In this document: positions 1 through 64,000 of the stretch, in pieces
Numbering within the stretch: position 1 is the first letter of the stretch
How the letters are laid out: each line of letters begins with the position of its first letter
Origin: a virus
DNA: 64,000 nucleotides
UHGV virus genome: UHGV-0018629
Direction: 5' to 3' (one strand)
Position numbers and translations under genes: made by a program
Notes under the pieces: generated by a model
Seen by the model: only the letters and a program-made list of their open reading frames with translations
The model's database searches: none
What the model was told of the DNA's origin: nothing

Positions 1-381
1 TCATGGAAATTATTTGGTAAAGGACAAGTTTTAGTAGGATGGAATGATGATGTTACGGATCCAAACTTTGCATTAAACAACAATGATTTAGATTCTAGCG
101 GAAATCCTTCGCATACTGCTGGTGGAACAGTTGGAACAACATCGGTGACACTTGAGAATGCAAATCTTCCTGCAACTAAAACCGACGAAAGAGTTTTAAT
201 TGAAGACGAAAATGGATCAGTTATTATTGGAGGTTGCCAATATGACCCAGACGAAACTGGTCCTATATATACAAAATATCGTGAAGACTACGCAACAACA
301 AACTCTTCACATACTCCTCCTGCTAATATTAGTAATATTCAACCGTCTATTACTGTATACCGTTGGATAAGGATTGCATAA
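1..381 (+). CDS. 10: Baseplate wedge protein gp10, C-terminal fragment (gene starts upstream of window)
   Basis: Frame 1 is open from base 1 to the stop at 381; lies immediately upstream of gp11 as in T4. Confidence 0.75.
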
Positions 382-1040
382 TGAGTTTACTTAATAATAA
401 AGCGGGAGTTATTTCCCGCTTAGCAGATTTTCTTGGTTTTAGAACTAAGAAAAATGATATTTCTGTTATGAATAATCAGCCGGTAGGCGCTGTAACAATT
501 TCACAAATAGCAAAAGGGTTTTATGACCCAAATGTAGAATCTGCTATCAACGATGTTAGAAATATGGCAGAGCAACAGGTTGGAGCTGTATTAATTAATA
601 TAAGCGGCGTATCTCCTACTGGAGTACAACAAACAGACTATTGGTCATTTGAAGGAACTGTTACTGACACTTCAGTCAAACCAGGTGACCCAGTTATTGT
701 TAACATGTTTGGTATTCCAGTTAAAGCTACTAACGGAATGACTTCAATTGAATTTACCAGCGCCGTTAGAATAGCTCTACAGGAAATGGTTGCAAAATTT
801 ATTGCAATTGATTCATTTGAAGACCATCCTACCATAGGAAATAAAATACAAGTTAAGTATTTAGATAACCAAGAACATATCTTAGAACAATACTCTGATA
901 AAGGAATTACTTTCAAACAAGAAATAATTTCTCCTTCTAAACCTGGGTATGGAACTTGGCAATTATTAGGTGCGCAAACTGTTACGCTAGATAGTCACAC
1001 ACAACCCACAGTATTTTATTATTTTGAGAGAATAGCATGA
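381..1040 (+). CDS. 11: Baseplate wedge / short tail fibre attachment protein gp11
   Basis: ORF 363..1040; likely ATG at 381 ([10 protein letters not shown]...), giving about 219 aa like T4 gp11; position between 10 and 12. Confidence 0.9.
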
Positions 1041-2587
1041 GTAACAATACATATCAGCACGTATCAAATGAATCAAAATATGTTAAATTCGATCCAATTG
1101 GATCGAATTTTCCTGACACCGTCACTACGGTGCAGTCAGCATTATCAAAAATAAGTAATATCGGAGTAAATGGTATTCCTGACGCAACTATGGAAGTTAA
1201 AGGAATAGCAATGATTGCATCGGAGCAAGAGGTTTTAGATGGAACTAATAATTCTAAAATCGTTACACCCGCTACATTAGCAACAAGATTATTGTATCCA
1301 AATGCTACTGAAACTAAATATGGTTTAACGCGCTATTCAACAAATGAAGAAACTTTAGAAGGCTCAGATAATAATTCGTCAATAACTCCACAAAAATTGA
1401 AATACCATACTGACGATGTATTCCAAAACAGGTATTCATCTGAATCATCAAATGGAGTTATTAAAATATCATCTACGCCTGCGGCTTTGGCTGGAGTTGA
1501 TGATACTACGGCGATGACTCCGTTGAAAACCCAAAAACTCGCAATAAAATTAATTTCGCAAATAGCTCCTTCAGAAGACACAGCATCAGAATCTGTTAGA
1601 GGTGTAGTTCAGTTATCAACTGTCGCTCAAACTCGCCAAGGAACTCTTCGCGAAGGATATGCAATTTCACCGTATACCTTTATGAATTCTGTTGCAACAC
1701 AAGAATATAAGGGCGTTATACGTTTAGGAACGCAATCGGAAATTAACAGTAATTTGGGAGATGTTGCAGTAACAGGCGAAACACTAAATGGTCGAGGAGC
1801 TACTGGTTCTATGCGTGGTGTGGTAAAATTAACGACGCAAGCCGGTATTGCCCCCGAGGGTGATAGCTCTGGAGCATTAGCATGGAATGCAGATGTAATT
1901 AATACACGCGGTGGACAAACTATTAATGGTTCTTTAAATTTAGACCATCTTACAGCAAATGGAATTTGGTCGCGCGGCGGTATGTGGAAAAATGGTGATC
2001 AACCAGTTTCAACAGAACGTTACGCATCAGAAAGGGTTCCAGTTGGAACTATTATGATGTTTGCTGGAGATTCAGCTCCTCCTGGTTGGATTATGTGTCA
2101 TGGTGGAACCGTGTCAGGAGATCAATATCCTGATTATAGAAACACAGTTGGAACGAGATTTGGTGGTGATTGGAATAACCCCGGTATTCCTGATATGCGA
2201 GGTCTTTTCGTCAGAGGAGCTGGCACAGGAGGTCATATTTTAAATCAACGAGGACAAGATGGTTACGGGAAGGATAGACTTGGTGTAGGATGTGACGGAA
2301 TGCATGTTGGCGGTGTTCAAGCACAACAAATGTCATACCATAAACATGCTGGTGGTTGGGGAGAATACCAAAGACATGAAGCTCCATTTGGCGCGTCCGT
2401 TTATCAAGGATATCTTGGAACTAGAAAATATGCCGACTGGGATAATGCTTCATACTTCACTAATGATGGATTTGAATTAGGTGGACCGAGAGATGCCCTT
2501 GGTACGCTTAATCGTGAAGGATTAATTGGTTATGAAACTAGACCATGGAATATATCATTAAACTATATTATTAAAATTCATTACTAA
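1037..2587 (+). CDS. 12: Short tail fibre protein gp12
   Basis: 516 aa, ATGA overlap with gp11 stop, Gly/Thr-rich fibre-like sequence, T4 gene order. Confidence 0.9.
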
Positions 2588-2596
2588 GGATTACAA

Positions 2597-4054
2597 ATGA
2601 TTGAATTAAAAGAGTTACCTTTTGTTGATAGCGTTCCTGGCGAAGGTCAGGAACGTATTTCATGGATTAAAAATGGTGAAGAAATACTAGGAGCTAGTAC
2701 TAAGTATGGAAACGATGGATCAATGAATAGACCAACTGTTTCCGTGTTTAAAAATGTTGAGGTTCTTGATGAAAATATAGGAATTCTTAAAACTGCCGTT
2801 GAAACATCACAGGAAGATATTAAAACAATTCAAGGCATTTTGGATGTATCTGGAGATATCGAAGCACTATCACAGATTAGCGTTAATAAAAATGACATAT
2901 CAAATTTAAAGACGCTTACGAATGAACACACTGATATATTAAATGGTACAAATACTACGGTTGACAGTATTCTTTCTGATATTGGTCCATTTAATTCGCA
3001 AGCAAATTCAGTTTATAGAACAGTTCGAAATGATTTGTTATGGATTAAAAGGGAATTAGGACAATATGCTGGACAAGATATTAATGGTCTTCCTGTTGTA
3101 GGAAATACTAGTACTGGAATGAAACATCGTATTATTAATAATACTGATGCTATAACTTCTCAAGGAATACGTTTAAGCGATTTAGAAGAAAAATTTATTG
3201 AATCTGATGTAGGTTCGCTTACAATAGAAGTAGGAAATCTTAGACAGGAATTAGGGCAAAGACCGCCTTCATTTAGTGAAAGCATATATTCACGCGTATA
3301 TAATTTAGATCAAGCGCAAATTGATCTAAATTCTGAAATTAAATTTATAAAAACTTCTATTGGATATCCAGGAAATACTTCAATAATCACAGATGTCAAT
3401 GTCAATAGTCAAGAAATTTCAGCTTTAAATGATGAACTAAATAAAAGTGGCGGCGTTAAACAACGATTAACTGTTATTGAAACATCGATTGGTTCAGATG
3501 ATATTCCTTCTAGTATTAAAGGTCAAATTAAAGATAATACCACTTCTATTGAATCTTTAAATGGAATTGTAGGTGAAAACACCTCGTCTGGTTTAAGAGC
3601 CAATGTTTCATGGCTAAATCAGATAGTTGGAACTAATTCTAGCGGAGGCCAACCTTCTCCTCCGGGGTCTCTTTTAAATAGAGTTTCAACTGTTGAAACC
3701 TCTGTTAATAGACTTAACAATGATGTTCAAAACTTGCAAGTTGAAATTGGTAATAACAATTCCGGAATTAAAGGACAGGTTGTAACATTAAATAAATTAG
3801 TAAATGGAACAAATCCAAATGGTTCAACTGTCGAAGAACGTGGATTAACTAATTCAATAAAAGCTAATGAAACTAACATTTCTTCTATTAATCAAGAAAT
3901 GCGTAGTATTAAAAGTAATGTATCTTCATTACAGGCGGATGTTCAGACTTTACAGGAAGCAGGTTATATTCCTGAAGCTCCAAAAGATGGTCAAGCTTAC
4001 GTTCGTAAAGACGGCGAATGGGTATTACTTTCTACCTTTTTATCACCAGCATAA
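2597..4054 (+). CDS. wac: Fibritin (whisker antigen control, neck whiskers)
   Basis: 485 aa; long heptad-repeat coiled coil; C-terminal foldon-like sequence [27 protein letters not shown]. Confidence 0.93.
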
Positions 4055-4056
4055 CA

Positions 4057-4072
4057 TGGGGCCGCAAGGCCC
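4057..4072 (+). terminator. GC-rich stem-loop (GGGGCC-GCAA-GGCCCC) followed by T-run, downstream of wac
   Basis: Perfect inverted repeat read directly in sequence. Confidence 0.5.
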
Positions 4073-4086
4073 CAAAGGATTTTTAA

Positions 4087-5788
<1,702 letters not shown>

Positions 5789-5829
5789 TAAATACTATAA
5801 ACTAATTAAAGCCCAGATTAGGAGAAATC

Positions 5830-8970
<3,141 letters not shown>

Positions 8971-8998
8971 TATTAAAGCATATTAAAGAGGATTAAAA

Positions 8999-10978
8999 AT
9001 GACTTTATTATCTCCGGGCATTGAGCTCAAAGAAACTACGGTTCAAAGCACCGTGGTTAATAACTCTACTGGTACAGCAGCTTTGGCCGGTAAATTCCAG
9101 TGGGGTCCTGCTTTTCAAATTAAACAGGTTACAAACGAAGTAGATTTAGTTAATACTTTTGGTCAGCCTACAGCTGAAACAGCTGACTACTTTATGTCTG
9201 CGATGAATTTCTTGCAGTACGGAAATGATTTACGAGTAGTTCGTGCTGTTGATAGAGATACCGCTAAAAACTCATCACCAATTGCTGGTAATATTGAATA
9301 CACAATTTCTACCCCAGGTAGTAACTACGCAGTTGGAGATAAAATCACGGTCAAATATGTTTCAGAAGATGTTGAAACAGAAGGTAAAATTACCGAAGTA
9401 GATGCTGATGGAAAAATTAAGAAAATTAATATTCCTACCGCAAAAATTATTGCTAAAGCTAAAGAAGTTGGCGAATACCCAACATTAGGTTCTAACTGGA
9501 CCGCAGAAATTTCTTCATCTTCTTCCGGTTTAGCTGCAGTAATAACTCTCGGAAAAATTATTACTGATTCCGGTATTTTATTAGCTGAAATCGAGAGCGC
9601 TGAAACTGCTATGACAGCAGTTGATTTTCAGGCAAATCTTGAAAAATATGGAATTCCAGGAGTAGTAGCTCTCTATCCAGGCGAGTTAGGCGATAAAATT
9701 GAAATTGAAATCGTATCTAAAGCTGACTACGCGAAAGGCGCTTCTGCATTACTGCCAATTTATCCAGGTGGTGGTACTCGTGCATCTACTGCCAAAGCGG
9801 TGTTTGGATATGGACCACAAACTGATTCACAATACGCTATTATAGTTCGTCGCAATGATGCTATTGTTCAAAGCGTTGTTCTTTCAACTAAGCGTGGTGA
9901 AAAAGATATTTACGATAGTAACATCTATATTGATGACTTTTTCGCAAAAGGTGGTTCAGAATATATTTTTGCAACTGCACAAAACTGGCCAGAAGGCTTC
10001 TCTGGAATTTTAACTTTGTCTGGTGGATTATCATCAAATGCTGAAGTAACAGCAGGAGATCTGATGGAAGCTTGGGACTTCTTTGCTGACCGTGAATCTG
10101 TTGATGTTCAGTTGTTTATTGCGGGTTCTTGTGCCGGTGAATCTCTTGAAACAGCATCTACTGTCCAAAAACACGTCGTTTCAATTGGTGATGCTCGTCA
10201 GGATTGCTTAGTATTGTGCTCACCACCGCGTGAAACTGTAGTTGGAATTCCTGTAACTCGTGCTGTTGATAACTTAGTCAACTGGAGAACTGCCGCAGGT
10301 TCATATACTGATAATAACTTTAATATTAGTTCAACCTATGCAGCAATTGATGGTAACTACAAATATCAGTATGACAAATATAATGATGTAAATCGTTGGG
10401 TTCCATTAGCAGCTGATATTGCTGGTTTATGCGCGAGAACAGATAACGTTTCTCAGACTTGGATGTCTCCAGCTGGTTATAATCGTGGTCAAATTCTGAA
10501 CGTCATTAAATTGGCTATTGAAACTCGCCAGGCCCAACGTGACCGCTTATATCAAGAAGCTATCAACCCAGTAACTGGTACAGGTGGTGATGGTTACGTA
10601 TTGTATGGCGATAAAACAGCTACTTCTGTTCCTTCTCCATTTGATCGTATTAACGTTCGTCGTCTGTTTAATATGTTGAAAACGAATATCGGGCGTAGTT
10701 CAAAATATCGTTTGTTCGAATTAAACAACGCGTTTACTCGTTCTTCATTCCGTACAGAAACTGCTCAGTACTTGCAGGGAATTAAAGCTCTTGGCGGAAT
10801 TTATGAATATCGTGTAGTTTGCGATACAACAAATAATACTCCGTCAGTAATTGATAGAAATGAGTTTGTTGCAACATTCTACATCCAACCGGCTAGATCG
10901 ATAAATTATATCCAGCTTAACTTCGTTGCGACTGCTACTGGTGCAGATTTCGATGAGTTAACTGGTCTTGCTGGTTAA
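8999..10978 (+). CDS. 18: Contractile tail sheath protein gp18
   Basis: 659 aa, same size as T4 gp18. Confidence 0.95.
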   Translation: MTLLSPGIELKETTVQSTVVNNSTGTAALAGKFQWGPAFQIKQVTNEVDLVNTFGQPTAETADYFMSAMNFLQYGNDLRVVRAVDRDTAKNSSPIAGNIEYTISTPGSNYAVGDKITVKYVSEDVETEGKITEVDADGKIKKINIPTAKIIAKAKEVGEYPTLGSNWTAEISSSSSGLAAVITLGKIITDSGILLAEIESAETAMTAVDFQANLEKYGIPGVVALYPGELGDKIEIEIVSKADYAKGASALLPIYPGGGTRASTAKAVFGYGPQTDSQYAIIVRRNDAIVQSVVLSTKRGEKDIYDSNIYIDDFFAKGGSEYIFATAQNWPEGFSGILTLSGGLSSNAEVTAGDLMEAWDFFADRESVDVQLFIAGSCAGESLETASTVQKHVVSIGDARQDCLVLCSPPRETVVGIPVTRAVDNLVNWRTAAGSYTDNNFNISSTYAAIDGNYKYQYDKYNDVNRWVPLAADIAGLCARTDNVSQTWMSPAGYNRGQILNVIKLAIETRQAQRDRLYQEAINPVTGTGGDGYVLYGDKTATSVPSPFDRINVRRLFNMLKTNIGRSSKYRLFELNNAFTRSSFRTETAQYLQGIKALGGIYEYRVVCDTTNNTPSVIDRNEFVATFYIQPARSINYIQLNFVATATGADFDELTGLAG

Positions 10979-10994
10979 TACGGTGCATTCTAAA

Positions 10995-11012
10995 GGCCTG
11001 TTTCGACAGGCC
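10995..11012 (+). terminator. Stem-loop GGCCTG-TTTCGA-CAGGCC downstream of gene 18
   Basis: Inverted repeat read in sequence. Confidence 0.5.
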
Positions 11013-11013
11013 A

Positions 11014-11021
11014 TATAAATA
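11014..11021 (+). promoter_or_regulatory. Late promoter box TATAAATA (distal, gene 19)
   Basis: Exact TATAAATA. Confidence 0.45.
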
Positions 11022-11072
11022 CACTATATCCTTAATTCTTTAATTCTATATGCCCTAGGTTAAACATAGGGA

Positions 11073-11080
11073 TATAAATA
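11073..11080 (+). promoter_or_regulatory. Late promoter box TATAAATA (proximal, gene 19), preceded by CCCTA...TAGGG hairpin
   Basis: Exact TATAAATA about 15 bp upstream of the gp19 ATG. Confidence 0.45.
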
Positions 11081-11094
11081 CTACAGAGGCTAAT

Positions 11095-11586
11095 ATGTTT
11101 GTAGATGATGTAACACGAGCGTTTGAATCTGGTGATTTTGCGCGACCTAACTTATTCCAAGTAGAGATTTCTTATCTTGGCCAAAATTTTACGTTCCAAT
11201 GTAAAGCTACTGCTTTACCAGCTGGTATTGTAGAAAAAATTCCAGTCGGATTTATGAACCGTAAAATTAATGTGGCAGGAGACCGTACATTCGATGACTG
11301 GACTGTTACAGTAATGAACGATGAGGCGCATGATGCTCGTCAGAAGTTTGTTGATTGGCAAAGCATTGCTGCTGGTCAAGGAAACGAAATTACTGGTGGA
11401 AAACCTGCAGAGTATAAAAAGAGCGCTGTTGTTCGTCAATATGCTCGTGACGCTAAAACAGTAACAAAAGAAATTGAAATTAAAGGTCTATGGCCTACTA
11501 ACGTGGGTGAACTTCAATTAGATTGGGATTCAAACAATGAAATCCAAACCTTTGAAGTAACCCTTGCTCTCGATTATTGGGAATAA
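11095..11586 (+). CDS. 19: Tail tube protein gp19
   Basis: 163 aa, same size as T4 gp19. Confidence 0.95.
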   Translation: MFVDDVTRAFESGDFARPNLFQVEISYLGQNFTFQCKATALPAGIVEKIPVGFMNRKINVAGDRTFDDWTVTVMNDEAHDARQKFVDWQSIAAGQGNEITGGKPAEYKKSAVVRQYARDAKTVTKEIEIKGLWPTNVGELQLDWDSNNEIQTFEVTLALDYWE

Positions 11587-11591
11587 AATGA

Positions 11592-13243
<1,652 letters not shown>

Positions 13244-13244
<1 letters not shown>

Positions 13245-13486
13245 TGGAAGGTTTAATTGAAGCTATTAAATCAAACGACCTCGTAGCCGCTCGTAAATTA
13301 TTTGCTGAAGCCATGGCTGCAAGAACGACTGATTTAATTAAAGAAGAAAAAATCACTATCGCTCGTAATTTCTTAATCGAAGGTGAAGAACCTGATGACG
13401 AGGATGAAGATGACGACGAAGATAGCGATGATGATAAAGACGACAAAAAAGACAAAGACTCTGACGAAGACGAGGATGATGAATAA
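13244..13486 (+). CDS. 67: Prohead core protein gp67
   Basis: 80 aa, highly acidic Asp/Glu C-terminus, position between 20 and 68. Confidence 0.85.
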
Positions 13487-13911
13487 TGATTCTAATCCCT
13501 GAAACTCATGAATTAGTTCTCGAGAATGTCGAAGCACTTATTCCTGAAGCACAGGGTCGCTTTGACGAGTTGTCTTCTGCTTTAAATAAAGACGATATAA
13601 ATACAATTATCGAGAATATGCTTGATGATGAAACCGATTTAGCGATTGCATTAGCTTCTATTAATGAAAATATGCCGTTAAATGAATTCATCGTTAAACA
13701 TGTTTCTGCCCGTGGTGAAATTACTCGCACTAAAGATCGCAAAACCCGCGAACGTAATGCATTTCAAACTACCGGGTTGTCTAAAGCAAAACGTAGACAA
13801 ATTGCTCGTAAAGCTACCAAAACGAAGATTGCCAATCCAGCAGGTCAATCTCGTGCTCAGCGTAAGCGTAAAAAAGCTCTCAAACGCCGTAAAGCATTAG
13901 GATTAAGCTAA
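13486..13911 (+). CDS. 68: Prohead core protein gp68
   Basis: 141 aa, basic C-terminus, T4 order. Confidence 0.85.
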
Positions 13912-14549
13912 TGAATGAACCCCAATTGCTAATTGAAACTTGGGGTCAACCTGGCGAAATTATTGATGGTGTACCAATGCTTGAATCCCACGATGGGAAA
14001 GACTTAGGTTTAAAACCTGGTTTATACATCGAAGGAATATTCATGCAAGCAGAAGTCGTCAATAGAAATAAACGTCTTTATCCAAAACGTATATTAGAAA
14101 AAGCGGTAAAAGACTATATTAATGAGCAAGTTTTAACTAAACAAGCTCTCGGAGAATTAAATCATCCTCCACGCGCTAATGTTGACCCGATGCAAGCCGC
14201 TATCATTATAGAAGATATGTGGTGGAAAGGAAATGACGTATACGGACGAGCTCGTGTTATTGAAGGTGACCATGGTCCTGGAGATAAATTAGCAGCTAAT
14301 ATTCGTGCCGGATGGATTCCAGGAGTTTCTTCTCGTGGATTAGGTTCATTGACTGACACAAATAAAGGTTATCGTATCGTAAACGAAGGATTCAAATTAA
14401 CTGTAGGTGTTGATGCAGTATGGGGTCCAAGTGCTCCAGATGCATGGGTAACTCCTAAGGAAATTACCGAATCACAGACGGCGGAAGCCGATACAAGTGC
14501 CGATGACGCCTATATGGCTCTCGCAGAGGCCATGAAAAAAGCGTTATAA
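13911..14549 (+). CDS. 21: Prohead core protease gp21
   Basis: 212 aa, T4 order. Confidence 0.92.
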   Translation: MNEPQLLIETWGQPGEIIDGVPMLESHDGKDLGLKPGLYIEGIFMQAEVVNRNKRLYPKRILEKAVKDYINEQVLTKQALGELNHPPRANVDPMQAAIIIEDMWWKGNDVYGRARVIEGDHGPGDKLAANIRAGWIPGVSSRGLGSLTDTNKGYRIVNEGFKLTVGVDAVWGPSAPDAWVTPKEITESQTAEADTSADDAYMALAEAMKKAL

Positions 14550-14552
14550 ATA
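14545..14552 (+). promoter_or_regulatory. Late promoter box TATAAATA upstream of gene 22
   Basis: Exact TATAAATA overlapping the gp21 stop. Confidence 0.5.
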
Positions 14553-14579
14553 TTATTATCTAAACAACAGGACTACAAA

Positions 14580-15389
14580 ATGCTTAAAGAACAACTGATT
14601 GCCGAAGCGCAGAAAATTGATGCTTCCGTTGCTCTTGATAGTATTTTCGAATCAGTTAATATTTCTCCGGAAGCAAAAGAAACTTTCGGCACTGTATTCG
14701 AAGCTACCGTCAAGCAGCACGCCGTTAAATTAGCTGAATCTCATATCGCTAAAATTGCTGAAAAAGCAGAAGAAGAAGTAGAAAAAAATAAAGAAGAAGC
14801 CGAAGAAAAAGCTGAGAAGAAAATCGCTGAGCAAGCTTCTAAATTCATCGACCATCTTGCGAAAGAATGGCTCGCTGAAAATAAATTAGCAGTTGATAAA
14901 GGCATCAAAGCCGAACTGTTTGAATCCATGCTTGGTGGATTGAAAGAGCTCTTCGTTGAACACAACGTTGTTGTTCCAGAAGAATCAGTTGATGTTGTAG
15001 CTGAAATGGAAGAAGAACTGCAAGAACACAAAGAAGAATCAGCTCGTCTGTTCGAAGAACTCAATAAGCGTGACGCATATATTAATTATGTGCAGCGTGA
15101 AGTGGCATTGAGCGAAAGTACTAAAGATCTGACTGAGTCTCAAAAAGAAAAAGTCTCTGCTCTGGTCGAAGGTATGGATTATTCAGATGAATTCTCAAGT
15201 AAATTGAGTGCCATCGTAGAAATGGTGAAGAAGTCTAATAAAGATGAAAGCACTATTACTGAGGGTATAAATACTCCTGATACTGAAGCAGCCGGACTGA
15301 ATTTCGTCACTGAAGCTGTAGAAGATAAATCTGCACAAGGTGCAGAAGATATTGTAAGTGTATATGCGAAAGTCGCATCTCGTTTCTAA
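14580..15389 (+). CDS. 22: Prohead core scaffold protein gp22
   Basis: 269 aa, Glu/Lys-rich helical scaffold-like sequence. Confidence 0.9.
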   Translation: MLKEQLIAEAQKIDASVALDSIFESVNISPEAKETFGTVFEATVKQHAVKLAESHIAKIAEKAEEEVEKNKEEAEEKAEKKIAEQASKFIDHLAKEWLAENKLAVDKGIKAELFESMLGGLKELFVEHNVVVPEESVDVVAEMEEELQEHKEESARLFEELNKRDAYINYVQREVALSESTKDLTESQKEKVSALVEGMDYSDEFSSKLSAIVEMVKKSNKDESTITEGINTPDTEAAGLNFVTEAVEDKSAQGAEDIVSVYAKVASRF

Positions 15390-15407
15390 TTTTAAAGGTT
15401 AACACAA

Positions 15408-16973
15408 ATGACTATCAAAACTAAAGCTGAACTTTTGAACAAATGGAAGCCATTACTGGAAGGTGAAGGTTTACCGGAAATTGCTAATAGCAAACAAGCG
15501 ATTATCGCTAAAATCTTTGAAAACCAGGAAAAAGATTTCCAGACAGCTCCAGAATATAAAGACGAAAAAATCGCTCAGGCATTCGGTTCTTTCTTAACAG
15601 AAGCTGAAATCGGTGGTGACCACGGTTACAATGCTACTAACATCGCTGCTGGTCAGACTTCTGGCGCAGTAACTCAGATTGGCCCAGCTGTTATGGGTAT
15701 GGTACGTCGTGCTATTCCTAACCTGATTGCTTTCGATATTTGCGGTGTTCAGCCGATGAACAGCCCGACTGGCCAGGTATTCGCACTTCGCGCAGTATAT
15801 GGTAAAGACCCAATCGCTTCCGGTGCTAAAGAAGCATTCCACCCAATGTATGGTCCAGATGCAATGTTCTCTGGTCAGGGTGCTGCTAAGAAATTCGCTG
15901 CTTTGAAAGCGAGTGATACTCTTGAAGTTGGAACTATTTACACCCACTTCTTCCAGGAAACTGGTACTGTGTATCTGCAAGCTACAGAAGCTAAACAAAT
16001 TGATTCCGGTGCATCTGACGCAGCTAAATTAGATGCTGAAATTAAGAAACAAATGGAAGCTGGTGTACTGGTAGAAATCGCTGAAGGTATGGCTACTTCT
16101 ATCGCTGAACTTCAGGAAGGTTTCAACGGTTCTACCGATAACCCATGGAATGAAATGGGCTTCCGTATCGATAAACAAGTTATCGAAGCTAAATCTCGTC
16201 AGCTGAAAGCTGCTTACTCTATCGAATTAGCACAAGACCTCCGCGCCGTTCATGGTATGGATGCTGATGCTGAACTGTCTGGTATTCTGGCTACCGAAAT
16301 CATGCTGGAAATCAACCGTGAAGTTGTTGATTGGATTAACTACTCAGCTCAGGTTGGTAAATCTGGTATGACCCTGACTCCGGGTTCTAAAGCTGGTGTA
16401 TTTGACTTCCAGGATCCGATTGATATTCGTGGTGCTCGCTGGGCAGGTGAATCCTTTAAAGCTCTGTTGTTCCAGATTGACAAAGAAGCAGTTGAAATTG
16501 CTCGTCAAACCGGTCGTGGTGAAGGTAACTTCATTATCGCTTCCCGTAACGTAGTTAACGTTCTGGCTTCAGTTGATACTGGCATTTCTTATGCTGCGCA
16601 GGGTCTGGCTACTGGATTTAACACTGATACTACCAAGTCAGTATTTGCTGGTGTTCTGGGTGGTAAATACCGTGTATATATCGACCAGTATGCTAAACAA
16701 GATTATTTCACTGTAGGTTATAAAGGTCCGAACGAAATGGATGCTGGTATTTACTATGCTCCATATGTAGCTCTGACTCCGCTGCGTGGTTCTGATCCGA
16801 AGAACTTCCAACCAGTAATGGGATTCAAAACTCGTTACGGTATTGGTATCAACCCATTTGCAGAATCCGCTGCTCAGGCTCCGGCTTCTCGCATTCAGAG
16901 CGGTATGCCTTCTATTCTGAATAGCCTTGGTAAAAACGCTTACTTCCGCCGTGTATATGTTAAAGGTATCTAA
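15408..16973 (+). CDS. 23: Major capsid protein gp23
   Basis: 521 aa; N-terminus MTIKTKAELLNKWKPLLEGEG recognised as T4 gp23. Confidence 0.97.
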   Translation: MTIKTKAELLNKWKPLLEGEGLPEIANSKQAIIAKIFENQEKDFQTAPEYKDEKIAQAFGSFLTEAEIGGDHGYNATNIAAGQTSGAVTQIGPAVMGMVRRAIPNLIAFDICGVQPMNSPTGQVFALRAVYGKDPIASGAKEAFHPMYGPDAMFSGQGAAKKFAALKASDTLEVGTIYTHFFQETGTVYLQATEAKQIDSGASDAAKLDAEIKKQMEAGVLVEIAEGMATSIAELQEGFNGSTDNPWNEMGFRIDKQVIEAKSRQLKAAYSIELAQDLRAVHGMDADAELSGILATEIMLEINREVVDWINYSAQVGKSGMTLTPGSKAGVFDFQDPIDIRGARWAGESFKALLFQIDKEAVEIARQTGRGEGNFIIASRNVVNVLASVDTGISYAAQGLATGFNTDTTKSVFAGVLGGKYRVYIDQYAKQDYFTVGYKGPNEMDAGIYYAPYVALTPLRGSDPKNFQPVMGFKTRYGIGINPFAESAAQAPASRIQSGMPSILNSLGKNAYFRRVYVKGI

Positions 16974-16988
16974 TCTTTGACGATTTAA

Positions 16989-17004
16989 GGGACCTTCGGG
17001 TCCC
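16989..17004 (+). terminator. Stem-loop GGGACC-TTCG-GGTCCC downstream of gene 23
   Basis: Perfect hairpin with UUCG tetraloop. Confidence 0.6.
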
Positions 17005-17021
17005 TTTAGTTGTTTTTATGG

Positions 17022-17029
17022 TATAAATA
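17022..17029 (+). promoter_or_regulatory. Late promoter box TATAAATA upstream of gene 24
   Basis: Exact TATAAATA about 30 bp upstream of the gp24 ATG. Confidence 0.5.
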
Positions 17030-17056
17030 AATCATATAAACCAAAAGGAAAGCGCA

Positions 17057-18340
17057 ATGGCTAAAATCAACGAACTTCTGCGCGAATCAACCACAACGAA
17101 TAGCAACTCAATCGGTCGCCCAAATCTCGTTGCTTTGACTCGCGCTACCACTAAATTAATATATTCTGACATTGTAGCAACGCAAAGAACTAATCAACCT
17201 GTTGCTGCTTTTTATGGTATCAAATACCTTAACCCAGACAATGAATTTACATTTAAAACTGGTGCTACTTACGCTGGTGAAGCTGGGTATGTAGACCGAG
17301 AACAAATCACAGAATTAACAGAAGAGTCTAAATTAACTCTCAATAAAGGCGATTTATTCAAATATAATAATATCGTTTATAAAGTATTAGAAGATACACC
17401 ATTTGCTGATATTGAAGAAAGCGATTTAGAATTAGCTCTTCAGATTGCAATTGTTCTTTTAAAGGTTCGTCTATTTTCTGACGCAGCATCAACGAGCAAA
17501 TTTGAAAGCTCTGATAGCGAAATTGCGGATGCTAGGTTCCAGATTAATAAATGGCAAACCGCAGTTAAATCTCGTAAACTTAAAACTGGCATCACAGTTG
17601 AATTAGCACAAGATTTAGAAGCAAATGGATTCGATGCTCCTAATTTCTTGGAAGATTTGCTTGCAACTGAAATGGCGGATGAAATCAATAAAGATATTCT
17701 ACAGTCTTTGATTACGGTATCAAAACGCTATAAAGTTACAGGAATTACTGATACTGGATTCATTGATTTGAGTTATGCATCTGCACCTGAAGCTGGTCGT
17801 TCATTATACCGAATGGTATGTGAAATGGTTTCACATATCCAGAAAGAATCAACTTATACAGCAACGTTCTGTGTTGCTTCAGCTCGTGCCGCTGCGATTC
17901 TTGCTGCATCAGGTTGGTTAAAACATAAACCAGAAGATGACAAATATCTTTCACAAAATGCTTATGGATTTTTAGCTAATGGTTTACCGCTTTATTGTGA
18001 TACTAACAGCCCATTAGATTATGTAATCGTGGGTGTAGTAGAAAATATCGGTGAAAAAGAAATTGTTGGTTCAATTTTCTATGCTCCATACACAGAAGGT
18101 CTTGACTTAGATGACCCTGAACATGTTGGTGCATTTAAAGTTGTAGTTGATCCAGAAAGTTTGCAGCCATCTATCGGTTTATTAGTTAGATATGCTTTAT
18201 CTGCAAATCCTTACACTGTAGCAAAAGATGAAAAAGAAGCAAGAGTAATTGATGGTGGAGATATGGATAAAATGGCGGGTCGTTCAGATTTGTCTGTTTT
18301 ATTAGGTGTTAAGCTACCAAAAATTATCATTGATGAATAA
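17057..18340 (+). CDS. 24: Capsid vertex protein gp24
   Basis: 427 aa, same size as T4 gp24; follows gene 23 directly. Confidence 0.93.
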   Translation: MAKINELLRESTTTNSNSIGRPNLVALTRATTKLIYSDIVATQRTNQPVAAFYGIKYLNPDNEFTFKTGATYAGEAGYVDREQITELTEESKLTLNKGDLFKYNNIVYKVLEDTPFADIEESDLELALQIAIVLLKVRLFSDAASTSKFESSDSEIADARFQINKWQTAVKSRKLKTGITVELAQDLEANGFDAPNFLEDLLATEMADEINKDILQSLITVSKRYKVTGITDTGFIDLSYASAPEAGRSLYRMVCEMVSHIQKESTYTATFCVASARAAAILAASGWLKHKPEDDKYLSQNAYGFLANGLPLYCDTNSPLDYVIVGVVENIGEKEIVGSIFYAPYTEGLDLDDPEHVGAFKVVVDPESLQPSIGLLVRYALSANPYTVAKDEKEARVIDGGDMDKMAGRSDLSVLLGVKLPKIIIDE

Positions 18341-18344
18341 AACA

Positions 18345-18368
18345 AAGGGACCTTTCGGTCCCTTTTTA
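18345..18368. terminator. Bidirectional stem-loop GGGACC-TTTC-GGTCCC between convergent genes 24 and rnlB
   Basis: Hairpin flanked by A-run and T-run. Confidence 0.55.
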
Positions 18369-18369
18369 T

Positions 18370-19374
18370 TTAACTTACCAATTCAATCCAAGCCGGACGA
18401 AGTACATCTTGTACCGTTTTAACTAATTCCTTCTTAATCAAAGAAGGATTATCCGCTTGGGTTAGAGTAATACCTTCACGAGAAGTTTCTTCCAAAATAT
18501 CTTGAACAGTTAGTCCCATCACCTTTCCAAAATCTTTTGGACCAATTTCGCCAATTTTAGAAATAACGTTATTTACTCGGTTCAGTGTAACATAGCAAGC
18601 TAAAATTCCCATCAGTTTATTATCAGCTTCTGAGAGTTCAACTTTAGCTTTAATAGGCTTATCGGACTTTTTCTTTTCACTAAATTTAGAGTTCTTACAT
18701 TTAATTGCTACACGATTTCCATTATGAAGCCAAGAAGGATAGCAAGGTTTCAATACATATCCTTCAGCAGTAAATACTTCACCTTTGGCTTCGGCATTCC
18801 AAACGCATTTATTTGCATCAACTAATCCAGCATGGTCTACTGTAAAATTATAATCTTGGACGACAGAATCTAAATCATTTGGCAATTTAATAAGTTCTTC
18901 AAATTTACCGCGACCTAAAAGTGGAGCCATTTTAAATTTAAATGTATTGCAGAATGATTCCATCATATAATCATCGACATAAGTCACATCACCACTTTCT
19001 GTAGTAACAATAATGTCAAATACATAAAAATCTTTATCGCCATAATCGACATTCTTCTGAATGCCAGGTCCAGCGAATTCGCCAAAAACTTGATAAGATA
19101 CAACCGCTGAAGTTTCCATAATATCTTGTACTGCTTTAATGGAAGCATCGTAATTCTTTAGAATAATTTCATACCCAAAGAAATCTTCAGCAGGAAGAAT
19201 CGGTCCAGTGCGTTTAGCGCAAGTTACTTTATCACGCTCAATAATCAACGAAAAGTTTGTTCCATGAATCTTTTCACGAGCTACCCATTCGCCGCCAGTC
19301 AATCCCAAGCTATAAAGTTTTTCAATGAATTTAGAATTGTAATGATTTTCAAGACTGCTATACTTTTTAAACAT
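18370..19374 (-). CDS. rnlB: RNA ligase 2
   Basis: 334 aa; nucleotidyltransferase lysine motif context (EKIHGTN); size and position as T4 Rnl2. Confidence 0.93.
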
Positions 19375-19383
19375 AATTAATCC

Positions 19384-19662
19384 TCAAAATGTAATTTCTA
19401 ACCAATCACCATCACGCTGATCGCTATTGACTTTAAAGCTAAATCCTTCTTTTCTCAGCCAATCACCAATTTCTTCAGTAATCAATTTATCGCGAGCAGT
19501 ACAATAATAACTAAAATATGTTTTACCTTGTTCAGCTGCTTTATTAGCAAGTTCCGAAAAATCTTTAATAAAGCACTCTAGTTTAAATTGTTTACTTTTA
19601 AGTGCTTTTTCGCGTAATTGATTAGCAAAAGATTCATTTTCATAAAGATCATACTGTTTCAT
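19384..19662 (-). CDS. Hypothetical protein (T4 24.2-like by position)
   Basis: 92 aa ORF. Confidence 0.55.
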   Translation of the reverse strand: MKQYDLYENESFANQLREKALKSKQFKLECFIKDFSELANKAAEQGKTYFSYYCTARDKLITEEIGDWLRKEGFSFKVNSDQRDGDWLEITF

Positions 19663-19864
19663 TTTTCACCTTTTTATTAATATGTCTTTTTCTATAGACA
19701 ACTTTTTCTCGAGTTTCAAATCTATTCTTAGCAGTCATAGCTCGAGCCCATAATATAGCCACTTCCTTTGCCTGTAAGTTTAATTCACGAGCAATTTCAA
19801 TGAATGACTTTCCAGACTCATGAAGAGTAAACACCACAACCTCAGTTCTCATAATCAATCTCAT
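19649..19864 (-). CDS. Hypothetical small protein with possible helix-turn-helix (T4 24.3-like by position)
   Basis: 71 aa ORF; segment FIEIARELNLQAKEVAILWARA resembles an HTH. Confidence 0.5.
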   Translation of the reverse strand: MRLIMRTEVVVFTLHESGKSFIEIARELNLQAKEVAILWARAMTAKNRFETREKVVYRKRHINKKVKNETV

Positions 19865-19931
19865 GTTATCGAGTTGGTGCCATTATATACATCATTTTCT
19901 GATTATGTTTTGTGTGCTTTCAAAATGAAGA

Positions 19932-19947
19932 AAGGGGCCGAAGCCCC
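19932..19947 (-). terminator. Stem-loop AGGGGC-CGAA-GCCCCT downstream of hoc
   Basis: Perfect hairpin between hoc stop and upstream gene. Confidence 0.5.
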
Positions 19948-19953
19948 TTACGA

Positions 19954-21372
19954 TTATGGATAAGTATAGATGATACCAGTTTCTAAAGCAGTTTTATGAA
20001 TGATGTATCCATTACGTGATTCTTGAACATCAACTTCTGGATAGTCTTTCATCATCTTCTGAAGAGTGTAACGATGCAGGTAGTATTTACTATCTGGATC
20101 TTCAGTTTTCCAATCTTTACCTTCTTCGGTCATTTTTTGGATTTCATCCATAACCCACCAACCGCACCAGATGTAAGCTGAAGTACGATGTGGAAGAGGA
20201 TGGACATAAGGCAATTCACCTTCCGGTTCTGGAGCAACTTTATTAGTTACTTGAACTTGACCAGTCGCTTTAACTGTTTTACTATCATAGTCAGTTGCAG
20301 TAACAGTTGCAGTAACTTCAATAGTTTGACTTCCAATAGATGATGTATCAACTGTATACACATTAGTCGATCCTTCTACAGGAGAAGAATCTTTCTTCCA
20401 TGAATAAGTAATTTGCGCTGCTTCAGGTGCGCCAGTGACATTAGCTGTAAATGTAGCCAAAGCATCTTGCTGAACGTTAATAGAAGGAGGAGTCAATGTA
20501 ACCTGTGGATTCATTGTTTTCTTATTAACTGTTAATGATACTTCATTAGAAGTAACTTCCTTTTCATTATAATTTTCAGCAGTTACTTGCGCTACGCATT
20601 TAATTCTTTTTACTCCACTTGTAGTTGGAGTATAGTTAAATGTAGAGTTAGTTTCTCCACCAACTTGAGAATCATCTACATACCATTTATATGTAGCAGA
20701 CGCTCCATCAGGTTGAGAAGCTAAGGCAGCAGTAAATTGAACTGGGGTTCCAATTACTCCAGCTGAAGGACTAGCAGGAGTTACTGCCAATGTAGTTGTC
20801 TGTGTCTTTTTATTAACAGTCAGTGACACTTCATTAGAAGTAACTTCCTTTGCATCATAATTTGTCGCGGTTACTTGAGCTACACACTTAATTGTTTTAA
20901 CTCCGCTTGTAGAAGGAGTGTAATTGAATGTAGCAGAAGTCGCTTCGTCTACAGGAGAACCGTCAACGTACCATTGATACGTAGCAGATGCACCTGATGG
21001 CTGCGAAGCTAAAGCAGCGGTAAATTTAACAGCTGTTCCAATTACTCCTGCTGGAGGACTATTGGGAGTTACGGCTAAGGTAGTCGTCTGAGTTTTATTT
21101 TTGACTGTGATAGTTGTACTAATTTCAGCTGTTTCAGCTTCAGATTCTGGAACTGTGTTTGTTGCAACTACTTTAATAGTCTTTTGACCGGCAGGTCCTT
21201 TTAATACATAACTAAAAGTTGCTTCAGCTCCATCTTGTGGAACATCATCTACACTCCAAGCATATGTAATAGTTCCACCTCCAGTTTCACCACTGGGTGC
21301 AGCAGTAAACTGCTGAGTCTGATCTATAACTCCAGTAGGTGTTTTAGGAGTTATATCAACTGTAAAAGCCAT
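19954..21372 (-). CDS. hoc: Highly immunogenic outer capsid protein Hoc, with an extra tandem Ig-like domain
   Basis: 472 aa; N-terminus MAFTVDITPKTPTGV and C-terminal capsid-binding region; internal in-frame duplication of about 96 aa. Confidence 0.9.
   Translation of the reverse strand: MAFTVDITPKTPTGVIDQTQQFTAAPSGETGGGTITYAWSVDDVPQDGAEATFSYVLKGPAGQKTIKVVATNTVPESEAETAEISTTITVKNKTQTTTLAVTPNSPPAGVIGTAVKFTAALASQPSGASATYQWYVDGSPVDEATSATFNYTPSTSGVKTIKCVAQVTATNYDAKEVTSNEVSLTVNKKTQTTTLAVTPASPSAGVIGTPVQFTAALASQPDGASATYKWYVDDSQVGGETNSTFNYTPTTSGVKRIKCVAQVTAENYNEKEVTSNEVSLTVNKKTMNPQVTLTPPSINVQQDALATFTANVTGAPEAAQITYSWKKDSSPVEGSTNVYTVDTSSIGSQTIEVTATVTATDYDSKTVKATGQVQVTNKVAPEPEGELPYVHPLPHRTSAYIWCGWWVMDEIQKMTEEGKDWKTEDPDSKYYLHRYTLQKMMKDYPEVDVQESRNGYIIHKTALETGIIYTYP
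20515..21090. repeat. Tandem direct repeat (two ~288-bp units, roughly 80% identical) inside hoc encoding duplicated Ig-like domains
   Basis: Two adjacent units with long shared runs (e.g. cttcattagaagtaacttcct) read in sequence. Confidence 0.7.
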
Positions 21373-21381
21373 AAGTTATCC

Positions 21382-22062
21382 TTATTTTAATGTTACGAAA
21401 GAAGAATTACGTGTTTCACGAATTAGAACTGATCCGTCGCGATTAATGTAATAAATTAAGCTAAATAAAGTTTGGTGTGCCGACGCGTGTTCAAAACTAG
21501 TTGGATGAGATTTCCAATCCGGAGTTTCAGCGATCCATTGATAAATCCACCAAGGAACCGTACAGAATCCTGGATTTTTCCCCAATAATTGAAGATTCGG
21601 GCTAAAGTTTTCCGGAAGAGTAAATACAGACGGCTTTTCAGATTCAATAATCTCAGCTACAGCCTGTTCGAATTTTTCTTCAACAAAAGGAGTATCTTCA
21701 ATCAAAACATCGGTATTTTCAGGAATTTTATCCGTTTCTACTACGTCAATTTTAATGTCAGATTTAACAGGAGAATCAATCAGAAGTGCTGCCTCTGGAT
21801 TGACTTCTTCATCGTCATATTTTAATCCGTCTGCGGCATCAGCAGCATCAATTAAGTCTTTAATAGATAACCCATCAGTCTCTGGCATAGGTTCACTAGC
21901 GAGCTTCTGGAGGGCTTCTTCAATATCATTAACGATATTATCAAAAGATTTATTCTTTTTGACCTTTATACCAAACTGTTCAGCATATTCAGCTAATTTA
22001 GCTTTAGCTTCTTTATTATCATCAAGAGCCTTCAGCTCTGCAATATAATCTTTATCTATCAT
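21382..22062 (-). CDS. inh: Inhibitor of prohead protease
   Basis: 226 aa, size and position as T4 Inh. Confidence 0.8.
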   Translation of the reverse strand: MIDKDYIAELKALDDNKEAKAKLAEYAEQFGIKVKKNKSFDNIVNDIEEALQKLASEPMPETDGLSIKDLIDAADAADGLKYDDEEVNPEAALLIDSPVKSDIKIDVVETDKIPENTDVLIEDTPFVEEKFEQAVAEIIESEKPSVFTLPENFSPNLQLLGKNPGFCTVPWWIYQWIAETPDWKSHPTSFEHASAHQTLFSLIYYINRDGSVLIRETRNSSFVTLK

Positions 22063-22075
22063 AATATTTCCTCAG

Positions 22076-22083
22076 TATAAATA
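22076..22083 (+). promoter_or_regulatory. Late promoter box TATAAATA upstream of uvsW
   Basis: Exact TATAAATA about 30 bp upstream of the uvsW ATG. Confidence 0.45.
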
Positions 22084-22112
22084 TAGATATATTTATTACA
22101 TGGTATTTAGAC

Positions 22113-23624
22113 ATGACTGACATTAAAGTACATTTTTATGATTTTAGTCACGTGAGAATTGATTGTGAAGAAAGTACATTTCATGAACTCCGTGATTTCT
22201 TTAGCTTTGAAGCTGATGGGTATCGTTTTAATCCTCGCTTCAGATACGGCAACTGGGATGGACGAATCCGTCTTTTAGATTATAATCGCCTTCTTCCATT
22301 CGGCTTGGTCGGGCAAATTAAAAAGTTCTGTGATAACTTTGGCTATAAAGCCTGGATTGACCCGCAAATTAACGAAAAAGAAGAATTATCAAGAAAAGAT
22401 TTTGATGAATGGCTTTCTAAATTAGAAATCTATTCAGGAAATAAAAGAATTGAACCGCATTGGTATCAAAAAGATGCAGTGTTCGAAGGATTAGTTAATC
22501 GTCGTAGAATTCTTAATCTTCCAACATCCGCAGGTAAATCTTTAATTCAAGCTTTGCTTGCTCGGTATTATTTGGAAAATTATGAAGGCAAAATTCTTAT
22601 CATTGTTCCAACAACTGCTCTGACAACTCAGATGGCTGATGACTTTGTTGACTATCGTTTATTCAGTCATGCAATGATAAAGAAAATCGGCGGTGGAGCA
22701 TCAAAAGACGATAAATATAAAAATGATGCACCAGTCGTTGTTGGTACATGGCAAACTGTAGTAAAACAACCAAAAGAATGGTTCTCACAGTTTGGAATGA
22801 TGATGAATGATGAATGCCATCTTGCTACAGGAAAAAGTATTTCATCTATCATATCAGGTTTAAATAACTGCATGTTCAAATTTGGTTTGTCTGGTTCATT
22901 ACGCGATGGCAAAGCCAATATCATGCAATATGTTGGAATGTTTGGTGAAATATTTAAGCCAGTAACGACTTCTAAATTAATGGAAGATGGACAAGTAACT
23001 GAGCTAAAAATTAATAGTATTTTTCTTCGCTATCCTGATGAGTTCACTACTAAATTAAAGGGAAAAACTTACCAAGAAGAAATAAAAATTATCACTGGGC
23101 TCAGTAAAAGAAATAAATGGATCGCTAAATTAGCTATTAAGCTTGCGCAAAAAGATGAAAACGCTTTTGTCATGTTTAAACACGTATCGCACGGTAAAGC
23201 TATTTTCGATTTAATTAAAGATGAATACGATAAAGTTTATTACGTATCAGGGGAAGTTGATACCGAAACTCGCAATATAATGAAAACCTTAGCTGAAAAC
23301 GGTAAAGGAATAATTATAGTAGCTAGTTATGGTGTATTTTCTACTGGCATTTCAGTTAAAAATCTGCATCACGTTGTTTTAGCGCACGGTGTTAAATCAA
23401 AAATCATTGTATTACAAACAATCGGTCGTGTATTGCGTAAGCATGGTTCTAAGACAGTAGCAACAGTCTGGGACCTCATAGATGACGCAGGCGTCAAGCC
23501 AAAATCTGCTAATACGAAAAAGAAATACGTTCATTTGAACTATCTTTTAAAACACGGTATTGATCGTATTCAGCGCTACGCAGATGAAAAATTTAATTAC
23601 GTAATGAAAACAGTTAATTTATAA
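22113..23624 (+). CDS. uvsW: UvsW DNA/RNA helicase (SF2)
   Basis: 503 aa; Walker A PTSAGKS, DEAD-like box NDECH. Confidence 0.93.
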   Translation: MTDIKVHFYDFSHVRIDCEESTFHELRDFFSFEADGYRFNPRFRYGNWDGRIRLLDYNRLLPFGLVGQIKKFCDNFGYKAWIDPQINEKEELSRKDFDEWLSKLEIYSGNKRIEPHWYQKDAVFEGLVNRRRILNLPTSAGKSLIQALLARYYLENYEGKILIIVPTTALTTQMADDFVDYRLFSHAMIKKIGGGASKDDKYKNDAPVVVGTWQTVVKQPKEWFSQFGMMMNDECHLATGKSISSIISGLNNCMFKFGLSGSLRDGKANIMQYVGMFGEIFKPVTTSKLMEDGQVTELKINSIFLRYPDEFTTKLKGKTYQEEIKIITGLSKRNKWIAKLAIKLAQKDENAFVMFKHVSHGKAIFDLIKDEYDKVYYVSGEVDTETRNIMKTLAENGKGIIIVASYGVFSTGISVKNLHHVVLAHGVKSKIIVLQTIGRVLRKHGSKTVATVWDLIDDAGVKPKSANTKKKYVHLNYLLKHGIDRIQRYADEKFNYVMKTVNL

Positions 23625-23637
23625 GGGCTTCGGCCCT

Positions 23638-23883
23638 TTGGAGAAAAAGATGTTACTAGAATTTAAACAATTTCTTTATGAAGCTTCTATTGATGAATTT
23701 ATGGGTAAAATTGCCTCTTGCCAAACGATAGAAGGTCTAGAAGAACTTGAAGCTTATTATAAGAAAAGAGTCAAAGAAACTGAATTAAAAGATACTGATG
23801 ACATCTCTGTGAGAGATGCTTTGGCAGGAAAAAGAGCTGAATTAGAAGATTCAGACGATGATGAAGTAGAAGAAAGCTTTTAA
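23638..23883 (+). CDS. uvsW.1: UvsW.1 small acidic protein
   Basis: 81 aa ORF directly after uvsW. Confidence 0.7.
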   Translation: MEKKMLLEFKQFLYEASIDEFMGKIASCQTIEGLEELEAYYKKRVKETELKDTDDISVRDALAGKRAELEDSDDDEVEESF

Positions 23884-23944
23884 ATTAAAAAAGGCCCAAC
23901 CAAAAAGGAAGGGCCAAAACTATAGACTAAAGGTCACACTCACA

Positions 23945-24112
23945 CTATAGCAAAAGTTGTGTTTCATTTAATTGTTCTTCCGAACTTTCTGAAACTGGCA
24001 GTTCTTTAATGTAATTATAACAAGGCCCAGGATGTACAGGACCTCTGTCTGTTTCAACAACCAATGCAGAATCGATTGGAGTTTTACAGACAACACAAAT
24101 CTTATCTGACAT
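23945..24112 (-). CDS. Small Cys-containing hypothetical protein (T4 uvsY.-2-like); not in the supplied ORF track, under 60 aa
   Basis: My own translation: MSDKICVVCKTPIDSALVVETDRGPVHPGPCYNYIKELPVSESSEEQLNETQLLL (55 aa). Confidence 0.45.
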   Translation of the reverse strand: MSDKICVVCKTPIDSALVVETDRGPVHPGPCYNYIKELPVSESSEEQLNETQLLL

Positions 24113-24140
24113 GATTGTCTCCTCTAAATTATATATCTAT

Positions 24141-24365
24141 TTATATAACTCTCATATGCATATCAATGCCCATATCTTTAGAATAAAAATATTCATCAAG
24201 ATATCCGGCAAATTTTCCTTTAATATAAAGTACATCTTCACCGCATGGGTGGTCGGCCAGGATACGAATATCCTGACGCTTGAGATTATACTTTTTCATT
24301 AAGAATTGAATTTCCGTTTCGAATTCTTCTTCATAATTAAAAGCATCATCAATGCTATATTTCAT
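24141..24365 (-). CDS. Hypothetical protein (T4 uvsY.-1-like)
   Basis: 74 aa, ATGA-type overlap with uvsY stop. Confidence 0.65.
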   Translation of the reverse strand: MKYSIDDAFNYEEEFETEIQFLMKKYNLKRQDIRILADHPCGEDVLYIKGKFAGYLDEYFYSKDMGIDMHMRVI

Positions 24366-24778
24366 TATTTTCCAGCCTCAAATGCTCGCATGTCTTGAAT
24401 ATGCTTAATAGCAAATCCGCGTGATTTAATAGCATCAAGAGCTCCGCTACAGAAATCCAATAAAATTCCCCAATATTGTAATGAAGTATCAACTTTTAAA
24501 ACATCCTTATCAGCTGATAGAACTGTCTTCATTTCTGATTTCTCATAACGGTCCATACTAAATTCATCACCATCTCCTCGTCCCGAGTAGTAGTCTAATT
24601 TAGCTTTAAGAGCAACTTTTTTCTGTGCTTCAATTCTAAGCATTTCCTTTTTAATACTTGAATGCTTATTGAGCCATTTACTATATAACATCACATTATT
24701 AGCTGCTTCATACTGTAATTTAGTTGAATCTATAAACACATCTTTCTTCAATTCTTCTTGAAGATCTTCTAATCTCAT
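24365..24778 (-). CDS. uvsY: Recombination mediator UvsY
   Basis: 137 aa, same size as T4 UvsY. Confidence 0.9.
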   Translation of the reverse strand: MRLEDLQEELKKDVFIDSTKLQYEAANNVMLYSKWLNKHSSIKKEMLRIEAQKKVALKAKLDYYSGRGDGDEFSMDRYEKSEMKTVLSADKDVLKVDTSLQYWGILLDFCSGALDAIKSRGFAIKHIQDMRAFEAGK

Positions 24779-24844
24779 ATTGTTCTCTATTCAATTGTTA
24801 TTGGATGGACTTAGATTCATTATACCACGTTTATACGTGAAGCA

Positions 24845-25243
24845 TTATACTCTATTACTGGAAGCCAGTTGCAGTTTTATCTGCTCAATATCATCAGGGT
24901 TATCGATGACTGAAAAGCGTATTTCTACTATCAGAGTATAATCATCATAAACAGGTATTACATTAACTGCTAATTTATCAATACGTGGCTCGTAGTTTCT
25001 TACTGCGCTTTCAATGTTACGCTCAACCGTGTCAGCGGTAAGAGGAGTCATATTCTCAAAAAGCTGATCAGATAAATCGCATCCAAATTCTGAGTCAAAT
25101 GGCCTTGACCCTTTTCTGGTTGTAATAATTCCTAAAAGGCTATTTTTAATTGACCTTAATCCAAGAGATCTGGAAACGTCTTTGTTCCAATCCATTTTCA
25201 TTTCTGGGTCGATGTCAGAATAAAGCTTATTAATATTTGCCAT
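24845..25243 (-). CDS. 25: Baseplate wedge protein gp25
   Basis: 132 aa; N-terminus [19 protein letters not shown]. Confidence 0.92.
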   Translation of the reverse strand: MANINKLYSDIDPEMKMDWNKDVSRSLGLRSIKNSLLGIITTRKGSRPFDSEFGCDLSDQLFENMTPLTADTVERNIESAVRNYEPRIDKLAVNVIPVYDDYTLIVEIRFSVIDNPDDIEQIKLQLASSNRV

Positions 25244-25869
25244 TACAATAGCTCAAAGAATTCTTTGAGTCCTCTTATTACATGAGCGTGAGTTTTTCCA
25301 CACTCTGGACACTTAATTGGAACAGCCAAATAAACAGTAGGCTTTAAAAGCATATCTTTTATAGCTACAATATCTGACTCTGTGATGATAGAATATAAAT
25401 CTTCCAGTTCTTTTTCATTTAAGTCTTCAACTGGAATGCTTTCACCGTTAGCATGAATCGTTTCTATACATGATACTATCATGTGGGCTATATTTTTATC
25501 ATCAAAAATTTTAGGGTAATGGAACTTAATTTTAATGTCACCCAGTGTATACCAGAGGTCTTCTGGTGCATCTATTTGTGTATGTAATAGATTTATATGG
25601 GTTGGTATTTCAGTTCCACAGGTGCACTTCCAGGAGTTTTCGTGATTAACTTCTCCAAGAGAATGCGCCCATAAATGAATCAGTAATAGTTCTGATTCTT
25701 GGCGGTTTAAATCTTTTGCATTCGTGCAGTCTTTAATTAGCTTTTTAACAATTTCTTCTACGGAACCATTATTTTTGGCAGTAATAAGTTCTAGATATTC
25801 TTTAAGAGTAAATGCGCGACAATTGATTATTTTAGAACCAACTCTCACGTCAAATTTATATTCATACAT
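25243..25869 (-). CDS. 26: Baseplate hub protein gp26
   Basis: 208 aa, T4 order. Confidence 0.88.
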
Positions 25870-25894
25870 ATTTAGCTCCTTTATTTATCATATT

Positions 25895-25902
25895 TATAAA
25901 TA
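25895..25902 (+). promoter_or_regulatory. Late promoter box TATAAATA in the divergent 26/51 intergenic region
   Basis: TATAAATA within the palindrome-like tatttataaata. Confidence 0.4.
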
Positions 25903-25919
25903 GAATAAAAGGAGCATCT

Positions 25920-26672
25920 ATGGCAAACATTATTCGTTGTAAATTACCAGATGGTGTTCATCGTTTTAAACCATTTACGGTAGAAGATTATCGAGATTTT
26001 TTGTTAGTTCGAAACGATATAGAACATCGGTCACCACAAGAACAAAAAGAAGTAATTGCTGATTTAATTGCTGATTATTTTGGAGACTATCCAAAGACTT
26101 GGCAACCATTTATATTTTTGCAGGTATTTGTAGGGTCAATAGGTAAAACTAAAGTACCGGTCACATTTGTATGTCCAAAATGTAAAAAAGAAAAGACAGT
26201 TCCATTTGAAATATATCAAAAAGAATTAAAGGAACCCATTTTTGATGTAGCTAATGTTAAAATTAAATTAAAGTTTCCTTCTGGGTTTTATGAAAATAAA
26301 GCAAAGATGATTACTGAAAATATTCATTCTGTTCAAGTAGATGAAACATGGTATGATTGGAAGGAAATTAGTGAATCGAGTCAAATAGAACTTGTTGACG
26401 CCATCGAGATAGAAACATTAGAAAAAATTCTCGATGCAATGAATCCTATTAATTTAACATTACACATGTCATGCTGTGATAAGTACATTAAAAAATACAC
26501 TGATATAGTAGATGTGTTTAAGCTATTAGTTAATCCAGATGAGATATTTACTTTTTATCAAATTAATCACACGCTTGTAAAAAGTAATTATAGCTTAAAT
26601 TCAATAATGAAAATGATTCCTGCCGAGCGCGGATTCGTATTAAAACTGATTGAGAAGGATAAACATCAATGA
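25920..26672 (+). CDS. 51: Baseplate hub assembly protein gp51
   Basis: 250 aa, T4 order. Confidence 0.88.
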
Positions 26673-27841
26673 GTATGTTACAACGCCCTGGATATCCAAA
26701 TCTCAGCGTTAAATTATTTGAGAGTTATGACGCTTGGAGTAATAATAGATTTGTTGAATTAGCTGCTACTATTACCACATTAACTATGCGTGACTCTCTT
26801 TATGGTCGAAATGAAGGAATGCTACAATTTTATGATTCTAAAAACATTCATACAAAAATGGATGGAAATGAAATAATTCAGATTTCTGTGGCTAATGCAA
26901 ACGATATTAATAATGTTAAAACACGAATTTATGGATGTAAGCATTTTTCTGTATCAGTAGATTCAAAAGGCGATAACATCATTGCCATTGAATTGGGAAC
27001 TATTCATTCTATAGAAAATCTTAAATTTGGTAGACCATTTTTCCCTGATGCAGGTGAATCTATAAAAGAAATGCTTGGCGTCATTTATCAAGATCGTACA
27101 TTATTAACCCCAGCGATAAATGCTATTAATGCTTATGTTCCTGATATTCCGTGGACTAGCACATTTGAAAACTATTTGTCATATGTAAGAGAAGTTGCTC
27201 TAGCGGTAGGAAGCGATAAGTTCGTATTTGTATGGCAAGACATCATGGGAGTTAACATGATGGACTATGATATGATGATAAATCAAGAACCATATCCAAT
27301 GATTGTAGGTGAGCCAACTTTAATAGGTCAATTCGTCCAAGAATTAAAATATCCATTAGCATATGATTTTGTTTGGTTGACTAAATCAAACCCGCATAAA
27401 CGTGATCCAATGAAAAATGCTACTATCTATGCTCATTCATTTTTAGATTCTTCATTACCAATGATTACTACAGGAAAGGGTGAAAACTCTATTGTAGTGT
27501 CAAGGTCAGGTGCTTATTCTGAAATGACTTATAGAAATGGATATGAAGAAGCTATTCGTCTTCAGACTATGGCGCAGTATGATGGTTACGCTAAATGTTC
27601 TACTGTCGGTAATTTTAACTTGACTCCTGGCGTTAAAATTATTTTTAATGATAGTAAAAACCAATTTAAAACAGAATTTTACGTTGATGAAGTTATTCAC
27701 GAATTATCAAATAATAATTCCGTAACTCATCTTTATATGTTCACTAATGCAACGAAACTGGAAACAATCGACCCAGTTAAGGTTAAAAATGAATTTAAAA
27801 CTGATACTACCACTGAAGAAAGTAGTTCTTCCGATAAGTAA
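26669..27841 (+). CDS. 27: Baseplate hub protein gp27
   Basis: 390 aa, T4 order. Confidence 0.93.
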
Positions 27842-28322
27842 TAAAGAAGTTTCTATTCCTAAGATGGGTCTTAAACATTATAACATTTTAAAAGATGTTA
27901 AAGGTCCTGATGAAAATTTAAAACTTCTTATTGATTCTATTTGTCCGAATTTATCACCAGCAGAAGTTGATTTCGTTTCCATTCATTTATTGGAATTTAA
28001 TGGAAAGATTAAATCCCGTAAAGAAATAGATGGTTATACTTATGACATTAATGATGTTTATGTGTGCCAAAGATTAGAATTTCAATACCAAGGAAATACA
28101 TTTTATTTTAGACCTCCTGGAAAATTTGAACAATTTTTAACTGTAAGCGATATGTTATCCAAATGCTTGCTTAAGGTCAATGATGAAGTTAAAGAAATTA
28201 ATTTTCTTGAGATGCCAGCATTCGTTTTAAAATGGGCAAATGATATTTCTACAACTTTAGCAATTCCTGGCCCTAATGGTCCAATAACTGGAATTGGCAA
28301 TATTATTGGATTATTTGAATGA
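27789..28322 (+). CDS. 28: Baseplate hub distal protein gp28
   Basis: ORF 27747..28322; likely start at MNLKLILPL (27789) giving 177 aa; overlaps gp27 3' end. Confidence 0.85.
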
Positions 28323-30091
28323 AAAAGCCACAAGAAATGCAAACGATGCGTAGAAAAGTCATTTCAGATAATAAACCAACACAGGAAGCGGCTAAAACCG
28401 CTTCTAATACTTTATCTGGTCTTAATGACATTTCTACAAAATTAGATGATGCTCAAGCTGCTTCTGAATTAATAGCTCAGACTGTTGAAGAAAAATCAAA
28501 TGAAATAGTTGGAGCAATTGATAACGTTGAAAGCGCAGTAAGTGATACTACTGCCGGTTCTGAGTTAATTGCTGAAACTGTCGAAATTGGCAACAATATT
28601 AATAAAGAAATCGGTGAATCGCTCGGAAGTAAATTAGATAAATTGACAAGTTTACTGGAGCAAAAAATTCAGACAGCTGGAATTCAGCAGACTGGAACGA
28701 GTTTAGCAGTAGTCGAAAGCGCTATTCCTGTTAAGGTGGTTGAGGATGATACAGCTGAATTTGTTGGTCCTTTATTACCGGCTCCTGAAGCAGTTAATAA
28801 CAACCCAGATGCTGATTTTTTCCCTACTCCTCAGCCAGTTGAACCAAAACAAGAGTCTCCAGAAGAGAAGCAAAAAAGAGACGCATTTAACTTAAAAATA
28901 TCTAATGCATTAGATAAATTAACAAAGACAGTTGATTTTGGATTTAAGAAATCTATTTCAATTACTGATAAAATATCTAGCATGCTATTTAAGTATACCG
29001 TCAGTGCTGCTATTGAAGCTGCTAAAATGGTTGCATTGATAATGGCTGTTGTTATTGGAATAGACCTGCTGATGGTTCATTTTAAATACTGGTCAGATAA
29101 ATTTTCAAAAGCCTGGGATTTATTTAGCACTGATTTTAAAACTTTCTCAAGCGAAACAGGAACTTGGGGTCCTTTATTACAAAGCATCTTTGAATCTATT
29201 GATGAAATTAAAAAGTTCTGGGAAGCTGGAGATTGGGGCGGATTAACAGTAGCTATTGTTGAAGGGCTTGGAAGTGTTCTTTATAATTTAGGAGAGCTTA
29301 TTCAATTAGGTATGGCTAAATTATCTGCAGCAATTCTTCGAGTCATTCCTGGCATGAAGGATACTGCTGATGAAGTAGAAGGAAGAGCATTAGAAAATTT
29401 CCAAAATTCTACTGGAGCGTCTCTTAATAAAGAAGACCAAGAAAAAGTAGCAAATTATCAAGATAAACGAATGAATGACGATCTTGGCCCAATAGCAAAA
29501 GGATTAGACAAAATTGCGAACTGGAAAACTCGTGCATCTAACTGGATTCGTGGTGTAGATAATAAAGAAGCATTGACTACTGACGAAGAACGTGCAGCAG
29601 AAGAAGAAAAATTAAAACAACTTTCACCGGAAGAAAGAAAAAATGCTTTAATGAAAGCTAATGAAGCTCGTGCTGCGATGATTCGTTTTGAAAAATACGC
29701 TGATTCAGCTGATATGAGCAAAGACTCGACAGTTAAATCAATTGAAGCTGCTCATGAAGACCTTAAAAAACGGATGGATGACCCGGATTTAAATAATTCA
29801 CCGGCAGTTAAAAAAGAACTTGCTGCTAGATTTTCTAAAATTGATGCTACTTATCAAGAGCTCAAGAAAAATCAGCCTAATGCCAAACCTGAAACTTCTG
29901 CTAAATCACCAGAAGCAAAACAGGTCCAGGTGATTGAAAAGAACAAAGCACAACAAGCTCCTGTTCAACAAGCATCTCCTTCAATCAATAATACTAATAA
30001 TGTTATTAAGAAAAATACTGTCGTTCATAATATGACACCCGTAACGAGCACAACGGCTCCTGGTATATTTGATGCGACTGGAGTTAATTAA
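28319..30091 (+). CDS. 29: Baseplate hub / tail length determinant gp29
   Basis: 590 aa, T4 order. Confidence 0.92.
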   Translation: MKKPQEMQTMRRKVISDNKPTQEAAKTASNTLSGLNDISTKLDDAQAASELIAQTVEEKSNEIVGAIDNVESAVSDTTAGSELIAETVEIGNNINKEIGESLGSKLDKLTSLLEQKIQTAGIQQTGTSLAVVESAIPVKVVEDDTAEFVGPLLPAPEAVNNNPDADFFPTPQPVEPKQESPEEKQKRDAFNLKISNALDKLTKTVDFGFKKSISITDKISSMLFKYTVSAAIEAAKMVALIMAVVIGIDLLMVHFKYWSDKFSKAWDLFSTDFKTFSSETGTWGPLLQSIFESIDEIKKFWEAGDWGGLTVAIVEGLGSVLYNLGELIQLGMAKLSAAILRVIPGMKDTADEVEGRALENFQNSTGASLNKEDQEKVANYQDKRMNDDLGPIAKGLDKIANWKTRASNWIRGVDNKEALTTDEERAAEEEKLKQLSPEERKNALMKANEARAAMIRFEKYADSADMSKDSTVKSIEAAHEDLKKRMDDPDLNNSPAVKKELAARFSKIDATYQELKKNQPNAKPETSAKSPEAKQVQVIEKNKAQQAPVQQASPSINNTNNVIKKNTVVHNMTPVTSTTAPGIFDATGVN

Positions 30092-30099
30092 GGAATAAT

Positions 30100-31194
30100 A
30101 TGGCAATTGTTAAAGAAATAACTGCTGATTTAATTAAAAAGTCCGGTGAAACAATTTCAGCCGGACAGAGTACTAAATCAGAAGTAGGAACTAAAACATA
30201 CACAGCCCAGTTTCCAACTGGGCGTGCTAGTGGTAATGACACTACAGGGGACTTCCAGGTAACAGATCTATATAAGAATGGATTATTATTTACTGCATAC
30301 AATATGTCATCTAGGGATTCTGGAAGTCTTAGAACGATGAGATCTAACTACTCTTCTTCATCTTCGAGTATTTTACGTACAGCTAGAAACACTATCAGTA
30401 ATACAGTATCAAAACTATCAAATGGATTAGTATCAGATAATAATTCAGGAACAATAAGTAAAGTTCCTGTTGCAAATATTCTTTTACCTAGATCTAAATC
30501 TGACGTCGATACGTCATCACATAGATTTAATGATGTTCAAGATAGTCTTATTACAAAAGGCGGAGGTACTGCTACTGGTGTGCTAAGCAATATGGCTTCA
30601 ACCGCAGTATTTGGAGCATTGGAAAGTATAACACAAGGTATAATGGCTGATAATAATGAACAGATTTATACTACAGCCAGAAGTATGTATGGCGGTGCTG
30701 AGAATAGAACTAAAGTGTTCACTTGGGATTTGACTCCGCGTTCAACAGAAGATTTAATGGCTATTATTAATATCTATCAGTATTTTAATTATTTTTCTTA
30801 TGGTGAAACGGGTAAATCTCAATATGCTGCTGAAATAAAAGGATACTTAGATGAGTGGTATCGTTCTACATTTATTGAACCATTAACTCCAGAAGATGCA
30901 GTTAAAAATAAGACGTTATTTGAGAAAATGACATCGAGTTTAACGAACGTTCTAGTAGTTTCAAACCCGACAGTTTGGATGGTGAAAAACTTTGGTGCAA
31001 CATCTAAGTTTGATGGAAAAACGGAAGTATTTGGCCCATGCCAAATACAGAGTATCAGATTTGATAAAACACCAAATGGTAATTTTAATGGATTAGCTAT
31101 TGCTCCAAATCTTCCTAGTACATTTACCCTTGAGATTACTATGAGAGAAATTATTACGTTAAACCGTGCTTCTTTATATGCGGGGGCTTTCTAA
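30100..31194 (+). CDS. 48: Baseplate tail-tube cap protein gp48
   Basis: 364 aa, T4 order. Confidence 0.92.
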   Translation: MAIVKEITADLIKKSGETISAGQSTKSEVGTKTYTAQFPTGRASGNDTTGDFQVTDLYKNGLLFTAYNMSSRDSGSLRTMRSNYSSSSSSILRTARNTISNTVSKLSNGLVSDNNSGTISKVPVANILLPRSKSDVDTSSHRFNDVQDSLITKGGGTATGVLSNMASTAVFGALESITQGIMADNNEQIYTTARSMYGGAENRTKVFTWDLTPRSTEDLMAIINIYQYFNYFSYGETGKSQYAAEIKGYLDEWYRSTFIEPLTPEDAVKNKTLFEKMTSSLTNVLVVSNPTVWMVKNFGATSKFDGKTEVFGPCQIQSIRFDKTPNGNFNGLAIAPNLPSTFTLEITMREIITLNRASLYAGAF

Positions 31195-32159
31195 TGTATT
31201 CTTTAGAGGAATTTAATAACCAAGCAATAAACGCAGACTTCCAACGTAATAATATGTTTAGTTGCGTTTTTGCGACAACTCCATCAACTAAAAGCTCTTC
31301 GTTGATAAGTTCAATTAGCAACTTTTCTTATAATAACTTGGGCCTAAATTCAGATTGGTTAGGACTAACTCAAGGCGATATTAATCAGGGAATTACCACG
31401 TTAATTACTGCTGGCACACAAAAACTGATAAGAAAATCAGGGGTTAGTAAATATCTTATTGGTGCTATGAGTCAACGTACAGTTCAAAGTTTATTAGGCT
31501 CATTTACAGTTGGTACATATTTAATTGACTTCTTTAACATGGCATATAACTCATCTGGGTTGATGATATATTCTGTAAAAATGCCAGAGAATAGATTATC
31601 CTATGAAACTGACTGGAACTATAACTCTCCTAATATTCGTATAACTGGAAGAGAATTAGACCCTTTGGTTATTTCATTCAGAATGGATTCAGAAGCTTGT
31701 AACTATCGTGCAATGCAAGACTGGGTTAACGCTGTTCAAGACCCAGTAACTGGATTGCGTGCTTTGCCGCAAGATGTCGAGGCAGATATTCAGGTTAATC
31801 TTCATTCTCGTAATGGATTACCACATACTGCGGTGATGTTCACTGGCTGTATTCCAATATCTGTGAGTGCTCCTGAGTTATCATATGATGGAGATAACCA
31901 AATAACTACATTTGATGTTACTTTTGCGTACAGAGTCATGCAGGCTGGAGCGGTTGATAGACAAGCTGCCCTTGAATGGCTTGAATCTGCTACTATAAAT
32001 GGTATTCAAAGCGTTCTCGGAAATAGTGGAGGTGTTACTGGACTATCTAATTCGCTTTCACGACTTAGTAGATTAGGGGGAACTGCAGGAAGCATTTCAA
32101 ATATTAATACTATGACAGGAATTGTCAATTCGCAAAGTAAAATATTAGGAGCAATATAA
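31194..32159 (+). CDS. 54: Baseplate tail-tube initiator gp54
   Basis: 321 aa, T4 order. Confidence 0.92.
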   Translation: MYSLEEFNNQAINADFQRNNMFSCVFATTPSTKSSSLISSISNFSYNNLGLNSDWLGLTQGDINQGITTLITAGTQKLIRKSGVSKYLIGAMSQRTVQSLLGSFTVGTYLIDFFNMAYNSSGLMIYSVKMPENRLSYETDWNYNSPNIRITGRELDPLVISFRMDSEACNYRAMQDWVNAVQDPVTGLRALPQDVEADIQVNLHSRNGLPHTAVMFTGCIPISVSAPELSYDGDNQITTFDVTFAYRVMQAGAVDRQAALEWLESATINGIQSVLGNSGGVTGLSNSLSRLSRLGGTAGSISNINTMTGIVNSQSKILGAI

Positions 32160-32478
32160 CAATGGGGACCTTTCGGTCCCCATTGTTATATTTACGGAAT
32201 GAAATAAAAGCAGCAACTGAAGCAACTAAACTTTCTTCAATATAAACCTCAATTTTTACCGGAGCTTCTGACTCAAATTTACCTGTTACTACACCTTGGA
32301 AAATACTTTCAGTCTGCTCTGGCTTTGAAAAATTTTCAGAAGGAAAAATTCCGAACTTTTTATCGGTTCCGAAAATTTTAATAAATTCATCATAAACTGC
32401 TTCATTGAAAGCGTTATCAGCTGGAATAACGCCCTCAACGACGAGTTCTTGACCTAAAAAGCGCAAAGAAGATTTCAT
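32125..32478 (-). CDS. Hypothetical protein (T4 alt.-3-like by position); 3' end reads through the gene 54 terminator hairpin, true stop uncertain
   Basis: 117 aa ORF. Confidence 0.45.
   Translation of the reverse strand: MKSSLRFLGQELVVEGVIPADNAFNEAVYDEFIKIFGTDKKFGIFPSENFSKPEQTESIFQGVVTGKFESEAPVKIEVYIEESLVASVAAFISFRKYNNGDRKVPIVILLLIFYFAN
32163..32184. terminator. Stem-loop GGGGACC-TTTC-GGTCCCC after gene 54
   Basis: Perfect hairpin read in sequence. Confidence 0.5.
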
Positions 32479-32486
32479 TTTGTGTT

Positions 32487-32539
32487 CCTCATATTATGTC
32501 AGTAAGACTATTATAACACAACACGAGGGACTTGTAAAC
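32487..32539 (-). promoter_or_regulatory. T4 early-type promoter (GTTTAC -35, TGTTATAAT extended -10) inside a ~53-bp element repeated at 48359..48411
   Basis: Reverse complement reads GTTTACaagtccctcgtgttgtgTTATAAT. Confidence 0.5.
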
Positions 32540-34596
32540 TACATCTTGAACTTTTTAGACATTCCGTTGATGTTAACCAAAGAAGCCAATATTTGAGAAA
32601 CTTCGTTTTCCTCTTCTTTTGATTCTTCTACAAGGAATTGATTAAACCCAGCCATTGGACGAACTTCACCAGTTTCCATTAGATGATCGCCATCATATAC
32701 TGATTCTTCTAATTGTTCAGAAGGAGGAACGATTGTGCCTTCGATTAGATACTTATTATAAGCAGTTTCTTTCGTCATGTACGTACTTACTTTATTAATC
32801 TTCAGTAAAATTCCACGTGGCAAAATAACTTCAGCTTCGGATGGAAATCCTGATAAATGACCTGGAACGATAACTTTAACTCGTTCAGCTCCTTTAATTA
32901 CCATACCTACATTAGTTTCAGCGTCTTCATTCGCATATGTAGAATGACTACCCATATGCATTAAATCTTCGGCATCAACTGAACCTTCTCCTTCGCCAGA
33001 AAATACTGCTCCGGAATCATCTAGAGCCATATAATTTTTACCATACTCACCAAAGATATTTGGTTTAAGTGATGTCGATACGAAGTTCTTGAAATAGAAC
33101 ATTTTATTTTCAATGTTATGACGCAAAGTTTTAAAGGTAACTTCTTGCCCGCGATAAAGAGTAGTTCCTGGAGGAAGAACTGAACCTTTAGTAAATGCAG
33201 AATCCAACGCTTCGATGTTCTTAATAGCACGTTCCATATATTCTTCACGGGTGGAATCTGGTTTACCTAAAAGGAACGAGTTCATTTCAACATATGAATC
33301 TGCACAATACTCTTCAATTACATCAGACTCAGCCTGAGTTAATCCTTTTGGAGTTACTTCAGTGCTTGCATATTCATACGCCTGAGCAGCGGATTCATCA
33401 ATCAATTTATAAATTCCATTCATTACAAATTGAATAATAGCTGTCTTTTCATCTGGTGTAGCTTTAGAACCTTTAACTAAATCATTGATAATTTTCTTAA
33501 TAACATCAAAGCTATTAGAAATATTAATATCAGCAAGATCGCTTAAAATTTTATCAGCTTTATAATTAAAAAATTCTTTATTCTTTGAATATTCCTGAGA
33601 ACCTTGATATGATATATCGCTCTGCAACTTGATAGATGGATCACGTAAACGTGCATGAGCCAATGCAATATGATTTCTGAAGCTTTCTAATTCATAATCG
33701 CTAGATTTAAAACGAGAAGCACTTCTCATACCACCGATAGCTCCTTTGCTGAAGTTTGAACCAACTTGAATAACACCAGAGTTCATCGGTCCTTCTGCTT
33801 TATATACCGGAACTTTAGATTCAAACTCTTGATATTTCTTGGCAGCGAAGCTATCACCCTGAAGTGAAGCATCAACAGTAGAATATTGAGCTTGTGCTGC
33901 TAATCGACGACTAATTTTAGTTTTTTGAATAACAACTTGATCCGTGCGCTTATCATTTTCTAAAGCAATAGAAGCAGCAACAGCAACAGCTTTAGGAACA
34001 GCATTTCCTGTTTTAACGTCTACATAAACATCACCGACCTTTGATTCAACTTTTGTGAATAGCTCTGTTGAAATAGGAGGTACACCTGGAATGTCTTCTA
34101 AATTGGCATTTTTACGGTAAACCATAATATATGCATACTTTTTATCATAATCCCAGATTTCCTTTAAAAGAACGTATCGACCTGCTCCTTTAGTACGTAC
34201 TAAACGGTCAGCAATAACTTGCATTTGACGAGCTGCGCCATTTGTTTTACTCTTTAGTACGCGGAATAAGCATGCATCAATTTTATACTGTTTCATTGTT
34301 TGAAGAGCAGTATCAAAAACCGCATTAATGACACCAATTGGATTTCCACCTAAGTTTTTAAGTTTAACTAATGATAGTTTCTCATTAACACCTATCATTA
34401 CGATATGCATCATTTTATCGCCTGGCTTAACGTTTTTATTTGTATCACCACCAGAAGTGTATGTACAAAATCTAAATCCAGGGAGAACACTTTCTTCACC
34501 GGCTTGAATAGCAAAAATTTGAGGTATTTTATGCTTAGGATTTAAGTTAACAACCGGCGCCGAAGCGCCGTCAAATAATTCTGTAATAAGTTCCAT
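32539..34596 (-). CDS. Alt-like ADP-ribosyltransferase paralog (upstream copy)
   Basis: 685 aa; N-terminus MELITELFD; C-terminal ART motifs YRGQ, FVSTSL, SEAEVILPRG; about 60% N-terminal identity to the adjacent copy. Confidence 0.85.
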   Translation of the reverse strand: MELITELFDGASAPVVNLNPKHKIPQIFAIQAGEESVLPGFRFCTYTSGGDTNKNVKPGDKMMHIVMIGVNEKLSLVKLKNLGGNPIGVINAVFDTALQTMKQYKIDACLFRVLKSKTNGAARQMQVIADRLVRTKGAGRYVLLKEIWDYDKKYAYIMVYRKNANLEDIPGVPPISTELFTKVESKVGDVYVDVKTGNAVPKAVAVAASIALENDKRTDQVVIQKTKISRRLAAQAQYSTVDASLQGDSFAAKKYQEFESKVPVYKAEGPMNSGVIQVGSNFSKGAIGGMRSASRFKSSDYELESFRNHIALAHARLRDPSIKLQSDISYQGSQEYSKNKEFFNYKADKILSDLADINISNSFDVIKKIINDLVKGSKATPDEKTAIIQFVMNGIYKLIDESAAQAYEYASTEVTPKGLTQAESDVIEEYCADSYVEMNSFLLGKPDSTREEYMERAIKNIEALDSAFTKGSVLPPGTTLYRGQEVTFKTLRHNIENKMFYFKNFVSTSLKPNIFGEYGKNYMALDDSGAVFSGEGEGSVDAEDLMHMGSHSTYANEDAETNVGMVIKGAERVKVIVPGHLSGFPSEAEVILPRGILLKINKVSTYMTKETAYNKYLIEGTIVPPSEQLEESVYDGDHLMETGEVRPMAGFNQFLVEESKEEENEVSQILASLVNINGMSKKFKM

Positions 34597-34599
34597 GAT

Positions 34600-36696
34600 T
34601 TATCCTTGAACGAACTTGTAAGGCATGTTTGTAATATCTATGCAAGACGCAATAATTCCAAGAGATGATTCTACTTTTTGTTTAACATTTGATGAAACAA
34701 ATGATGCAAAGTCAACTCTGTCTTCTATTTCAATATCACCTGTCATTGCAACTACTTCACCGGTTTCCATTAGATGGTCTCCGTCATAGATTACCGATTC
34801 GGTGAGTTCTTCTATGGTCATAACTTCAGCTTGAATGAGTTTTGTATTATTAGATGTTGTTCCGTCATTATTAGAAGCATCAGTTATTTTATTAACTTTA
34901 ACCATCAATCCGCGCGGTAGAATAACTTCAGCTTCTGTTGCTATTCCGAGACTTCCTGGATATACAACATTAACTTTATGAGCTCCATCAATTGCCCATC
35001 CTATTTGAACTTTAACGTATTCAGGATTTTCTTTATACGCTCTTATTTCATTTGGATTAATAGTTATTCCTTCTTCATTTTTATCAACTGTCAATTCATT
35101 ACGAGCTTCTGGTTCTAAAAGACCAATACCAGCATGTGTAATTCCAAAACGTCCAAAAATGATAGGAGTTAAAGAAGTAGATACAAAATTTCTGAAATAG
35201 AACACTTTATTTTTAACTAGTGCTTCGTATATAGGAGCAGTCATACTTTGAGCACGATAAACTGTGATGCCTTCCGGTATACGGTCACCATTTTCAAAAG
35301 CTGAATCTAAGTTATTTATAGCAGATTCAATTTCTTTTTCACTCATTACATCATATCGTTCTGGATTGTAACGACCTAAAAGAAGATTATTGATGTCAGT
35401 ATATCCTGAACCGCAATATTCTCTAATGCCACGCTTTTGTAATGGAGTATATTTAGAACCATCGCGGGCAATAGTAATATCAATCATTGAACCAGCACCA
35501 ATTCCAGAAAAACTGTAAATCATTCGTTTGAGGAATTTAGTTTTTGCTGCGTTCCAGGAATTTTTAGTTATTTCTTCCCAGACTTCATCTGGTTGTCCTT
35601 TACGGGTTTTATTATGACTAGCAAGCCATTTATCTTTATAATCTTCAAAGAATTTATTAACAGCTGCTGCGTATTTCTCTAAACATTTTATTGAAGTAGT
35701 TGGTTCATTTTTAATCGCGTTAAAAATTACATCTTTAATTTTTTCTGAAACTTCACCGACTTGACTCATTGGAAAGAATTTATAGTCATAGTGAAGTTCA
35801 TCTGCAGTTCCTTCAGCAATAATTTTTGCTGCCTTAGTTTTAGAAGCCAATGAATTAATTCCAAGTTTCATTTCTTCTGCTTCGGGAATTAAAGGAGCGG
35901 TAGCAGGTTTATTGAAATTAGCTGCGGTAGATTCATACTTCTGGAATAATTCACTTTCAAATCTAGAAGATTCTAATGATTGACTTTGTGCAATTGCTCT
36001 ACGGGAAATTTTAACTTTAACGATTACAGCTTGGTCAGAACGTTTATCGTTTTCTTGCGCAATAGATGCTGCAATTGCCTCATTTTTAGTTACTTGAGCT
36101 CCGGTATCTTTATTGATATAAACATCACCGACCTTCGATTCAACTTTAGTAAAGAGCTCGGTACTAATTTCCGGAACTCCTGGAATGTCTTCTAGTGATA
36201 CATTTTTGCGATGTATAAGAATATATGCATACTTTTTATCATAATCCCAGAGTTCCTTAAGAAGGACATATCTGCCACCTGAACGACTACGGATAAGTCT
36301 ATCAGCAATAACTTGAATTTGTCGAGCTTGACCAGCGGTTTTAGACTTAAGAATACGAAGCATGCAAGCATCAATTTTATACTGACGCATTGTTTGCATT
36401 GCAACAGTAAAAACTGAATTAATATAATTAATTGGGCTTGGACCGAGACCTTTCAATTTAGCAATTGAACCTTTAGCGGTTAATGTAAAAGGAACAATGT
36501 GCATCATTTTATCGCCCATTTTTAAATCACGGTTAGTATCACCTCCAGATGTATAGGTGCATAGACGAAAGCCTGGTTGTTCAATTGCATCATCAACGTG
36601 AACTGAAAAAATTTGTGGTATTTTCTTCTTTGGATTTAAGTTTGTAATCGGAAGAGTAGTATCTTCGTCAAATAATTCTGTAATAAGTTCCATCAT
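34600..36696 (-). CDS. alt: ADP-ribosyltransferase Alt (injected host RNA polymerase modifier)
   Basis: 698 aa; N-terminus MMELITELFDEDTTLPITNL; ART motifs YRAQ, FVSTSL, TEAEVILPRG. Confidence 0.88.
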   Translation of the reverse strand: MMELITELFDEDTTLPITNLNPKKKIPQIFSVHVDDAIEQPGFRLCTYTSGGDTNRDLKMGDKMMHIVPFTLTAKGSIAKLKGLGPSPINYINSVFTVAMQTMRQYKIDACMLRILKSKTAGQARQIQVIADRLIRSRSGGRYVLLKELWDYDKKYAYILIHRKNVSLEDIPGVPEISTELFTKVESKVGDVYINKDTGAQVTKNEAIAASIAQENDKRSDQAVIVKVKISRRAIAQSQSLESSRFESELFQKYESTAANFNKPATAPLIPEAEEMKLGINSLASKTKAAKIIAEGTADELHYDYKFFPMSQVGEVSEKIKDVIFNAIKNEPTTSIKCLEKYAAAVNKFFEDYKDKWLASHNKTRKGQPDEVWEEITKNSWNAAKTKFLKRMIYSFSGIGAGSMIDITIARDGSKYTPLQKRGIREYCGSGYTDINNLLLGRYNPERYDVMSEKEIESAINNLDSAFENGDRIPEGITVYRAQSMTAPIYEALVKNKVFYFRNFVSTSLTPIIFGRFGITHAGIGLLEPEARNELTVDKNEEGITINPNEIRAYKENPEYVKVQIGWAIDGAHKVNVVYPGSLGIATEAEVILPRGLMVKVNKITDASNNDGTTSNNTKLIQAEVMTIEELTESVIYDGDHLMETGEVVAMTGDIEIEDRVDFASFVSSNVKQKVESSLGIIASCIDITNMPYKFVQG

Positions 36697-36729
36697 ATCC
36701 TCTCTAGTGTTTATTCTATTTATAAAATT

Positions 36730-36747
36730 AAAGGCCCGAAGGCCTTT
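36730..36747 (-). terminator. Stem-loop AAAGGCC-CGA-AGGCCTTT between small ORF and alt
   Basis: Hairpin read in sequence. Confidence 0.45.
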
Positions 36748-36934
36748 AATAATCTATTGGTAAGAGAGTACGGTATATTTCAAACTTTGGACCTTTTTCA
36801 TAGGCATCAAATGTTTCTGTAAATTTATTATAAGCGTATGCATCTACAAATTCAAGCATGATTTGTGATACAGAAGTAGAAACATCTCCACCTTCTTTTT
36901 GAGCAACGACAATTGTTTCTAAGTAAGCTTTCAT
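36746..36934 (-). CDS. Hypothetical small protein between gene 30 and alt
   Basis: 62 aa ORF; start overlaps ligase stop. Confidence 0.4.
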   Translation of the reverse strand: MKAYLETIVVAQKEGGDVSTSVSQIMLEFVDAYAYNKFTETFDAYEKGPKFEIYRTLLPIDY

Positions 36935-38394
36935 AGACCAGTTACCTCATGAAAATCACCAAATACATCCTCGAATGTATTAGCTTTAGTTTTATCTTCA
37001 CGCAAACGAATCGCAATCGGAAGAAATAATTTAACGTAATCAGTGCGACCATCAGATTTTAACCAACCGTTGCATTCGCACTCTAGAATTTTTCCAATAT
37101 AATAATTTTGGTTTTCCATAATGCGAGTACGGTCAAGTTCATGCGATTTTACACCGGCTTTATCTTTTAAGCCTGAACCAGCATTTACTTTAATTTTTCC
37201 ACATTCTGATTCAAGAATAAATCCACCCGCTTTAGTAGGGTCTTTACGGTGAGGATAAATTCCTACAATTTTTAAATCAACATCAATTACTTCTTTAAAT
37301 TTATAGAGATTTTTTGAACGAGCATTTTCCCATAACCCATCAACGTTTTTGAGAATAATACCTTCAAGACCTTGGTCAATATATTTTTTATAAATTACCT
37401 TAGCTTCGTCTAAATTATTTACTACCTGGTTTTCAATTAAAATTACTTTGTCGTATCCTGATGTCATTTGTTCTAGTTTAGAAAAACGTACATCATACTT
37501 CAAACGAAATGCTGGAAGACCGTATATTTCTACCAACGGAACATAATCCCAGACCTGAAACTTCATACATTGAGCTTCTTTTTCTGAAATAGTCCCCTTT
37601 AAAGATTTATTAGCAATTCCATTAGATGCAGTACGTGATTCAGCTACTTCGGCAAACTCTTTAGCTTTACTAATTTCAGGATAAGCATCAAAAAGAAAAT
37701 CTAGGCCTTCTGGCTCCTTTTCAACTTGCTCATGGTATACCAATTCGCCATCAATTAACACACCTTCTGGATGAATCTGGCGGGCTTCAGCGGTCATTTT
37801 GATTAACTCTTCTTTAAGAAAATCTAATCCTAGATATTCATTACCAGCTCGTGATAAAAGACGAACATCGTCTAATTCATCACCTCTGATTTCGGCAAAA
37901 CACCGAGCTCCATCTGCTTTTAACTGTGCAAAGGCTGGAAATTTGATATTCTTATTAATGCCTTTTTCGTCATAAGAACTTGCAAGCATTTGAGGCTGTT
38001 CAGGAATTAAACCTGGCCAGACTTTGTTTGCAATAGATACAGAAGCACCACATTCAAGGTCTCGCATCATCACTCGACGCAAAACTTCAACATCATCTTT
38101 TTTACCGTCAGTAATATAACCAATTAATTCTTCAATTGCCGCATTTCCGGTTAATTTCCGAGTAGCTAACGTGAATTCAATAAAATCAAGCATATCGGTA
38201 ATAGTCAACATTCCAAAACTCTGGGTGGCAATGCCGGGTTTAGGCCATTTTTTGATATAATACTGCAACCCGCGAGAATAAGTTAGACGATATACTCGTT
38301 TAAGCAATTCATTATCTTTATTCTTTTCAAGAATTGCCTGCTTCTGTTTAGTTGATCCAATAGATGCTATTTCATTCAGAATTTTAAGAATCAT
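36931..38394 (-). CDS. 30: ATP-dependent DNA ligase gp30
   Basis: 487 aa; adenylation lysine motif context FAQLKADGARCF. Confidence 0.96.
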   Translation of the reverse strand: MILKILNEIASIGSTKQKQAILEKNKDNELLKRVYRLTYSRGLQYYIKKWPKPGIATQSFGMLTITDMLDFIEFTLATRKLTGNAAIEELIGYITDGKKDDVEVLRRVMMRDLECGASVSIANKVWPGLIPEQPQMLASSYDEKGINKNIKFPAFAQLKADGARCFAEIRGDELDDVRLLSRAGNEYLGLDFLKEELIKMTAEARQIHPEGVLIDGELVYHEQVEKEPEGLDFLFDAYPEISKAKEFAEVAESRTASNGIANKSLKGTISEKEAQCMKFQVWDYVPLVEIYGLPAFRLKYDVRFSKLEQMTSGYDKVILIENQVVNNLDEAKVIYKKYIDQGLEGIILKNVDGLWENARSKNLYKFKEVIDVDLKIVGIYPHRKDPTKAGGFILESECGKIKVNAGSGLKDKAGVKSHELDRTRIMENQNYYIGKILECECNGWLKSDGRTDYVKLFLPIAIRLREDKTKANTFEDVFGDFHEVTGL

Positions 38395-38660
38395 TATTCG
38401 TCCTTCAGAGTTTGGTTTACAGCTCTATTATAAATCAATTCATCATTAAGCTCAGTCAAAGACCTATGATATGTAGTTCTAACTTTATTTCCTTGCATCC
38501 AGTGCTTGATATAAATGAAACCTTGCTCTACACATTTTTTAAAAATTCGTTCGTCTTTTTGAGCTCGGAATTCTGGATTGCATCTAAAAAATTGATTTAC
38601 GTGACCGTAATCACGTGTAGTATTACCTTCATTTTCATAAATAGTGTGAACGACAAACAT
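38394..38660 (-). CDS. Hypothetical protein (30.1-like)
   Basis: 88 aa ORF, ATGA overlap. Confidence 0.6.
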   Translation of the reverse strand: MFVVHTIYENEGNTTRDYGHVNQFFRCNPEFRAQKDERIFKKCVEQGFIYIKHWMQGNKVRTTYHRSLTELNDELIYNRAVNQTLKDE

Positions 38661-39505
38661 TAGAATGCTCCTTGGAAAATATTATCACCACAAGTAGGTC
38701 TATTATACAAATACTCTATGCCACCAGGTTTAATATAGTTCCATGTCTGAAATGGATGTGTCTGATATAGATGATATGGATTATAATGATTATAAGGATT
38801 AAATCCAGGAGTTCTCCAGGTAGTGTTCCAAGGAAAAGAATCGTTTTTAATCATCTTCTCGATTGCATCTTTTATAGCTTTTTCACTATCAAAACTTTCT
38901 TTATTTTCCTTTGGTGAAAAAAGCTTATTTTCTATATCATTCCATGTATAAACTCGCTGAGCAGTTTTTGGAATATTGTCACGCTCTCCTCGAGCCATCC
39001 AATAAACAGGAACATTTAATATTTCACTCGCATGATCACAATGATGAGCGAGATCGTCAATATAACAAATTACATTATATTTCTCTTTTGCCTTTTTGAA
39101 CAACTCTTCTTTTGAAGAATCATGTCCACACATCATTACTTCTGAGAAGGCACCAGGAAAAAGAGCATTCAAATTAAATTGACGATTCAACAGAGCATCA
39201 ATAGAATCACCCAGTGCTGTAACAGCCACAAAATTATAATCTTCTTTTAATTTGTTAATTACACACAGAGCATCTTTGTACGGAGACAAGTAACGAATAA
39301 AATCTGAGCGATTGTATTTTTCAATTAACTTGACACCAAGCTCTTCATCACAATTAAAGAGTTTACCTGGAGAAATAAATTTCTCATCTTGGATCATTTT
39401 TAAAATATGTTCTAATGGAAGATTATATTTCTGAGCAAAATAAGGAAGGCCCGATTGCCAGCTTAAACATACTCCATCAATATCAGTTAAAATAGTAGGC
39501 TTCAT
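38660..39505 (-). CDS. Hypothetical protein with HAD-phosphatase-like N-terminal motif (30.2-like)
   Basis: 281 aa; N-terminal ILTDIDGV motif. Confidence 0.65.
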   Translation of the reverse strand: MKPTILTDIDGVCLSWQSGLPYFAQKYNLPLEHILKMIQDEKFISPGKLFNCDEELGVKLIEKYNRSDFIRYLSPYKDALCVINKLKEDYNFVAVTALGDSIDALLNRQFNLNALFPGAFSEVMMCGHDSSKEELFKKAKEKYNVICYIDDLAHHCDHASEILNVPVYWMARGERDNIPKTAQRVYTWNDIENKLFSPKENKESFDSEKAIKDAIEKMIKNDSFPWNTTWRTPGFNPYNHYNPYHLYQTHPFQTWNYIKPGGIEYLYNRPTCGDNIFQGAF

Positions 39506-39966
39506 AGAGAGTCTCTTAATAGGTTTAACACATCAATAAATTCAGCTTCGGTTAGTATTGTATCATCTTTTGTTAGACCACTAGCCATGCTATGCTTCAA
39601 AACTTTTCCTTTCGAGGCTTGTAATGCATCGCGAAAGCCCCTGTTTTGGAACGCTGCTTCAAAATATGCATTTGTGTATAATTCTTTCCACGCTGGAGAG
39701 TATCTTGAAAACGGAGTTCCAAGCCAGAAGAGGGTCCCACGGTCCTGAGCTCTAGCATAAGACCTTCCAGCTTGTTGGGCGGCAAGCCCGGATAACCCAA
39801 ATATACGACGTTGCTGTTCAACATTTTTCACCTTGCAACCTTGGAGGAATCCTTCGAGACCTCCAAATTGAATGCCATCCATAATGAAAGGCCATTGGGC
39901 GAAATTACTTAATGCGCATGATGGCCATCTAAAATTGCTTCTAATCTCTAACTCAGACATTTTCAA
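39502..39966 (-). CDS. NADAR-family (YbiA/DUF1768-like) protein candidate (30.3-like)
   Basis: 154 aa; N-terminal WPSCALSNFAQWPF resembles the NADAR signature. Confidence 0.6.
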   Translation of the reverse strand: MKMSELEIRSNFRWPSCALSNFAQWPFIMDGIQFGGLEGFLQGCKVKNVEQQRRIFGLSGLAAQQAGRSYARAQDRGTLFWLGTPFSRYSPAWKELYTNAYFEAAFQNRGFRDALQASKGKVLKHSMASGLTKDDTILTEAEFIDVLNLLRDSL

Positions 39967-40159
39967 TGCTTATAATTTCAACATCAGACCAATGACCATA
40001 GCAAGGAAGACGAAATTCAACTGGCCAATCACTACCTTTTTCTAGTATAATAGACTTAACTTGTGGTTCTTCATGTTCATCAGTATATGGATTTTTATCT
40101 GTTACTTTATATGTGACCTTAATGTACTGAATTCCAAAAATCTTATTAATTATGTTCAT
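39953..40159 (-). CDS. Hypothetical small protein
   Basis: 68 aa ORF in operon context. Confidence 0.5.
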   Translation of the reverse strand: MNIINKIFGIQYIKVTYKVTDKNPYTDEHEEPQVKSIILEKGSDWPVEFRLPCYGHWSDVEIISIENV

Positions 40160-40353
40160 ACTAATTCCTTTAATCCGTAAATAGGAGATAATTCATCACC
40201 CATACGAAGGTCTTCATTTCCATCTACCCAGGAAACAATATAAGCCTCCTTTATTTGAATACCACTCCATTTAAATGGAGGTAGAACCTTAGAAATTAAT
40301 CCAGGTATACCGACTCCCTTTAATTCAACAGTTTGACCTAAAAAGAATTTCAT
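40156..40353 (-). CDS. Hypothetical small protein
   Basis: 65 aa ORF, ATGA overlaps. Confidence 0.5.
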   Translation of the reverse strand: MKFFLGQTVELKGVGIPGLISKVLPPFKWSGIQIKEAYIVSWVDGNEDLRMGDELSPIYGLKELV

Positions 40354-40640
40354 TAGAACCTCATCTGAAAGCCATGTGATTTAACATTACCACCATCAAT
40401 ATCAGAAATATTGATTTCACACGCAATTGAAGGATCAATGTCAATTTCACGATTAAGTTTAGCGATAGCTAAAGTATCGCGCCCATTTACGGTACGGAAT
40501 TCTAAAGGACAAACCAAATTAACGTAGTTCTTAATCGATTCGCGGGTAGGTTGCAAATGAGCAGGAAGGTCTTTAGGCGCCTTAGAGAAAACCACTTCAC
40601 AGAAATTTTTGCGAGTATCAAAATAAGTAGTCATAAACAT
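40353..40640 (-). CDS. Hypothetical protein
   Basis: 95 aa ORF. Confidence 0.55.
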   Translation of the reverse strand: MFMTTYFDTRKNFCEVVFSKAPKDLPAHLQPTRESIKNYVNLVCPLEFRTVNGRDTLAIAKLNREIDIDPSIACEINISDIDGGNVKSHGFQMRF

Positions 40641-40656
40641 AGTATTTTCCTCAGTA

Positions 40657-40672
40657 AGGGGCCGAAGCCCCT
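40657..40672 (-). terminator. Stem-loop AGGGGC-CGAA-GCCCCT
   Basis: Perfect hairpin between ORFs. Confidence 0.5.
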
Positions 40673-40681
40673 CATTTCATT

Positions 40682-41047
40682 TTAAATATCAAATTCGTTA
40701 AGAACTACATCAAAGATTGCTTCAAGATGCTCAGGTTTAGCTCTGTTACTCAGAATATGACGAATCCAAGTTTTAACTAAGAGTTTACGATTAACACCAT
40801 TCCAGCAAGGATGAGTCCCTAAATCGCGTTGACGAAAATCATCATCCAGAGCGATTTTGAAGTTTGAACCTTCCATTGTGATTGAAACCGTGATGCCATT
40901 TTCAAATCGCATATAAACGTAGTTAGGAGTCATATACTGTTCAATTTCGCATACTGATCCATTTTGATGTTTCCAAAGGCAGATGGTATCAATAGAACCT
41001 GCAATACCATTAGAAACATATTTACGTTCGAAGTTGATGTAGTTCAT
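40682..41047 (-). CDS. Hypothetical protein (30.x)
   Basis: 121 aa ORF. Confidence 0.6.
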   Translation of the reverse strand: MNYINFERKYVSNGIAGSIDTICLWKHQNGSVCEIEQYMTPNYVYMRFENGITVSITMEGSNFKIALDDDFRQRDLGTHPCWNGVNRKLLVKTWIRHILSNRAKPEHLEAIFDVVLNEFDI

Positions 41048-41062
41048 TTTATTCTCCAGGAT

Positions 41063-41101
41063 GTTTAATTGCGGTACAGGTATATAATATCATGTCCTGT
41101 A
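41063..41101 (-). promoter_or_regulatory. T4 early-type promoter (GTTTAC -35, TATTAT -10) with flanking inverted repeat GGTACAGG/CCTGTACC
   Basis: Reverse complement GTTTACtttggtacaggacatgaTATTATAT. Confidence 0.45.
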
Positions 41102-41116
41102 CCAAAGTAAACTGTT

Positions 41117-41485
41117 TTATGCAACTTTAATCCAATTATCTAAATTTAAAACACCTTTGGCTTTCATTTTTTCGATCAGGTTATCTGCGGTAATGCGTCC
41201 ATTTTGATACCATGTAACATCTTCAGCGTAATCAGTTTCTTCGTCAACGTATGTTTCTGAACGAATTTTACCTGTGATAATAGTTTTTAATTCGTATGTG
41301 TCGCCTGTGAAAAAGTTAGTTAACATGATTTTCCAAGAGAAATCATCAGAAGGACCCTCAGGAGTCATGCAACCTACAAATTCAAATTGTTCTTTATATA
41401 AATGCCACTGAAGTTCTTTAGTTTCGATAGCTTTATAGCCGTCGTGATCTTTACCTTTGATGTATGAGTTAAGATTGATTTTCAT
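41117..41485 (-). CDS. Hypothetical protein (30.x)
   Basis: 122 aa ORF. Confidence 0.6.
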   Translation of the reverse strand: MKINLNSYIKGKDHDGYKAIETKELQWHLYKEQFEFVGCMTPEGPSDDFSWKIMLTNFFTGDTYELKTIITGKIRSETYVDEETDYAEDVTWYQNGRITADNLIEKMKAKGVLNLDNWIKVA

Positions 41486-41511
41486 TTTATTCTCCTTTGT
41501 TTGTGTAAGAT

Positions 41512-41542
41512 AATACTATCACAAAGGAACTATACTGTAAAC
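41512..41542 (-). promoter_or_regulatory. Early-type promoter candidate (GTTTAC -35, TAGTAT -10)
   Basis: Reverse complement GTTTACagtatagttcctttgtgaTAGTAT. Confidence 0.35.
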
Positions 41543-41570
41543 AACTTTGTGCAATCTTTGGAAAATAAAA

Positions 41571-41590
41571 AAGGACTCCCGAAGGAGTCC
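41571..41590 (-). terminator. Stem-loop AGGACTCC-CGAA-GGAGTCCT
   Basis: Perfect 8-bp stem hairpin. Confidence 0.5.
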
Positions 41591-41595
41591 TCAAC

Positions 41596-41772
41596 TTATG
41601 CTTTCTGCTTACCAAAACGAGAAGCATCATCTCGAAGAACCGCACGTGCTCGGCGCATGATCTTCTCAACAGTTTGATTGATACGAGAGTTCGACCCACG
41701 CTTGTAACCAGCGCGTTTAGAATCACCAATTTTCTTTTCAACTGCTTTCTTTGCTTTAGCTTGTTTTGCCAT
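41596..41772 (-). CDS. Small highly basic protein (30.9-like position)
   Basis: ORF 41596..41814; likely start at MAKQAKAKKAVEKK giving 58 aa, Lys/Arg-rich. Confidence 0.5.
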   Translation of the reverse strand: MAKQAKAKKAVEKKIGDSKRAGYKRGSNSRINQTVEKIMRRARAVLRDDASRFGKQKA

Positions 41773-41804
41773 TATAAATTCTCTTTTAAATGAAAATGCA
41801 GGAC

Positions 41805-41993
41805 TTATTGGCATTGCCTGCGCAAGCCCTCAAGGGGGTACTTAGGTTTTGAATATTTACCGACAGGATAACCATAAACCTCGTCATCATACCACCAAGA
41901 CTTACACAGATAACACTTTTCTGACGCATGATAGTAACATTCAAGAGGTACACCATAAAACTGCCGGGGTCTTAAAACTATAATGATTCGCAA
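41805..41993 (-). CDS. Hypothetical Cys-rich small protein
   Basis: 62 aa ORF with CYYHASEKCYLC. Confidence 0.4.
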   Translation of the reverse strand: MRIIIVLRPRQFYGVPLECYYHASEKCYLCKSWWYDDEVYGYPVGKYSKPKYPLEGLRRQCQ

Positions 41994-42061
41994 ATCATCA
42001 ATCAGACAGTTCGATGGCTCCTCGATTTTAGCTCACACTAAGGCAGTGAATCTCCAATAAA

Positions 42062-42310
42062 TTACTTCAATGTTACCACAAAGTGACGAACTGCTTTTCG
42101 TGCGGCAGAAGCCAGAGGCTTAGCATATTTAAGCTCATCTTTTTCCTGAAGCTCAGCAGCTAATGCAGTTTGTGCAGGATTCAGATGTTTGAAATAACGC
42201 AGGATTTCAAGAGCTTCGGCTTCAACATCAATAGATGCGCCATAGTTTTCGTGACCATTATTCCATGCGTTTCGTTGCAGTTCAAGAGCGTGTTGTAATT
42301 GTTTAATCAT
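42062..42310 (-). CDS. rIII: rIII lysis-inhibition accessory protein
   Basis: 82 aa, size and position next to gene 31 as in T4. Confidence 0.8.
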   Translation of the reverse strand: MIKQLQHALELQRNAWNNGHENYGASIDVEAEALEILRYFKHLNPAQTALAAELQEKDELKYAKPLASAARKAVRHFVVTLK

Positions 42311-42436
42311 TTAAAAATTCTCGTTAGAGATTAAAACTCGGTAGTCACGTTCTTCTGAATTTCATCTTCTTTCGACAGATCTCTCAGTTGTAGACTACCA
42401 CATAGAATTGAAACTCAATTCATATTATTATTTATA

Positions 42437-42772
42437 TCACTTATAAAGACATGGAATAGCTTTATAGTGACAGGTAACGAATTTTTGTTTAATTTCTTTT
42501 GGCTGCTTAAGACCCAGAGCTACAAAAGGATGCGGAACGTTTCGAATTTGACCAACTGGAAGAGAAGTCAAATCACCAACTTCACAGAAACCTTCAGGAA
42601 CATCAGGACCAACAGAGTGAACTACACACAGTTCAGGAACTTCACCTTGAACACGTTTACCGATAATAAGTCCTGATTCTGTAACTTCTTCATCACCGGC
42701 TTGTGCAGGTTCAGAAACTAAAATCACATATTCACCGACAGCACGAATTGGTAGCTGTTGTACTTCAGACAT
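42437..42772 (-). CDS. 31: Co-chaperonin gp31 (GroES analogue for capsid folding)
   Basis: 111 aa, same size as T4 gp31. Confidence 0.92.
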
Positions 42773-42828
42773 CGTTTTTCCTTTTTGTTAGCAGATGAAT
42801 TAATAATAACAAATAATTCTTAAAGCAT

Positions 42829-43137
42829 TTATTTACCAATAAATTGAAGCAAATGCTCAACTTTCATACCATTAACGGAAATCAATTTGTCAATAGAAAA
42901 ACCTCGCCATGCACCAAGCTCAACATCAAATACTGGAATCATATCAGTAGATTCTTTCCGAGCAGATTCAGTCAATTTACCAGTTTGCATGGTTGGCATA
43001 AAATCAGCATCACGAGTACCTTTCATAGTACGAATAGTACCATCAGACTTTTCAAAAACTACGTTTGAAACCCCCATAGACAATTTAGTTTTCAAAATTT
43101 CACGAATTGCTACTTTCTGTTCAGTTGTCAGTTTCAT
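42829..43137 (-). CDS. Hypothetical protein (31.1-like)
   Basis: 102 aa ORF. Confidence 0.6.
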   Translation of the reverse strand: MKLTTEQKVAIREILKTKLSMGVSNVVFEKSDGTIRTMKGTRDADFMPTMQTGKLTESARKESTDMIPVFDVELGAWRGFSIDKLISVNGMKVEHLLQFIGK

Positions 43138-43374
43138 TTATTTACCTATTACAGTTTTAATATGGGTTGTTCCACGCTCTTTAAGAGTGGAAAGCAATTT
43201 TTGGCATTTTTCTAAATCAGATTTCCAACTATATGGTCTATCAATACTAGTCCAATCAGTTTTATAATACTGTTTCCATTTAGAGAAAAAATATTTCTTA
43301 TACTCTACAGCAAATGAAATATTCTCGTTAGAATAAGAACTGATTGCTGTGAGCTGTACCAAACGAAATTTCAT
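43138..43374 (-). CDS. Hypothetical protein (31.2-like)
   Basis: 78 aa ORF. Confidence 0.55.
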   Translation of the reverse strand: MKFRLVQLTAISSYSNENISFAVEYKKYFFSKWKQYYKTDWTSIDRPYSWKSDLEKCQKLLSTLKERGTTHIKTVIGK

Positions 43375-43955
43375 TATTCACCACAGAATTCGTTGATATT
43401 TTCCCAGTTTAACTTATTCAAGTTTTTCTTAGGAACATTAAACACTTCAATACCCGCATTTCGCAGAATATCATCCCAGCCAGGTTTATTTTTATCGTAT
43501 GTTTCGCAATAAACCAGCTTTTTAATACCGGATTGAGCTATCGCTTTTGCACAATCTGGGCAAGGAGAAAGTGTTACATACATAGTAGCACCTTCAATTG
43601 AAGAACCGTTTCGTGCAGCAAACAAAATCGCATTTAGTTCAGCATGAATTTCATTTTTAGACGACCATTCAGAGTGAGCGCTGCGGTGTTCTTTCGCTAA
43701 GACAAAACGATCGGCTGAACCAAATGATACGCATTCAGGCTTATGACCTTGAATGATAGTATGTTTAGGCTTATTCAACAACCAACCTTGCTCAGCAGCA
43801 TAATCACAACAGTTCACACCCCCTGCGGGTGAACCATTATATCCGGTAGAAATAATACGTCCATTCTTTTCAATTACTGCTCCTACCTTCCAGGAGCAAC
43901 ATTTTGATTCCTGTGATACTAAATATGCAATTTGAAGTACTGTACTCGCTTTCAT
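43374..43955 (-). CDS. cd: dCMP deaminase
   Basis: 193 aa; zinc-deaminase motifs HAE and PCPDC. Confidence 0.95.
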   Translation of the reverse strand: MKASTVLQIAYLVSQESKCCSWKVGAVIEKNGRIISTGYNGSPAGGVNCCDYAAEQGWLLNKPKHTIIQGHKPECVSFGSADRFVLAKEHRSAHSEWSSKNEIHAELNAILFAARNGSSIEGATMYVTLSPCPDCAKAIAQSGIKKLVYCETYDKNKPGWDDILRNAGIEVFNVPKKNLNKLNWENINEFCGE

Positions 43956-44290
43956 TTCATAATCACCAGATAAGCGGATTTAGCAGTTTCAACACGATAA
44001 ATTTCGTGACGAAGTTTAGTTATACTTTTAATAACAGAACTAATTATATTCTGCCCATCTTTAAAGCGGTTTTTCTTATCAATAAAAACTGCGCCAGTCA
44101 TCTTTTTGTGAAGCTCAACTGGATACTTCGTCACAATAATAGCATCATACACAGAAGGATGAATACTATTCACTAGAGTGTCGTTCATTAAAGTTATTCT
44201 AATGAACTGTGCTGTTTCAGAGTCAAGCGCTCTATGATCGCCAGTATCATTTTCAAGACAATTATCAATTATATCAGTTAAATTCATCAT
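43952..44290 (-). CDS. Hypothetical protein (cd.x)
   Basis: 112 aa ORF, ATGA overlap. Confidence 0.55.
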   Translation of the reverse strand: MMNLTDIIDNCLENDTGDHRALDSETAQFIRITLMNDTLVNSIHPSVYDAIIVTKYPVELHKKMTGAVFIDKKNRFKDGQNIISSVIKSITKLRHEIYRVETAKSAYLVIMK

Positions 44291-44523
44291 AGTACGCCAT
44301 ACACCCTTTGTGCTTCAACTAATCCATCAAAATCCAGTTTAAGATGCGTTATTTGGTCACCATCACCTGGATTCACAATTACTAATACAGAACGAGGAGT
44401 TTCAGTAATAACACGAACCGATGTTTCAGGAAATCGTTCAGAAACCTTATTTACTAATTCCTGCGCAAATAGTTTAACTTTTTCTTGGAATTCTTTAACA
44501 GTAATTGGTTTTTCACTTAGCAT
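44287..44523 (-). CDS. Hypothetical protein (cd.x)
   Basis: 78 aa ORF. Confidence 0.5.
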   Translation of the reverse strand: MLSEKPITVKEFQEKVKLFAQELVNKVSERFPETSVRVITETPRSVLVIVNPGDGDQITHLKLDFDGLVEAQRVYGVL

Positions 44524-45047
44524 GTTGATCCCAGCTCCTTACTTTCAACGTTTTTAACTAATTTAACAGAAACTAATTCGGCATCTTGGGTAATCATTAC
44601 CGGACCTTCTTCATACTCTTCAAGATATTCTAGAGCTTTCTTTTTAGCTTCTTCCTTCGTATCAGTTTGAGCATAGATATAAAACATGCAACCACCAGTA
44701 ATACCTACTACTTTCCACTTAATTTCTTTATCAGTTTTAATTTCAAATTTACTGACAGAATCATCCTTTTGAACTTCTTCGAAAAAAGAATATTCTAACA
44801 TATAAGCAATTGAAAATAACGGGCTAACTTTATAGGATTCGCCCATTACATCAACAGCTTTATACCAGCAGTCATCAATTTCGCGTTTAATGCTAATAAC
44901 ATTCTTTGCAGGGTCAATTTTTACTTTAAATGAATTTTCCCCAATAAACTGGGCAATTCGTTTATTAGCCCCGCAAGTTTCATTAAAAATATCTTTATAT
45001 CCAGCTTTAAAGCGATAAACCTTATCTTCTTCAAACCATTCGCTCAT
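44517..45047 (-). CDS. Hypothetical protein (cd.x)
   Basis: 176 aa ORF. Confidence 0.6.
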   Translation of the reverse strand: MSEWFEEDKVYRFKAGYKDIFNETCGANKRIAQFIGENSFKVKIDPAKNVISIKREIDDCWYKAVDVMGESYKVSPLFSIAYMLEYSFFEEVQKDDSVSKFEIKTDKEIKWKVVGITGGCMFYIYAQTDTKEEAKKKALEYLEEYEEGPVMITQDAELVSVKLVKNVESKELGSTC

Positions 45048-45067
45048 TTCAATTTCCTCGTTTGTTT

Positions 45068-45107
45068 TGGTAGAGCCATAATATCACAACTCTACCGTAA
45101 AGTAAAC
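45068..45107 (-). promoter_or_regulatory. Early-type promoter candidate (GTTTAC -35, TATTAT -10) with flanking inverted repeat GGTAGAG/CTCTACC
   Basis: Reverse complement GTTTACtttacggtagagttgtgaTATTAT. Confidence 0.4.
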
Positions 45108-45109
45108 TA

Positions 45110-45385
45110 TTAAATCGCTTTAAATTCCGCAGTTTGAGATTCAAAGCGAATGTCGCCTTTAATGACTAGCTCAGCATCAAGACCAAATACGACAATGATA
45201 TGCGCGGAACCTGGATACAGCGTAATGGCAACAGAATCCACCTGGTCTGGAAGCAAAGTGTTCAATACATGAGTCACTTGAGCATGAATTCGAAGCTCAG
45301 CTGCGTTATCAAGCTTTTCAAACATATTATTAGCGATAATTTGGCTAAACACTACTTCTACGATTTTAGAGTAAGTCGGAAACAT
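45110..45385 (-). CDS. Hypothetical protein (cd.x)
   Basis: 91 aa ORF. Confidence 0.5.
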   Translation of the reverse strand: MFPTYSKIVEVVFSQIIANNMFEKLDNAAELRIHAQVTHVLNTLLPDQVDSVAITLYPGSAHIIVVFGLDAELVIKGDIRFESQTAEFKAI

Positions 45386-45387
45386 AT

Positions 45388-45580
45388 TTACCTCACATAA
45401 TTTTCTTCAAGCCAATCAATAACATCCAACGCATTATCAAAAGTTGCGCCATCTACCTTGTCTTCTGTTTCATAATCAAGAACATCTAAACCTACTCTTC
45501 CATTAACAATAGGCCATAAACAAAATAGATATTTCTTTTCTTTTTCAATTTTATCACAAAGTCGATAAATCTTTTCTATG

Positions 45581-45588
<8 letters not shown>
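45388..45588 (-). CDS. Hypothetical small protein (cd.x)
   Basis: 66 aa ORF. Confidence 0.5.
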
Positions 45589-46982
<1,394 letters not shown>

Positions 46983-46985
46983 TTA

Positions 46986-47216
46986 TTATTTCTCAACCAA
47001 TGATTGAATATAATCATGCAGGTCTTTAGATGCTTTACCCCACTTATTTTGATATTCATTTTTGAGATTAGCGCGTGATTGAGCTAATAAAACATCATTA
47101 GTTGGAGGTAAAGATTCTAATCGCTGAATCTGACGTCCATAAATCATTGCAGCCATCTCGGATTCATAAATCAATCCTTTGAGATGTTCAAATTGATGCC
47201 ATGAAATCATTTGCAT
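46986..47216 (-). CDS. Hypothetical protein (pseT.x)
   Basis: 76 aa ORF. Confidence 0.5.
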   Translation of the reverse strand: MQMISWHQFEHLKGLIYESEMAAMIYGRQIQRLESLPPTNDVLLAQSRANLKNEYQNKWGKASKDLHDYIQSLVEK

Positions 47217-47506
47217 TTATCCTCTTTTAAATCTGCACGATAATAACATATCATAGTTTTCTGATCATGTACATATCGTTTTACATCATTAAGCCAAATA
47301 CGAAACTCCTGAGAATCTTCAAATGGCATACCGACCCAAGCTTTACCATCAATAACTTTAACTTGCCAAGATAGTTTAGCTTCGTCATATGACTTTATTT
47401 GCACAGGCCAATTAGGATGAACTGTTTCTTTCTTTACTTCTAGAGGCTTTGTCGAACAACCAACTAGAAGACCAATAGATAATATTACTGCAGATAATTT
47501 AATCAT
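47207..47506 (-). CDS. Outer-membrane spanin (o-spanin) lipoprotein candidate, Rz1 equivalent
   Basis: 99 aa; signal peptide with lipobox LVGC (MIKLSAVILSIGLLVGC); 4-nt overlap with upstream i-spanin. Confidence 0.7.
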   Translation of the reverse strand: MIKLSAVILSIGLLVGCSTKPLEVKKETVHPNWPVQIKSYDEAKLSWQVKVIDGKAWVGMPFEDSQEFRIWLNDVKRYVHDQKTMICYYRADLKEDKCK

Positions 47507-47856
47507 TTAGAAAGGTCCTGGATGTCTTCTGCGAACTTATTGAAGGAGTTGTTGATTTGTTTTTCAACCAATCCTGGCTTACGAGCCACCACATCCGCCT
47601 TCTTTGCATCTTTGCGCAGTTTTTCATTTTCACGCTCAATAGCAGCAATTGCCTCACGATTTTTATTATTCATCGCATCAATATAATTATACTGAATTCG
47701 CAAATTATTTAATGCTAAAGCGTTTTCATTGGCCGTTTTTGTAATTTCTACAACAGACGTTTCTAATCTTTCAATTTTATTTTTTAAAATTAAAGAAGTT
47801 CCGCCCAATGCAATTACAATTAATAACAAGCCTGTTGTCGTATTACTTAATTGCAT
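47503..47856 (-). CDS. Inner-membrane spanin (i-spanin) candidate, Rz equivalent
   Basis: 117 aa; N-terminal TM helix (GLLLIVIALGGTSLIL) followed by coiled-coil-like region. Confidence 0.7.
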   Translation of the reverse strand: MQLSNTTTGLLLIVIALGGTSLILKNKIERLETSVVEITKTANENALALNNLRIQYNYIDAMNNKNREAIAAIERENEKLRKDAKKADVVARKPGLVEKQINNSFNKFAEDIQDLSK

Positions 47857-48353
47857 AAAGTTTTAATAACCTCTATAATATCGTCTTGAGAAAGACCGTT
47901 AATTAAAATATGATGTTCAGCAGGAGATTTAGAAATTTTAAAGCATGCCTCAACATCTTCTGCCATATCCGATGCACTACGATTTGGATTACTAATTCCA
48001 AGACGATGCTTTCCTGTCAAAGGATTAACGATAATATAACATTTACAGTTGTTAATATGAACATTAGGTTGAGTCTGATTAATGAACACATCACAATCAT
48101 ATTTCGCAAGCTGATTTTCTAAAAAGACTTTCATCTCCTCAACCGCATCAGGAAGCATATCACGGGCTTGCTCAAGACGACGATTTCGATATTCTTTAAT
48201 GGTCGTTTTCCGCTTGACTTGTTTAGCTAAATCTTTCTTAAGATCGGTGATATATCCAACTCGACGATTTCCTTTGAATACAGAAATCCCATCTGTATTA
48301 TCACCGTATGCTTCAACGACCATTTCAGTAGTAATAAGCTGCAAATCCATCAT
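47847..48353 (-). CDS. alc: Alc-like protein (host transcription shut-off), assigned by size and position
   Basis: 168 aa ORF between rnlA and spanins; T4 Alc is about 167 aa. Confidence 0.55.
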   Translation of the reverse strand: MMDLQLITTEMVVEAYGDNTDGISVFKGNRRVGYITDLKKDLAKQVKRKTTIKEYRNRRLEQARDMLPDAVEEMKVFLENQLAKYDCDVFINQTQPNVHINNCKCYIIVNPLTGKHRLGISNPNRSASDMAEDVEACFKISKSPAEHHILINGLSQDDIIEVIKTLCN

Positions 48354-48358
48354 AAAGT

Positions 48359-48411
48359 CCTCATGTTATGTCAGTAAGACTACTATAACACAACATGAGG
48401 GACTTGTAAAC
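48359..48411 (-). promoter_or_regulatory. T4 early-type promoter (GTTTAC -35, TATAGT -10) inside the second copy of the ~53-bp element at 32487..32539
   Basis: Reverse complement GTTTACaagtccctcatgttgtgTTATAGT. Confidence 0.5.
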
Positions 48412-48414
48412 AGC

Positions 48415-50002
<1,588 letters not shown>

Positions 50003-50009
50003 AATAAAA

Positions 50010-50023
50010 TGGGCCTTGCGGCC
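50010..50023 (-). terminator. Stem-loop GGGCC-TTGC-GGCCC between nrdB and denA
   Basis: Hairpin read in sequence. Confidence 0.45.
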
Positions 50024-50029
50024 CACTCC

Positions 50030-51196
50030 TTAAAAATATTTTTTAAAACTCATCATAACTTTATCATCAACATCATTATCAATCTGTGCTACAAGGTAAG
50101 ATGACAGTTCTACTTCTTGTGGCGCGGATTGAACATTATCAGAATTAAGATATTCACGAATCCAAGGATACGGGTGTTTAACCGGAGCATCGGTAATTGG
50201 GCATGGAAGACCGCACTGTTTCATACGAGATACAGTTAAGTAATCAATAAAGCTCCACATGCTATTTGTATTTAATCCAGGAACATCACCGTCTTTAAAT
50301 AAATGAACTGCCCAATCTTTTTCTTGACGGTTAACTTCCATGAAAATATCAACTGCTTCTTGTTCGCACTCTTGGGCGATTTTAACCCATTCATCACCAT
50401 CAGTTCCAAGTTGAAGTTGACGAATAATATATTGGGTGCCTTTAAGATGAAGCTGCTCATCGCGCGCAATGAACTTCATAATCTTAGCATTACCTTCCAT
50501 GATTTCCATGTTCTTATGGAAGTTAAATGTACATGCGAAAGATACGTAAAAACGAATAGCTTCCAGTGCGTTGATTACGTGCAGGCAGAGGTAAAGAGAG
50601 CGCATTAGTTCACGTTTAGCTCTTTGCTCAGCATCTTTATCAACTAAAGTTAGACCTTGGTCTTTATAATACTTAGCCATGTCTTTGGTATTTTCCCAGG
50701 CACGGGTTTTAATCAGAACATCATCGTAATAATGACCGATAGATTCAGCGCGTTTCATAATAGCTTCATCTAATACAATCTCATCAAACACCTTCGATGG
50801 ATCAGTATAAAGATTTCGCATGATATGAGTATATGAACGGCTGTGAATAGTTTCACTAAAAGTCCATGTAGCAACCCATGTATCAAGACTTGGGTCTGAA
50901 ATTAATGACATAAGTACAGCAGACGGTGCACGCCCCTGAATGCTATCCAAAAGTGATTGATACTTCAGGTTATTAGTAAAAATATTTTGCTGATACTGAG
51001 GAAGCTTGTTAAATTGTGCAGCATCCATCATCAAGTTTACTTCTTCAGGACGCCAAAAGAATGATAAAGATTTCTCAGTAAGTTCTTCAAATACTCTATG
51101 TCGTTGAATATCATAACGCGCAATACCAAGACCTGAACCAAAAAACATAGGTTCTTTTAAAACATCAACTGGATTTGTATTAAAAACTGTGCTCAT
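50030..51196 (-). CDS. nrdB: Aerobic ribonucleotide reductase small subunit, uninterrupted
   Basis: 388 aa continuous ORF. Confidence 0.96.
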   Translation of the reverse strand: MSTVFNTNPVDVLKEPMFFGSGLGIARYDIQRHRVFEELTEKSLSFFWRPEEVNLMMDAAQFNKLPQYQQNIFTNNLKYQSLLDSIQGRAPSAVLMSLISDPSLDTWVATWTFSETIHSRSYTHIMRNLYTDPSKVFDEIVLDEAIMKRAESIGHYYDDVLIKTRAWENTKDMAKYYKDQGLTLVDKDAEQRAKRELMRSLYLCLHVINALEAIRFYVSFACTFNFHKNMEIMEGNAKIMKFIARDEQLHLKGTQYIIRQLQLGTDGDEWVKIAQECEQEAVDIFMEVNRQEKDWAVHLFKDGDVPGLNTNSMWSFIDYLTVSRMKQCGLPCPITDAPVKHPYPWIREYLNSDNVQSAPQEVELSSYLVAQIDNDVDDKVMMSFKKYF

Positions 51197-51247
51197 AAAT
51201 TTTCCGCTTAGTTAATAGATAGTGACTCGTCCGTGAGTCAAATTATA

Positions 51248-53512
51248 TCATAATTTACAAGATGAACAATCTTCAGCTTTTGGAGTTTCTATTTCATAAT
51301 CATCAGTACCAGAACCATCACGAGTATTATGATAGTAGAAGTTTTTAATGCCATAATACCATCCGTATAGCATGTCATCAATCATTACAGACATTGGAAC
51401 CTTTCCTTTTGGAAAAATCTGCGGGTCATAATATGTATTCGCTGAAGCTGATTGACATACCCATTTAAGCATAATAGCTACCTGCGTAAGATAAGGTTTA
51501 TTACCTTTCTTAGCTAATTTCCACGTATAATCATATAGGTCTATGTTATGTTCAATATTGGGCACGACTTGATTAAAGGAACCCTCTTTTGATTCTTTAA
51601 CAGAGACTGGTCCACGTGGAGGCTCGATACCGTTTGTACTGTTAGAAACTTGGGAAGATGACTCACATGGCATAAGTGCTGATAATGTGCTATTACGGAT
51701 GCCAAAGAGCTTAAGGTCTTCCCGCAGCGACGACCAGTCACAAACGTATTTTGGAGCTGCGATTTGGTCAATCTTTTTATTGTACCAGTCGATAGGTAAT
51801 TCGCCTCGAGACCAACGAGTGTCTGAATAATATTCGCAAGGTCCTTTTTCTTTGGCGAGCTTAATGGATGCTTTAATGAGTCCATACTGTAATCTCTCAA
51901 ATAGTTCATGTGTTAAATCGTTAGCATCTTCATAAGAAGCGAAGTTACTTGCCAGCCAAGCTGCATAGTTAGTAACACCTACGCCAAGGTTTCGACGCTT
52001 TTTAGCTTTTTCTGCTTCAGGAACAGGATATCCTTGGTAATCCAATAGATTATCAAGAGCGCGAACTTGAACTTCTGCCAATTCATTAATTTTATCTTGG
52101 TCTTGCCAATCGAAGTTATCTAACACAAATGCAGATAATGTACACAATCCAATTTCAGCATCAGGACTATTCACGTCATTTGTTGGAATAGCGATTTCAC
52201 AACACAAGTTACTCTGACGAATAGGTGCCTTTTCACGAATAAATGGCGTATAGTTATTCGTATTATCAATGAACTGCACATAAATCCTTGCTGTTCCTGA
52301 GCGTTCAGTCATGAGCAATTCAAATAGTTCACGGGCTTTAATACGCTTTTTACGAATATTAGGGTCTTTTTCTGCTGCTTCGTATAATTCACGGAAACGG
52401 TCTTGGTCTTTAAAATAAGAATAATAAAGCTCTCCACCCATTTCATGTGGACTGAACAAAGTAATGTAATCGTTCTTTCCGAATCGTTCCATCATTAGGT
52501 CATTAAGTTGAACGCCATAATCCATATGACGGATACGGTTTTCTTCTACACCTTTGTTATTTTTCAAAACGAGAAGATTTTCAACTTCCAAATGCCAAAT
52601 AGGATAATAAGCAGTAGCAGCGCCGCCACGAATTCCACCCTGTGAGCATGATTTAACAGCAGTCTGAAAATGTTTCCAAAAAGGAATGACACCAGTATGA
52701 CGCACTTCACCCATACCAATCTTAGAACCTTCGGCACGAATCATACCAACGTTAATACCAATTCCAGCGCGTTTGGAGATATATTCAACAATTGAAGCAG
52801 AAGCCTTATTGATAGACTTCAATGAATCACCTGCCTCAATAACAACGCATGAACTAAATTGTCGAGTCGGAGTACGGCAACCAGCCATAATAGGAGTTGG
52901 TAATGAAATCTGTCGAGTAGATACTGCTTCATAAAAACGGATAACATGTTTTAATCTATCAACAGGTTCATCTTGATGCAATGCCATTCCAATAGTCATA
53001 AATGCAAACTGTGGAGTTTCATAAATTTGACCAGTGGTTTTATCTTTAACTAGATATTTTTCCTTTAGCTGCATCGCCCCGGAATAAGTAAATTCCATAT
53101 CCCGCTCATGCTTAATTTTTGATTCTAAAAATGTAATTTCTTCTGCAGAATATTTTGATAACAGTTCAGGGTCATATTTCCCTGCATTTACACAATAAGA
53201 AATATGGTCAATAAATGAACGTGGTTCATACTGTCCATAAACATGCTTACGAAGAGCAAACATTAAACAACGCGCAGCTACATATTGATAATCAGGCTCT
53301 TCAACCGAAATAGAATTCGCAGCAGCCTTAATGACAATAGTCTGAATATCATCAGTTGTCATTCCATCACGGAGATAAGATTTAATATTTTCATATAATT
53401 CATAAGGATCGACTGATGTTCCTTCAGCTGCCCAAGATAAAACTTTAATAATTTTTTGCGGGTCAAAGCTCTGAGAAACACCACTACTTTTGATAACATT
53501 AATTAATTGCAT
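51248..53512 (-). CDS. nrdA: Aerobic ribonucleotide reductase large subunit
   Basis: 754 aa; C-terminal Cys pair (CSSC). Confidence 0.97.
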   Translation of the reverse strand: MQLINVIKSSGVSQSFDPQKIIKVLSWAAEGTSVDPYELYENIKSYLRDGMTTDDIQTIVIKAAANSISVEEPDYQYVAARCLMFALRKHVYGQYEPRSFIDHISYCVNAGKYDPELLSKYSAEEITFLESKIKHERDMEFTYSGAMQLKEKYLVKDKTTGQIYETPQFAFMTIGMALHQDEPVDRLKHVIRFYEAVSTRQISLPTPIMAGCRTPTRQFSSCVVIEAGDSLKSINKASASIVEYISKRAGIGINVGMIRAEGSKIGMGEVRHTGVIPFWKHFQTAVKSCSQGGIRGGAATAYYPIWHLEVENLLVLKNNKGVEENRIRHMDYGVQLNDLMMERFGKNDYITLFSPHEMGGELYYSYFKDQDRFRELYEAAEKDPNIRKKRIKARELFELLMTERSGTARIYVQFIDNTNNYTPFIREKAPIRQSNLCCEIAIPTNDVNSPDAEIGLCTLSAFVLDNFDWQDQDKINELAEVQVRALDNLLDYQGYPVPEAEKAKKRRNLGVGVTNYAAWLASNFASYEDANDLTHELFERLQYGLIKASIKLAKEKGPCEYYSDTRWSRGELPIDWYNKKIDQIAAPKYVCDWSSLREDLKLFGIRNSTLSALMPCESSSQVSNSTNGIEPPRGPVSVKESKEGSFNQVVPNIEHNIDLYDYTWKLAKKGNKPYLTQVAIMLKWVCQSASANTYYDPQIFPKGKVPMSVMIDDMLYGWYYGIKNFYYHNTRDGSGTDDYEIETPKAEDCSSCKL

Positions 53513-53829
53513 AAGTCCTCAACTTGAAAATCGTCTTTAAACAATCGGTTAACTATATGAGCTATTATATCACCATGACACGGCTTTGGTTTACATGTGC
53601 ATCCTAGCCTCATTCCACGTAAAGGCTCTAAATGTGCTTTAGTTATTTCTCCGGATTTAATTCGACGTATAAAATCTTTTTTGAATAATTCAATGGCAGC
53701 CTCCCGGCTGCCAGCATCTTTACCGACGTAATTTCCCCAAAATGTACCACGGTGAATATTAACATCAAAGTCGGATTTATATATATTCACTACCCGGCAT
53801 AGACGGCCCGGTTGGTAATAATTCTTCAT
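53503..53829 (-). CDS. Hypothetical protein with Cys/His motif (nrdA.1-like)
   Basis: 108 aa; [13 protein letters not shown] motif. Confidence 0.6.
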
Positions 53830-54058
53830 ATTGTTGTTCCGTTAAAACAGTAATATCATAATAACAATCAGAAGAAGTTTTAACTGTGGAAATTTTATTA
53901 TCAAAATACTCACGAGTCATTTTATAAGTATAGTATTTTTTACCATAAATGATAATAGGCTGATTTGGTCCTGGAACTTCTAACTCACTTGGATTAGGAA
54001 GTGTAAAAAGAACGACACCAGAAGTATCTTTAAATCGTAAAATCATATATCCTCGCAA
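53777..54058 (-). CDS. Hypothetical protein (nrdA.2-like)
   Basis: 93 aa ORF. Confidence 0.5.
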
Positions 54059-54066
54059 TAATAAAA

Positions 54067-54927
54067 TTACACCGCCATTTTTCCTTTAATTGGCGGATGA
54101 GATACATAGTTGTTAAGAACAAAATTATGCGGCTTTGCGAATTGACTCAACCAAAATACCTGCGATTCTGTGTCCCATTCATCAAATTCATCTGGAAATT
54201 TTAATTGCAATTCACATAAATCCATAGGTTCACGGCGTAAAATTTCTTTACATTGTTCTACGTGATTCATATAGATATGAGTATTACCACCAGAAAATAT
54301 CAAATCTCCAGGAATAAGATTACACATCTTAGCTACAATATGAACTAATGCAGCATATGATGCAATATTAAATGGAAGACCGAGAAAAACATCTACCGAG
54401 CGTTGATACCACTGCAAATCTAAATATCCATTACGAACATTAAATTGATAGAACATATGACAAGGTGGTAATGCCATATATTTAAGTTCAGCTGGATTCC
54501 ATGCAGAAACAATTTGACGTCTATCATTTGGCAGTTTTTTAATACGATCAACAACTTCTATAATTTGGTCTACACCGCCAAAATCGCGCCATTGTTTTCC
54601 ATAAATTGGACCAAGTTCACCACTATGGTATCCTAAATCTTTTGCTTGATTTTCGTAATTTTCATCCCAGACTGTTTTGCCTTGAATTAATGAATCATGT
54701 TGAATTAATCGCAAATCATTGACATTTGTACTTCCCGATAAAAACCATATTAGCTCAGCAATGCAAGCTTTCCAGGCAAGCTTCTTAGTTGTTACTGCAG
54801 GAAAACCTTTAGTTAAATCCCAACGCAATTTAGTACCAAACAGAGCAATTGTTCCTGTGCCTGTTCGGTCATCGGTTTCATAGCCATTTTCAAGGATATT
54901 TTTAATTAAATCTTGGTATTGTTTCAT
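54067..54927 (-). CDS. td: Thymidylate synthase, uninterrupted
   Basis: 286 aa continuous ORF; active-site region ALPPCH. Confidence 0.96.
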
Positions 54928-54940
54928 TTAGCACCTATAA

Positions 54941-55300
54941 TTAATATGGCTTTGCATCAAATTTTCTTCCAATTTCAGGTGTGAAATATAATTCTTTGCC
55001 GCGTTTGGAAAAGCGACCATTAATATGATAATTATTCTCATCAAACGTAATATTGCCAATATCCATAGCTTTCAACCAAGTATCGATATTTCTATCCAGC
55101 TTTATGTCAAAATTCCAATACGGAGAACTATTACCGAAAATAATACAAGCGGATTCAGTGAAACAACTACTATAAATCTTGTCTTTAGGAACTACTAATT
55201 GATAGACACCTTTAATAAATTGAGGACCCTGCCATTTTGGTTGTTTCGCGTCTTTTTCTAATAGAATAGGGTAATAATTAAAATTCATATTTTCCACCAC
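54941..55300 (-). CDS. Hypothetical protein inserted between frd and td
   Basis: 119 aa ORF; no motif recognised. Confidence 0.6.
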   Translation of the reverse strand: MVENMNFNYYPILLEKDAKQPKWQGPQFIKGVYQLVVPKDKIYSSCFTESACIIFGNSSPYWNFDIKLDRNIDTWLKAMDIGNITFDENNYHINGRFSKRGKELYFTPEIGRKFDAKPY

Positions 55301-55308
55301 GTATTATT

Positions 55309-56131
<823 letters not shown>

Positions 56132-56135
<4 letters not shown>

Positions 56136-56491
56136 ATTATCTCCCATTGAAAAGGGTCATGAGCATATCCGCTAGCGTCAATCATTTTAACTAAAGTTAC
56201 CATTCCTCTGTTAACTGCTTGCGCGATTTCATCAAAAACTTCGTCACTATCATCGTAAAGGTCATTAAAAAGTTCTAATACGTTCTTCTGAACTTTTAAT
56301 TTACGGCCGGCAATTTCGCCTACAGTAAATTCGTTTCCGCCAAATCCAGCGTAAAATGTAATTACACCCATTAACTGGCTTTCACGGGAATCTATATCGT
56401 GTGATAAATTAATAAAAGCCGTCCCAGGCGCGGTTTTAAGTTGGCAACGAATTTTTACTTGGGTAATTCCAGTTATATGAATGTTAGACAT
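56132..56491 (-). CDS. Hypothetical protein (frd.x)
   Basis: 119 aa ORF. Confidence 0.55.
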
Positions 56492-56501
56492 AATATTTTC
56501 C

Positions 56502-56801
56502 TCAGACAGACTTTTTCACAATTTTCCAATCAGCTTTAAACTGCTCGACGTCAGAATGGTAAATCCAAAATCCTGCACTTTCTCCATCCTCATAAAGAGG
56601 ACATCCATCACATTCATCTTCCCATCCCATATCACGTAAAAGATGTTCAGCTTTTTCAACAAGTTCAGAATCTTTACCGATGATATTAAAATACCATTTA
56701 CCTCTAACTTCTGAATCTTTGATGCTCTGACGTTGTAATCTCATTTTATTCTCCTTAGTTGATAAGGCTATAGTATCACTACCATAGCCTGTTGTAAACA
56801 A
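56502..56801 (-). CDS. Hypothetical protein (frd.x)
   Basis: 99 aa ORF, possible internal start at MRLQRQS. Confidence 0.5.
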   Translation of the reverse strand: MFTTGYGSDTIALSTKENKMRLQRQSIKDSEVRGKWYFNIIGKDSELVEKAEHLLRDMGWEDECDGCPLYEDGESAGFWIYHSDVEQFKADWKIVKKSV

Positions 56802-57104
56802 TTATTTTTGAATTTTATCGAGCCACTTACCAAGCTTAATCATTTCTTTAGTAGCCTTTTCCATACTTCTGAACTTAACCAATAGAGGATAGGTATCGAC
56901 ACCCATAACTAAACTGGTTACAAGACTGTGTTCACCCACAAGCCATAACGAATACGTTTGAATATCGAGCCCGTAATTTCTGTCTTTATGGACCCGTACA
57001 CCCATCACTTCAAATTTCTCACTAGCTTTTTCTACCGCATCCAGGAAATCATCTTTAGTCATATTAGGCCTTAAATGTTTTTCGCAAAAGTTCAATGATT
57101 TCAT
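56802..57104 (-). CDS. Hypothetical protein (frd.x)
   Basis: 100 aa ORF, possible internal start at MTKDDFLD. Confidence 0.5.
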   Translation of the reverse strand: MKSLNFCEKHLRPNMTKDDFLDAVEKASEKFEVMGVRVHKDRNYGLDIQTYSLWLVGEHSLVTSLVMGVDTYPLLVKFRSMEKATKEMIKLGKWLDKIQK

Positions 57105-57450
57105 CTACATTGTTTTCGTCAACAATGCAGTGAATTTTTGTCACGCCAGAAACTGTACCTTCATTAGCGGATTGAGGCTTTTCTAAAGTTACCTCAGTAA
57201 AGTATTTGAATTCTTCAGAGTAAATCTCAAAATACGTCTCAAGTGGGCCACCCGCCATGCATTCAGTGCCATCTTCCATAGTTACACGTACCACACATTC
57301 ACCAGCACAATCATCACTTTCCATTTCATCTACAACAAAACTAGGTCCGTGCTTCTCTATTAAATTTAGCATCATTACATTGCAACGGCACTCGTTAGCA
57401 AAGTCATTTTTAAATAAAGGGTTAATGATATAAGTTTTTCCAACTTCCAT
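57064..57450 (-). CDS. Hypothetical acidic protein (frd.x)
   Basis: 128 aa ORF. Confidence 0.55.
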   Translation of the reverse strand: MEVGKTYIINPLFKNDFANECRCNVMMLNLIEKHGPSFVVDEMESDDCAGECVVRVTMEDGTECMAGGPLETYFEIYSEEFKYFTEVTLEKPQSANEGTVSGVTKIHCIVDENNVDEIIELLRKTFKA

Positions 57451-57470
57451 TTTGATTTCCTCATTTTAAC

Positions 57471-57487
57471 GGGGCTGTAATAGCCCC
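57471..57487 (-). terminator. Stem-loop GGGGCT-GTAAT-AGCCCC
   Basis: Hairpin read in sequence. Confidence 0.45.
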
Positions 57488-57495
57488 CTTGATAA

Positions 57496-57726
57496 TTATT
57501 GTTCAATCAGTCCCATGTAAAATTCTGCGTCTTCAGAATCCATGCCATCGCAATATTCATTAGCCATAAAACGGGTGAGGTCTTCAAGAGGACCTTCAAT
57601 GACAATAGAAAAATTGCAATAATTAGGGTCATCGTGAATACTTGTGATACTAAGTTCAGGATAACGATTACGAATAATTTCTTCAATATATTCAAAATCA
57701 ACGATGTCAATATCAACTTTAGCCAT
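57496..57726 (-). CDS. Hypothetical small acidic protein (frd.3-like)
   Basis: ORF 57496..57849; likely start MAKVDIDIV (57726) with AAGAGGAAA Shine-Dalgarno, 76 aa. Confidence 0.5.
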
Positions 57727-57828
57727 ATTATTTTCCTCTTTAATCATCAGCAGTATTGCCGATAGTTGTATAGTACCACAGTTTTTATAGTATGTAAACC
57801 GTTTTGTGAAAAATTTTTGAAATAAAAA

Positions 57829-57847
57829 GGGGACCTCTAAGGTCCCC
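57829..57847 (-). terminator. Stem-loop GGGGACC-TCTAA-GGTCCCC downstream of gene 32
   Basis: Perfect 7-bp GC-rich stem. Confidence 0.55.
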
Positions 57848-57869
57848 AATTAATTAGTAATATAATCTA

Positions 57870-58778
57870 TTAAAGGTCATTCAAAAGGTCATCCAGGTCC
57901 GTGTCATCAGCACTAGATGAACTGCCAGAGCTTGAGCTCATAAAATCATCTTCAGTTTTTGTATTGAAGTCATCAACATTGAATGCATCCAAATCATCAG
58001 CAACTTTATCAGCTTTCTTAGCGGCAGTTGCTGCGGCACCACCCATCACAGCAGTTCCCATAACTTGACTGAACTTAGTGCTCAGTTCTTCAAACGATTT
58101 AAATTTATCTTTAGAAGTCATTTCAGAAAGGTCAACCATTTGTTCGAACAGTTCTTTCTGGAAAGATTCATCATCAATGTTTGGAATCGCAGATTGATTC
58201 AGGAATTTAGATTCGTCGTAGTTACTAAAACCAGAAACTTGTTTAACTTTCAGTACAAAGTTAGCACCTTCCCACGGACAAGTTACATCAACCGGAGTTT
58301 CACCCATTTCGACATCAACTGCAATCATTGCATTGATTTTATCCCAGATTTTCTTACCGAAACGATATTTAAATACTTTACCTTCATTTTCTGGAGCAGC
58401 TGGGTCTTTTACTACAAGAATGTTAGCCCAGTAAGAAGTTTTACGTTTAACAAGACCGTACTCTTTATTGTCAGTGTTGTACAAATCATTTTTACTGATG
58501 TACTGACATACTGGGCAAGAATCGTAATCACCGTGGGTAGATGAACAGTTTTCAATATACCATTTACCATTTTTCTTGAAACCGTGATTTACAAGAATTG
58601 CGAATGGTGCTTGTTCATCATTTTTAGACGGAAGAAAACGAATTACTGCTTGACCGTTACCCGCATTGTCGAGTTTCAGTTTCCACTCACCTTTATCTTC
58701 AGAAGAAAAACCACCTTTATTTCCAGCCAGTTTAGCCATTTGTGCAGCGAGTTCAGCAGTAGATTTACGTTTAAACAT
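57870..58778 (-). CDS. 32: Single-stranded DNA-binding protein gp32
   Basis: 302 aa; acidic Ser/Asp-rich C-terminal tail. Confidence 0.96.
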
Positions 58779-58840
58779 TTTTATTTCCTTTTTAATTTAA
58801 TTAACAGTTGGTGCTATGACGATGTATGACCTCATAGCTG
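58779..58840 (-). promoter_or_regulatory. Gene 32 5' leader: A/T-rich translational operator candidate (gp32 autoregulation site)
   Basis: Leader reads TTAATTAAATTAAAAAGGAAATAAAA before the ATG. Confidence 0.45.
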
Positions 58841-58877
58841 GTCAGTGAGATAATTATAATCTATTTATAATAAGCAA

Positions 58878-59531
58878 TTAATACTTACACGATTTCACAG
58901 TTTCAATGAAAACACTTTTAGCTTTCTGTGAATCAATATTTAAAATTTTTCTATAAGCCTTTAACTTTATAGAATAATTATTCCAGACTAAATTATCAGT
59001 CTGTTCATCATGTTTATCAATTATATTTAAAAACGAATCAAGCAAGATAAACGTCTCAAACGAAATTATATTCGATTGCAGAAGTTTAAAAATATAACTT
59101 GACTGAACCTTTGGATTGTATTCAAAAATTTCTTTAAAAGCAGAAACTTCAACTTTTTTACTAAAATAATAAATGTTGCGAATATCTTCTTCAAACTTAA
59201 ATTTAATTTGCTTTAAGCGTCCGATATATTCACGATAAAACACAAGTGCATCAGCGTCAGAGATGTCACCAATCCAAGCATCTTGGTTAGCAACCAAATT
59301 GCTTATAAAGATTAAAGCAAGTTCCTTTAATTTATATTTTTCTGATAACTTCTGGAAAAAATACTTATCCCTTCGCTTTTGATAAGCGGCATCAGACACC
59401 CGCATGCACCAATTATACTTAATTACATCATACTTTCCATTCATATGCTGTTTTATCATTAAGTATAATTTATAAACTGATTTACCATCAATGTATCTTT
59501 CACCACCAGCAGGCATGCGGAGTTTAATCAT
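58878..59531 (-). CDS. 59: Helicase loader gp59
   Basis: 217 aa, same size as T4 gp59. Confidence 0.92.
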   Translation of the reverse strand: MIKLRMPAGGERYIDGKSVYKLYLMIKQHMNGKYDVIKYNWCMRVSDAAYQKRRDKYFFQKLSEKYKLKELALIFISNLVANQDAWIGDISDADALVFYREYIGRLKQIKFKFEEDIRNIYYFSKKVEVSAFKEIFEYNPKVQSSYIFKLLQSNIISFETFILLDSFLNIIDKHDEQTDNLVWNNYSIKLKAYRKILNIDSQKAKSVFIETVKSCKY

Positions 59532-59866
59532 AGTAGAAAATCTAATGTATTAGTTTTTTCACAACGAACAACAGAAGGACGTAAAAGATTTTCGTCAATA
59601 GCTTCTGACTGAATTTTTTCAATTATACCCGAAGGAATAAATTTAGCAAATTGAGTTTCAGGAATAGAATTTTCTTCTAAGAATGCTGTTGTAGCTTCAA
59701 GATAACTCATTCCAAACTCTTCTACCATTTTTTCAATAATAAATCCATTTTCTTGACGATCAAGAAGCTTTGCAATTTCATCTTTTTCTTTCTTAATTGA
59801 AAGTTCTTTTTCTGAAAGACCGGTCTCATCGACCGGACGAATATCATTTAGAGAAAACTGTGTCAT
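59528..59866 (-). CDS. 33: Late transcription co-activator gp33
   Basis: ORF 59528..59875; likely start MTQFSLNDIRP giving 112 aa. Confidence 0.88.
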   Translation of the reverse strand: MTQFSLNDIRPVDETGLSEKELSIKKEKDEIAKLLDRQENGFIIEKMVEEFGMSYLEATTAFLEENSIPETQFAKFIPSGIIEKIQSEAIDENLLRPSVVRCEKTNTLDFLL

Positions 59867-60113
59867 AAAGTTCAACTACCTCTTCAGTTTCAGCTTCAAA
59901 CACATCACGGTTATCTTTATGATACAAAGCTAACAGACGATTAAACATCTTGCCATCAACACCAAGTTCATCTTTGGCGCGAATTCGAATATCTTTAATC
60001 AATTCATTATAACCAGAAATTTTCAGTTTATGATCAGATGCTTCTTTAATAAATTTAGCCAAGTCTTCGCCATGAATAGCTTCATCAAATTCAACCATTT
60101 CTTTTTTAGCCAT
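59844..60113 (-). CDS. dsbA: Double-stranded DNA-binding protein DsbA
   Basis: 89 aa, overlaps gene 33 start. Confidence 0.85.
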   Translation of the reverse strand: MAKKEMVEFDEAIHGEDLAKFIKEASDHKLKISGYNELIKDIRIRAKDELGVDGKMFNRLLALYHKDNRDVFEAETEEVVELYDTVFSK

Positions 60114-60121
60114 TATTCACC

Positions 60122-61039
60122 TCAAAATTCATTAATGCTATTAGTTAATTTAGAAAGACCCGCTTTTACAAAATATGAATAAATTTTGCCACGCGGTGGT
60201 AATTTATATGAATTATAGTAATTCACGATGTTTGAAGCAATATTATCAGGAATATAATCAAAATCAATTAGAACTAGATTTTCTTTATATCGATTATATT
60301 CAGATTCAGTGAGAAGCACCTTAGCTTGCTCACGGTCATTAGCAATAGCTTCAACGATTGAAGTTTTCATTGAAGGGGTTCGTTCACCATCGACTTTGGT
60401 AAACCAAAAGTCAGATCGTACTTTAACTGAAGCAACGTTATCCTTTTTGTCGCCTTTAAGGATTTTAGTCATACAGTCAATTTCAGCAGAACCGCTTTTA
60501 ATTTTAACCCATTTCTTATGCATCGGTGACCATTGCTTAACATTTGGATATTTGTGAAGTTGAGTAAAGTCACCATCCGACGAAATGATTAAAATCTTAT
60601 GTCCTTCTAAAGAGAACTTTTTAACAAGAACAGCAATATGGTCATCTGCTTCATACTTATCGATATCCATAACAATGTATGGCATATAAGCTTTCAATTC
60701 ATCTATAACTTTATGACTGGATTCAAAATAACCTTCCCAGTCCCAAGTAGATTCTTCTCGTGCTTTTCCGCGGTTTTTCTTGTAATAATATGCGAAATCA
60801 CGGCGCCAATATCCAGATTTCGCATTATCAATACACAGCACGATTTTAGTGTATCCAAGCGTTTTTGCTTTTTTGACATTAAACTTAATTGAGTTCAATA
60901 TCAAATGACGAACCATTGATAAATTAATTTTTTCTTTATCTGGAAAGTTTACCAAAGCAGTTGAAAGCGCAATTTGACTAAAGTCAATAAAGCAAATTCC
61001 TTCTTTGTAATCTTCATCCAGCATCATTTCTAAATCCAT
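60122..61039 (-). CDS. rnh: RNase H (5'-3' exonuclease / flap endonuclease)
   Basis: ORF 60122..61054; likely start MDLEMMLDEDYKEG giving 305 aa. Confidence 0.93.
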   Translation of the reverse strand: MDLEMMLDEDYKEGICFIDFSQIALSTALVNFPDKEKINLSMVRHLILNSIKFNVKKAKTLGYTKIVLCIDNAKSGYWRRDFAYYYKKNRGKAREESTWDWEGYFESSHKVIDELKAYMPYIVMDIDKYEADDHIAVLVKKFSLEGHKILIISSDGDFTQLHKYPNVKQWSPMHKKWVKIKSGSAEIDCMTKILKGDKKDNVASVKVRSDFWFTKVDGERTPSMKTSIVEAIANDREQAKVLLTESEYNRYKENLVLIDFDYIPDNIASNIVNYYNSYKLPPRGKIYSYFVKAGLSKLTNSINEF

Positions 61040-61065
61040 ATGAACCTCGTTCAATTAGTGAGATT

Positions 61066-61097
61066 TCTATTATATACCATCCAAATCTTAAAGTAAA
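61066..61097 (-). promoter_or_regulatory. Early-type promoter for rnh (GTTTAC -35, TATAAT -10)
   Basis: Reverse complement GTTTACtttaagatttggatggTATAAT. Confidence 0.45.
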
Positions 61098-61101
61098 CAA
61101 G

Positions 61102-61109
61102 TATAAATA
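61102..61109 (+). promoter_or_regulatory. Late promoter box TATAAATA upstream of gene 34
   Basis: Exact TATAAATA about 35 bp upstream of the gp34 ATG. Confidence 0.5.
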
Positions 61110-61143
61110 CTTATTATTGAAAACACAATAGGAGCCCGGGAGA

Positions 61144-64000
61144 ATGGCCGAGATTAAAAGAAAGTTCAGAGCGGAAGACGGTCTGGACGCAGGTGGCGAT
61201 AAAATAATCAACGTAGCTTTAGCTGATCGTACCGTAGGAACTGACGGTGTTAACGTTGATTACTTAATTCAAGAAAACACAGTTCAACAATATGATCCAA
61301 CTCGTGGATATTTAAAAGATTTTGTAATCATTTATGATAACCGCTTTTGGGCTGCTATAAATGATATTCCAAAACCAGCAGGAGCTTTTAATAGTGTACG
61401 ATGGAGAGCGTTACGTACTGATGCAAACTGGACAACTGTTTCGTCAGGACCTTATCAATTAAAATCAGGCGAATCAATTTCAGTTAACACTGCAGCGGGT
61501 AATGACATTACATTTACTTTGCCAACTTCTCCAATTGATGGAGATACTATCGTTCTTCAAGATATTGGTGGAAAACCTGGAGTTAACCAGGTTTTAATTA
61601 CAGCTCCGGTACAAAGCATTGTAAACTTCAGAGGTCAACAAGTACGCTCAGTACTAATGACTCATCCAAAATCACAGATAGTTTTAATTTTTAGTAATCG
61701 TCTGTGGCAAATGTATGTTGCTGATTATAGCAGAGAAGCGGCAGTTGTAACGCCAGCGAGTCTTTATCAAGCGCAATCAAACGATTTTATCGTGCGTAGA
61801 TTTACTTCTGCTTCAGCAATTAATATTAAACTTCCGAGATTTGCTAATCACGGGGATATCATTAATTTCGTTGATTTGGATAAATTAAATCCTCTTTATC
61901 ATACAATTGTTACTACATATGATGAAACGACTTCAGTGCAAGAAGTTGGAACTCATTCCATTGAAGGCCGTACATCTATTGATGGTTTCTTGATGTTTGA
62001 TGATAATGAGAAACTGTGGAGATTGTTTGACGGGGATAGTAAAGCCCGTTTACGTATCATAACGACTAATTCAAACATTCGTCCAAATGAAGAAGTTATG
62101 GTATTTGGTGCGAATAATGGAACAACTCAAACGATTGAACTTCAGCTTCCGACCGATATTTCCATTGGTGATACTGTTAAAATTTCCATGAATTATATGA
62201 GAAAAGGACAAACAGTTAAAATCAAAGCTGCCGGTGAAGATAAAATTGCTTCTTCAGTTCAATTGCTGCAATTCCCAAAACGTTCAGAATATCCGCCTGA
62301 AACTAAATGGGTGACTGTTCAAGAATTAGTTTTTAATGGTGAAACCAATTATGTTCCAGTTTTACAGCTTGCTTATATCGAAGATTCTGATGGAAAATAT
62401 TGGGTTGTACAGCAAAACGTTCCAACTGTAGAAAGAGTAGACTCTTTAAATAATTCTACCAGAGCAAGATTAGGCGTAATTGCTTTAGCTACACAGGCTC
62501 AAGCTAATGCAGATTTAGAAAATTCTCCACAAAAAGAATTAGCAATTACTCCAGAAACGTTAGCTAATCGTACTGCTACAGAAACTCGTAGAGGTATTGC
62601 AAGAATAGCAACAACTGCACAAGTTAACCAGGATACTACATTCTCTTTTGCAGATGACCTTATCATCACTCCTAAAAAGCTGAATGAAAGAACTGCTACA
62701 GAAACTCGCAGGGGTGTCGCTGAAATTGCTACGCAGCAGGAAACTAACACAGGTACTGATGATACTACAATCATCACTCCTAAAAAGCTTCAAGCTCGAC
62801 AAGGTTCTGAATCATTATCTGGTATTGTAACCTTTGTATCTACTGCAGGAGCTACTCCAGCTTCTAGTCGTGAATTAAATGGTACAAATGTTTATAATAA
62901 AAACACTAATAATTTAGTTGTTTCGCCTAAAGCACTGGATCAATATAAAGCTACTCCAACGCAACAAGGTGCGGTAATTTTAGCAGTTGAAAGTGAAGTA
63001 ATTGCTGGACAAAGCCAAGAAGGATGGGCAAATGCGGTTGTAACGCCAGAAACGTTACATAAAAAGACATCAACTGATGGAAGAATTGGTTTAATTGAAA
63101 TTGCTACGCAAAGTGAAGTTAATACAGGAACTGATTATACTCGTGCAGTCACTCCTAAAACTTTAAATGACCGTAAAGCAACTGAAAGTTTAAGTGGTAT
63201 AGCTGAAATTGCTACACAAGTTGAATTCGACGCAGGCGTCGACGATACTCGTATCTCTACACCATTAAAAATTAAAACCAGATTTAATAGTACTGATCGT
63301 ACTTCTGTTGTTGCTCTATCTGGATTAGTTGAATCAGGAACTCTCTGGGACCATTATACCCTTAATATTCTTGAAGCAAATGAGACACAGCGTGGTACAC
63401 TTCGTGTGGCTACACAAGTTGAAGCTGCTGCAGGAACATTAGATAATGTTCTAATAACTCCTAAAAAGCTTTTAGGTACTAAATCTACTGAAGCGCAAGA
63501 AGGCGTTATTAAAGTTGCAACTCAGGTTGAAACTGTAGCTGGAACGTCAGCAAATACTGCTGTATCTCCAAAAAATTTAAAATGGATTGTACAGAGTGAA
63601 CCTACTTGGGCAGCAACTACTTTGGTAAGAGGTTTTGTTAAAACTTCATCTGGTTCAATTACATTCGTTGGTAATGATACCGTTGGTTCAACACAGTCAT
63701 TAGAATTATACGAAAAAAATAGCTATGCAGTATCGCCATATGAATTAAACCGTGTATTAGCAAATTATTTGCCGTTAAAAGCAAAAGCTGCAGATAGTAA
63801 TTTATTAGATGGTCTAGATTCATCTCAGTTCATTCGTAGGGATATTGCGCAGACGGTTAATGGTTCACTAACCTTAACCCAACAAACGAATCTGAGTGCC
63901 CCTCTTGTATCATCTAGTACTGCTACGTTTGGTGGGTCAGTTTCAGCAAATAGTACATTAACTATTTCTAATACTGGAACAGCAACTCGATTGATTTTTG
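61144..64000 (+). CDS. 34: Long tail fibre proximal subunit gp34, N-terminal part (continues beyond window)
   Basis: Open frame from ATG at 61144 (MAEIKRKFRAEDGLDAGGDKIINVALADRT) to window end; repeated TPxxL(N/Q)xR fibre motifs. Confidence 0.93.
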   Translation, partial: MAEIKRKFRAEDGLDAGGDKIINVALADRTVGTDGVNVDYLIQENTVQQYDPTRGYLKDFVIIYDNRFWAAINDIPKPAGAFNSVRWRALRTDANWTTVSSGPYQLKSGESISVNTAAGNDITFTLPTSPIDGDTIVLQDIGGKPGVNQVLITAPVQSIVNFRGQQVRSVLMTHPKSQIVLIFSNRLWQMYVADYSREAAVVTPASLYQAQSNDFIVRRFTSASAINIKLPRFANHGDIINFVDLDKLNPLYHTIVTTYDETTSVQEVGTHSIEGRTSIDGFLMFDDNEKLWRLFDGDSKARLRIITTNSNIRPNEEVMVFGANNGTTQTIELQLPTDISIGDTVKISMNYMRKGQTVKIKAAGEDKIASSVQLLQFPKRSEYPPETKWVTVQELVFNGETNYVPVLQLAYIEDSDGKYWVVQQNVPTVERVDSLNNSTRARLGVIALATQAQANADLENSPQKELAITPETLANRTATETRRGIARIATTAQVNQDTTFSFADDLIITPKKLNERTATETRRGVAEIATQQETNTGTDDTTIITPKKLQARQGSESLSGIVTFVSTAGATPASSRELNGTNVYNKNTNNLVVSPKALDQYKATPTQQGAVILAVESEVIAGQSQEGWANAVVTPETLHKKTSTDGRIGLIEIATQSEVNTGTDYTRAVTPKTLNDRKATESLSGIAEIATQVEFDAGVDDTRISTPLKIKTRFNSTDRTSVVALSGLVESGTLWDHYTLNILEANETQRGTLRVATQVEAAAGTLDNVLITPKKLLGTKSTEAQEGVIKVATQVETVAGTSANTAVSPKNLKWIVQSEPTWAATTLVRGFVKTSSGSITFVGNDTVGSTQSLELYEKNSYAVSPYELNRVLANYLPLKAKAADSNLLDGLDSSQFIRRDIAQTVNGSLTLTQQTNLSAPLVSSSTATFGGSVSANSTLTISNTGTATRLIF

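Follow-up and report, generated by a model that had tools for sequence, protein, structure and literature searches.

Hoc is the highly immunogenic outer capsid protein that forms a decoration fiber on the phage head and mediates adherence to mucus; in T4 the fiber measures 180 Å. Variation in the number of its Ig-like domains has already been published. Fokine et al. 2023 (PMC10385173) report one to ten Ig-like domains and a conserved capsid-binding domain among 650 Hoc homologs, with ten in Serratia phage Muldoon, and a T4-like Hoc variant that has only two Ig domains and binds MUC2 via Domain 2 is the subject of Fu et al. 2024 (PMC11853027). In a literature search, no paper was found that treats the 472-aa allele with two units of the domain-2 type as such, or the pattern of unit classes A, B, and C described below.

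The gene analyzed here lies in a 64,000-nucleotide stretch of viral DNA (UHGV-0018629), referred to as the window. We read it as an intact and functional Tequatrovirus hoc of the common A-B form, in which two old, diverged Ig paralogs of the domain-2 type are placed between domains 1 and 3, and we put the probability of this reading at about 0.9. An earlier note on the same DNA had presented the repeat as a recent duplication and an adaptation hotspot. The feature is real and functional, and it is also ordinary and known.

The hoc gene and its surroundings

The whole window belongs to a Tequatrovirus (T4-like) genome; Shigella phage Sf21, SfPhi01, wV7, and many others share ~97% identity with positions 12000 to 30000. 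The gene and its immediate signals are as follows.

19954..21372, minus strand: hoc coding sequence, an ORF of 472 aa plus stop codon, protein start MAFTVDITPKTP
21379..21383, minus strand: Shine-Dalgarno-like AAGGA, read from the sequence, 6 nt 5' of the hoc ATG and overlapping the inh stop codon
19932..19949, minus strand: GC-rich intrinsic-terminator-like hairpin AAGGGGCTTCGGCCCCTT followed by a T-rich tail, found by scan a few bases past the hoc stop codon

The 472-aa ORF is hoc. It is matched by PHROG phrog_1149, "Hoc-like head decoration" (E = 1.6e-139), and by T4 Hoc in a sequence search (PDB 5vf3_Z, 376 aa, E = 5e-218), so that both protein lengths given in the earlier note hold. The Pfam PKD family exceeds its curated cut-off (E = 4e-11) and Ig_2 does so marginally (27.4 against a cut-off of 27), while Ig_3 and I-set fall slightly under theirs at aa 289-374. 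The computed pI of 4.82 is acidic, as published for Hoc (about 4-5, PMC10385173). The gene sits between inh and 24.3/24.2/rnlB, near uvsW, in a T4-like position within the late head-gene region, and the order rnlB, 24.2, 24.3, hoc, inh, uvsW is that of the T4 annotation.

The record of phage G28 annotates a terminator at the place equivalent to the hairpin that follows hoc. The T4 late-promoter motif TATAAATA is absent from the minus strand between 19001 and 23000; a late-promoter-like copy of TATAAATA occurs on the plus strand at 22076..22083, inside the spacer between inh and uvsW. This spacer (22063-22112) is only 50 nt long, which shows that segE, the homing endonuclease gene found there in T4, is missing from the window. 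Rfam, tRNA, and window-wide tandem-repeat scans gave nothing further tied to the hoc locus.

The best nucleotide identity of hoc in the database is 94.2%, against ~97% for the surrounding 18 kb. The exact protein is found on three public contigs (Logan and ENA; two sources), the longest of 166,101 bp.

Domain organization and structure model

The protein consists of four Ig-like domains and a capsid-binding domain, where T4 Hoc has three and one. From the N-terminus, the domains are encoded as follows.

21097..21372, minus strand: Ig-like domain 1, aa 1-92; β-sandwich at aa 1-91 with block pLDDT 83-94; the unit HMM scores it weakly, at 36.6 bits
20809..21096, minus strand: repeat unit 1, class A, aa 93-188; the module that T4 is without, falling in protein cluster "A"
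20521..20808, minus strand: repeat unit 2, class B, aa 189-284; ortholog of T4 Hoc domain 2
20233..20520, minus strand: Ig-like domain 3 (T4 numbering), aa 285-380; β-sandwich at aa 285-376 with pLDDT around 87-93
19957..20232, minus strand: C-terminal capsid-binding domain, aa 381-472; contact residues conserved

The AlphaFold2 model, calculated from a 30-sequence alignment, has a mean pLDDT of 84 and features four β-sandwich modules at aa 1-91, 93-187, 189-283, and 285-376, with block pLDDT of 83-96. The predicted strands of unit 2 repeat those of unit 1 exactly 96 residues further on. The C-terminal domain beyond the Ig modules is helix-rich and has a pLDDT of 42-67, a low confidence that reflects an alignment of only 30 close sequences. 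Foldseek identifies four-Ig fragments of Dscam1, Sidekick, and ICAM-5 as the best matches in the PDB, a result used solely as support for a run of four consecutive Ig domains. Hoc structures are not at the top of this list because a flexible five-domain fiber superimposed as a whole chain yields low TM-scores. Among viral proteins, a 568-aa Hoc (BFVD model A0A653G060) matches best, with 74% identity.

T4 Hoc (376 aa; PDB 5VF3, 8T1X, and others; model of Fokine et al. 2023, PMC10385173) matches two segments of the window protein, aa 1-103 and aa 189-472, and hence has exactly one unit fewer: three Ig modules instead of four, the extra segment being aa 93-188 with the class-A unit. The T4 alignment and the unit HMM thus confirm that the additional 96 aa are one more Ig-like module, in tandem and in frame. 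A count of five displayed domains against four, as previously proposed, is correct if the capsid-binding domain is included; strictly, four are displayed against three in T4, since the fifth domain sits on the capsid. Structure prediction, which the note had suggested for counting Ig domains, gives the four β-sandwich modules listed above.

The two tandem units

Tandem Repeats Finder places a single array at 20515..21090, with 2.0 copies of a period of 288, 79% matches, and a score of 719; it is the sole tandem repeat with a score of at least 100 in the 64-kb window. A repeat search recovers the copies 20515-20802 and 20803-21090 at 78% identity. Taken in frame, the units share 223 of 288 nucleotides (77%) and 78 of 96 residues (81%), far beyond chance, as shuffled controls reach 26% ± 2.5% with a maximum of 37% (2000 shuffles). 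Two adjacent units of ~288 bp and roughly 80% identity had been described before, and this stands; to call the modules near-identical overstates the case, with 65 of 288 bases and 18 of 96 residues differing. The junction between the units reads NEVSLTVNK|KTQTTTLAVTP. The longest identical run that the copies share is only 24 nt, so the array should be fairly stable.

The capsid-binding domain

All 16 T4 residues that were checked (Y293, H295, H299, R300, Y304, W306, W309, W310, D313, Q354, and E355-Y360 in T4 numbering) are identical in the window protein, each at its T4 number plus 96. The list of T4 Hoc residues in contact with gp23, including the E355-S-R-N-G359 loop, is taken from PMC10385173. 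Both phrog_21694 and phrog_1149 match the C-terminus, and the domain is near-invariant over 30 homologs, with dN of 0-0.02. By analogy with T4, the protein would bind the center of the gp23 hexamer via this domain.

The conservation extends beyond the genus. The last ~270 nt of hoc (19954-20230) are 96-97.5% identical to RB69 (NC_004928.1, 112612-112881), DalCa, and PTE-Eco15, phages in which the Ig part of hoc finds no match at the megablast level. These alignments point to a sharp conservation or recombination boundary at the Ig/C-terminal junction of hoc, spanning genera.

Comparison with other Hoc proteins

The Hoc of phage RB27 (YP_009102382.1, 472 aa) agrees with the window protein in length, A-B architecture, junction, and position relative to inh and 24.3; with its 472 aa, A followed by B, and the same junction, the window gene is an A-B allele of the RB27 type. 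The same features are shared by the 472-aa Hocs of the Tequatrovirus phages G28, ECO4, BF15, slur04, HP3, PST, phiD1, and several phages of the BASEL collection. Differences from these proteins are allelic only, with protein identity of up to 96% (BF15); at the nucleotide level, where the best identity is the 94.2% given above, different domains have different nearest relatives.

Longer proteins add to the same plan. The 568/570-aa Hocs (Escherichia phages UGKSEcP1 and UGKSEcP2; A0A653G060) have A and B as their first two units, as in the window, and differ in a third unit, usually of class C, for a total of five Ig modules. The long Hoc-like proteins of other Straboviridae, such as that of Serratia phage Muldoon (1174 aa, 10 Ig domains), again combine an Ig string with the conserved capsid-binding domain, but with far more modules, distant sequences, and unit classes that are not orthologous to those described here.

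Module number also varies downwards. The Hocs of phage F2 (280 aa, MN864145) and phage PNJ-9 (about 283 aa, PMC11853027) share the family and the C-terminal domain with the window protein; the former has no domain-2-type unit and the latter is described as being without domain 3. In F2 (MN864145.1; 1501-2343 of the extracted region), domain 1 is joined to domain 3 through TITVNKKTMNP. The NK order at this junction is that of a unit end and not of domain 1, which suggests a linker deletion by recombination.

Distribution and unit architectures

Megablast places hoc in 659 phage records, 597 of which cover at least 80% of the gene, though coverage is unable to separate one-unit from two-unit genes, since the pieces merge into one place. 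A 60-nt query centered on the unit-to-unit junction was therefore used at E ≤ 1e-12, a setting in which half-matches cannot score. Of about 600 hoc-bearing records (the 597 with at least 80% coverage), 221 contain the junction, or about a third; these counts include GenBank/RefSeq duplicates. RB27, the Yersinia phages PST and phiD1, HP3, slur04, and several BASEL-collection phages are among them. RB27 is already cited as a relative in the 2018 record of phage G28, and the record of phage moskry annotates a repeat_region within hoc.

Tequatrovirus Hoc lengths form a series of 280, 376, 472, and 568 aa that corresponds to 0-3 units, and these units belong to at least three old classes. The unit HMM finds three Ig modules in every 376-aa Hoc, four in every 472-aa Hoc, and five in every 568-570-aa Hoc. 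Among the best 120 of 893 protein matches, clustered at 90% identity, 81 clusters measure 376-379 aa, 30 measure 468-472 aa, and nine measure 567-570 aa. Clustering of 170 units from 121 proteins yields class A with 85 units, class B with 62, and class C with 20, arranged as follows.

A: 39 clusters
B: 31 clusters
C: 11 clusters
A-B (window type): 23 clusters
A-A: 3 clusters
A-C: 3 clusters
B-C: 1 cluster
A-B-C: 3 clusters
A-B-A: 2 clusters
A-A-C: 2 clusters
A-B-B: 1 cluster

The window architecture is the commonest two-unit form. In this 121-protein sample, 38 of the 39 multi-unit proteins have A as their first unit, and the B-A order is found in none of the clusters, against 23 for A-B. Two further proteins of the sample contain heterologous units. 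One 567-aa Hoc, representing a cluster of 24 members, has a class-A first unit, then two heterologous Ig modules about 52% and 42% identical to A/B units, and the same conserved C-terminal domain. To judge from such sequences, the domain-2 slot can evidently take foreign modules.

We also considered whether single-unit Hocs are A/B chimeras, using five diagnostic columns, and rejected these columns as unreliable because column 22 is polymorphic within class A; unit clustering and nucleotide dS superseded them.

Divergence of the units

Synonymous and non-synonymous divergence was calculated by the Nei-Gojobori method. Units 1 and 2 of the window differ with a dS of 1.14, close to saturation and readable only as "old," and a dN of 0.114 (dN/dS = 0.10). 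Third codon positions hold 42 of the 65 base differences; 36 codons differ only synonymously and 18 non-synonymously. Both units are held under purifying selection. With synonymous sites near saturation, the split of the units is old.

Nucleotide comparison of the units across 10 phages (the window, T4, F2, G28, Sf21, ime09, RB27, PST, UGKSEcP2, and moskry) gives the following dS values.

First units (class A) among themselves: 0.06-0.79
Window unit 1 and unit 1 of other phages: 0.06-0.55; window unit 1 and their class B second units: 1.01-1.17
Class B units among themselves: 0.14-0.57
Second units of G28, PST, RB27, Sf21, moskry, and the window: 0.14-0.45
First and second units, within or between genomes: about 0.8-1.35
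T4 single unit and second units (class B): 0.19-0.33
T4 single unit and first units (class A): 0.70-0.96
Flanking domains D1, D3, and Ct, window and other phages: 0.09-0.51

Among these phages, the closest units to those of the window are in G28, with dS of 0.06 for unit 1 and 0.14 for unit 2. Both units have orthologs at the corresponding position in hundreds of phages. Unit 2 of the window lies at 0.25 from the T4 unit and at 0.14-0.23 from unit 2 of G28, RB27, Sf21, and PST, and HMMER aligns T4 residues 93-188 to it. The single unit of T4 is thus the ortholog of unit 2, and the unit that T4 is without is unit 1. The last units of ime09 and UGKSEcP2 represent a third class, with a dS of 0.15 to each other. 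By the dS values listed above, the split of the units predates the spread of the flanking parts of present hoc alleles. The comparison of the 10 phages gives no sign of gene conversion between adjacent units. The gene is mosaic at the scale of domains, with window unit 1 nearest to G28 and D3 nearest to RB27.

Origin of the array

Homologous recombination is very active in T4-type phages and occurs at high frequency. The array would have arisen once, by unequal in-register recombination in the ancestor of the present Tequatrovirus hoc alleles, and its units would later have been lost, gained, and swapped as T4-type phages recombined, with crossovers favored in the conserved unit ends and linkers. 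A single old event of this kind is the most likely origin because the A-B order is near-universal and B-A never appears in the sample. As to the direction of change, single-unit forms such as that of T4 may be either ancestral or deletion derivatives; they occur with an A-, B-, or C-type unit, which fits both views alike.

The proposal of the earlier note, a recent and lineage-specific tandem duplication of domain 2 as part of ongoing adaptation, is highly improbable. It draws on a repeat that is real, tandem, and in frame, and on a gene more divergent than its surroundings (94.2% against about 97%), but a recent duplicate would be near-identical at synonymous sites, where these copies show a dS of 1.14 under a dN/dS of 0.10. 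Moreover, both copies have closer positional orthologs elsewhere, the G28 units for example, and their junction is common to the 221 phage records. Still more improbable is that an assembly artefact made the second unit, whether through a collapsed or expanded repeat or through a chimera of two co-occurring hoc alleles. Assemblers do have difficulty with tandem repeats of 288 bp, and the RefSeq entry of phage KNP5 has a 990-N gap in the same part of hoc; yet copies that differ at 23% of their bases are easy to assemble apart, and this divergence together with the 221 records, many of them from cultured isolates, makes such an error very unlikely. The intact reading frame and the identical protein on three contigs from two sources speak against it as well. 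T4, with its one unit in 376 aa, does not share the length or the repeat. The claim of novelty falls on other grounds than these: the allele is a common and old two-unit form, its exact protein already public, and not an adaptation private to this phage.

A different origin for the A-B array deserves more attention, although we regard it as doubtful: two single-unit alleles, one A-type and one B-type and already diverged, would have been joined by unequal recombination in a mixed infection, in which case single-unit forms, including that of T4, would be ancestral. Single-unit A, B, and C Hocs do occur in comparable numbers (39, 31, and 11 clusters), and an A-B dS of about 1, above that of the flanking domains (up to 0.5), is expected for old alleles on recombining backgrounds; the domain-scale mosaicism of Hoc, with unit 1 and D3 nearest to different phages, also fits. 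However, in-register crossover deletion near the unit ends would leave "pure" single units too. The strong order bias (A-B 23, B-A 0; A first in 38 of 39) indicates one or very few founding events but does not separate the two origins.

A broader proposal can be made tentatively. The domain-2 slot may be a cassette array of 0-3 units from at least three ancient classes in largely fixed order, its architectures held as a balanced polymorphism that tunes fiber length, mucin- or glycan-binding surfaces, or antibody evasion, with unit divergence guarding the arrays against recombinational collapse. We found no paper on such a population-level cassette pattern; what is published is the variation of Ig number across distant homologs and one deletion variant.

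Mucin binding and fiber length

In the Hoc of PNJ-9, the MUC2 (fucose)-binding residues S183, L184, and T185 lie in the Domain 2 stretch N180-T185 (PMC11853027). This stretch, NEVSLT, occurs twice in the window protein.

20818..20835, minus strand: first NEVSLT motif, in the final strand of unit 1 (aa 180-185), read from the sequence
20530..20547, minus strand: second NEVSLT motif, in the final strand of unit 2 (aa 276-281), read from the sequence

By analogy, the window protein would display in duplicate the domain-2 surface for which binding to fucosylated MUC2 is reported, and its fiber would project about one Ig domain (roughly 45 Å) beyond the 180 Å of T4. With two such surfaces, reach and valency should change and no new function is expected. 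Domain 3 has also been connected with binding: the substitution D246N is credited with altering mucin-glycan binding (Chin et al. 2022, as cited in PMC11853027).

Because Hoc adheres to mucus and domain 2 is reported to bind MUC2, phages with two or three domain-2 units may persist on mucosa differently from T4. The natural 0-, 1-, 2-, and 3-unit alleles form a ready series for studying the effects of fiber length and valency on mucus adherence, antigen display, and phage therapy. The 376-aa Hoc of T4 should not be taken as the standard of the genus. As a discovery the window allele carries little weight, being present in hundreds of deposited genomes.

Observations on deposited records

Several database entries for hoc call for care. 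A longer hoc in Shigella phage KNP5 (2072-bp span) was rejected as an additional array form, as its extra length is an assembly gap of 990 N within the repeat region and is uninformative on copy number. In the RefSeq entry (NC_055713.1) the N run replaces the expected hoc units at 1730-2720 of the extracted hoc region, and the annotation "Hoc-like head decoration" covers only the 3' 588 bp. In Yersinia phage PST (KF208315.1; 763-2182 of the extracted region) a frameshift within the first dozen codons interrupts hoc near the 5' end, and only a truncated CDS is annotated; either the sequence contains an error or the gene is a real pseudogene. The 32-kb record MG010123.1, "Staphylococcus phage SAJK-IND," contains the Tequatrovirus hoc unit junction at 19507-19566 with 90% identity and is probably mislabeled or contaminated. 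Finally, many Hocs identical or near-identical to that of the window carry a bacterial label in the databases, for example "endonuclease [Shigella sonnei]" or "PKD domain-containing protein [Escherichia coli]"; these proteins lie on contigs of ~166-170 kb, which are whole T4-like phage genomes within bacterial assemblies.

Follow-up and report, generated by a model that had tools for sequence, protein, structure and literature searches.

The best-described relative of the genes studied here is alt of phage T4, whose product (NP_049811) is an NAD:arginine mono-ADP-ribosyltransferase that is packaged into the head at about 40 copies and injected with the DNA. The prohead protease gp21 cuts T4 Alt at ITE-6 and LTE-619 to yield a mature protein of 68.2 kDa (PMC5694885), a mass with which our recomputation from the T4 sequence agreed, and a mutant named E577A is catalytically dead (PMC11404850). 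T4 also encodes ModA and ModB, R-S-ExE ADP-ribosyltransferases (ARTs) that modify host transcription and translation proteins (PMC10468400) and are phage-encoded, like the proteins described below; unlike T4 Alt, ModA and ModB are about 200 aa long, are made after infection without being packaged, lack the Alt N-domain and are encoded elsewhere in the genome. At the alt locus itself, tandem full-length paralogs are found in the Dhakavirus phages JS98 (alta/altb) and QL01 (three genes), and a tandem Alt pair is carried by Aeromonas phage 44RR in the work of Nolan et al. 2006 (PMC1524935), who discussed Alt duplication. The GenBank note on T4 also discusses a duplication of alt.

We analyzed a stretch of 64,000 nucleotides of viral DNA (UHGV-0018629; hereafter the window), in which two adjacent Alt genes lie on the minus strand next to a flanking gene that is not part of the pair but helps to define the conserved locus:

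34600..36693, minus strand: Alt gene of the AltA lineage, upstream member of the pair; 697 aa if started at the second ATG, 698 aa if started at the first (36696)
32539..34596, minus strand: Alt gene of the AltB lineage, downstream member of the pair and intact counterpart of T4 alt.-1/alt.-2; 685 aa
32125..32478, minus strand: alt.-3 (DUF5498), flanking gene

The gene order, gene 30 - alt.1 - alt genes - alt.-3 - gene 54, is the same in T2, T6, PYPS2T, QL01 and JS98, and likewise at the 44RR locus. For the upstream gene, the second ATG (36693), which gives the MELITE N-terminus, is the most likely start, because all fetched homologous records with this allele (T2, T6, IsaacDaniel and WL-3) are annotated in this way.

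Both proteins matched PHROG 802, 'Alt-like RNA polymerase ADP-ribosyltransferase', from end to end (2e-272 upstream, 5.6e-255 downstream), and the Pfam family PF03496 (ADPrib_exo_Tox) was hit by the two of them (1.3e-36 and 1.8e-20). They are 42% identical to each other over their full length (BLASTP, E = 2e-162), so their similarity far exceeds chance, and align to T4 Alt with 72% (upstream) and 44% (downstream) identity. The original prediction of two full-length, divergent Alt-like ARTs in tandem is thus borne out, as is its description of a common N-terminus and ART core around a strongly divergent center: MELITELFD, YR[AG]Q, FVSTSL and EAEVILPRG are all present in both proteins, and divergence is concentrated in the middle region (residues 236-415, 17-18% identity), compared with 67-68% in the N-domain, 37% in the ART domain and 43% in the C-terminal tail. 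Purifying selection is strong on the two genes alike, with dN/dS values of 0.056 for the downstream gene (six orthologs, dS about 0.2) and 0.060 for the upstream gene (five orthologs), and values below 0.14 in every domain of either gene.

This two-gene arrangement is ordinary and already annotated, usually under the label "Alt-like RNA polymerase ADP-ribosyltransferase (x2)". The whole 5-kb locus was covered at about 96% DNA identity in 345 records, mostly annotated 'Alt-like ... (x2)', and T2 and T6 both carry the intact pair. The downstream protein was found at an identity of at least 95% in about 397 phage records, full length in every record listed, as against 91 records with the T4-type deletion junction; an intact downstream gene is the majority state in Tequatrovirus. 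T4 is the exception among its relatives, with most of the second Alt gene deleted. In agreement with the original prediction, the T4 reference (NC_000866) has one intact alt, accompanied only by alt.-1, alt.-2 and alt.-3.

It is the downstream gene, however, that is the additional one, and not the upstream copy, as had been proposed. The upstream protein is identical to T4 Alt over aa 1-245 (100%) and again close to it in the tail (96%; 90-96% at the C-terminus), while the middle and the ART domain, at 34% and 64%, represent a different allele; it shares with T4 Alt the ITE-6 and LTE motifs and R/STS/ExE. The upstream gene sits where T4 carries alt and is its ortholog by position, albeit a mosaic allele. 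The downstream protein has the whole architecture in common with T4 Alt at about 42% identity, but belongs to a separate lineage that is no longer intact in T4.

The fate of this second gene in T4 can be read from the alt.-1/alt.-2 region (NP_049810, NP_049809), which matches the 5' end of the downstream gene in decayed form: 331 of 348 nt are shared (95%), versus about 67% with alt. PHROGs 23015 and 15247, whose profiles of 61 and 67 positions equal the lengths of T4 alt.-1 and alt.-2, likewise matched the downstream protein (2e-40 and 3e-38) better than the upstream one (1e-21 and 2e-19). T4 has lost 1 nt in an A-run, which causes a frameshift, and 1,699 bp between two 9-bp repeats; the window keeps both repeats and the intervening 1,699 bp:

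34249..34257, minus strand: left repeat CTAAAGAGT, gene nt 340-348; bounds the T4 deletion upstream
32550..32558, minus strand: right repeat CTAAAAAGT, gene nt 2039-2047; bounds the T4 deletion downstream

The comparison indicates that T4 alt.-1/alt.-2 are what a deletion has left of a full-length AltB paralog rather than, as the GenBank note has it, a duplication of the first part of alt. They are the same gene as the downstream ORF, with the same downstream flank including the alt.-3 promoter, broken into alt.-1 and alt.-2 by the frameshift and the deletion between CTAAAGAGT and CTAAAAAGT. The downstream gene of the window has neither lesion, and we rejected the idea that it is itself a decayed remnant of the T4 type, as its 685 codons are uninterrupted, the 1,699 bp are present and selection on it is strong.

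Both proteins carry the catalytic R-S-ExE set, including the upstream copy, in which the triad was found on alignment. The residues and the layout of the downstream protein are as follows:

Minus strand, upstream gene: R480, 35254-35256; STS505-507, 35173-35181; E587-A-E589, 34927-34935
Minus strand, downstream gene: R482, 33151-33153; STS507-509, 33070-33078; E587-A-E589, 32830-32838
Downstream protein, N-terminal half: N-propeptide, aa 1-6; alpha/beta N-domain, about 12-223; helical middle, about 250-470
Downstream protein, C-terminal half: ART core, about 478-625; disordered acidic C-propeptide, 632-685 (32542-32703)

These sets align with T4 R478, STS503-505 and E574-M-E576. Across the 21 Alt sequences that were compared, the arginine and ExE are invariant, and the STS triplet varies in three (SAS in QL01_3 and JS98_b, SCS in 44RR_1). 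When the downstream protein was modelled with AF2 (mean pLDDT 74), the ART core and helical middle mostly reached 80-92, and the core matched Vis, C3, Certhrax, CDTa and Vip2, with Foldseek E values from 1.6e-7 to 1e-4 and a target-normalised TM of about 0.6. Both genes thus appear to encode functional Alt-family mono-ADP-ribosyltransferases of the arginine type with a common four-part layout, predicted to consist of a 6-residue N-propeptide with the alpha/beta N-domain, the helical middle, a C3/Vip2-like ART core and an acidic, disordered C-propeptide.

With the bacterial R-S-E toxins of the C3 exoenzyme, Vis, Vip2, CDTa and iota type (PF03496), the two proteins share the catalytic fold and the R, STS and ExE motifs, but identity is only 13-19%. 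They lack a secretion or B-component-binding domain and have instead the phage-specific N-domain, the helical middle and propeptides predicted to be removed by the protease. A role as binary or C3-like exotoxins was rejected, since the catalytic fold alone is in common.

We also compared the pair with its counterparts in Dhakavirus. The downstream protein corresponds to JS98 altb and QL01 gene 3, with 46% identity in the middle, 60% in the ART domain and 61-66% in the tail, all above the values against its own neighbor (17%, 37% and 43%); orthologous flanking genes show 59-67% identity from one genus to the other. The upstream gene corresponds to alta and QL01 gene 1 in its middle and ART domains. 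AltA and AltB thus appear to be two old lineages, which are also present as alta/altb in Dhakavirus, on neighbor-joining trees built without bootstrap support. QL01 has a further Alt copy, unlike the window pair, and the 44RR copies fall clearly into neither lineage.

The surroundings of the pair contain the following candidate expression signals:

36730..36747, minus strand: GC-rich hairpin AAAGGCCTTCGGGCCTTT followed by AATTTT, seen on sequence inspection and not flagged by the consensus scan
36717..36724, minus strand: T4-type late promoter motif TATAAATA from a pattern search, putative promoter
34603..34607, minus strand: Shine-Dalgarno AAGGA within the final codons of the upstream gene; 6 nt separate it from the downstream ATG
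32510..32538, minus strand: strong sigma-70/T4-early-type promoter (TTTACA, 17-nt spacer, TGnTATAAT; 11/12 matches)

TATAAATA precedes the start codon of the first alt gene by about 25 nt and is the sole such motif upstream of the pair; the pattern occurs 18 times in the window versus 8.6 times expected by chance. The pattern search found no match in the junction between the two alt genes. The hairpin AAAGGCCTTCGGGCCTTT, which overlaps the stop codon of alt.1 and directly precedes the late promoter motif, is likely a terminator that separates alt.1 from the alt unit. Because the gap between the two genes is only 3 nt (34597-34599), they form a bicistronic unit that is probably translationally coupled, and the downstream gene is presumed to be co-transcribed with upstream alt from TATAAATA. 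The early-type promoter directly after the downstream stop drives alt.-3, and with it the alt unit ends; the same promoter sequence follows the deletion junction in T4.

The original prediction further held that both N-termini fit cleavage by the prohead protease. Indeed, ITE-6 is present in both proteins, together with a C-terminal LxE site about 55-65 residues from the C-terminus. Cleavage by gp21 is predicted after E6 and E632 (LTE-632) in the upstream protein, with C-propeptide codons at 34603-34797, and at ITE-6 and LEE-631 in the downstream protein. Since the motif is short, with 8-11 [LI]xE matches per protein, a single site would be weak evidence, and the argument rests on conservation at aligned positions, where both motifs also occur in Dhakavirus and Biquartavirus paralogs. 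In the downstream protein, dN/dS is very low in both the conserved N-domain and the propeptide cleavage motifs (0.028 and 0.014), and the AF2 model shows residues 1-11 and the tail 629-685 as disordered. Virion proteomics mentioning the downstream protein was not found in the literature and supplements searched.

Taken together, we consider it probable that the window derives from a Tequatrovirus (a T4-like phage) with the alt locus in its ancestral two-gene form, and that the locus encodes two head-packaged, injected arginine ARTs whose divergent helical middles and substrate loops give them different target ranges. Late in infection, the single late promoter TATAAATA would give one bicistronic message for both Alts. 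The two proteins, by extension also the downstream enzyme, would be built into the prohead core, trimmed by gp21 at ITE-6 and at LTE-632 (upstream) or LEE-631 (downstream), and injected into the next host along with the DNA. There they may ADP-ribosylate host proteins, as T4 Alt does to the E. coli RNA polymerase alpha subunit and to other host proteins. As the main differences lie in the helical middle and the active-site loops, the target sets probably differ, possibly with overlap; different host targets are plausible in view of the sequence divergence.

Alternatively, both Alts could be packaged and mainly modify RNA polymerase alpha, with the second copy adding dose or robustness. Such redundancy would fit the arginine-type ExE and overall architecture common to both, the loss of the second copy in T4 with no known defect, and the finding that Alt itself is non-essential (PMC9026906). 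With T4 and 90 other records lacking the downstream gene, it is therefore dispensable on laboratory hosts. Nevertheless, we regard redundancy as unlikely given the low identity of the middle and ART domains, an STS-to-ARTT loop that differs in length and sequence, and an aromatic residue before ExE that is confined to the AltB lineage. Moreover, the lineages keep apart from one genus to the next, with strong purifying selection acting on each, which is unexpected for simple dosage duplicates.

Still less probable is that the downstream gene encodes an active ART that is not packaged and acts late in the producing cell, similar to ModA and ModB after their expression. T4-like phages do possess such non-packaged ARTs (PMC10468400), but these short proteins are without the Alt modules, whereas the downstream protein keeps the whole N-domain and both cleavage motifs at the T4 Alt positions and is encoded by the second cistron of alt behind a late promoter motif. 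That the gene is a decaying duplicate or pseudogene on its way to the T4 state, as the remnants in T4 and 90 other records and the UTI-E4 record, in which it is split into two pieces, might suggest, is effectively refuted by its 685 intact codons in the window and all five fetched relatives, its low dN/dS, its conserved catalytic residues, its wide distribution and its orthologs in another genus.

Returning to two packaged enzymes, we tentatively raise the possibility that AltB is a second head-packaged, injected ART whose host targets differ from those of classical Alt and might be, for instance, further transcription or translation factors, toxins or defense proteins. If so, two effectors would enter the host on injection by most T-even phages, T2 and T6 among them, and the T4 model, with AltB deleted, would under-represent the first wave of host takeover. 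Nearly all studies of injected ARTs have used T4, a phage without the second enzyme, while this enzyme is intact and strongly constrained in T2, T6 and about 80% of sequenced Tequatrovirus records; should it have its own targets, part of the T-even repertoire for early takeover or counter-defense is still uncharacterized. For T4, the annotation of alt.-1/alt.-2 is refined from a partial duplication to the remnant of a full-length paralog. The value lies in this correction and pointer; the gene pair, already in public annotation, will not surprise a specialist.

The comparison across genera also bears on how the locus evolves. N-domains cluster by genus rather than by paralog type, and the upstream protein and QL01 gene 1 agree at 94% identity in the ART domain but at only 45-46% in the N-domain. 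The alt locus swaps modules, and an ancient duplication is therefore not cleanly separable from horizontal module transfer. If the AltB reading raised above is true, the locus would behave as a cassette system in which a genus-specific packaging N-domain is combined with exchangeable middle/ART modules. In the middle and ART region of the upstream gene, the allele of the window is found in about 317 records and that of T4 in about 211.

The window has a T4-like gene content and about 35% G+C, and tRNA and Rfam scans across it revealed no RNA genes. Near the alt pair, gp29, gp48 and gp54 lie on the plus strand, and the minus strand carries, in order, alt.-3 (DUF5498), two long ORFs, alt.1 (Phage_blade) and the DNA ligase gene 30. 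The two long ORFs are the Alt-like ADP-ribosyltransferase (ART) genes of the original prediction, and both are present, with one late promoter motif in front of them:

36717-36724, minus strand: T4-type late promoter motif TATAAATA, ~25 nt before the first alt ATG
34600..36696, minus strand: upstream Alt ORF, 698 aa from the first ATG
32539..34596, minus strand: downstream Alt ORF, 685 aa

The length of 698 aa comes from a mechanical ORF call at tandem start codons (ATGATG) of the upstream gene, 36693-36696 on the minus strand. The true start is almost certainly the second ATG (36693), which gives a 697-aa protein beginning MELITE: all compared relatives that carry the same allele (T2, T6, IsaacDaniel, WL-3) are annotated with it, it agrees with the published removal of six residues at ITE-6, and the spacing to the ribosome-binding site favours it. 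Pairwise alignment of the two proteins showed 42% identity over the full length (E = 2e-162). In the HMM search for the ART fold, both matched PF03496 in Pfam and, end to end, PHROG 802, "Alt-like RNA polymerase ADP-ribosyltransferase". The core of the original interpretation is right. PF26846, presumably the N-terminal region of Alt, is precomputed besides PF03496 on all full-length Alt homologs of the downstream gene; the local Pfam copy reported PF03496 alone for both window proteins.

We compared both genes with T4, whose genome (NC_000866) contains, as expected, a single alt (682 aa) followed by the small ORFs alt.-1 (61 aa), alt.-2 (67 aa) and alt.-3; the GenBank note attributes alt.-1/alt.-2 to an old duplication of the initial portion of alt. 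On sequence grounds, the upstream gene is the positional ortholog of T4 alt, with a different allele in the middle and ART parts, since the protein matches T4 Alt at 100% identity in residues 1-245 and at 90-96% in the last ~75 residues, and diverges between these parts (only 26-62% identity). Compared domain by domain with T4 Alt, the upstream Alt is a mosaic: N-domain and tail are identical, and over residues ~246-630 identity falls to 34% for the middle and 64% for the ART domain.

Judged by its matches to T4, the downstream gene is the intact version of what T4 retains as alt.-1/alt.-2. In the T4 remnant, 331/348 nt (95%) match the 5' end of the downstream gene, compared with ~67% for either alt gene, and a single nucleotide is missing from an A-run (AAAAA to AAAA). 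The 9-mer CTAAA(G/A)AGT at gene nt 340-348 recurs at nt 2039-2047, and the T4 junction joins both; the T4 deletion thus spans 1,699 bp flanked by 9-bp direct repeats. Past the T4 deletion junction, the alt.-3 early promoter is identical to that in the window. In addition, the downstream protein is a much better match than the upstream protein to PHROGs 23015 and 15247, profiles that, with 61 and 67 positions, are as long as alt.-1 and alt.-2. The upstream copy had been taken as the additional intact paralog; this assignment has to be inverted, because T4 alt.-1/alt.-2 derive from the downstream gene. T4 itself does not possess the same two intact genes, its second gene being a remnant.

The 5-kb locus is ~96% identical to more than 300 phage records; at least 80% of it is covered by 345 records, and most annotate two "Alt-like RNA polymerase ADP-ribosyltransferase" genes; in RB14 and RB51 the second gene is named alt.-2. 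A tblastn search found the downstream protein at 95-99% identity in 397 records, and the T4-type deletion junction occurred in only 91. Both T2 and T6 harbor the gene pair. For the upstream gene, ~317 records have the window-type allele and ~211 the T4-type allele; Yersinia phage PYPS2T combines the latter with an intact downstream gene, which is how the ancestor of T4 should have looked. Outside the genus Tequatrovirus, Dhakavirus JS98 has annotated alta and altb, Escherichia phage QL01 three tandem Alt genes, Aeromonas phage 44RR two, and Krischvirus GEC-3S alt plus a short ART. In GEC-3S, no full-length paralog follows alt; the slot (L010:7053-7877) holds a 274-aa "ADP-ribosyltransferase" for which a separate early-type promoter is annotated. 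The tandem arrangement is already known and annotated, given the hundreds of annotated records and the account by Nolan et al. 2006 (PMC1524935), in which alt.-1/alt.-2 and the gene of 44RR are described as paralogous duplicates of alt. The two-gene alt locus is the ancestral, majority state in T-even phages and an ordinary feature of them, and T4 is a deletion derivative.

A pseudogene status of the downstream gene was rejected in view of its intact ORF, its dN/dS and its distribution. Six orthologs all have 685 codons, with a mean dN/dS of 0.056 at a dS of ~0.2 (N-domain 0.028, middle 0.091, ART 0.056, tail 0.014); five upstream orthologs gave a dN/dS of 0.060. The catalytic Arg (YR[AGS]Q), STS and ExE (E-[AM]-E-VILPRG) are found in both window proteins and in T4 Alt, and the upstream copy therefore retains the complete R-S-E triad. 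Arg and ExE are conserved in 21/21 compared Alt sequences, and STS is variant in three of them (SAS in the third QL01 copy and JS98 AltB, SCS in the first 44RR copy). A published T4 Alt mutant designated E577A lacks catalytic activity (PMC11404850); the NC_000866 translation (L001:5455-7503, the T4 alt record) has its ExE glutamates at E574 and E576, a one-residue numbering mismatch. Searching the PDB with the downstream protein returned no match at E <= 0.01, so that no Alt structure was reachable by sequence. Its AlphaFold2 model (mean pLDDT 74, pTM 0.58) consists of disordered residues 1-11, an alpha/beta N-domain (~12-223) followed by a low-confidence linker, a confident all-helical middle (~250-470), the ART core (~478-625) and a disordered tail (629-685). 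Using Foldseek, the ART core matched Vis, C3, Certhrax, CDTa and Vip2 (E 1.6e-7 to 1e-4).

When the middle, ART and tail are compared, JS98 AltB and the product of QL01 gene 3 cluster with the downstream protein (46%, 60% and 61-66% identity, respectively), and T4 Alt, JS98 AltA and the product of QL01 gene 1 with the upstream protein. Between the window and QL01, flanking orthologs (ligase, alt.1, alt.-3, gp54, gp48) share 59-67% identity, which places the ART and tail of AltB at the vertical baseline. This agrees with a duplication that predates the Tequatrovirus/Dhakavirus split. The domain trees, which are neighbour-joining trees without support values, conflict: N-domains cluster by phage genus, middle and ART parts by paralog type (AltA versus AltB). 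N-domain identity is 67% between the window copies and 41-45% between genera; within Dhakavirus, alta- and altb-type copies share 65-69%, and QL01 genes 2 and 3 share 90%. Recent gene conversion between the two N-domains is unsupported: the 5' parts of the window copies are only ~67-70% identical in DNA, with no long identical tracts, so any conversion was not recent. The genus-clustered N-domains, presumed to be the packaging domains, suggest either co-evolution with a genus-specific prohead-core partner or old gene conversion (homogenisation). The upstream ART shares 94% identity with the ART of QL01 gene 1, at 45-46% identity between the N-domains of the same pair, which points to a recent horizontal exchange of the catalytic module between genera. 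The three QL01 genes (694, 681 and 707 aa; L007:1864-8124) are full-length and occupy the corresponding locus; in the second of them, the N-domain shares 90% identity with that of the third, and the middle and ART parts fall outside both lineages (12-22% and 29-40% identity to all others).

Substrate choice in C3-like ARTs is governed by the active-site loops around the ARTT motif. The loop from STS to ARTT differs in length and charge between the AltA and AltB lineages, an aromatic residue (F/Y) two to three positions before ExE is restricted to AltB-type proteins, and the helical middle is only 17-18% identical. Because both the middle and these loops diverge, it is reasonable to propose that the two enzymes have distinct, possibly overlapping, target ranges. 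A literature search found no published data on the biochemical role of AltB.

In T4, Alt belongs to the prohead core; each head contains ~40 copies, which are ejected into the host (PMC9026906). Mass spectrometry showed that cleavage by the prohead protease gp21 at ITE-6 and LTE-619 takes off six residues from the N-terminus and 63 from the C-terminus, yielding a mature protein of 68.2 kDa (PMC5694885), a mass we reproduced by calculation from the T4 sequence. The MELITE N-terminus was correctly assigned to both window proteins, which conserve ITE-6. The aligned C-terminal site reads LTE-632 in the upstream and LEE-631 in the downstream protein, directly before an invariant YDGDxLMETGE; LxE also stands at the two aligned sites of the Dhakavirus and 44RR paralogs. 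The mature proteins are predicted to weigh 70.1 kDa (upstream) and 69.0 kDa (downstream), the predicted C-propeptides are acidic (pI 4.2-4.6), and the predicted cleavage-site regions show the lowest dN/dS. The LxE motif alone is weak evidence, since each protein contains 8-11 [LI]xE matches; it is the positional conservation of the motifs that makes head packaging of the second enzyme likely. Searches of the virion proteomics literature yielded nothing on a second Alt: Alt is absent from the main text of two LC-MS/MS papers on Yersinia T4-like phages, and the accessible part of the fD1 supplement lists only ModA/ModB-region genes. Likewise, an injected-protein anti-restriction paper (PMC12373910) and a preprint on phage contingency loci contained nothing on Alt.

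Upstream of the pair, a hairpin overlaps the alt.1 stop codon and is followed by the late promoter motif. The two alt genes are separated by 3 nt, an AAGGA ribosome-binding site lies within the last codons of the upstream gene, and the junction contains no late-promoter motif. A strong early-type promoter (11/12 matches, with TG) directly past the downstream stop codon serves alt.-3. The pair looks like a bicistronic late unit. A second exact TATAAATA at 35313-35320 (minus strand), within the upstream coding region and ~715 nt before the downstream start, may have arisen by chance or may act as an internal late promoter of the downstream gene. In alt.-3 (32125-32478, minus strand), the TAA stop codon seen in T4 and T2 is lost to TAT, and the ORF grows from 96 to 117 codons; the added stretch crosses the bidirectional terminator hairpin GGGGACC...GGTCCCC and shares ~35 nt with the 3' end of gene 54.

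Follow-up and report, generated by a model that had tools for sequence, protein, structure and literature searches.

The DNA analysed here, referred to as the window, is a stretch of 64,000 nucleotides from the virus genome UHGV-0018629. The sequence around the open reading frame (ORF) under study matches 661 phage records, mostly of Escherichia and Shigella T4-like phages and with a best identity of 96.8%, and by these matches the window is T4-like phage DNA (Tequatrovirus). Genes in this region follow the order and orientation seen in T4, 30.7...30.4-30.3-30.2-30.1-30(ligase)-alt.1-alt, and the nearby ORFs encode an ATP-dependent DNA ligase (gp30), a DUF3045 protein (gp30.1), a Phage_T4_Gp30_7 protein, the alt.1 'blade' protein and two proteins of 698 and 685 aa carrying ADP-ribosyltransferase domains. 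The ORF corresponding to gene 30.3, now called adfN, is flanked by 30.4, the product of which has no Pfam match, and by 30.2, which encodes a protein with a HAD fold (Table 1).

Table 1. Coordinates and supporting evidence for the features of the adfN locus and its surroundings in the window.
Feature	Position in window	Strand	Basis
adfN (gene 30.3) coding sequence, 152 aa from ATG	39502..39960	-	ORF list, identity to T4, PF08010, T4 annotation of 459 nt
30.4 stop (TGA) / adfN start (ATG), 8-nt overlap	39953..39960	-	Sequence ATGTCTGA; annotated in T4 with the same overlap
adfN stop / 30.2 start, ATGA overlap	39502..39505	-	Sequence; bases common to both ORFs
Glu36 codon GAA, catalytic glutamate	39853..39855	-	Sequence; invariant in 51/51; aligns with the Glu of YbiA SEHYFQ
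Lys43 codon AAG, ADP-ribose-contacting lysine	39832..39834	-	Sequence; conserved in 50/51; aligns with the YbiA Lys
His123 codon CAT, putative third catalytic position	39592..39594	-	Invariant in 51/51; last beta-strand of the model, E120-123
C-terminal alpha-helix, residues 138-151, intact	39508..39549	-	AF2 H138-151; full-length T4 alignment through residue 152
Gene 30.2, 281 aa, translationally coupled to adfN	38660..39505	-	
ORF 30.3', 75 aa, out of frame inside adfN	39597..39824	-	Annotated in T4; phrog_14037 match
Two tandem full-length Alt-like ADP-ribosyltransferase genes	32539..34596 and 34600..36696	-	

The uninterrupted minus-strand ORF spans positions 39502 to 39966, encodes 154 aa if read from a TTG codon, and contains both of the segments (RWPSCALSNFAQWPF and GLEGFLQ) that had been singled out as NADAR-like in an earlier note on this DNA. 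The Pfam PF08010 (Phage_30_3) match at E = 8.3e-69, together with gp30.3-family homologues identified via tblastn in 1511 phage records, places the ORF far beyond chance. The 154-aa ORF of the earlier note is hence real, but its coding sequence is more likely the 152 aa that begin at the ATG at position 39960, two codons past the TTG. This start is preferred because T4 annotates the same one (8308..8766 of the T4 locus L001, 459 nt), because the published catalytic numbering (E36/K43) then fits, and because the ATG overlaps the stop codon of 30.4 (ATGTCTGA) while the 30.3 stop in turn overlaps the 30.2 start (ATGA). The 8-nt overlap between 30.4 and adfN would be consistent with translational coupling. 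Overlaps of the same kind are found at the 30.2/30.1, 30.1/30 and 30/alt.1 junctions, and the genes from 30.4 through alt.1 therefore form one tightly packed block.

The protein encoded from this ATG has the same length as T4 gp30.3 and aligns with it gaplessly over all 152 aa, with 147/152 residues identical (97%). The PF08010 match scores 230.2 bits against a gathering cutoff of 36 and pairs residues 13-152 of the 154-aa ORF with profile positions 1-138 of 138; phrog_652 is matched as well (E = 1e-50). High identity and a location between 30.4 and 30.2, upstream of the ligase gene, are thus both found, and on these grounds the ORF is orthologous to T4 gene 30.3 (adfN, anti-DarT factor NADAR). 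The only differences from the T4 protein are V26I, V82T, I104F, K107R and I125M. All five fall in variable columns of a 51-sequence family alignment, in which methionine is the majority residue at position 125, and a functional difference would not be expected from these conservative substitutions.

Assignment of the protein to the NADAR superfamily was evaluated with sequence models and with a predicted structure. Used as a single query, the protein shows no match to the Pfam NADAR model (PF08719) at E-values up to 10, a phmmer search against PDB sequences returned nothing meaningful, and the match to TIGR02464 (E = 0.15) reaches 12.3 bits, versus a cutoff of 73.7, over residues 16-52, the very segment flagged in the earlier note. 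Since no single-protein comparison with NADAR models is significant, the assignment depends on the family as a whole and on the predicted structure. Built from 51 homologues, a family profile identifies E. coli YbiA (2b3w) as its sole sequence-profile match in the PDB (E = 0.0032), across the catalytic segment, and the corresponding alignment pairs LSNF...EGFLQ..K in the window protein with FSNF...SEHYFQAQK in YbiA. Individually, 19/51 family members match PF08719, the best at 1.5e-7, and several homologues are labelled 'YbiA (DUF1768 family)' by JGI. The AF2 model of the protein (pLDDT 93.2, pTM 0.89) adopts a NADAR fold, and its top three Foldseek matches in the PDB are all NADARs, namely YbiA (2b3w; E = 5e-5, TM 0.67), PnNADAR (8bau) and the G. 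lovleyi NADAR (8bat), each with a probability of at least 0.99; the next match has a probability of 0.02, and no other reaches 0.1. Judged by the family profile and the AF2 model, membership of the NADAR superfamily holds up. The N-terminal signature proposed in the earlier note is therefore borne out, with the HMM support for it residing in the family and not in the single protein.

The prominence of YbiA in these searches, as the best structural match, as the only sequence-profile match in the PDB and through the weak TIGR02464 match over residues 16-52, could be read as pointing to a housekeeping N-glycosidase of the YbiA type, which would break down reactive intermediates of the riboflavin pathway, and not to a DNA de-ADP-ribosylase. 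We consider this reading extremely improbable, given that the TIGR02464 score lies far below the cutoff of the YbiA equivalog, that the gp30.3 clade has His where a Glu defines the YbiA clade, that a published phylogeny places the gp30.3 cluster nearest to DarG1-type NADARs, and that the T4 orthologue has been shown both to hydrolyse guanine-ADPr in DNA and to have a phenotype specific to DarTG1. YbiA, the riboflavin-intermediate N-glycosidase of TIGR02464, does have the SNF...E..FQ..K motif in common with AdfN and it too removes guanine-ADPr in vitro (PMC11125620), but the two proteins are only 18% identical, and the context of YbiA is housekeeping and an SOS operon, as opposed to phage counter-defence for AdfN.

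The residues to which catalysis has been attributed in NADARs can be located in the window protein, which has the same E36, K43 and H123 as T4 gp30.3. The Glu and Lys are spaced by 7 residues, as they are in PnNADAR (E43/K50) and in the E. coli C7 NADAR (E88/K95), and the substitutions E36A and K43A lower the activity of T4 AdfN (PMC11825919). Published work places the third catalytic residue on the last strand, where YbiA-clade proteins have Glu, those of the DarG1 clade Asp and those of the phage gp30.3 clade His; His123 of the window protein would be the His that takes the place of this Glu or Asp, an equivalence that derives from strand position. The alignment accordingly retains the conserved catalytic residues expected of a NADAR enzyme, E36 and K43, accompanied by the clade-specific His.

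A natural inactive allele of the gene exists in RB69, in which a T insertion at nt 411 causes a frameshift and the loss of the last 15 residues, rendering the protein non-functional, and an RB69-like C-terminal truncation lowers the activity of T4 AdfN (PMC11825919). The possibility that the window allele has likewise decayed has next to no probability, since it is full length and free of frameshifts, its five substitutions leave all invariant family residues in place, and the C-terminal helix is retained and predicted with high confidence in the AF2 model. From the full length, the retained helix and the preservation of every invariant residue we infer, with high confidence, that the window allele is a functional adfN. 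RB69-like truncated alleles were also suspected in Mosigvirus and Yersinia phages, on account of tblastn alignments covering residues 1-146, and were rejected as an alignment artefact: the translated loci of mogra, SHSML-52-1 and VR7 contain full-length 152-aa gp30.3 genes.

The function of the T4 gene has been worked out by genetics and biochemistry. Resistance to DarTG1 was mapped to gene 30.3 via RB69 x T2/T4 chimeras, and the gene was renamed adfN (Johannesman et al., Nat Commun 2025, PMC11825919). T4 and T2 lose the ability to form plaques on DarTG1 hosts when adfN is deleted, RB69 is fully rescued by adfN supplied ectopically, and purified T4 AdfN takes ADP-ribose off DarT1-modified DNA, while neither binding DarT1 nor countering DarTG2 (PMC11825919). 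In vitro, T4 gp30.3 hydrolyses guanine-ADPr and not thymine-ADPr (Toxins 2024, PMC11125620), and 30.3/adfN insertions disappear from a T4 transposon screen only when the host carries DarTG1 (bioRxiv 10.1101/2025.11.20.689424). In Methods section 4.2 of PMC11125620, the construct for the T4 phage NADAR (gp30.3) is given as 'residues 1-208', versus the 152 aa encoded by T4 gene 30.3, a discrepancy that could reflect a different accession, included tags or an error.

Very probably, then, the ORF is the adfN orthologue of a T4-like phage, encoding a free-standing 152-aa NADAR-fold ADP-ribosylglycohydrolase that reverses the ADP-ribosylation of guanine by DarT1. During infection, the DarT1 toxin of the host would ADP-ribosylate guanines in the phage DNA, and AdfN would hydrolyse the N-glycosidic bond of guanine-ADP-ribose, with Glu36 and Lys43 holding the distal ribose and the diphosphate and His123 presumably providing the third catalytic position. 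Replicable DNA would thereby be restored, allowing plaques on DarTG1 hosts, and AdfN would achieve this without binding DarT1 and without acting on the thymine-ADPr generated by DarT2. What was observed in the window protein itself comprises its identity and orthology, its fold, its catalytic residues and its intact length; activity and counter-defence phenotype are those known for the 97%-identical T4 protein, and the window allele would be expected to behave in the same way.

The suggestion in the earlier note that the gene serves phage counter-defence through DNA de-ADP-ribosylation is thus supported by way of T4 AdfN (PMC11825919, PMC11125620 and bioRxiv 10.1101/2025.11.20.689424), although the proposed reversal of DarT-type modification applies to guanine-ADPr (DarT1) and not to thymine-ADPr (DarT2). 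The idea is correct but not new, as the finding is already known in detail. Its discovery value is small: bioinformatic work marked gene 30.3 as a putative NADAR years ago, its hydrolysis of guanine-ADPr in vitro was reported in 2024, and its role as the anti-DarTG1 factor AdfN was established by genetics and biochemistry in 2025. The practical use lies in annotation, since the gene can be labelled adfN where almost all related GenBank records say 'hypothetical protein', and in the prediction that the window's phage would plaque on E. coli carrying DarTG1.

Comparison with other systems acting on ADP-ribose places AdfN among several related solutions. DarG1, the DarT1-associated NADAR antitoxin known from E. 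coli C7 and Geobacter lovleyi (PDB 8bat; Schuller et al. 2023, PMC11543638), has the NADAR fold in common with AdfN (Foldseek probability 0.99), as well as a Glu and a Lys 7 residues apart and guanine-ADPr hydrolase chemistry, and both neutralise the product of the same toxin. AdfN differs from DarG1 in having His in place of Asp at the third catalytic position, in lacking an N-terminal extension (152 aa, with the first strand starting at residue 3) and in that T4 AdfN cannot substitute for it in uninfected cells; no darT1 lies next to adfN in the window, with no DarT domain in the ten flanking ORFs. AdfN(Bas32) and AdfN(Bas60), from T5-like and Vequintavirinae phages, are phage NADARs that counter DarTG1 and are guanine-ADPr-specific, as is gp30.3, but they fall into different NADAR clades (archaeal-like and stand-alone bacterial-like) and were acquired independently, and, unlike T4 AdfN, they need no T-even factors for their activity and relieve DarT1 toxicity in cells that are not infected. 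AdfA (T4 61.2) and AdfM (the T4 tk.4 macrodomain) are further T-even anti-DarTG factors. In contrast to AdfN, AdfA binds DarT1 and is not enzymatic (PMC11825919), whereas AdfM is a macrodomain directed against DarTG2 and thymine-ADPr (bioRxiv 10.1101/2025.11.20.689424).

T4 gp30.3 does not rescue DarT1 toxicity in uninfected cells (PMC11125620), and published work reports that T4 AdfN rescues non-T-even phages weakly and is fully active only in T-even infection; the mechanism of AdfN therefore includes a T-even-specific component. Among distant homologues of gp30.3, those of Ralstonia phage RSP15 (L005), Aeromonas phage AhMtk13a (L006) and Salmonella phage Melville (L007), each at 4001..~4450 of its locus, lie in or next to tRNA gene arrays. 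In Sinorhizobium phage phiN3 (L004, 4001..~4450), a tRNA nucleotidyltransferase gene follows the homologue at a distance of ~0.8 kb, and an RNA ligase gene precedes it by ~4 kb. Such placement could be incidental to accessory-gene regions or could be a hint of RNA-related substrates.

This placement, the dependence of full T4 AdfN activity on T-even infection, the presence of two ADP-ribosyltransferase genes (Alt paralogues) about 3 kb downstream and the fact that the AdfN authors themselves speculate on RNA-ADPr defences would all be compatible with a main physiological substrate other than DarT1-modified DNA, putatively RNA or tRNA carrying ADP-ribose, or molecules modified off target by the ADP-ribosyltransferases of the phage itself, with DarTG1 relief as one of several roles. 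We judge this to be very improbable. Because tRNA arrays sit in accessory-gene regions, the co-location may be incidental; gene 30.3 is not adjacent to tRNA genes in either T4 or the window; and the alt genes have a presumed late-promoter motif, TATAAATA, of their own. Furthermore, adfN is not required on E. coli K-12 lacking DarTG1 (bioRxiv 10.1101/2025.11.20.689424). For the gp30.3 (His-type) NADAR clade as a whole, a substrate or partner beyond DarT1-modified DNA, be it the reversal of RNA/tRNA ADP-ribosylation or a phage-encoded potentiating factor with gp30.2 as candidate, would be compatible with the recurrent association with tRNA arrays or tRNA repair in distant phages and with the need of T4 AdfN for T-even infection, but seems unlikely.

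The product of the adjacent gene 30.2 matches no Pfam family. It has a HAD-phosphatase fold in which D8, D10, K132, D150 and D151 are invariant, leaving the DxD...K...DD set intact, and its best PDB match is a cytosolic 5'(3')-deoxyribonucleotidase (Foldseek E = 3.6e-8; profile match E = 0.02). Its model combines a high-confidence core with a low-confidence, Asn/Tyr/Pro-rich C-terminal tail of ~80 residues. Gene 30.2 comes after 30.3 in Tequatrovirus, in Lazarusvirus (Acinetobacter) and in Slopekvirus (Klebsiella), and no gp30.2 was found within 4 kb of the gp30.3 homologue in Aeromonas, Gelderlandvirus, Sinorhizobium and Ralstonia phages, all but the Sinorhizobium phage being ones with the homologue among tRNA genes. 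As a T-even potentiating factor for AdfN, gp30.2 was considered and set aside, given that it is missing in these four lineages and that the T4 DarTG1 transposon screen, in the available part of its text, describes 30.3/adfN only; it is kept as a low-probability lead.

ORF 30.3' was evaluated as a second conserved product of the adfN region. It is open in the window, T4 and VR7, a stop codon breaks it in mogra (L008), and in SHSML-52-1 (L010) it is shorter. It differs from T4 at 8/75 residues, while the part of 30.3 that it overlaps has 4 differences. Because it is broken or short in two related phages and changes faster than 30.3, it was rejected in this role and is probably not a conserved coding gene.

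The earlier note had also placed the gene a few genes upstream of the alt ADP-ribosyltransferases and within the same early transcription unit. The first part is accurate, as adfN and the alt paralogues share a strand and are about 2.8 kb apart, with adfN upstream. The second part does not stand. Between alt.1 and the first alt gene (36696..36746, minus strand) lies the sequence AAAGGCCTTCGGGCCTTTAATTTT, a GC-rich hairpin, AAAGGCCTTCGGGCCTTT, with a T-rich tail; this hairpin was not listed by a scan for consensus terminators. On its 3' side, the hairpin is followed by TATAAATA at 36724..36717 (minus strand), which we take to be the T4 late-promoter consensus, then by a Shine-Dalgarno sequence, GAGAGG, and by the alt ATG. 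The hairpin and the TATAAATA motif between alt.1 and alt make a single early unit of adfN and alt unlikely, and suggest that alt is transcribed separately from the 30.x block, and late. Late expression is in keeping with the packaging of Alt into T4 virions.

The alt region itself departs from that of T4, which has one alt gene and the remnants alt.-1 and alt.-2, in containing two full-length paralogues. The upstream paralogue is 70% identical to T4 Alt and mosaic, with ~250 N-terminal and ~90 C-terminal residues near-identical to the T4 protein and a diverged centre that includes the ADP-ribosyltransferase region, whereas the downstream paralogue is 42% identical to T4 Alt and occupies the place of the alt.-1 and alt.-2 remnants. 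On the other side of adfN, a strong terminator-like hairpin, GAGGACTCCTTCGGGAGTCCTT followed by TTTTATTTT, is located at 41571..41592 (minus strand) upstream of a 30.8-like ORF, and likely marks a transcript boundary within the 30.x/rIII region.
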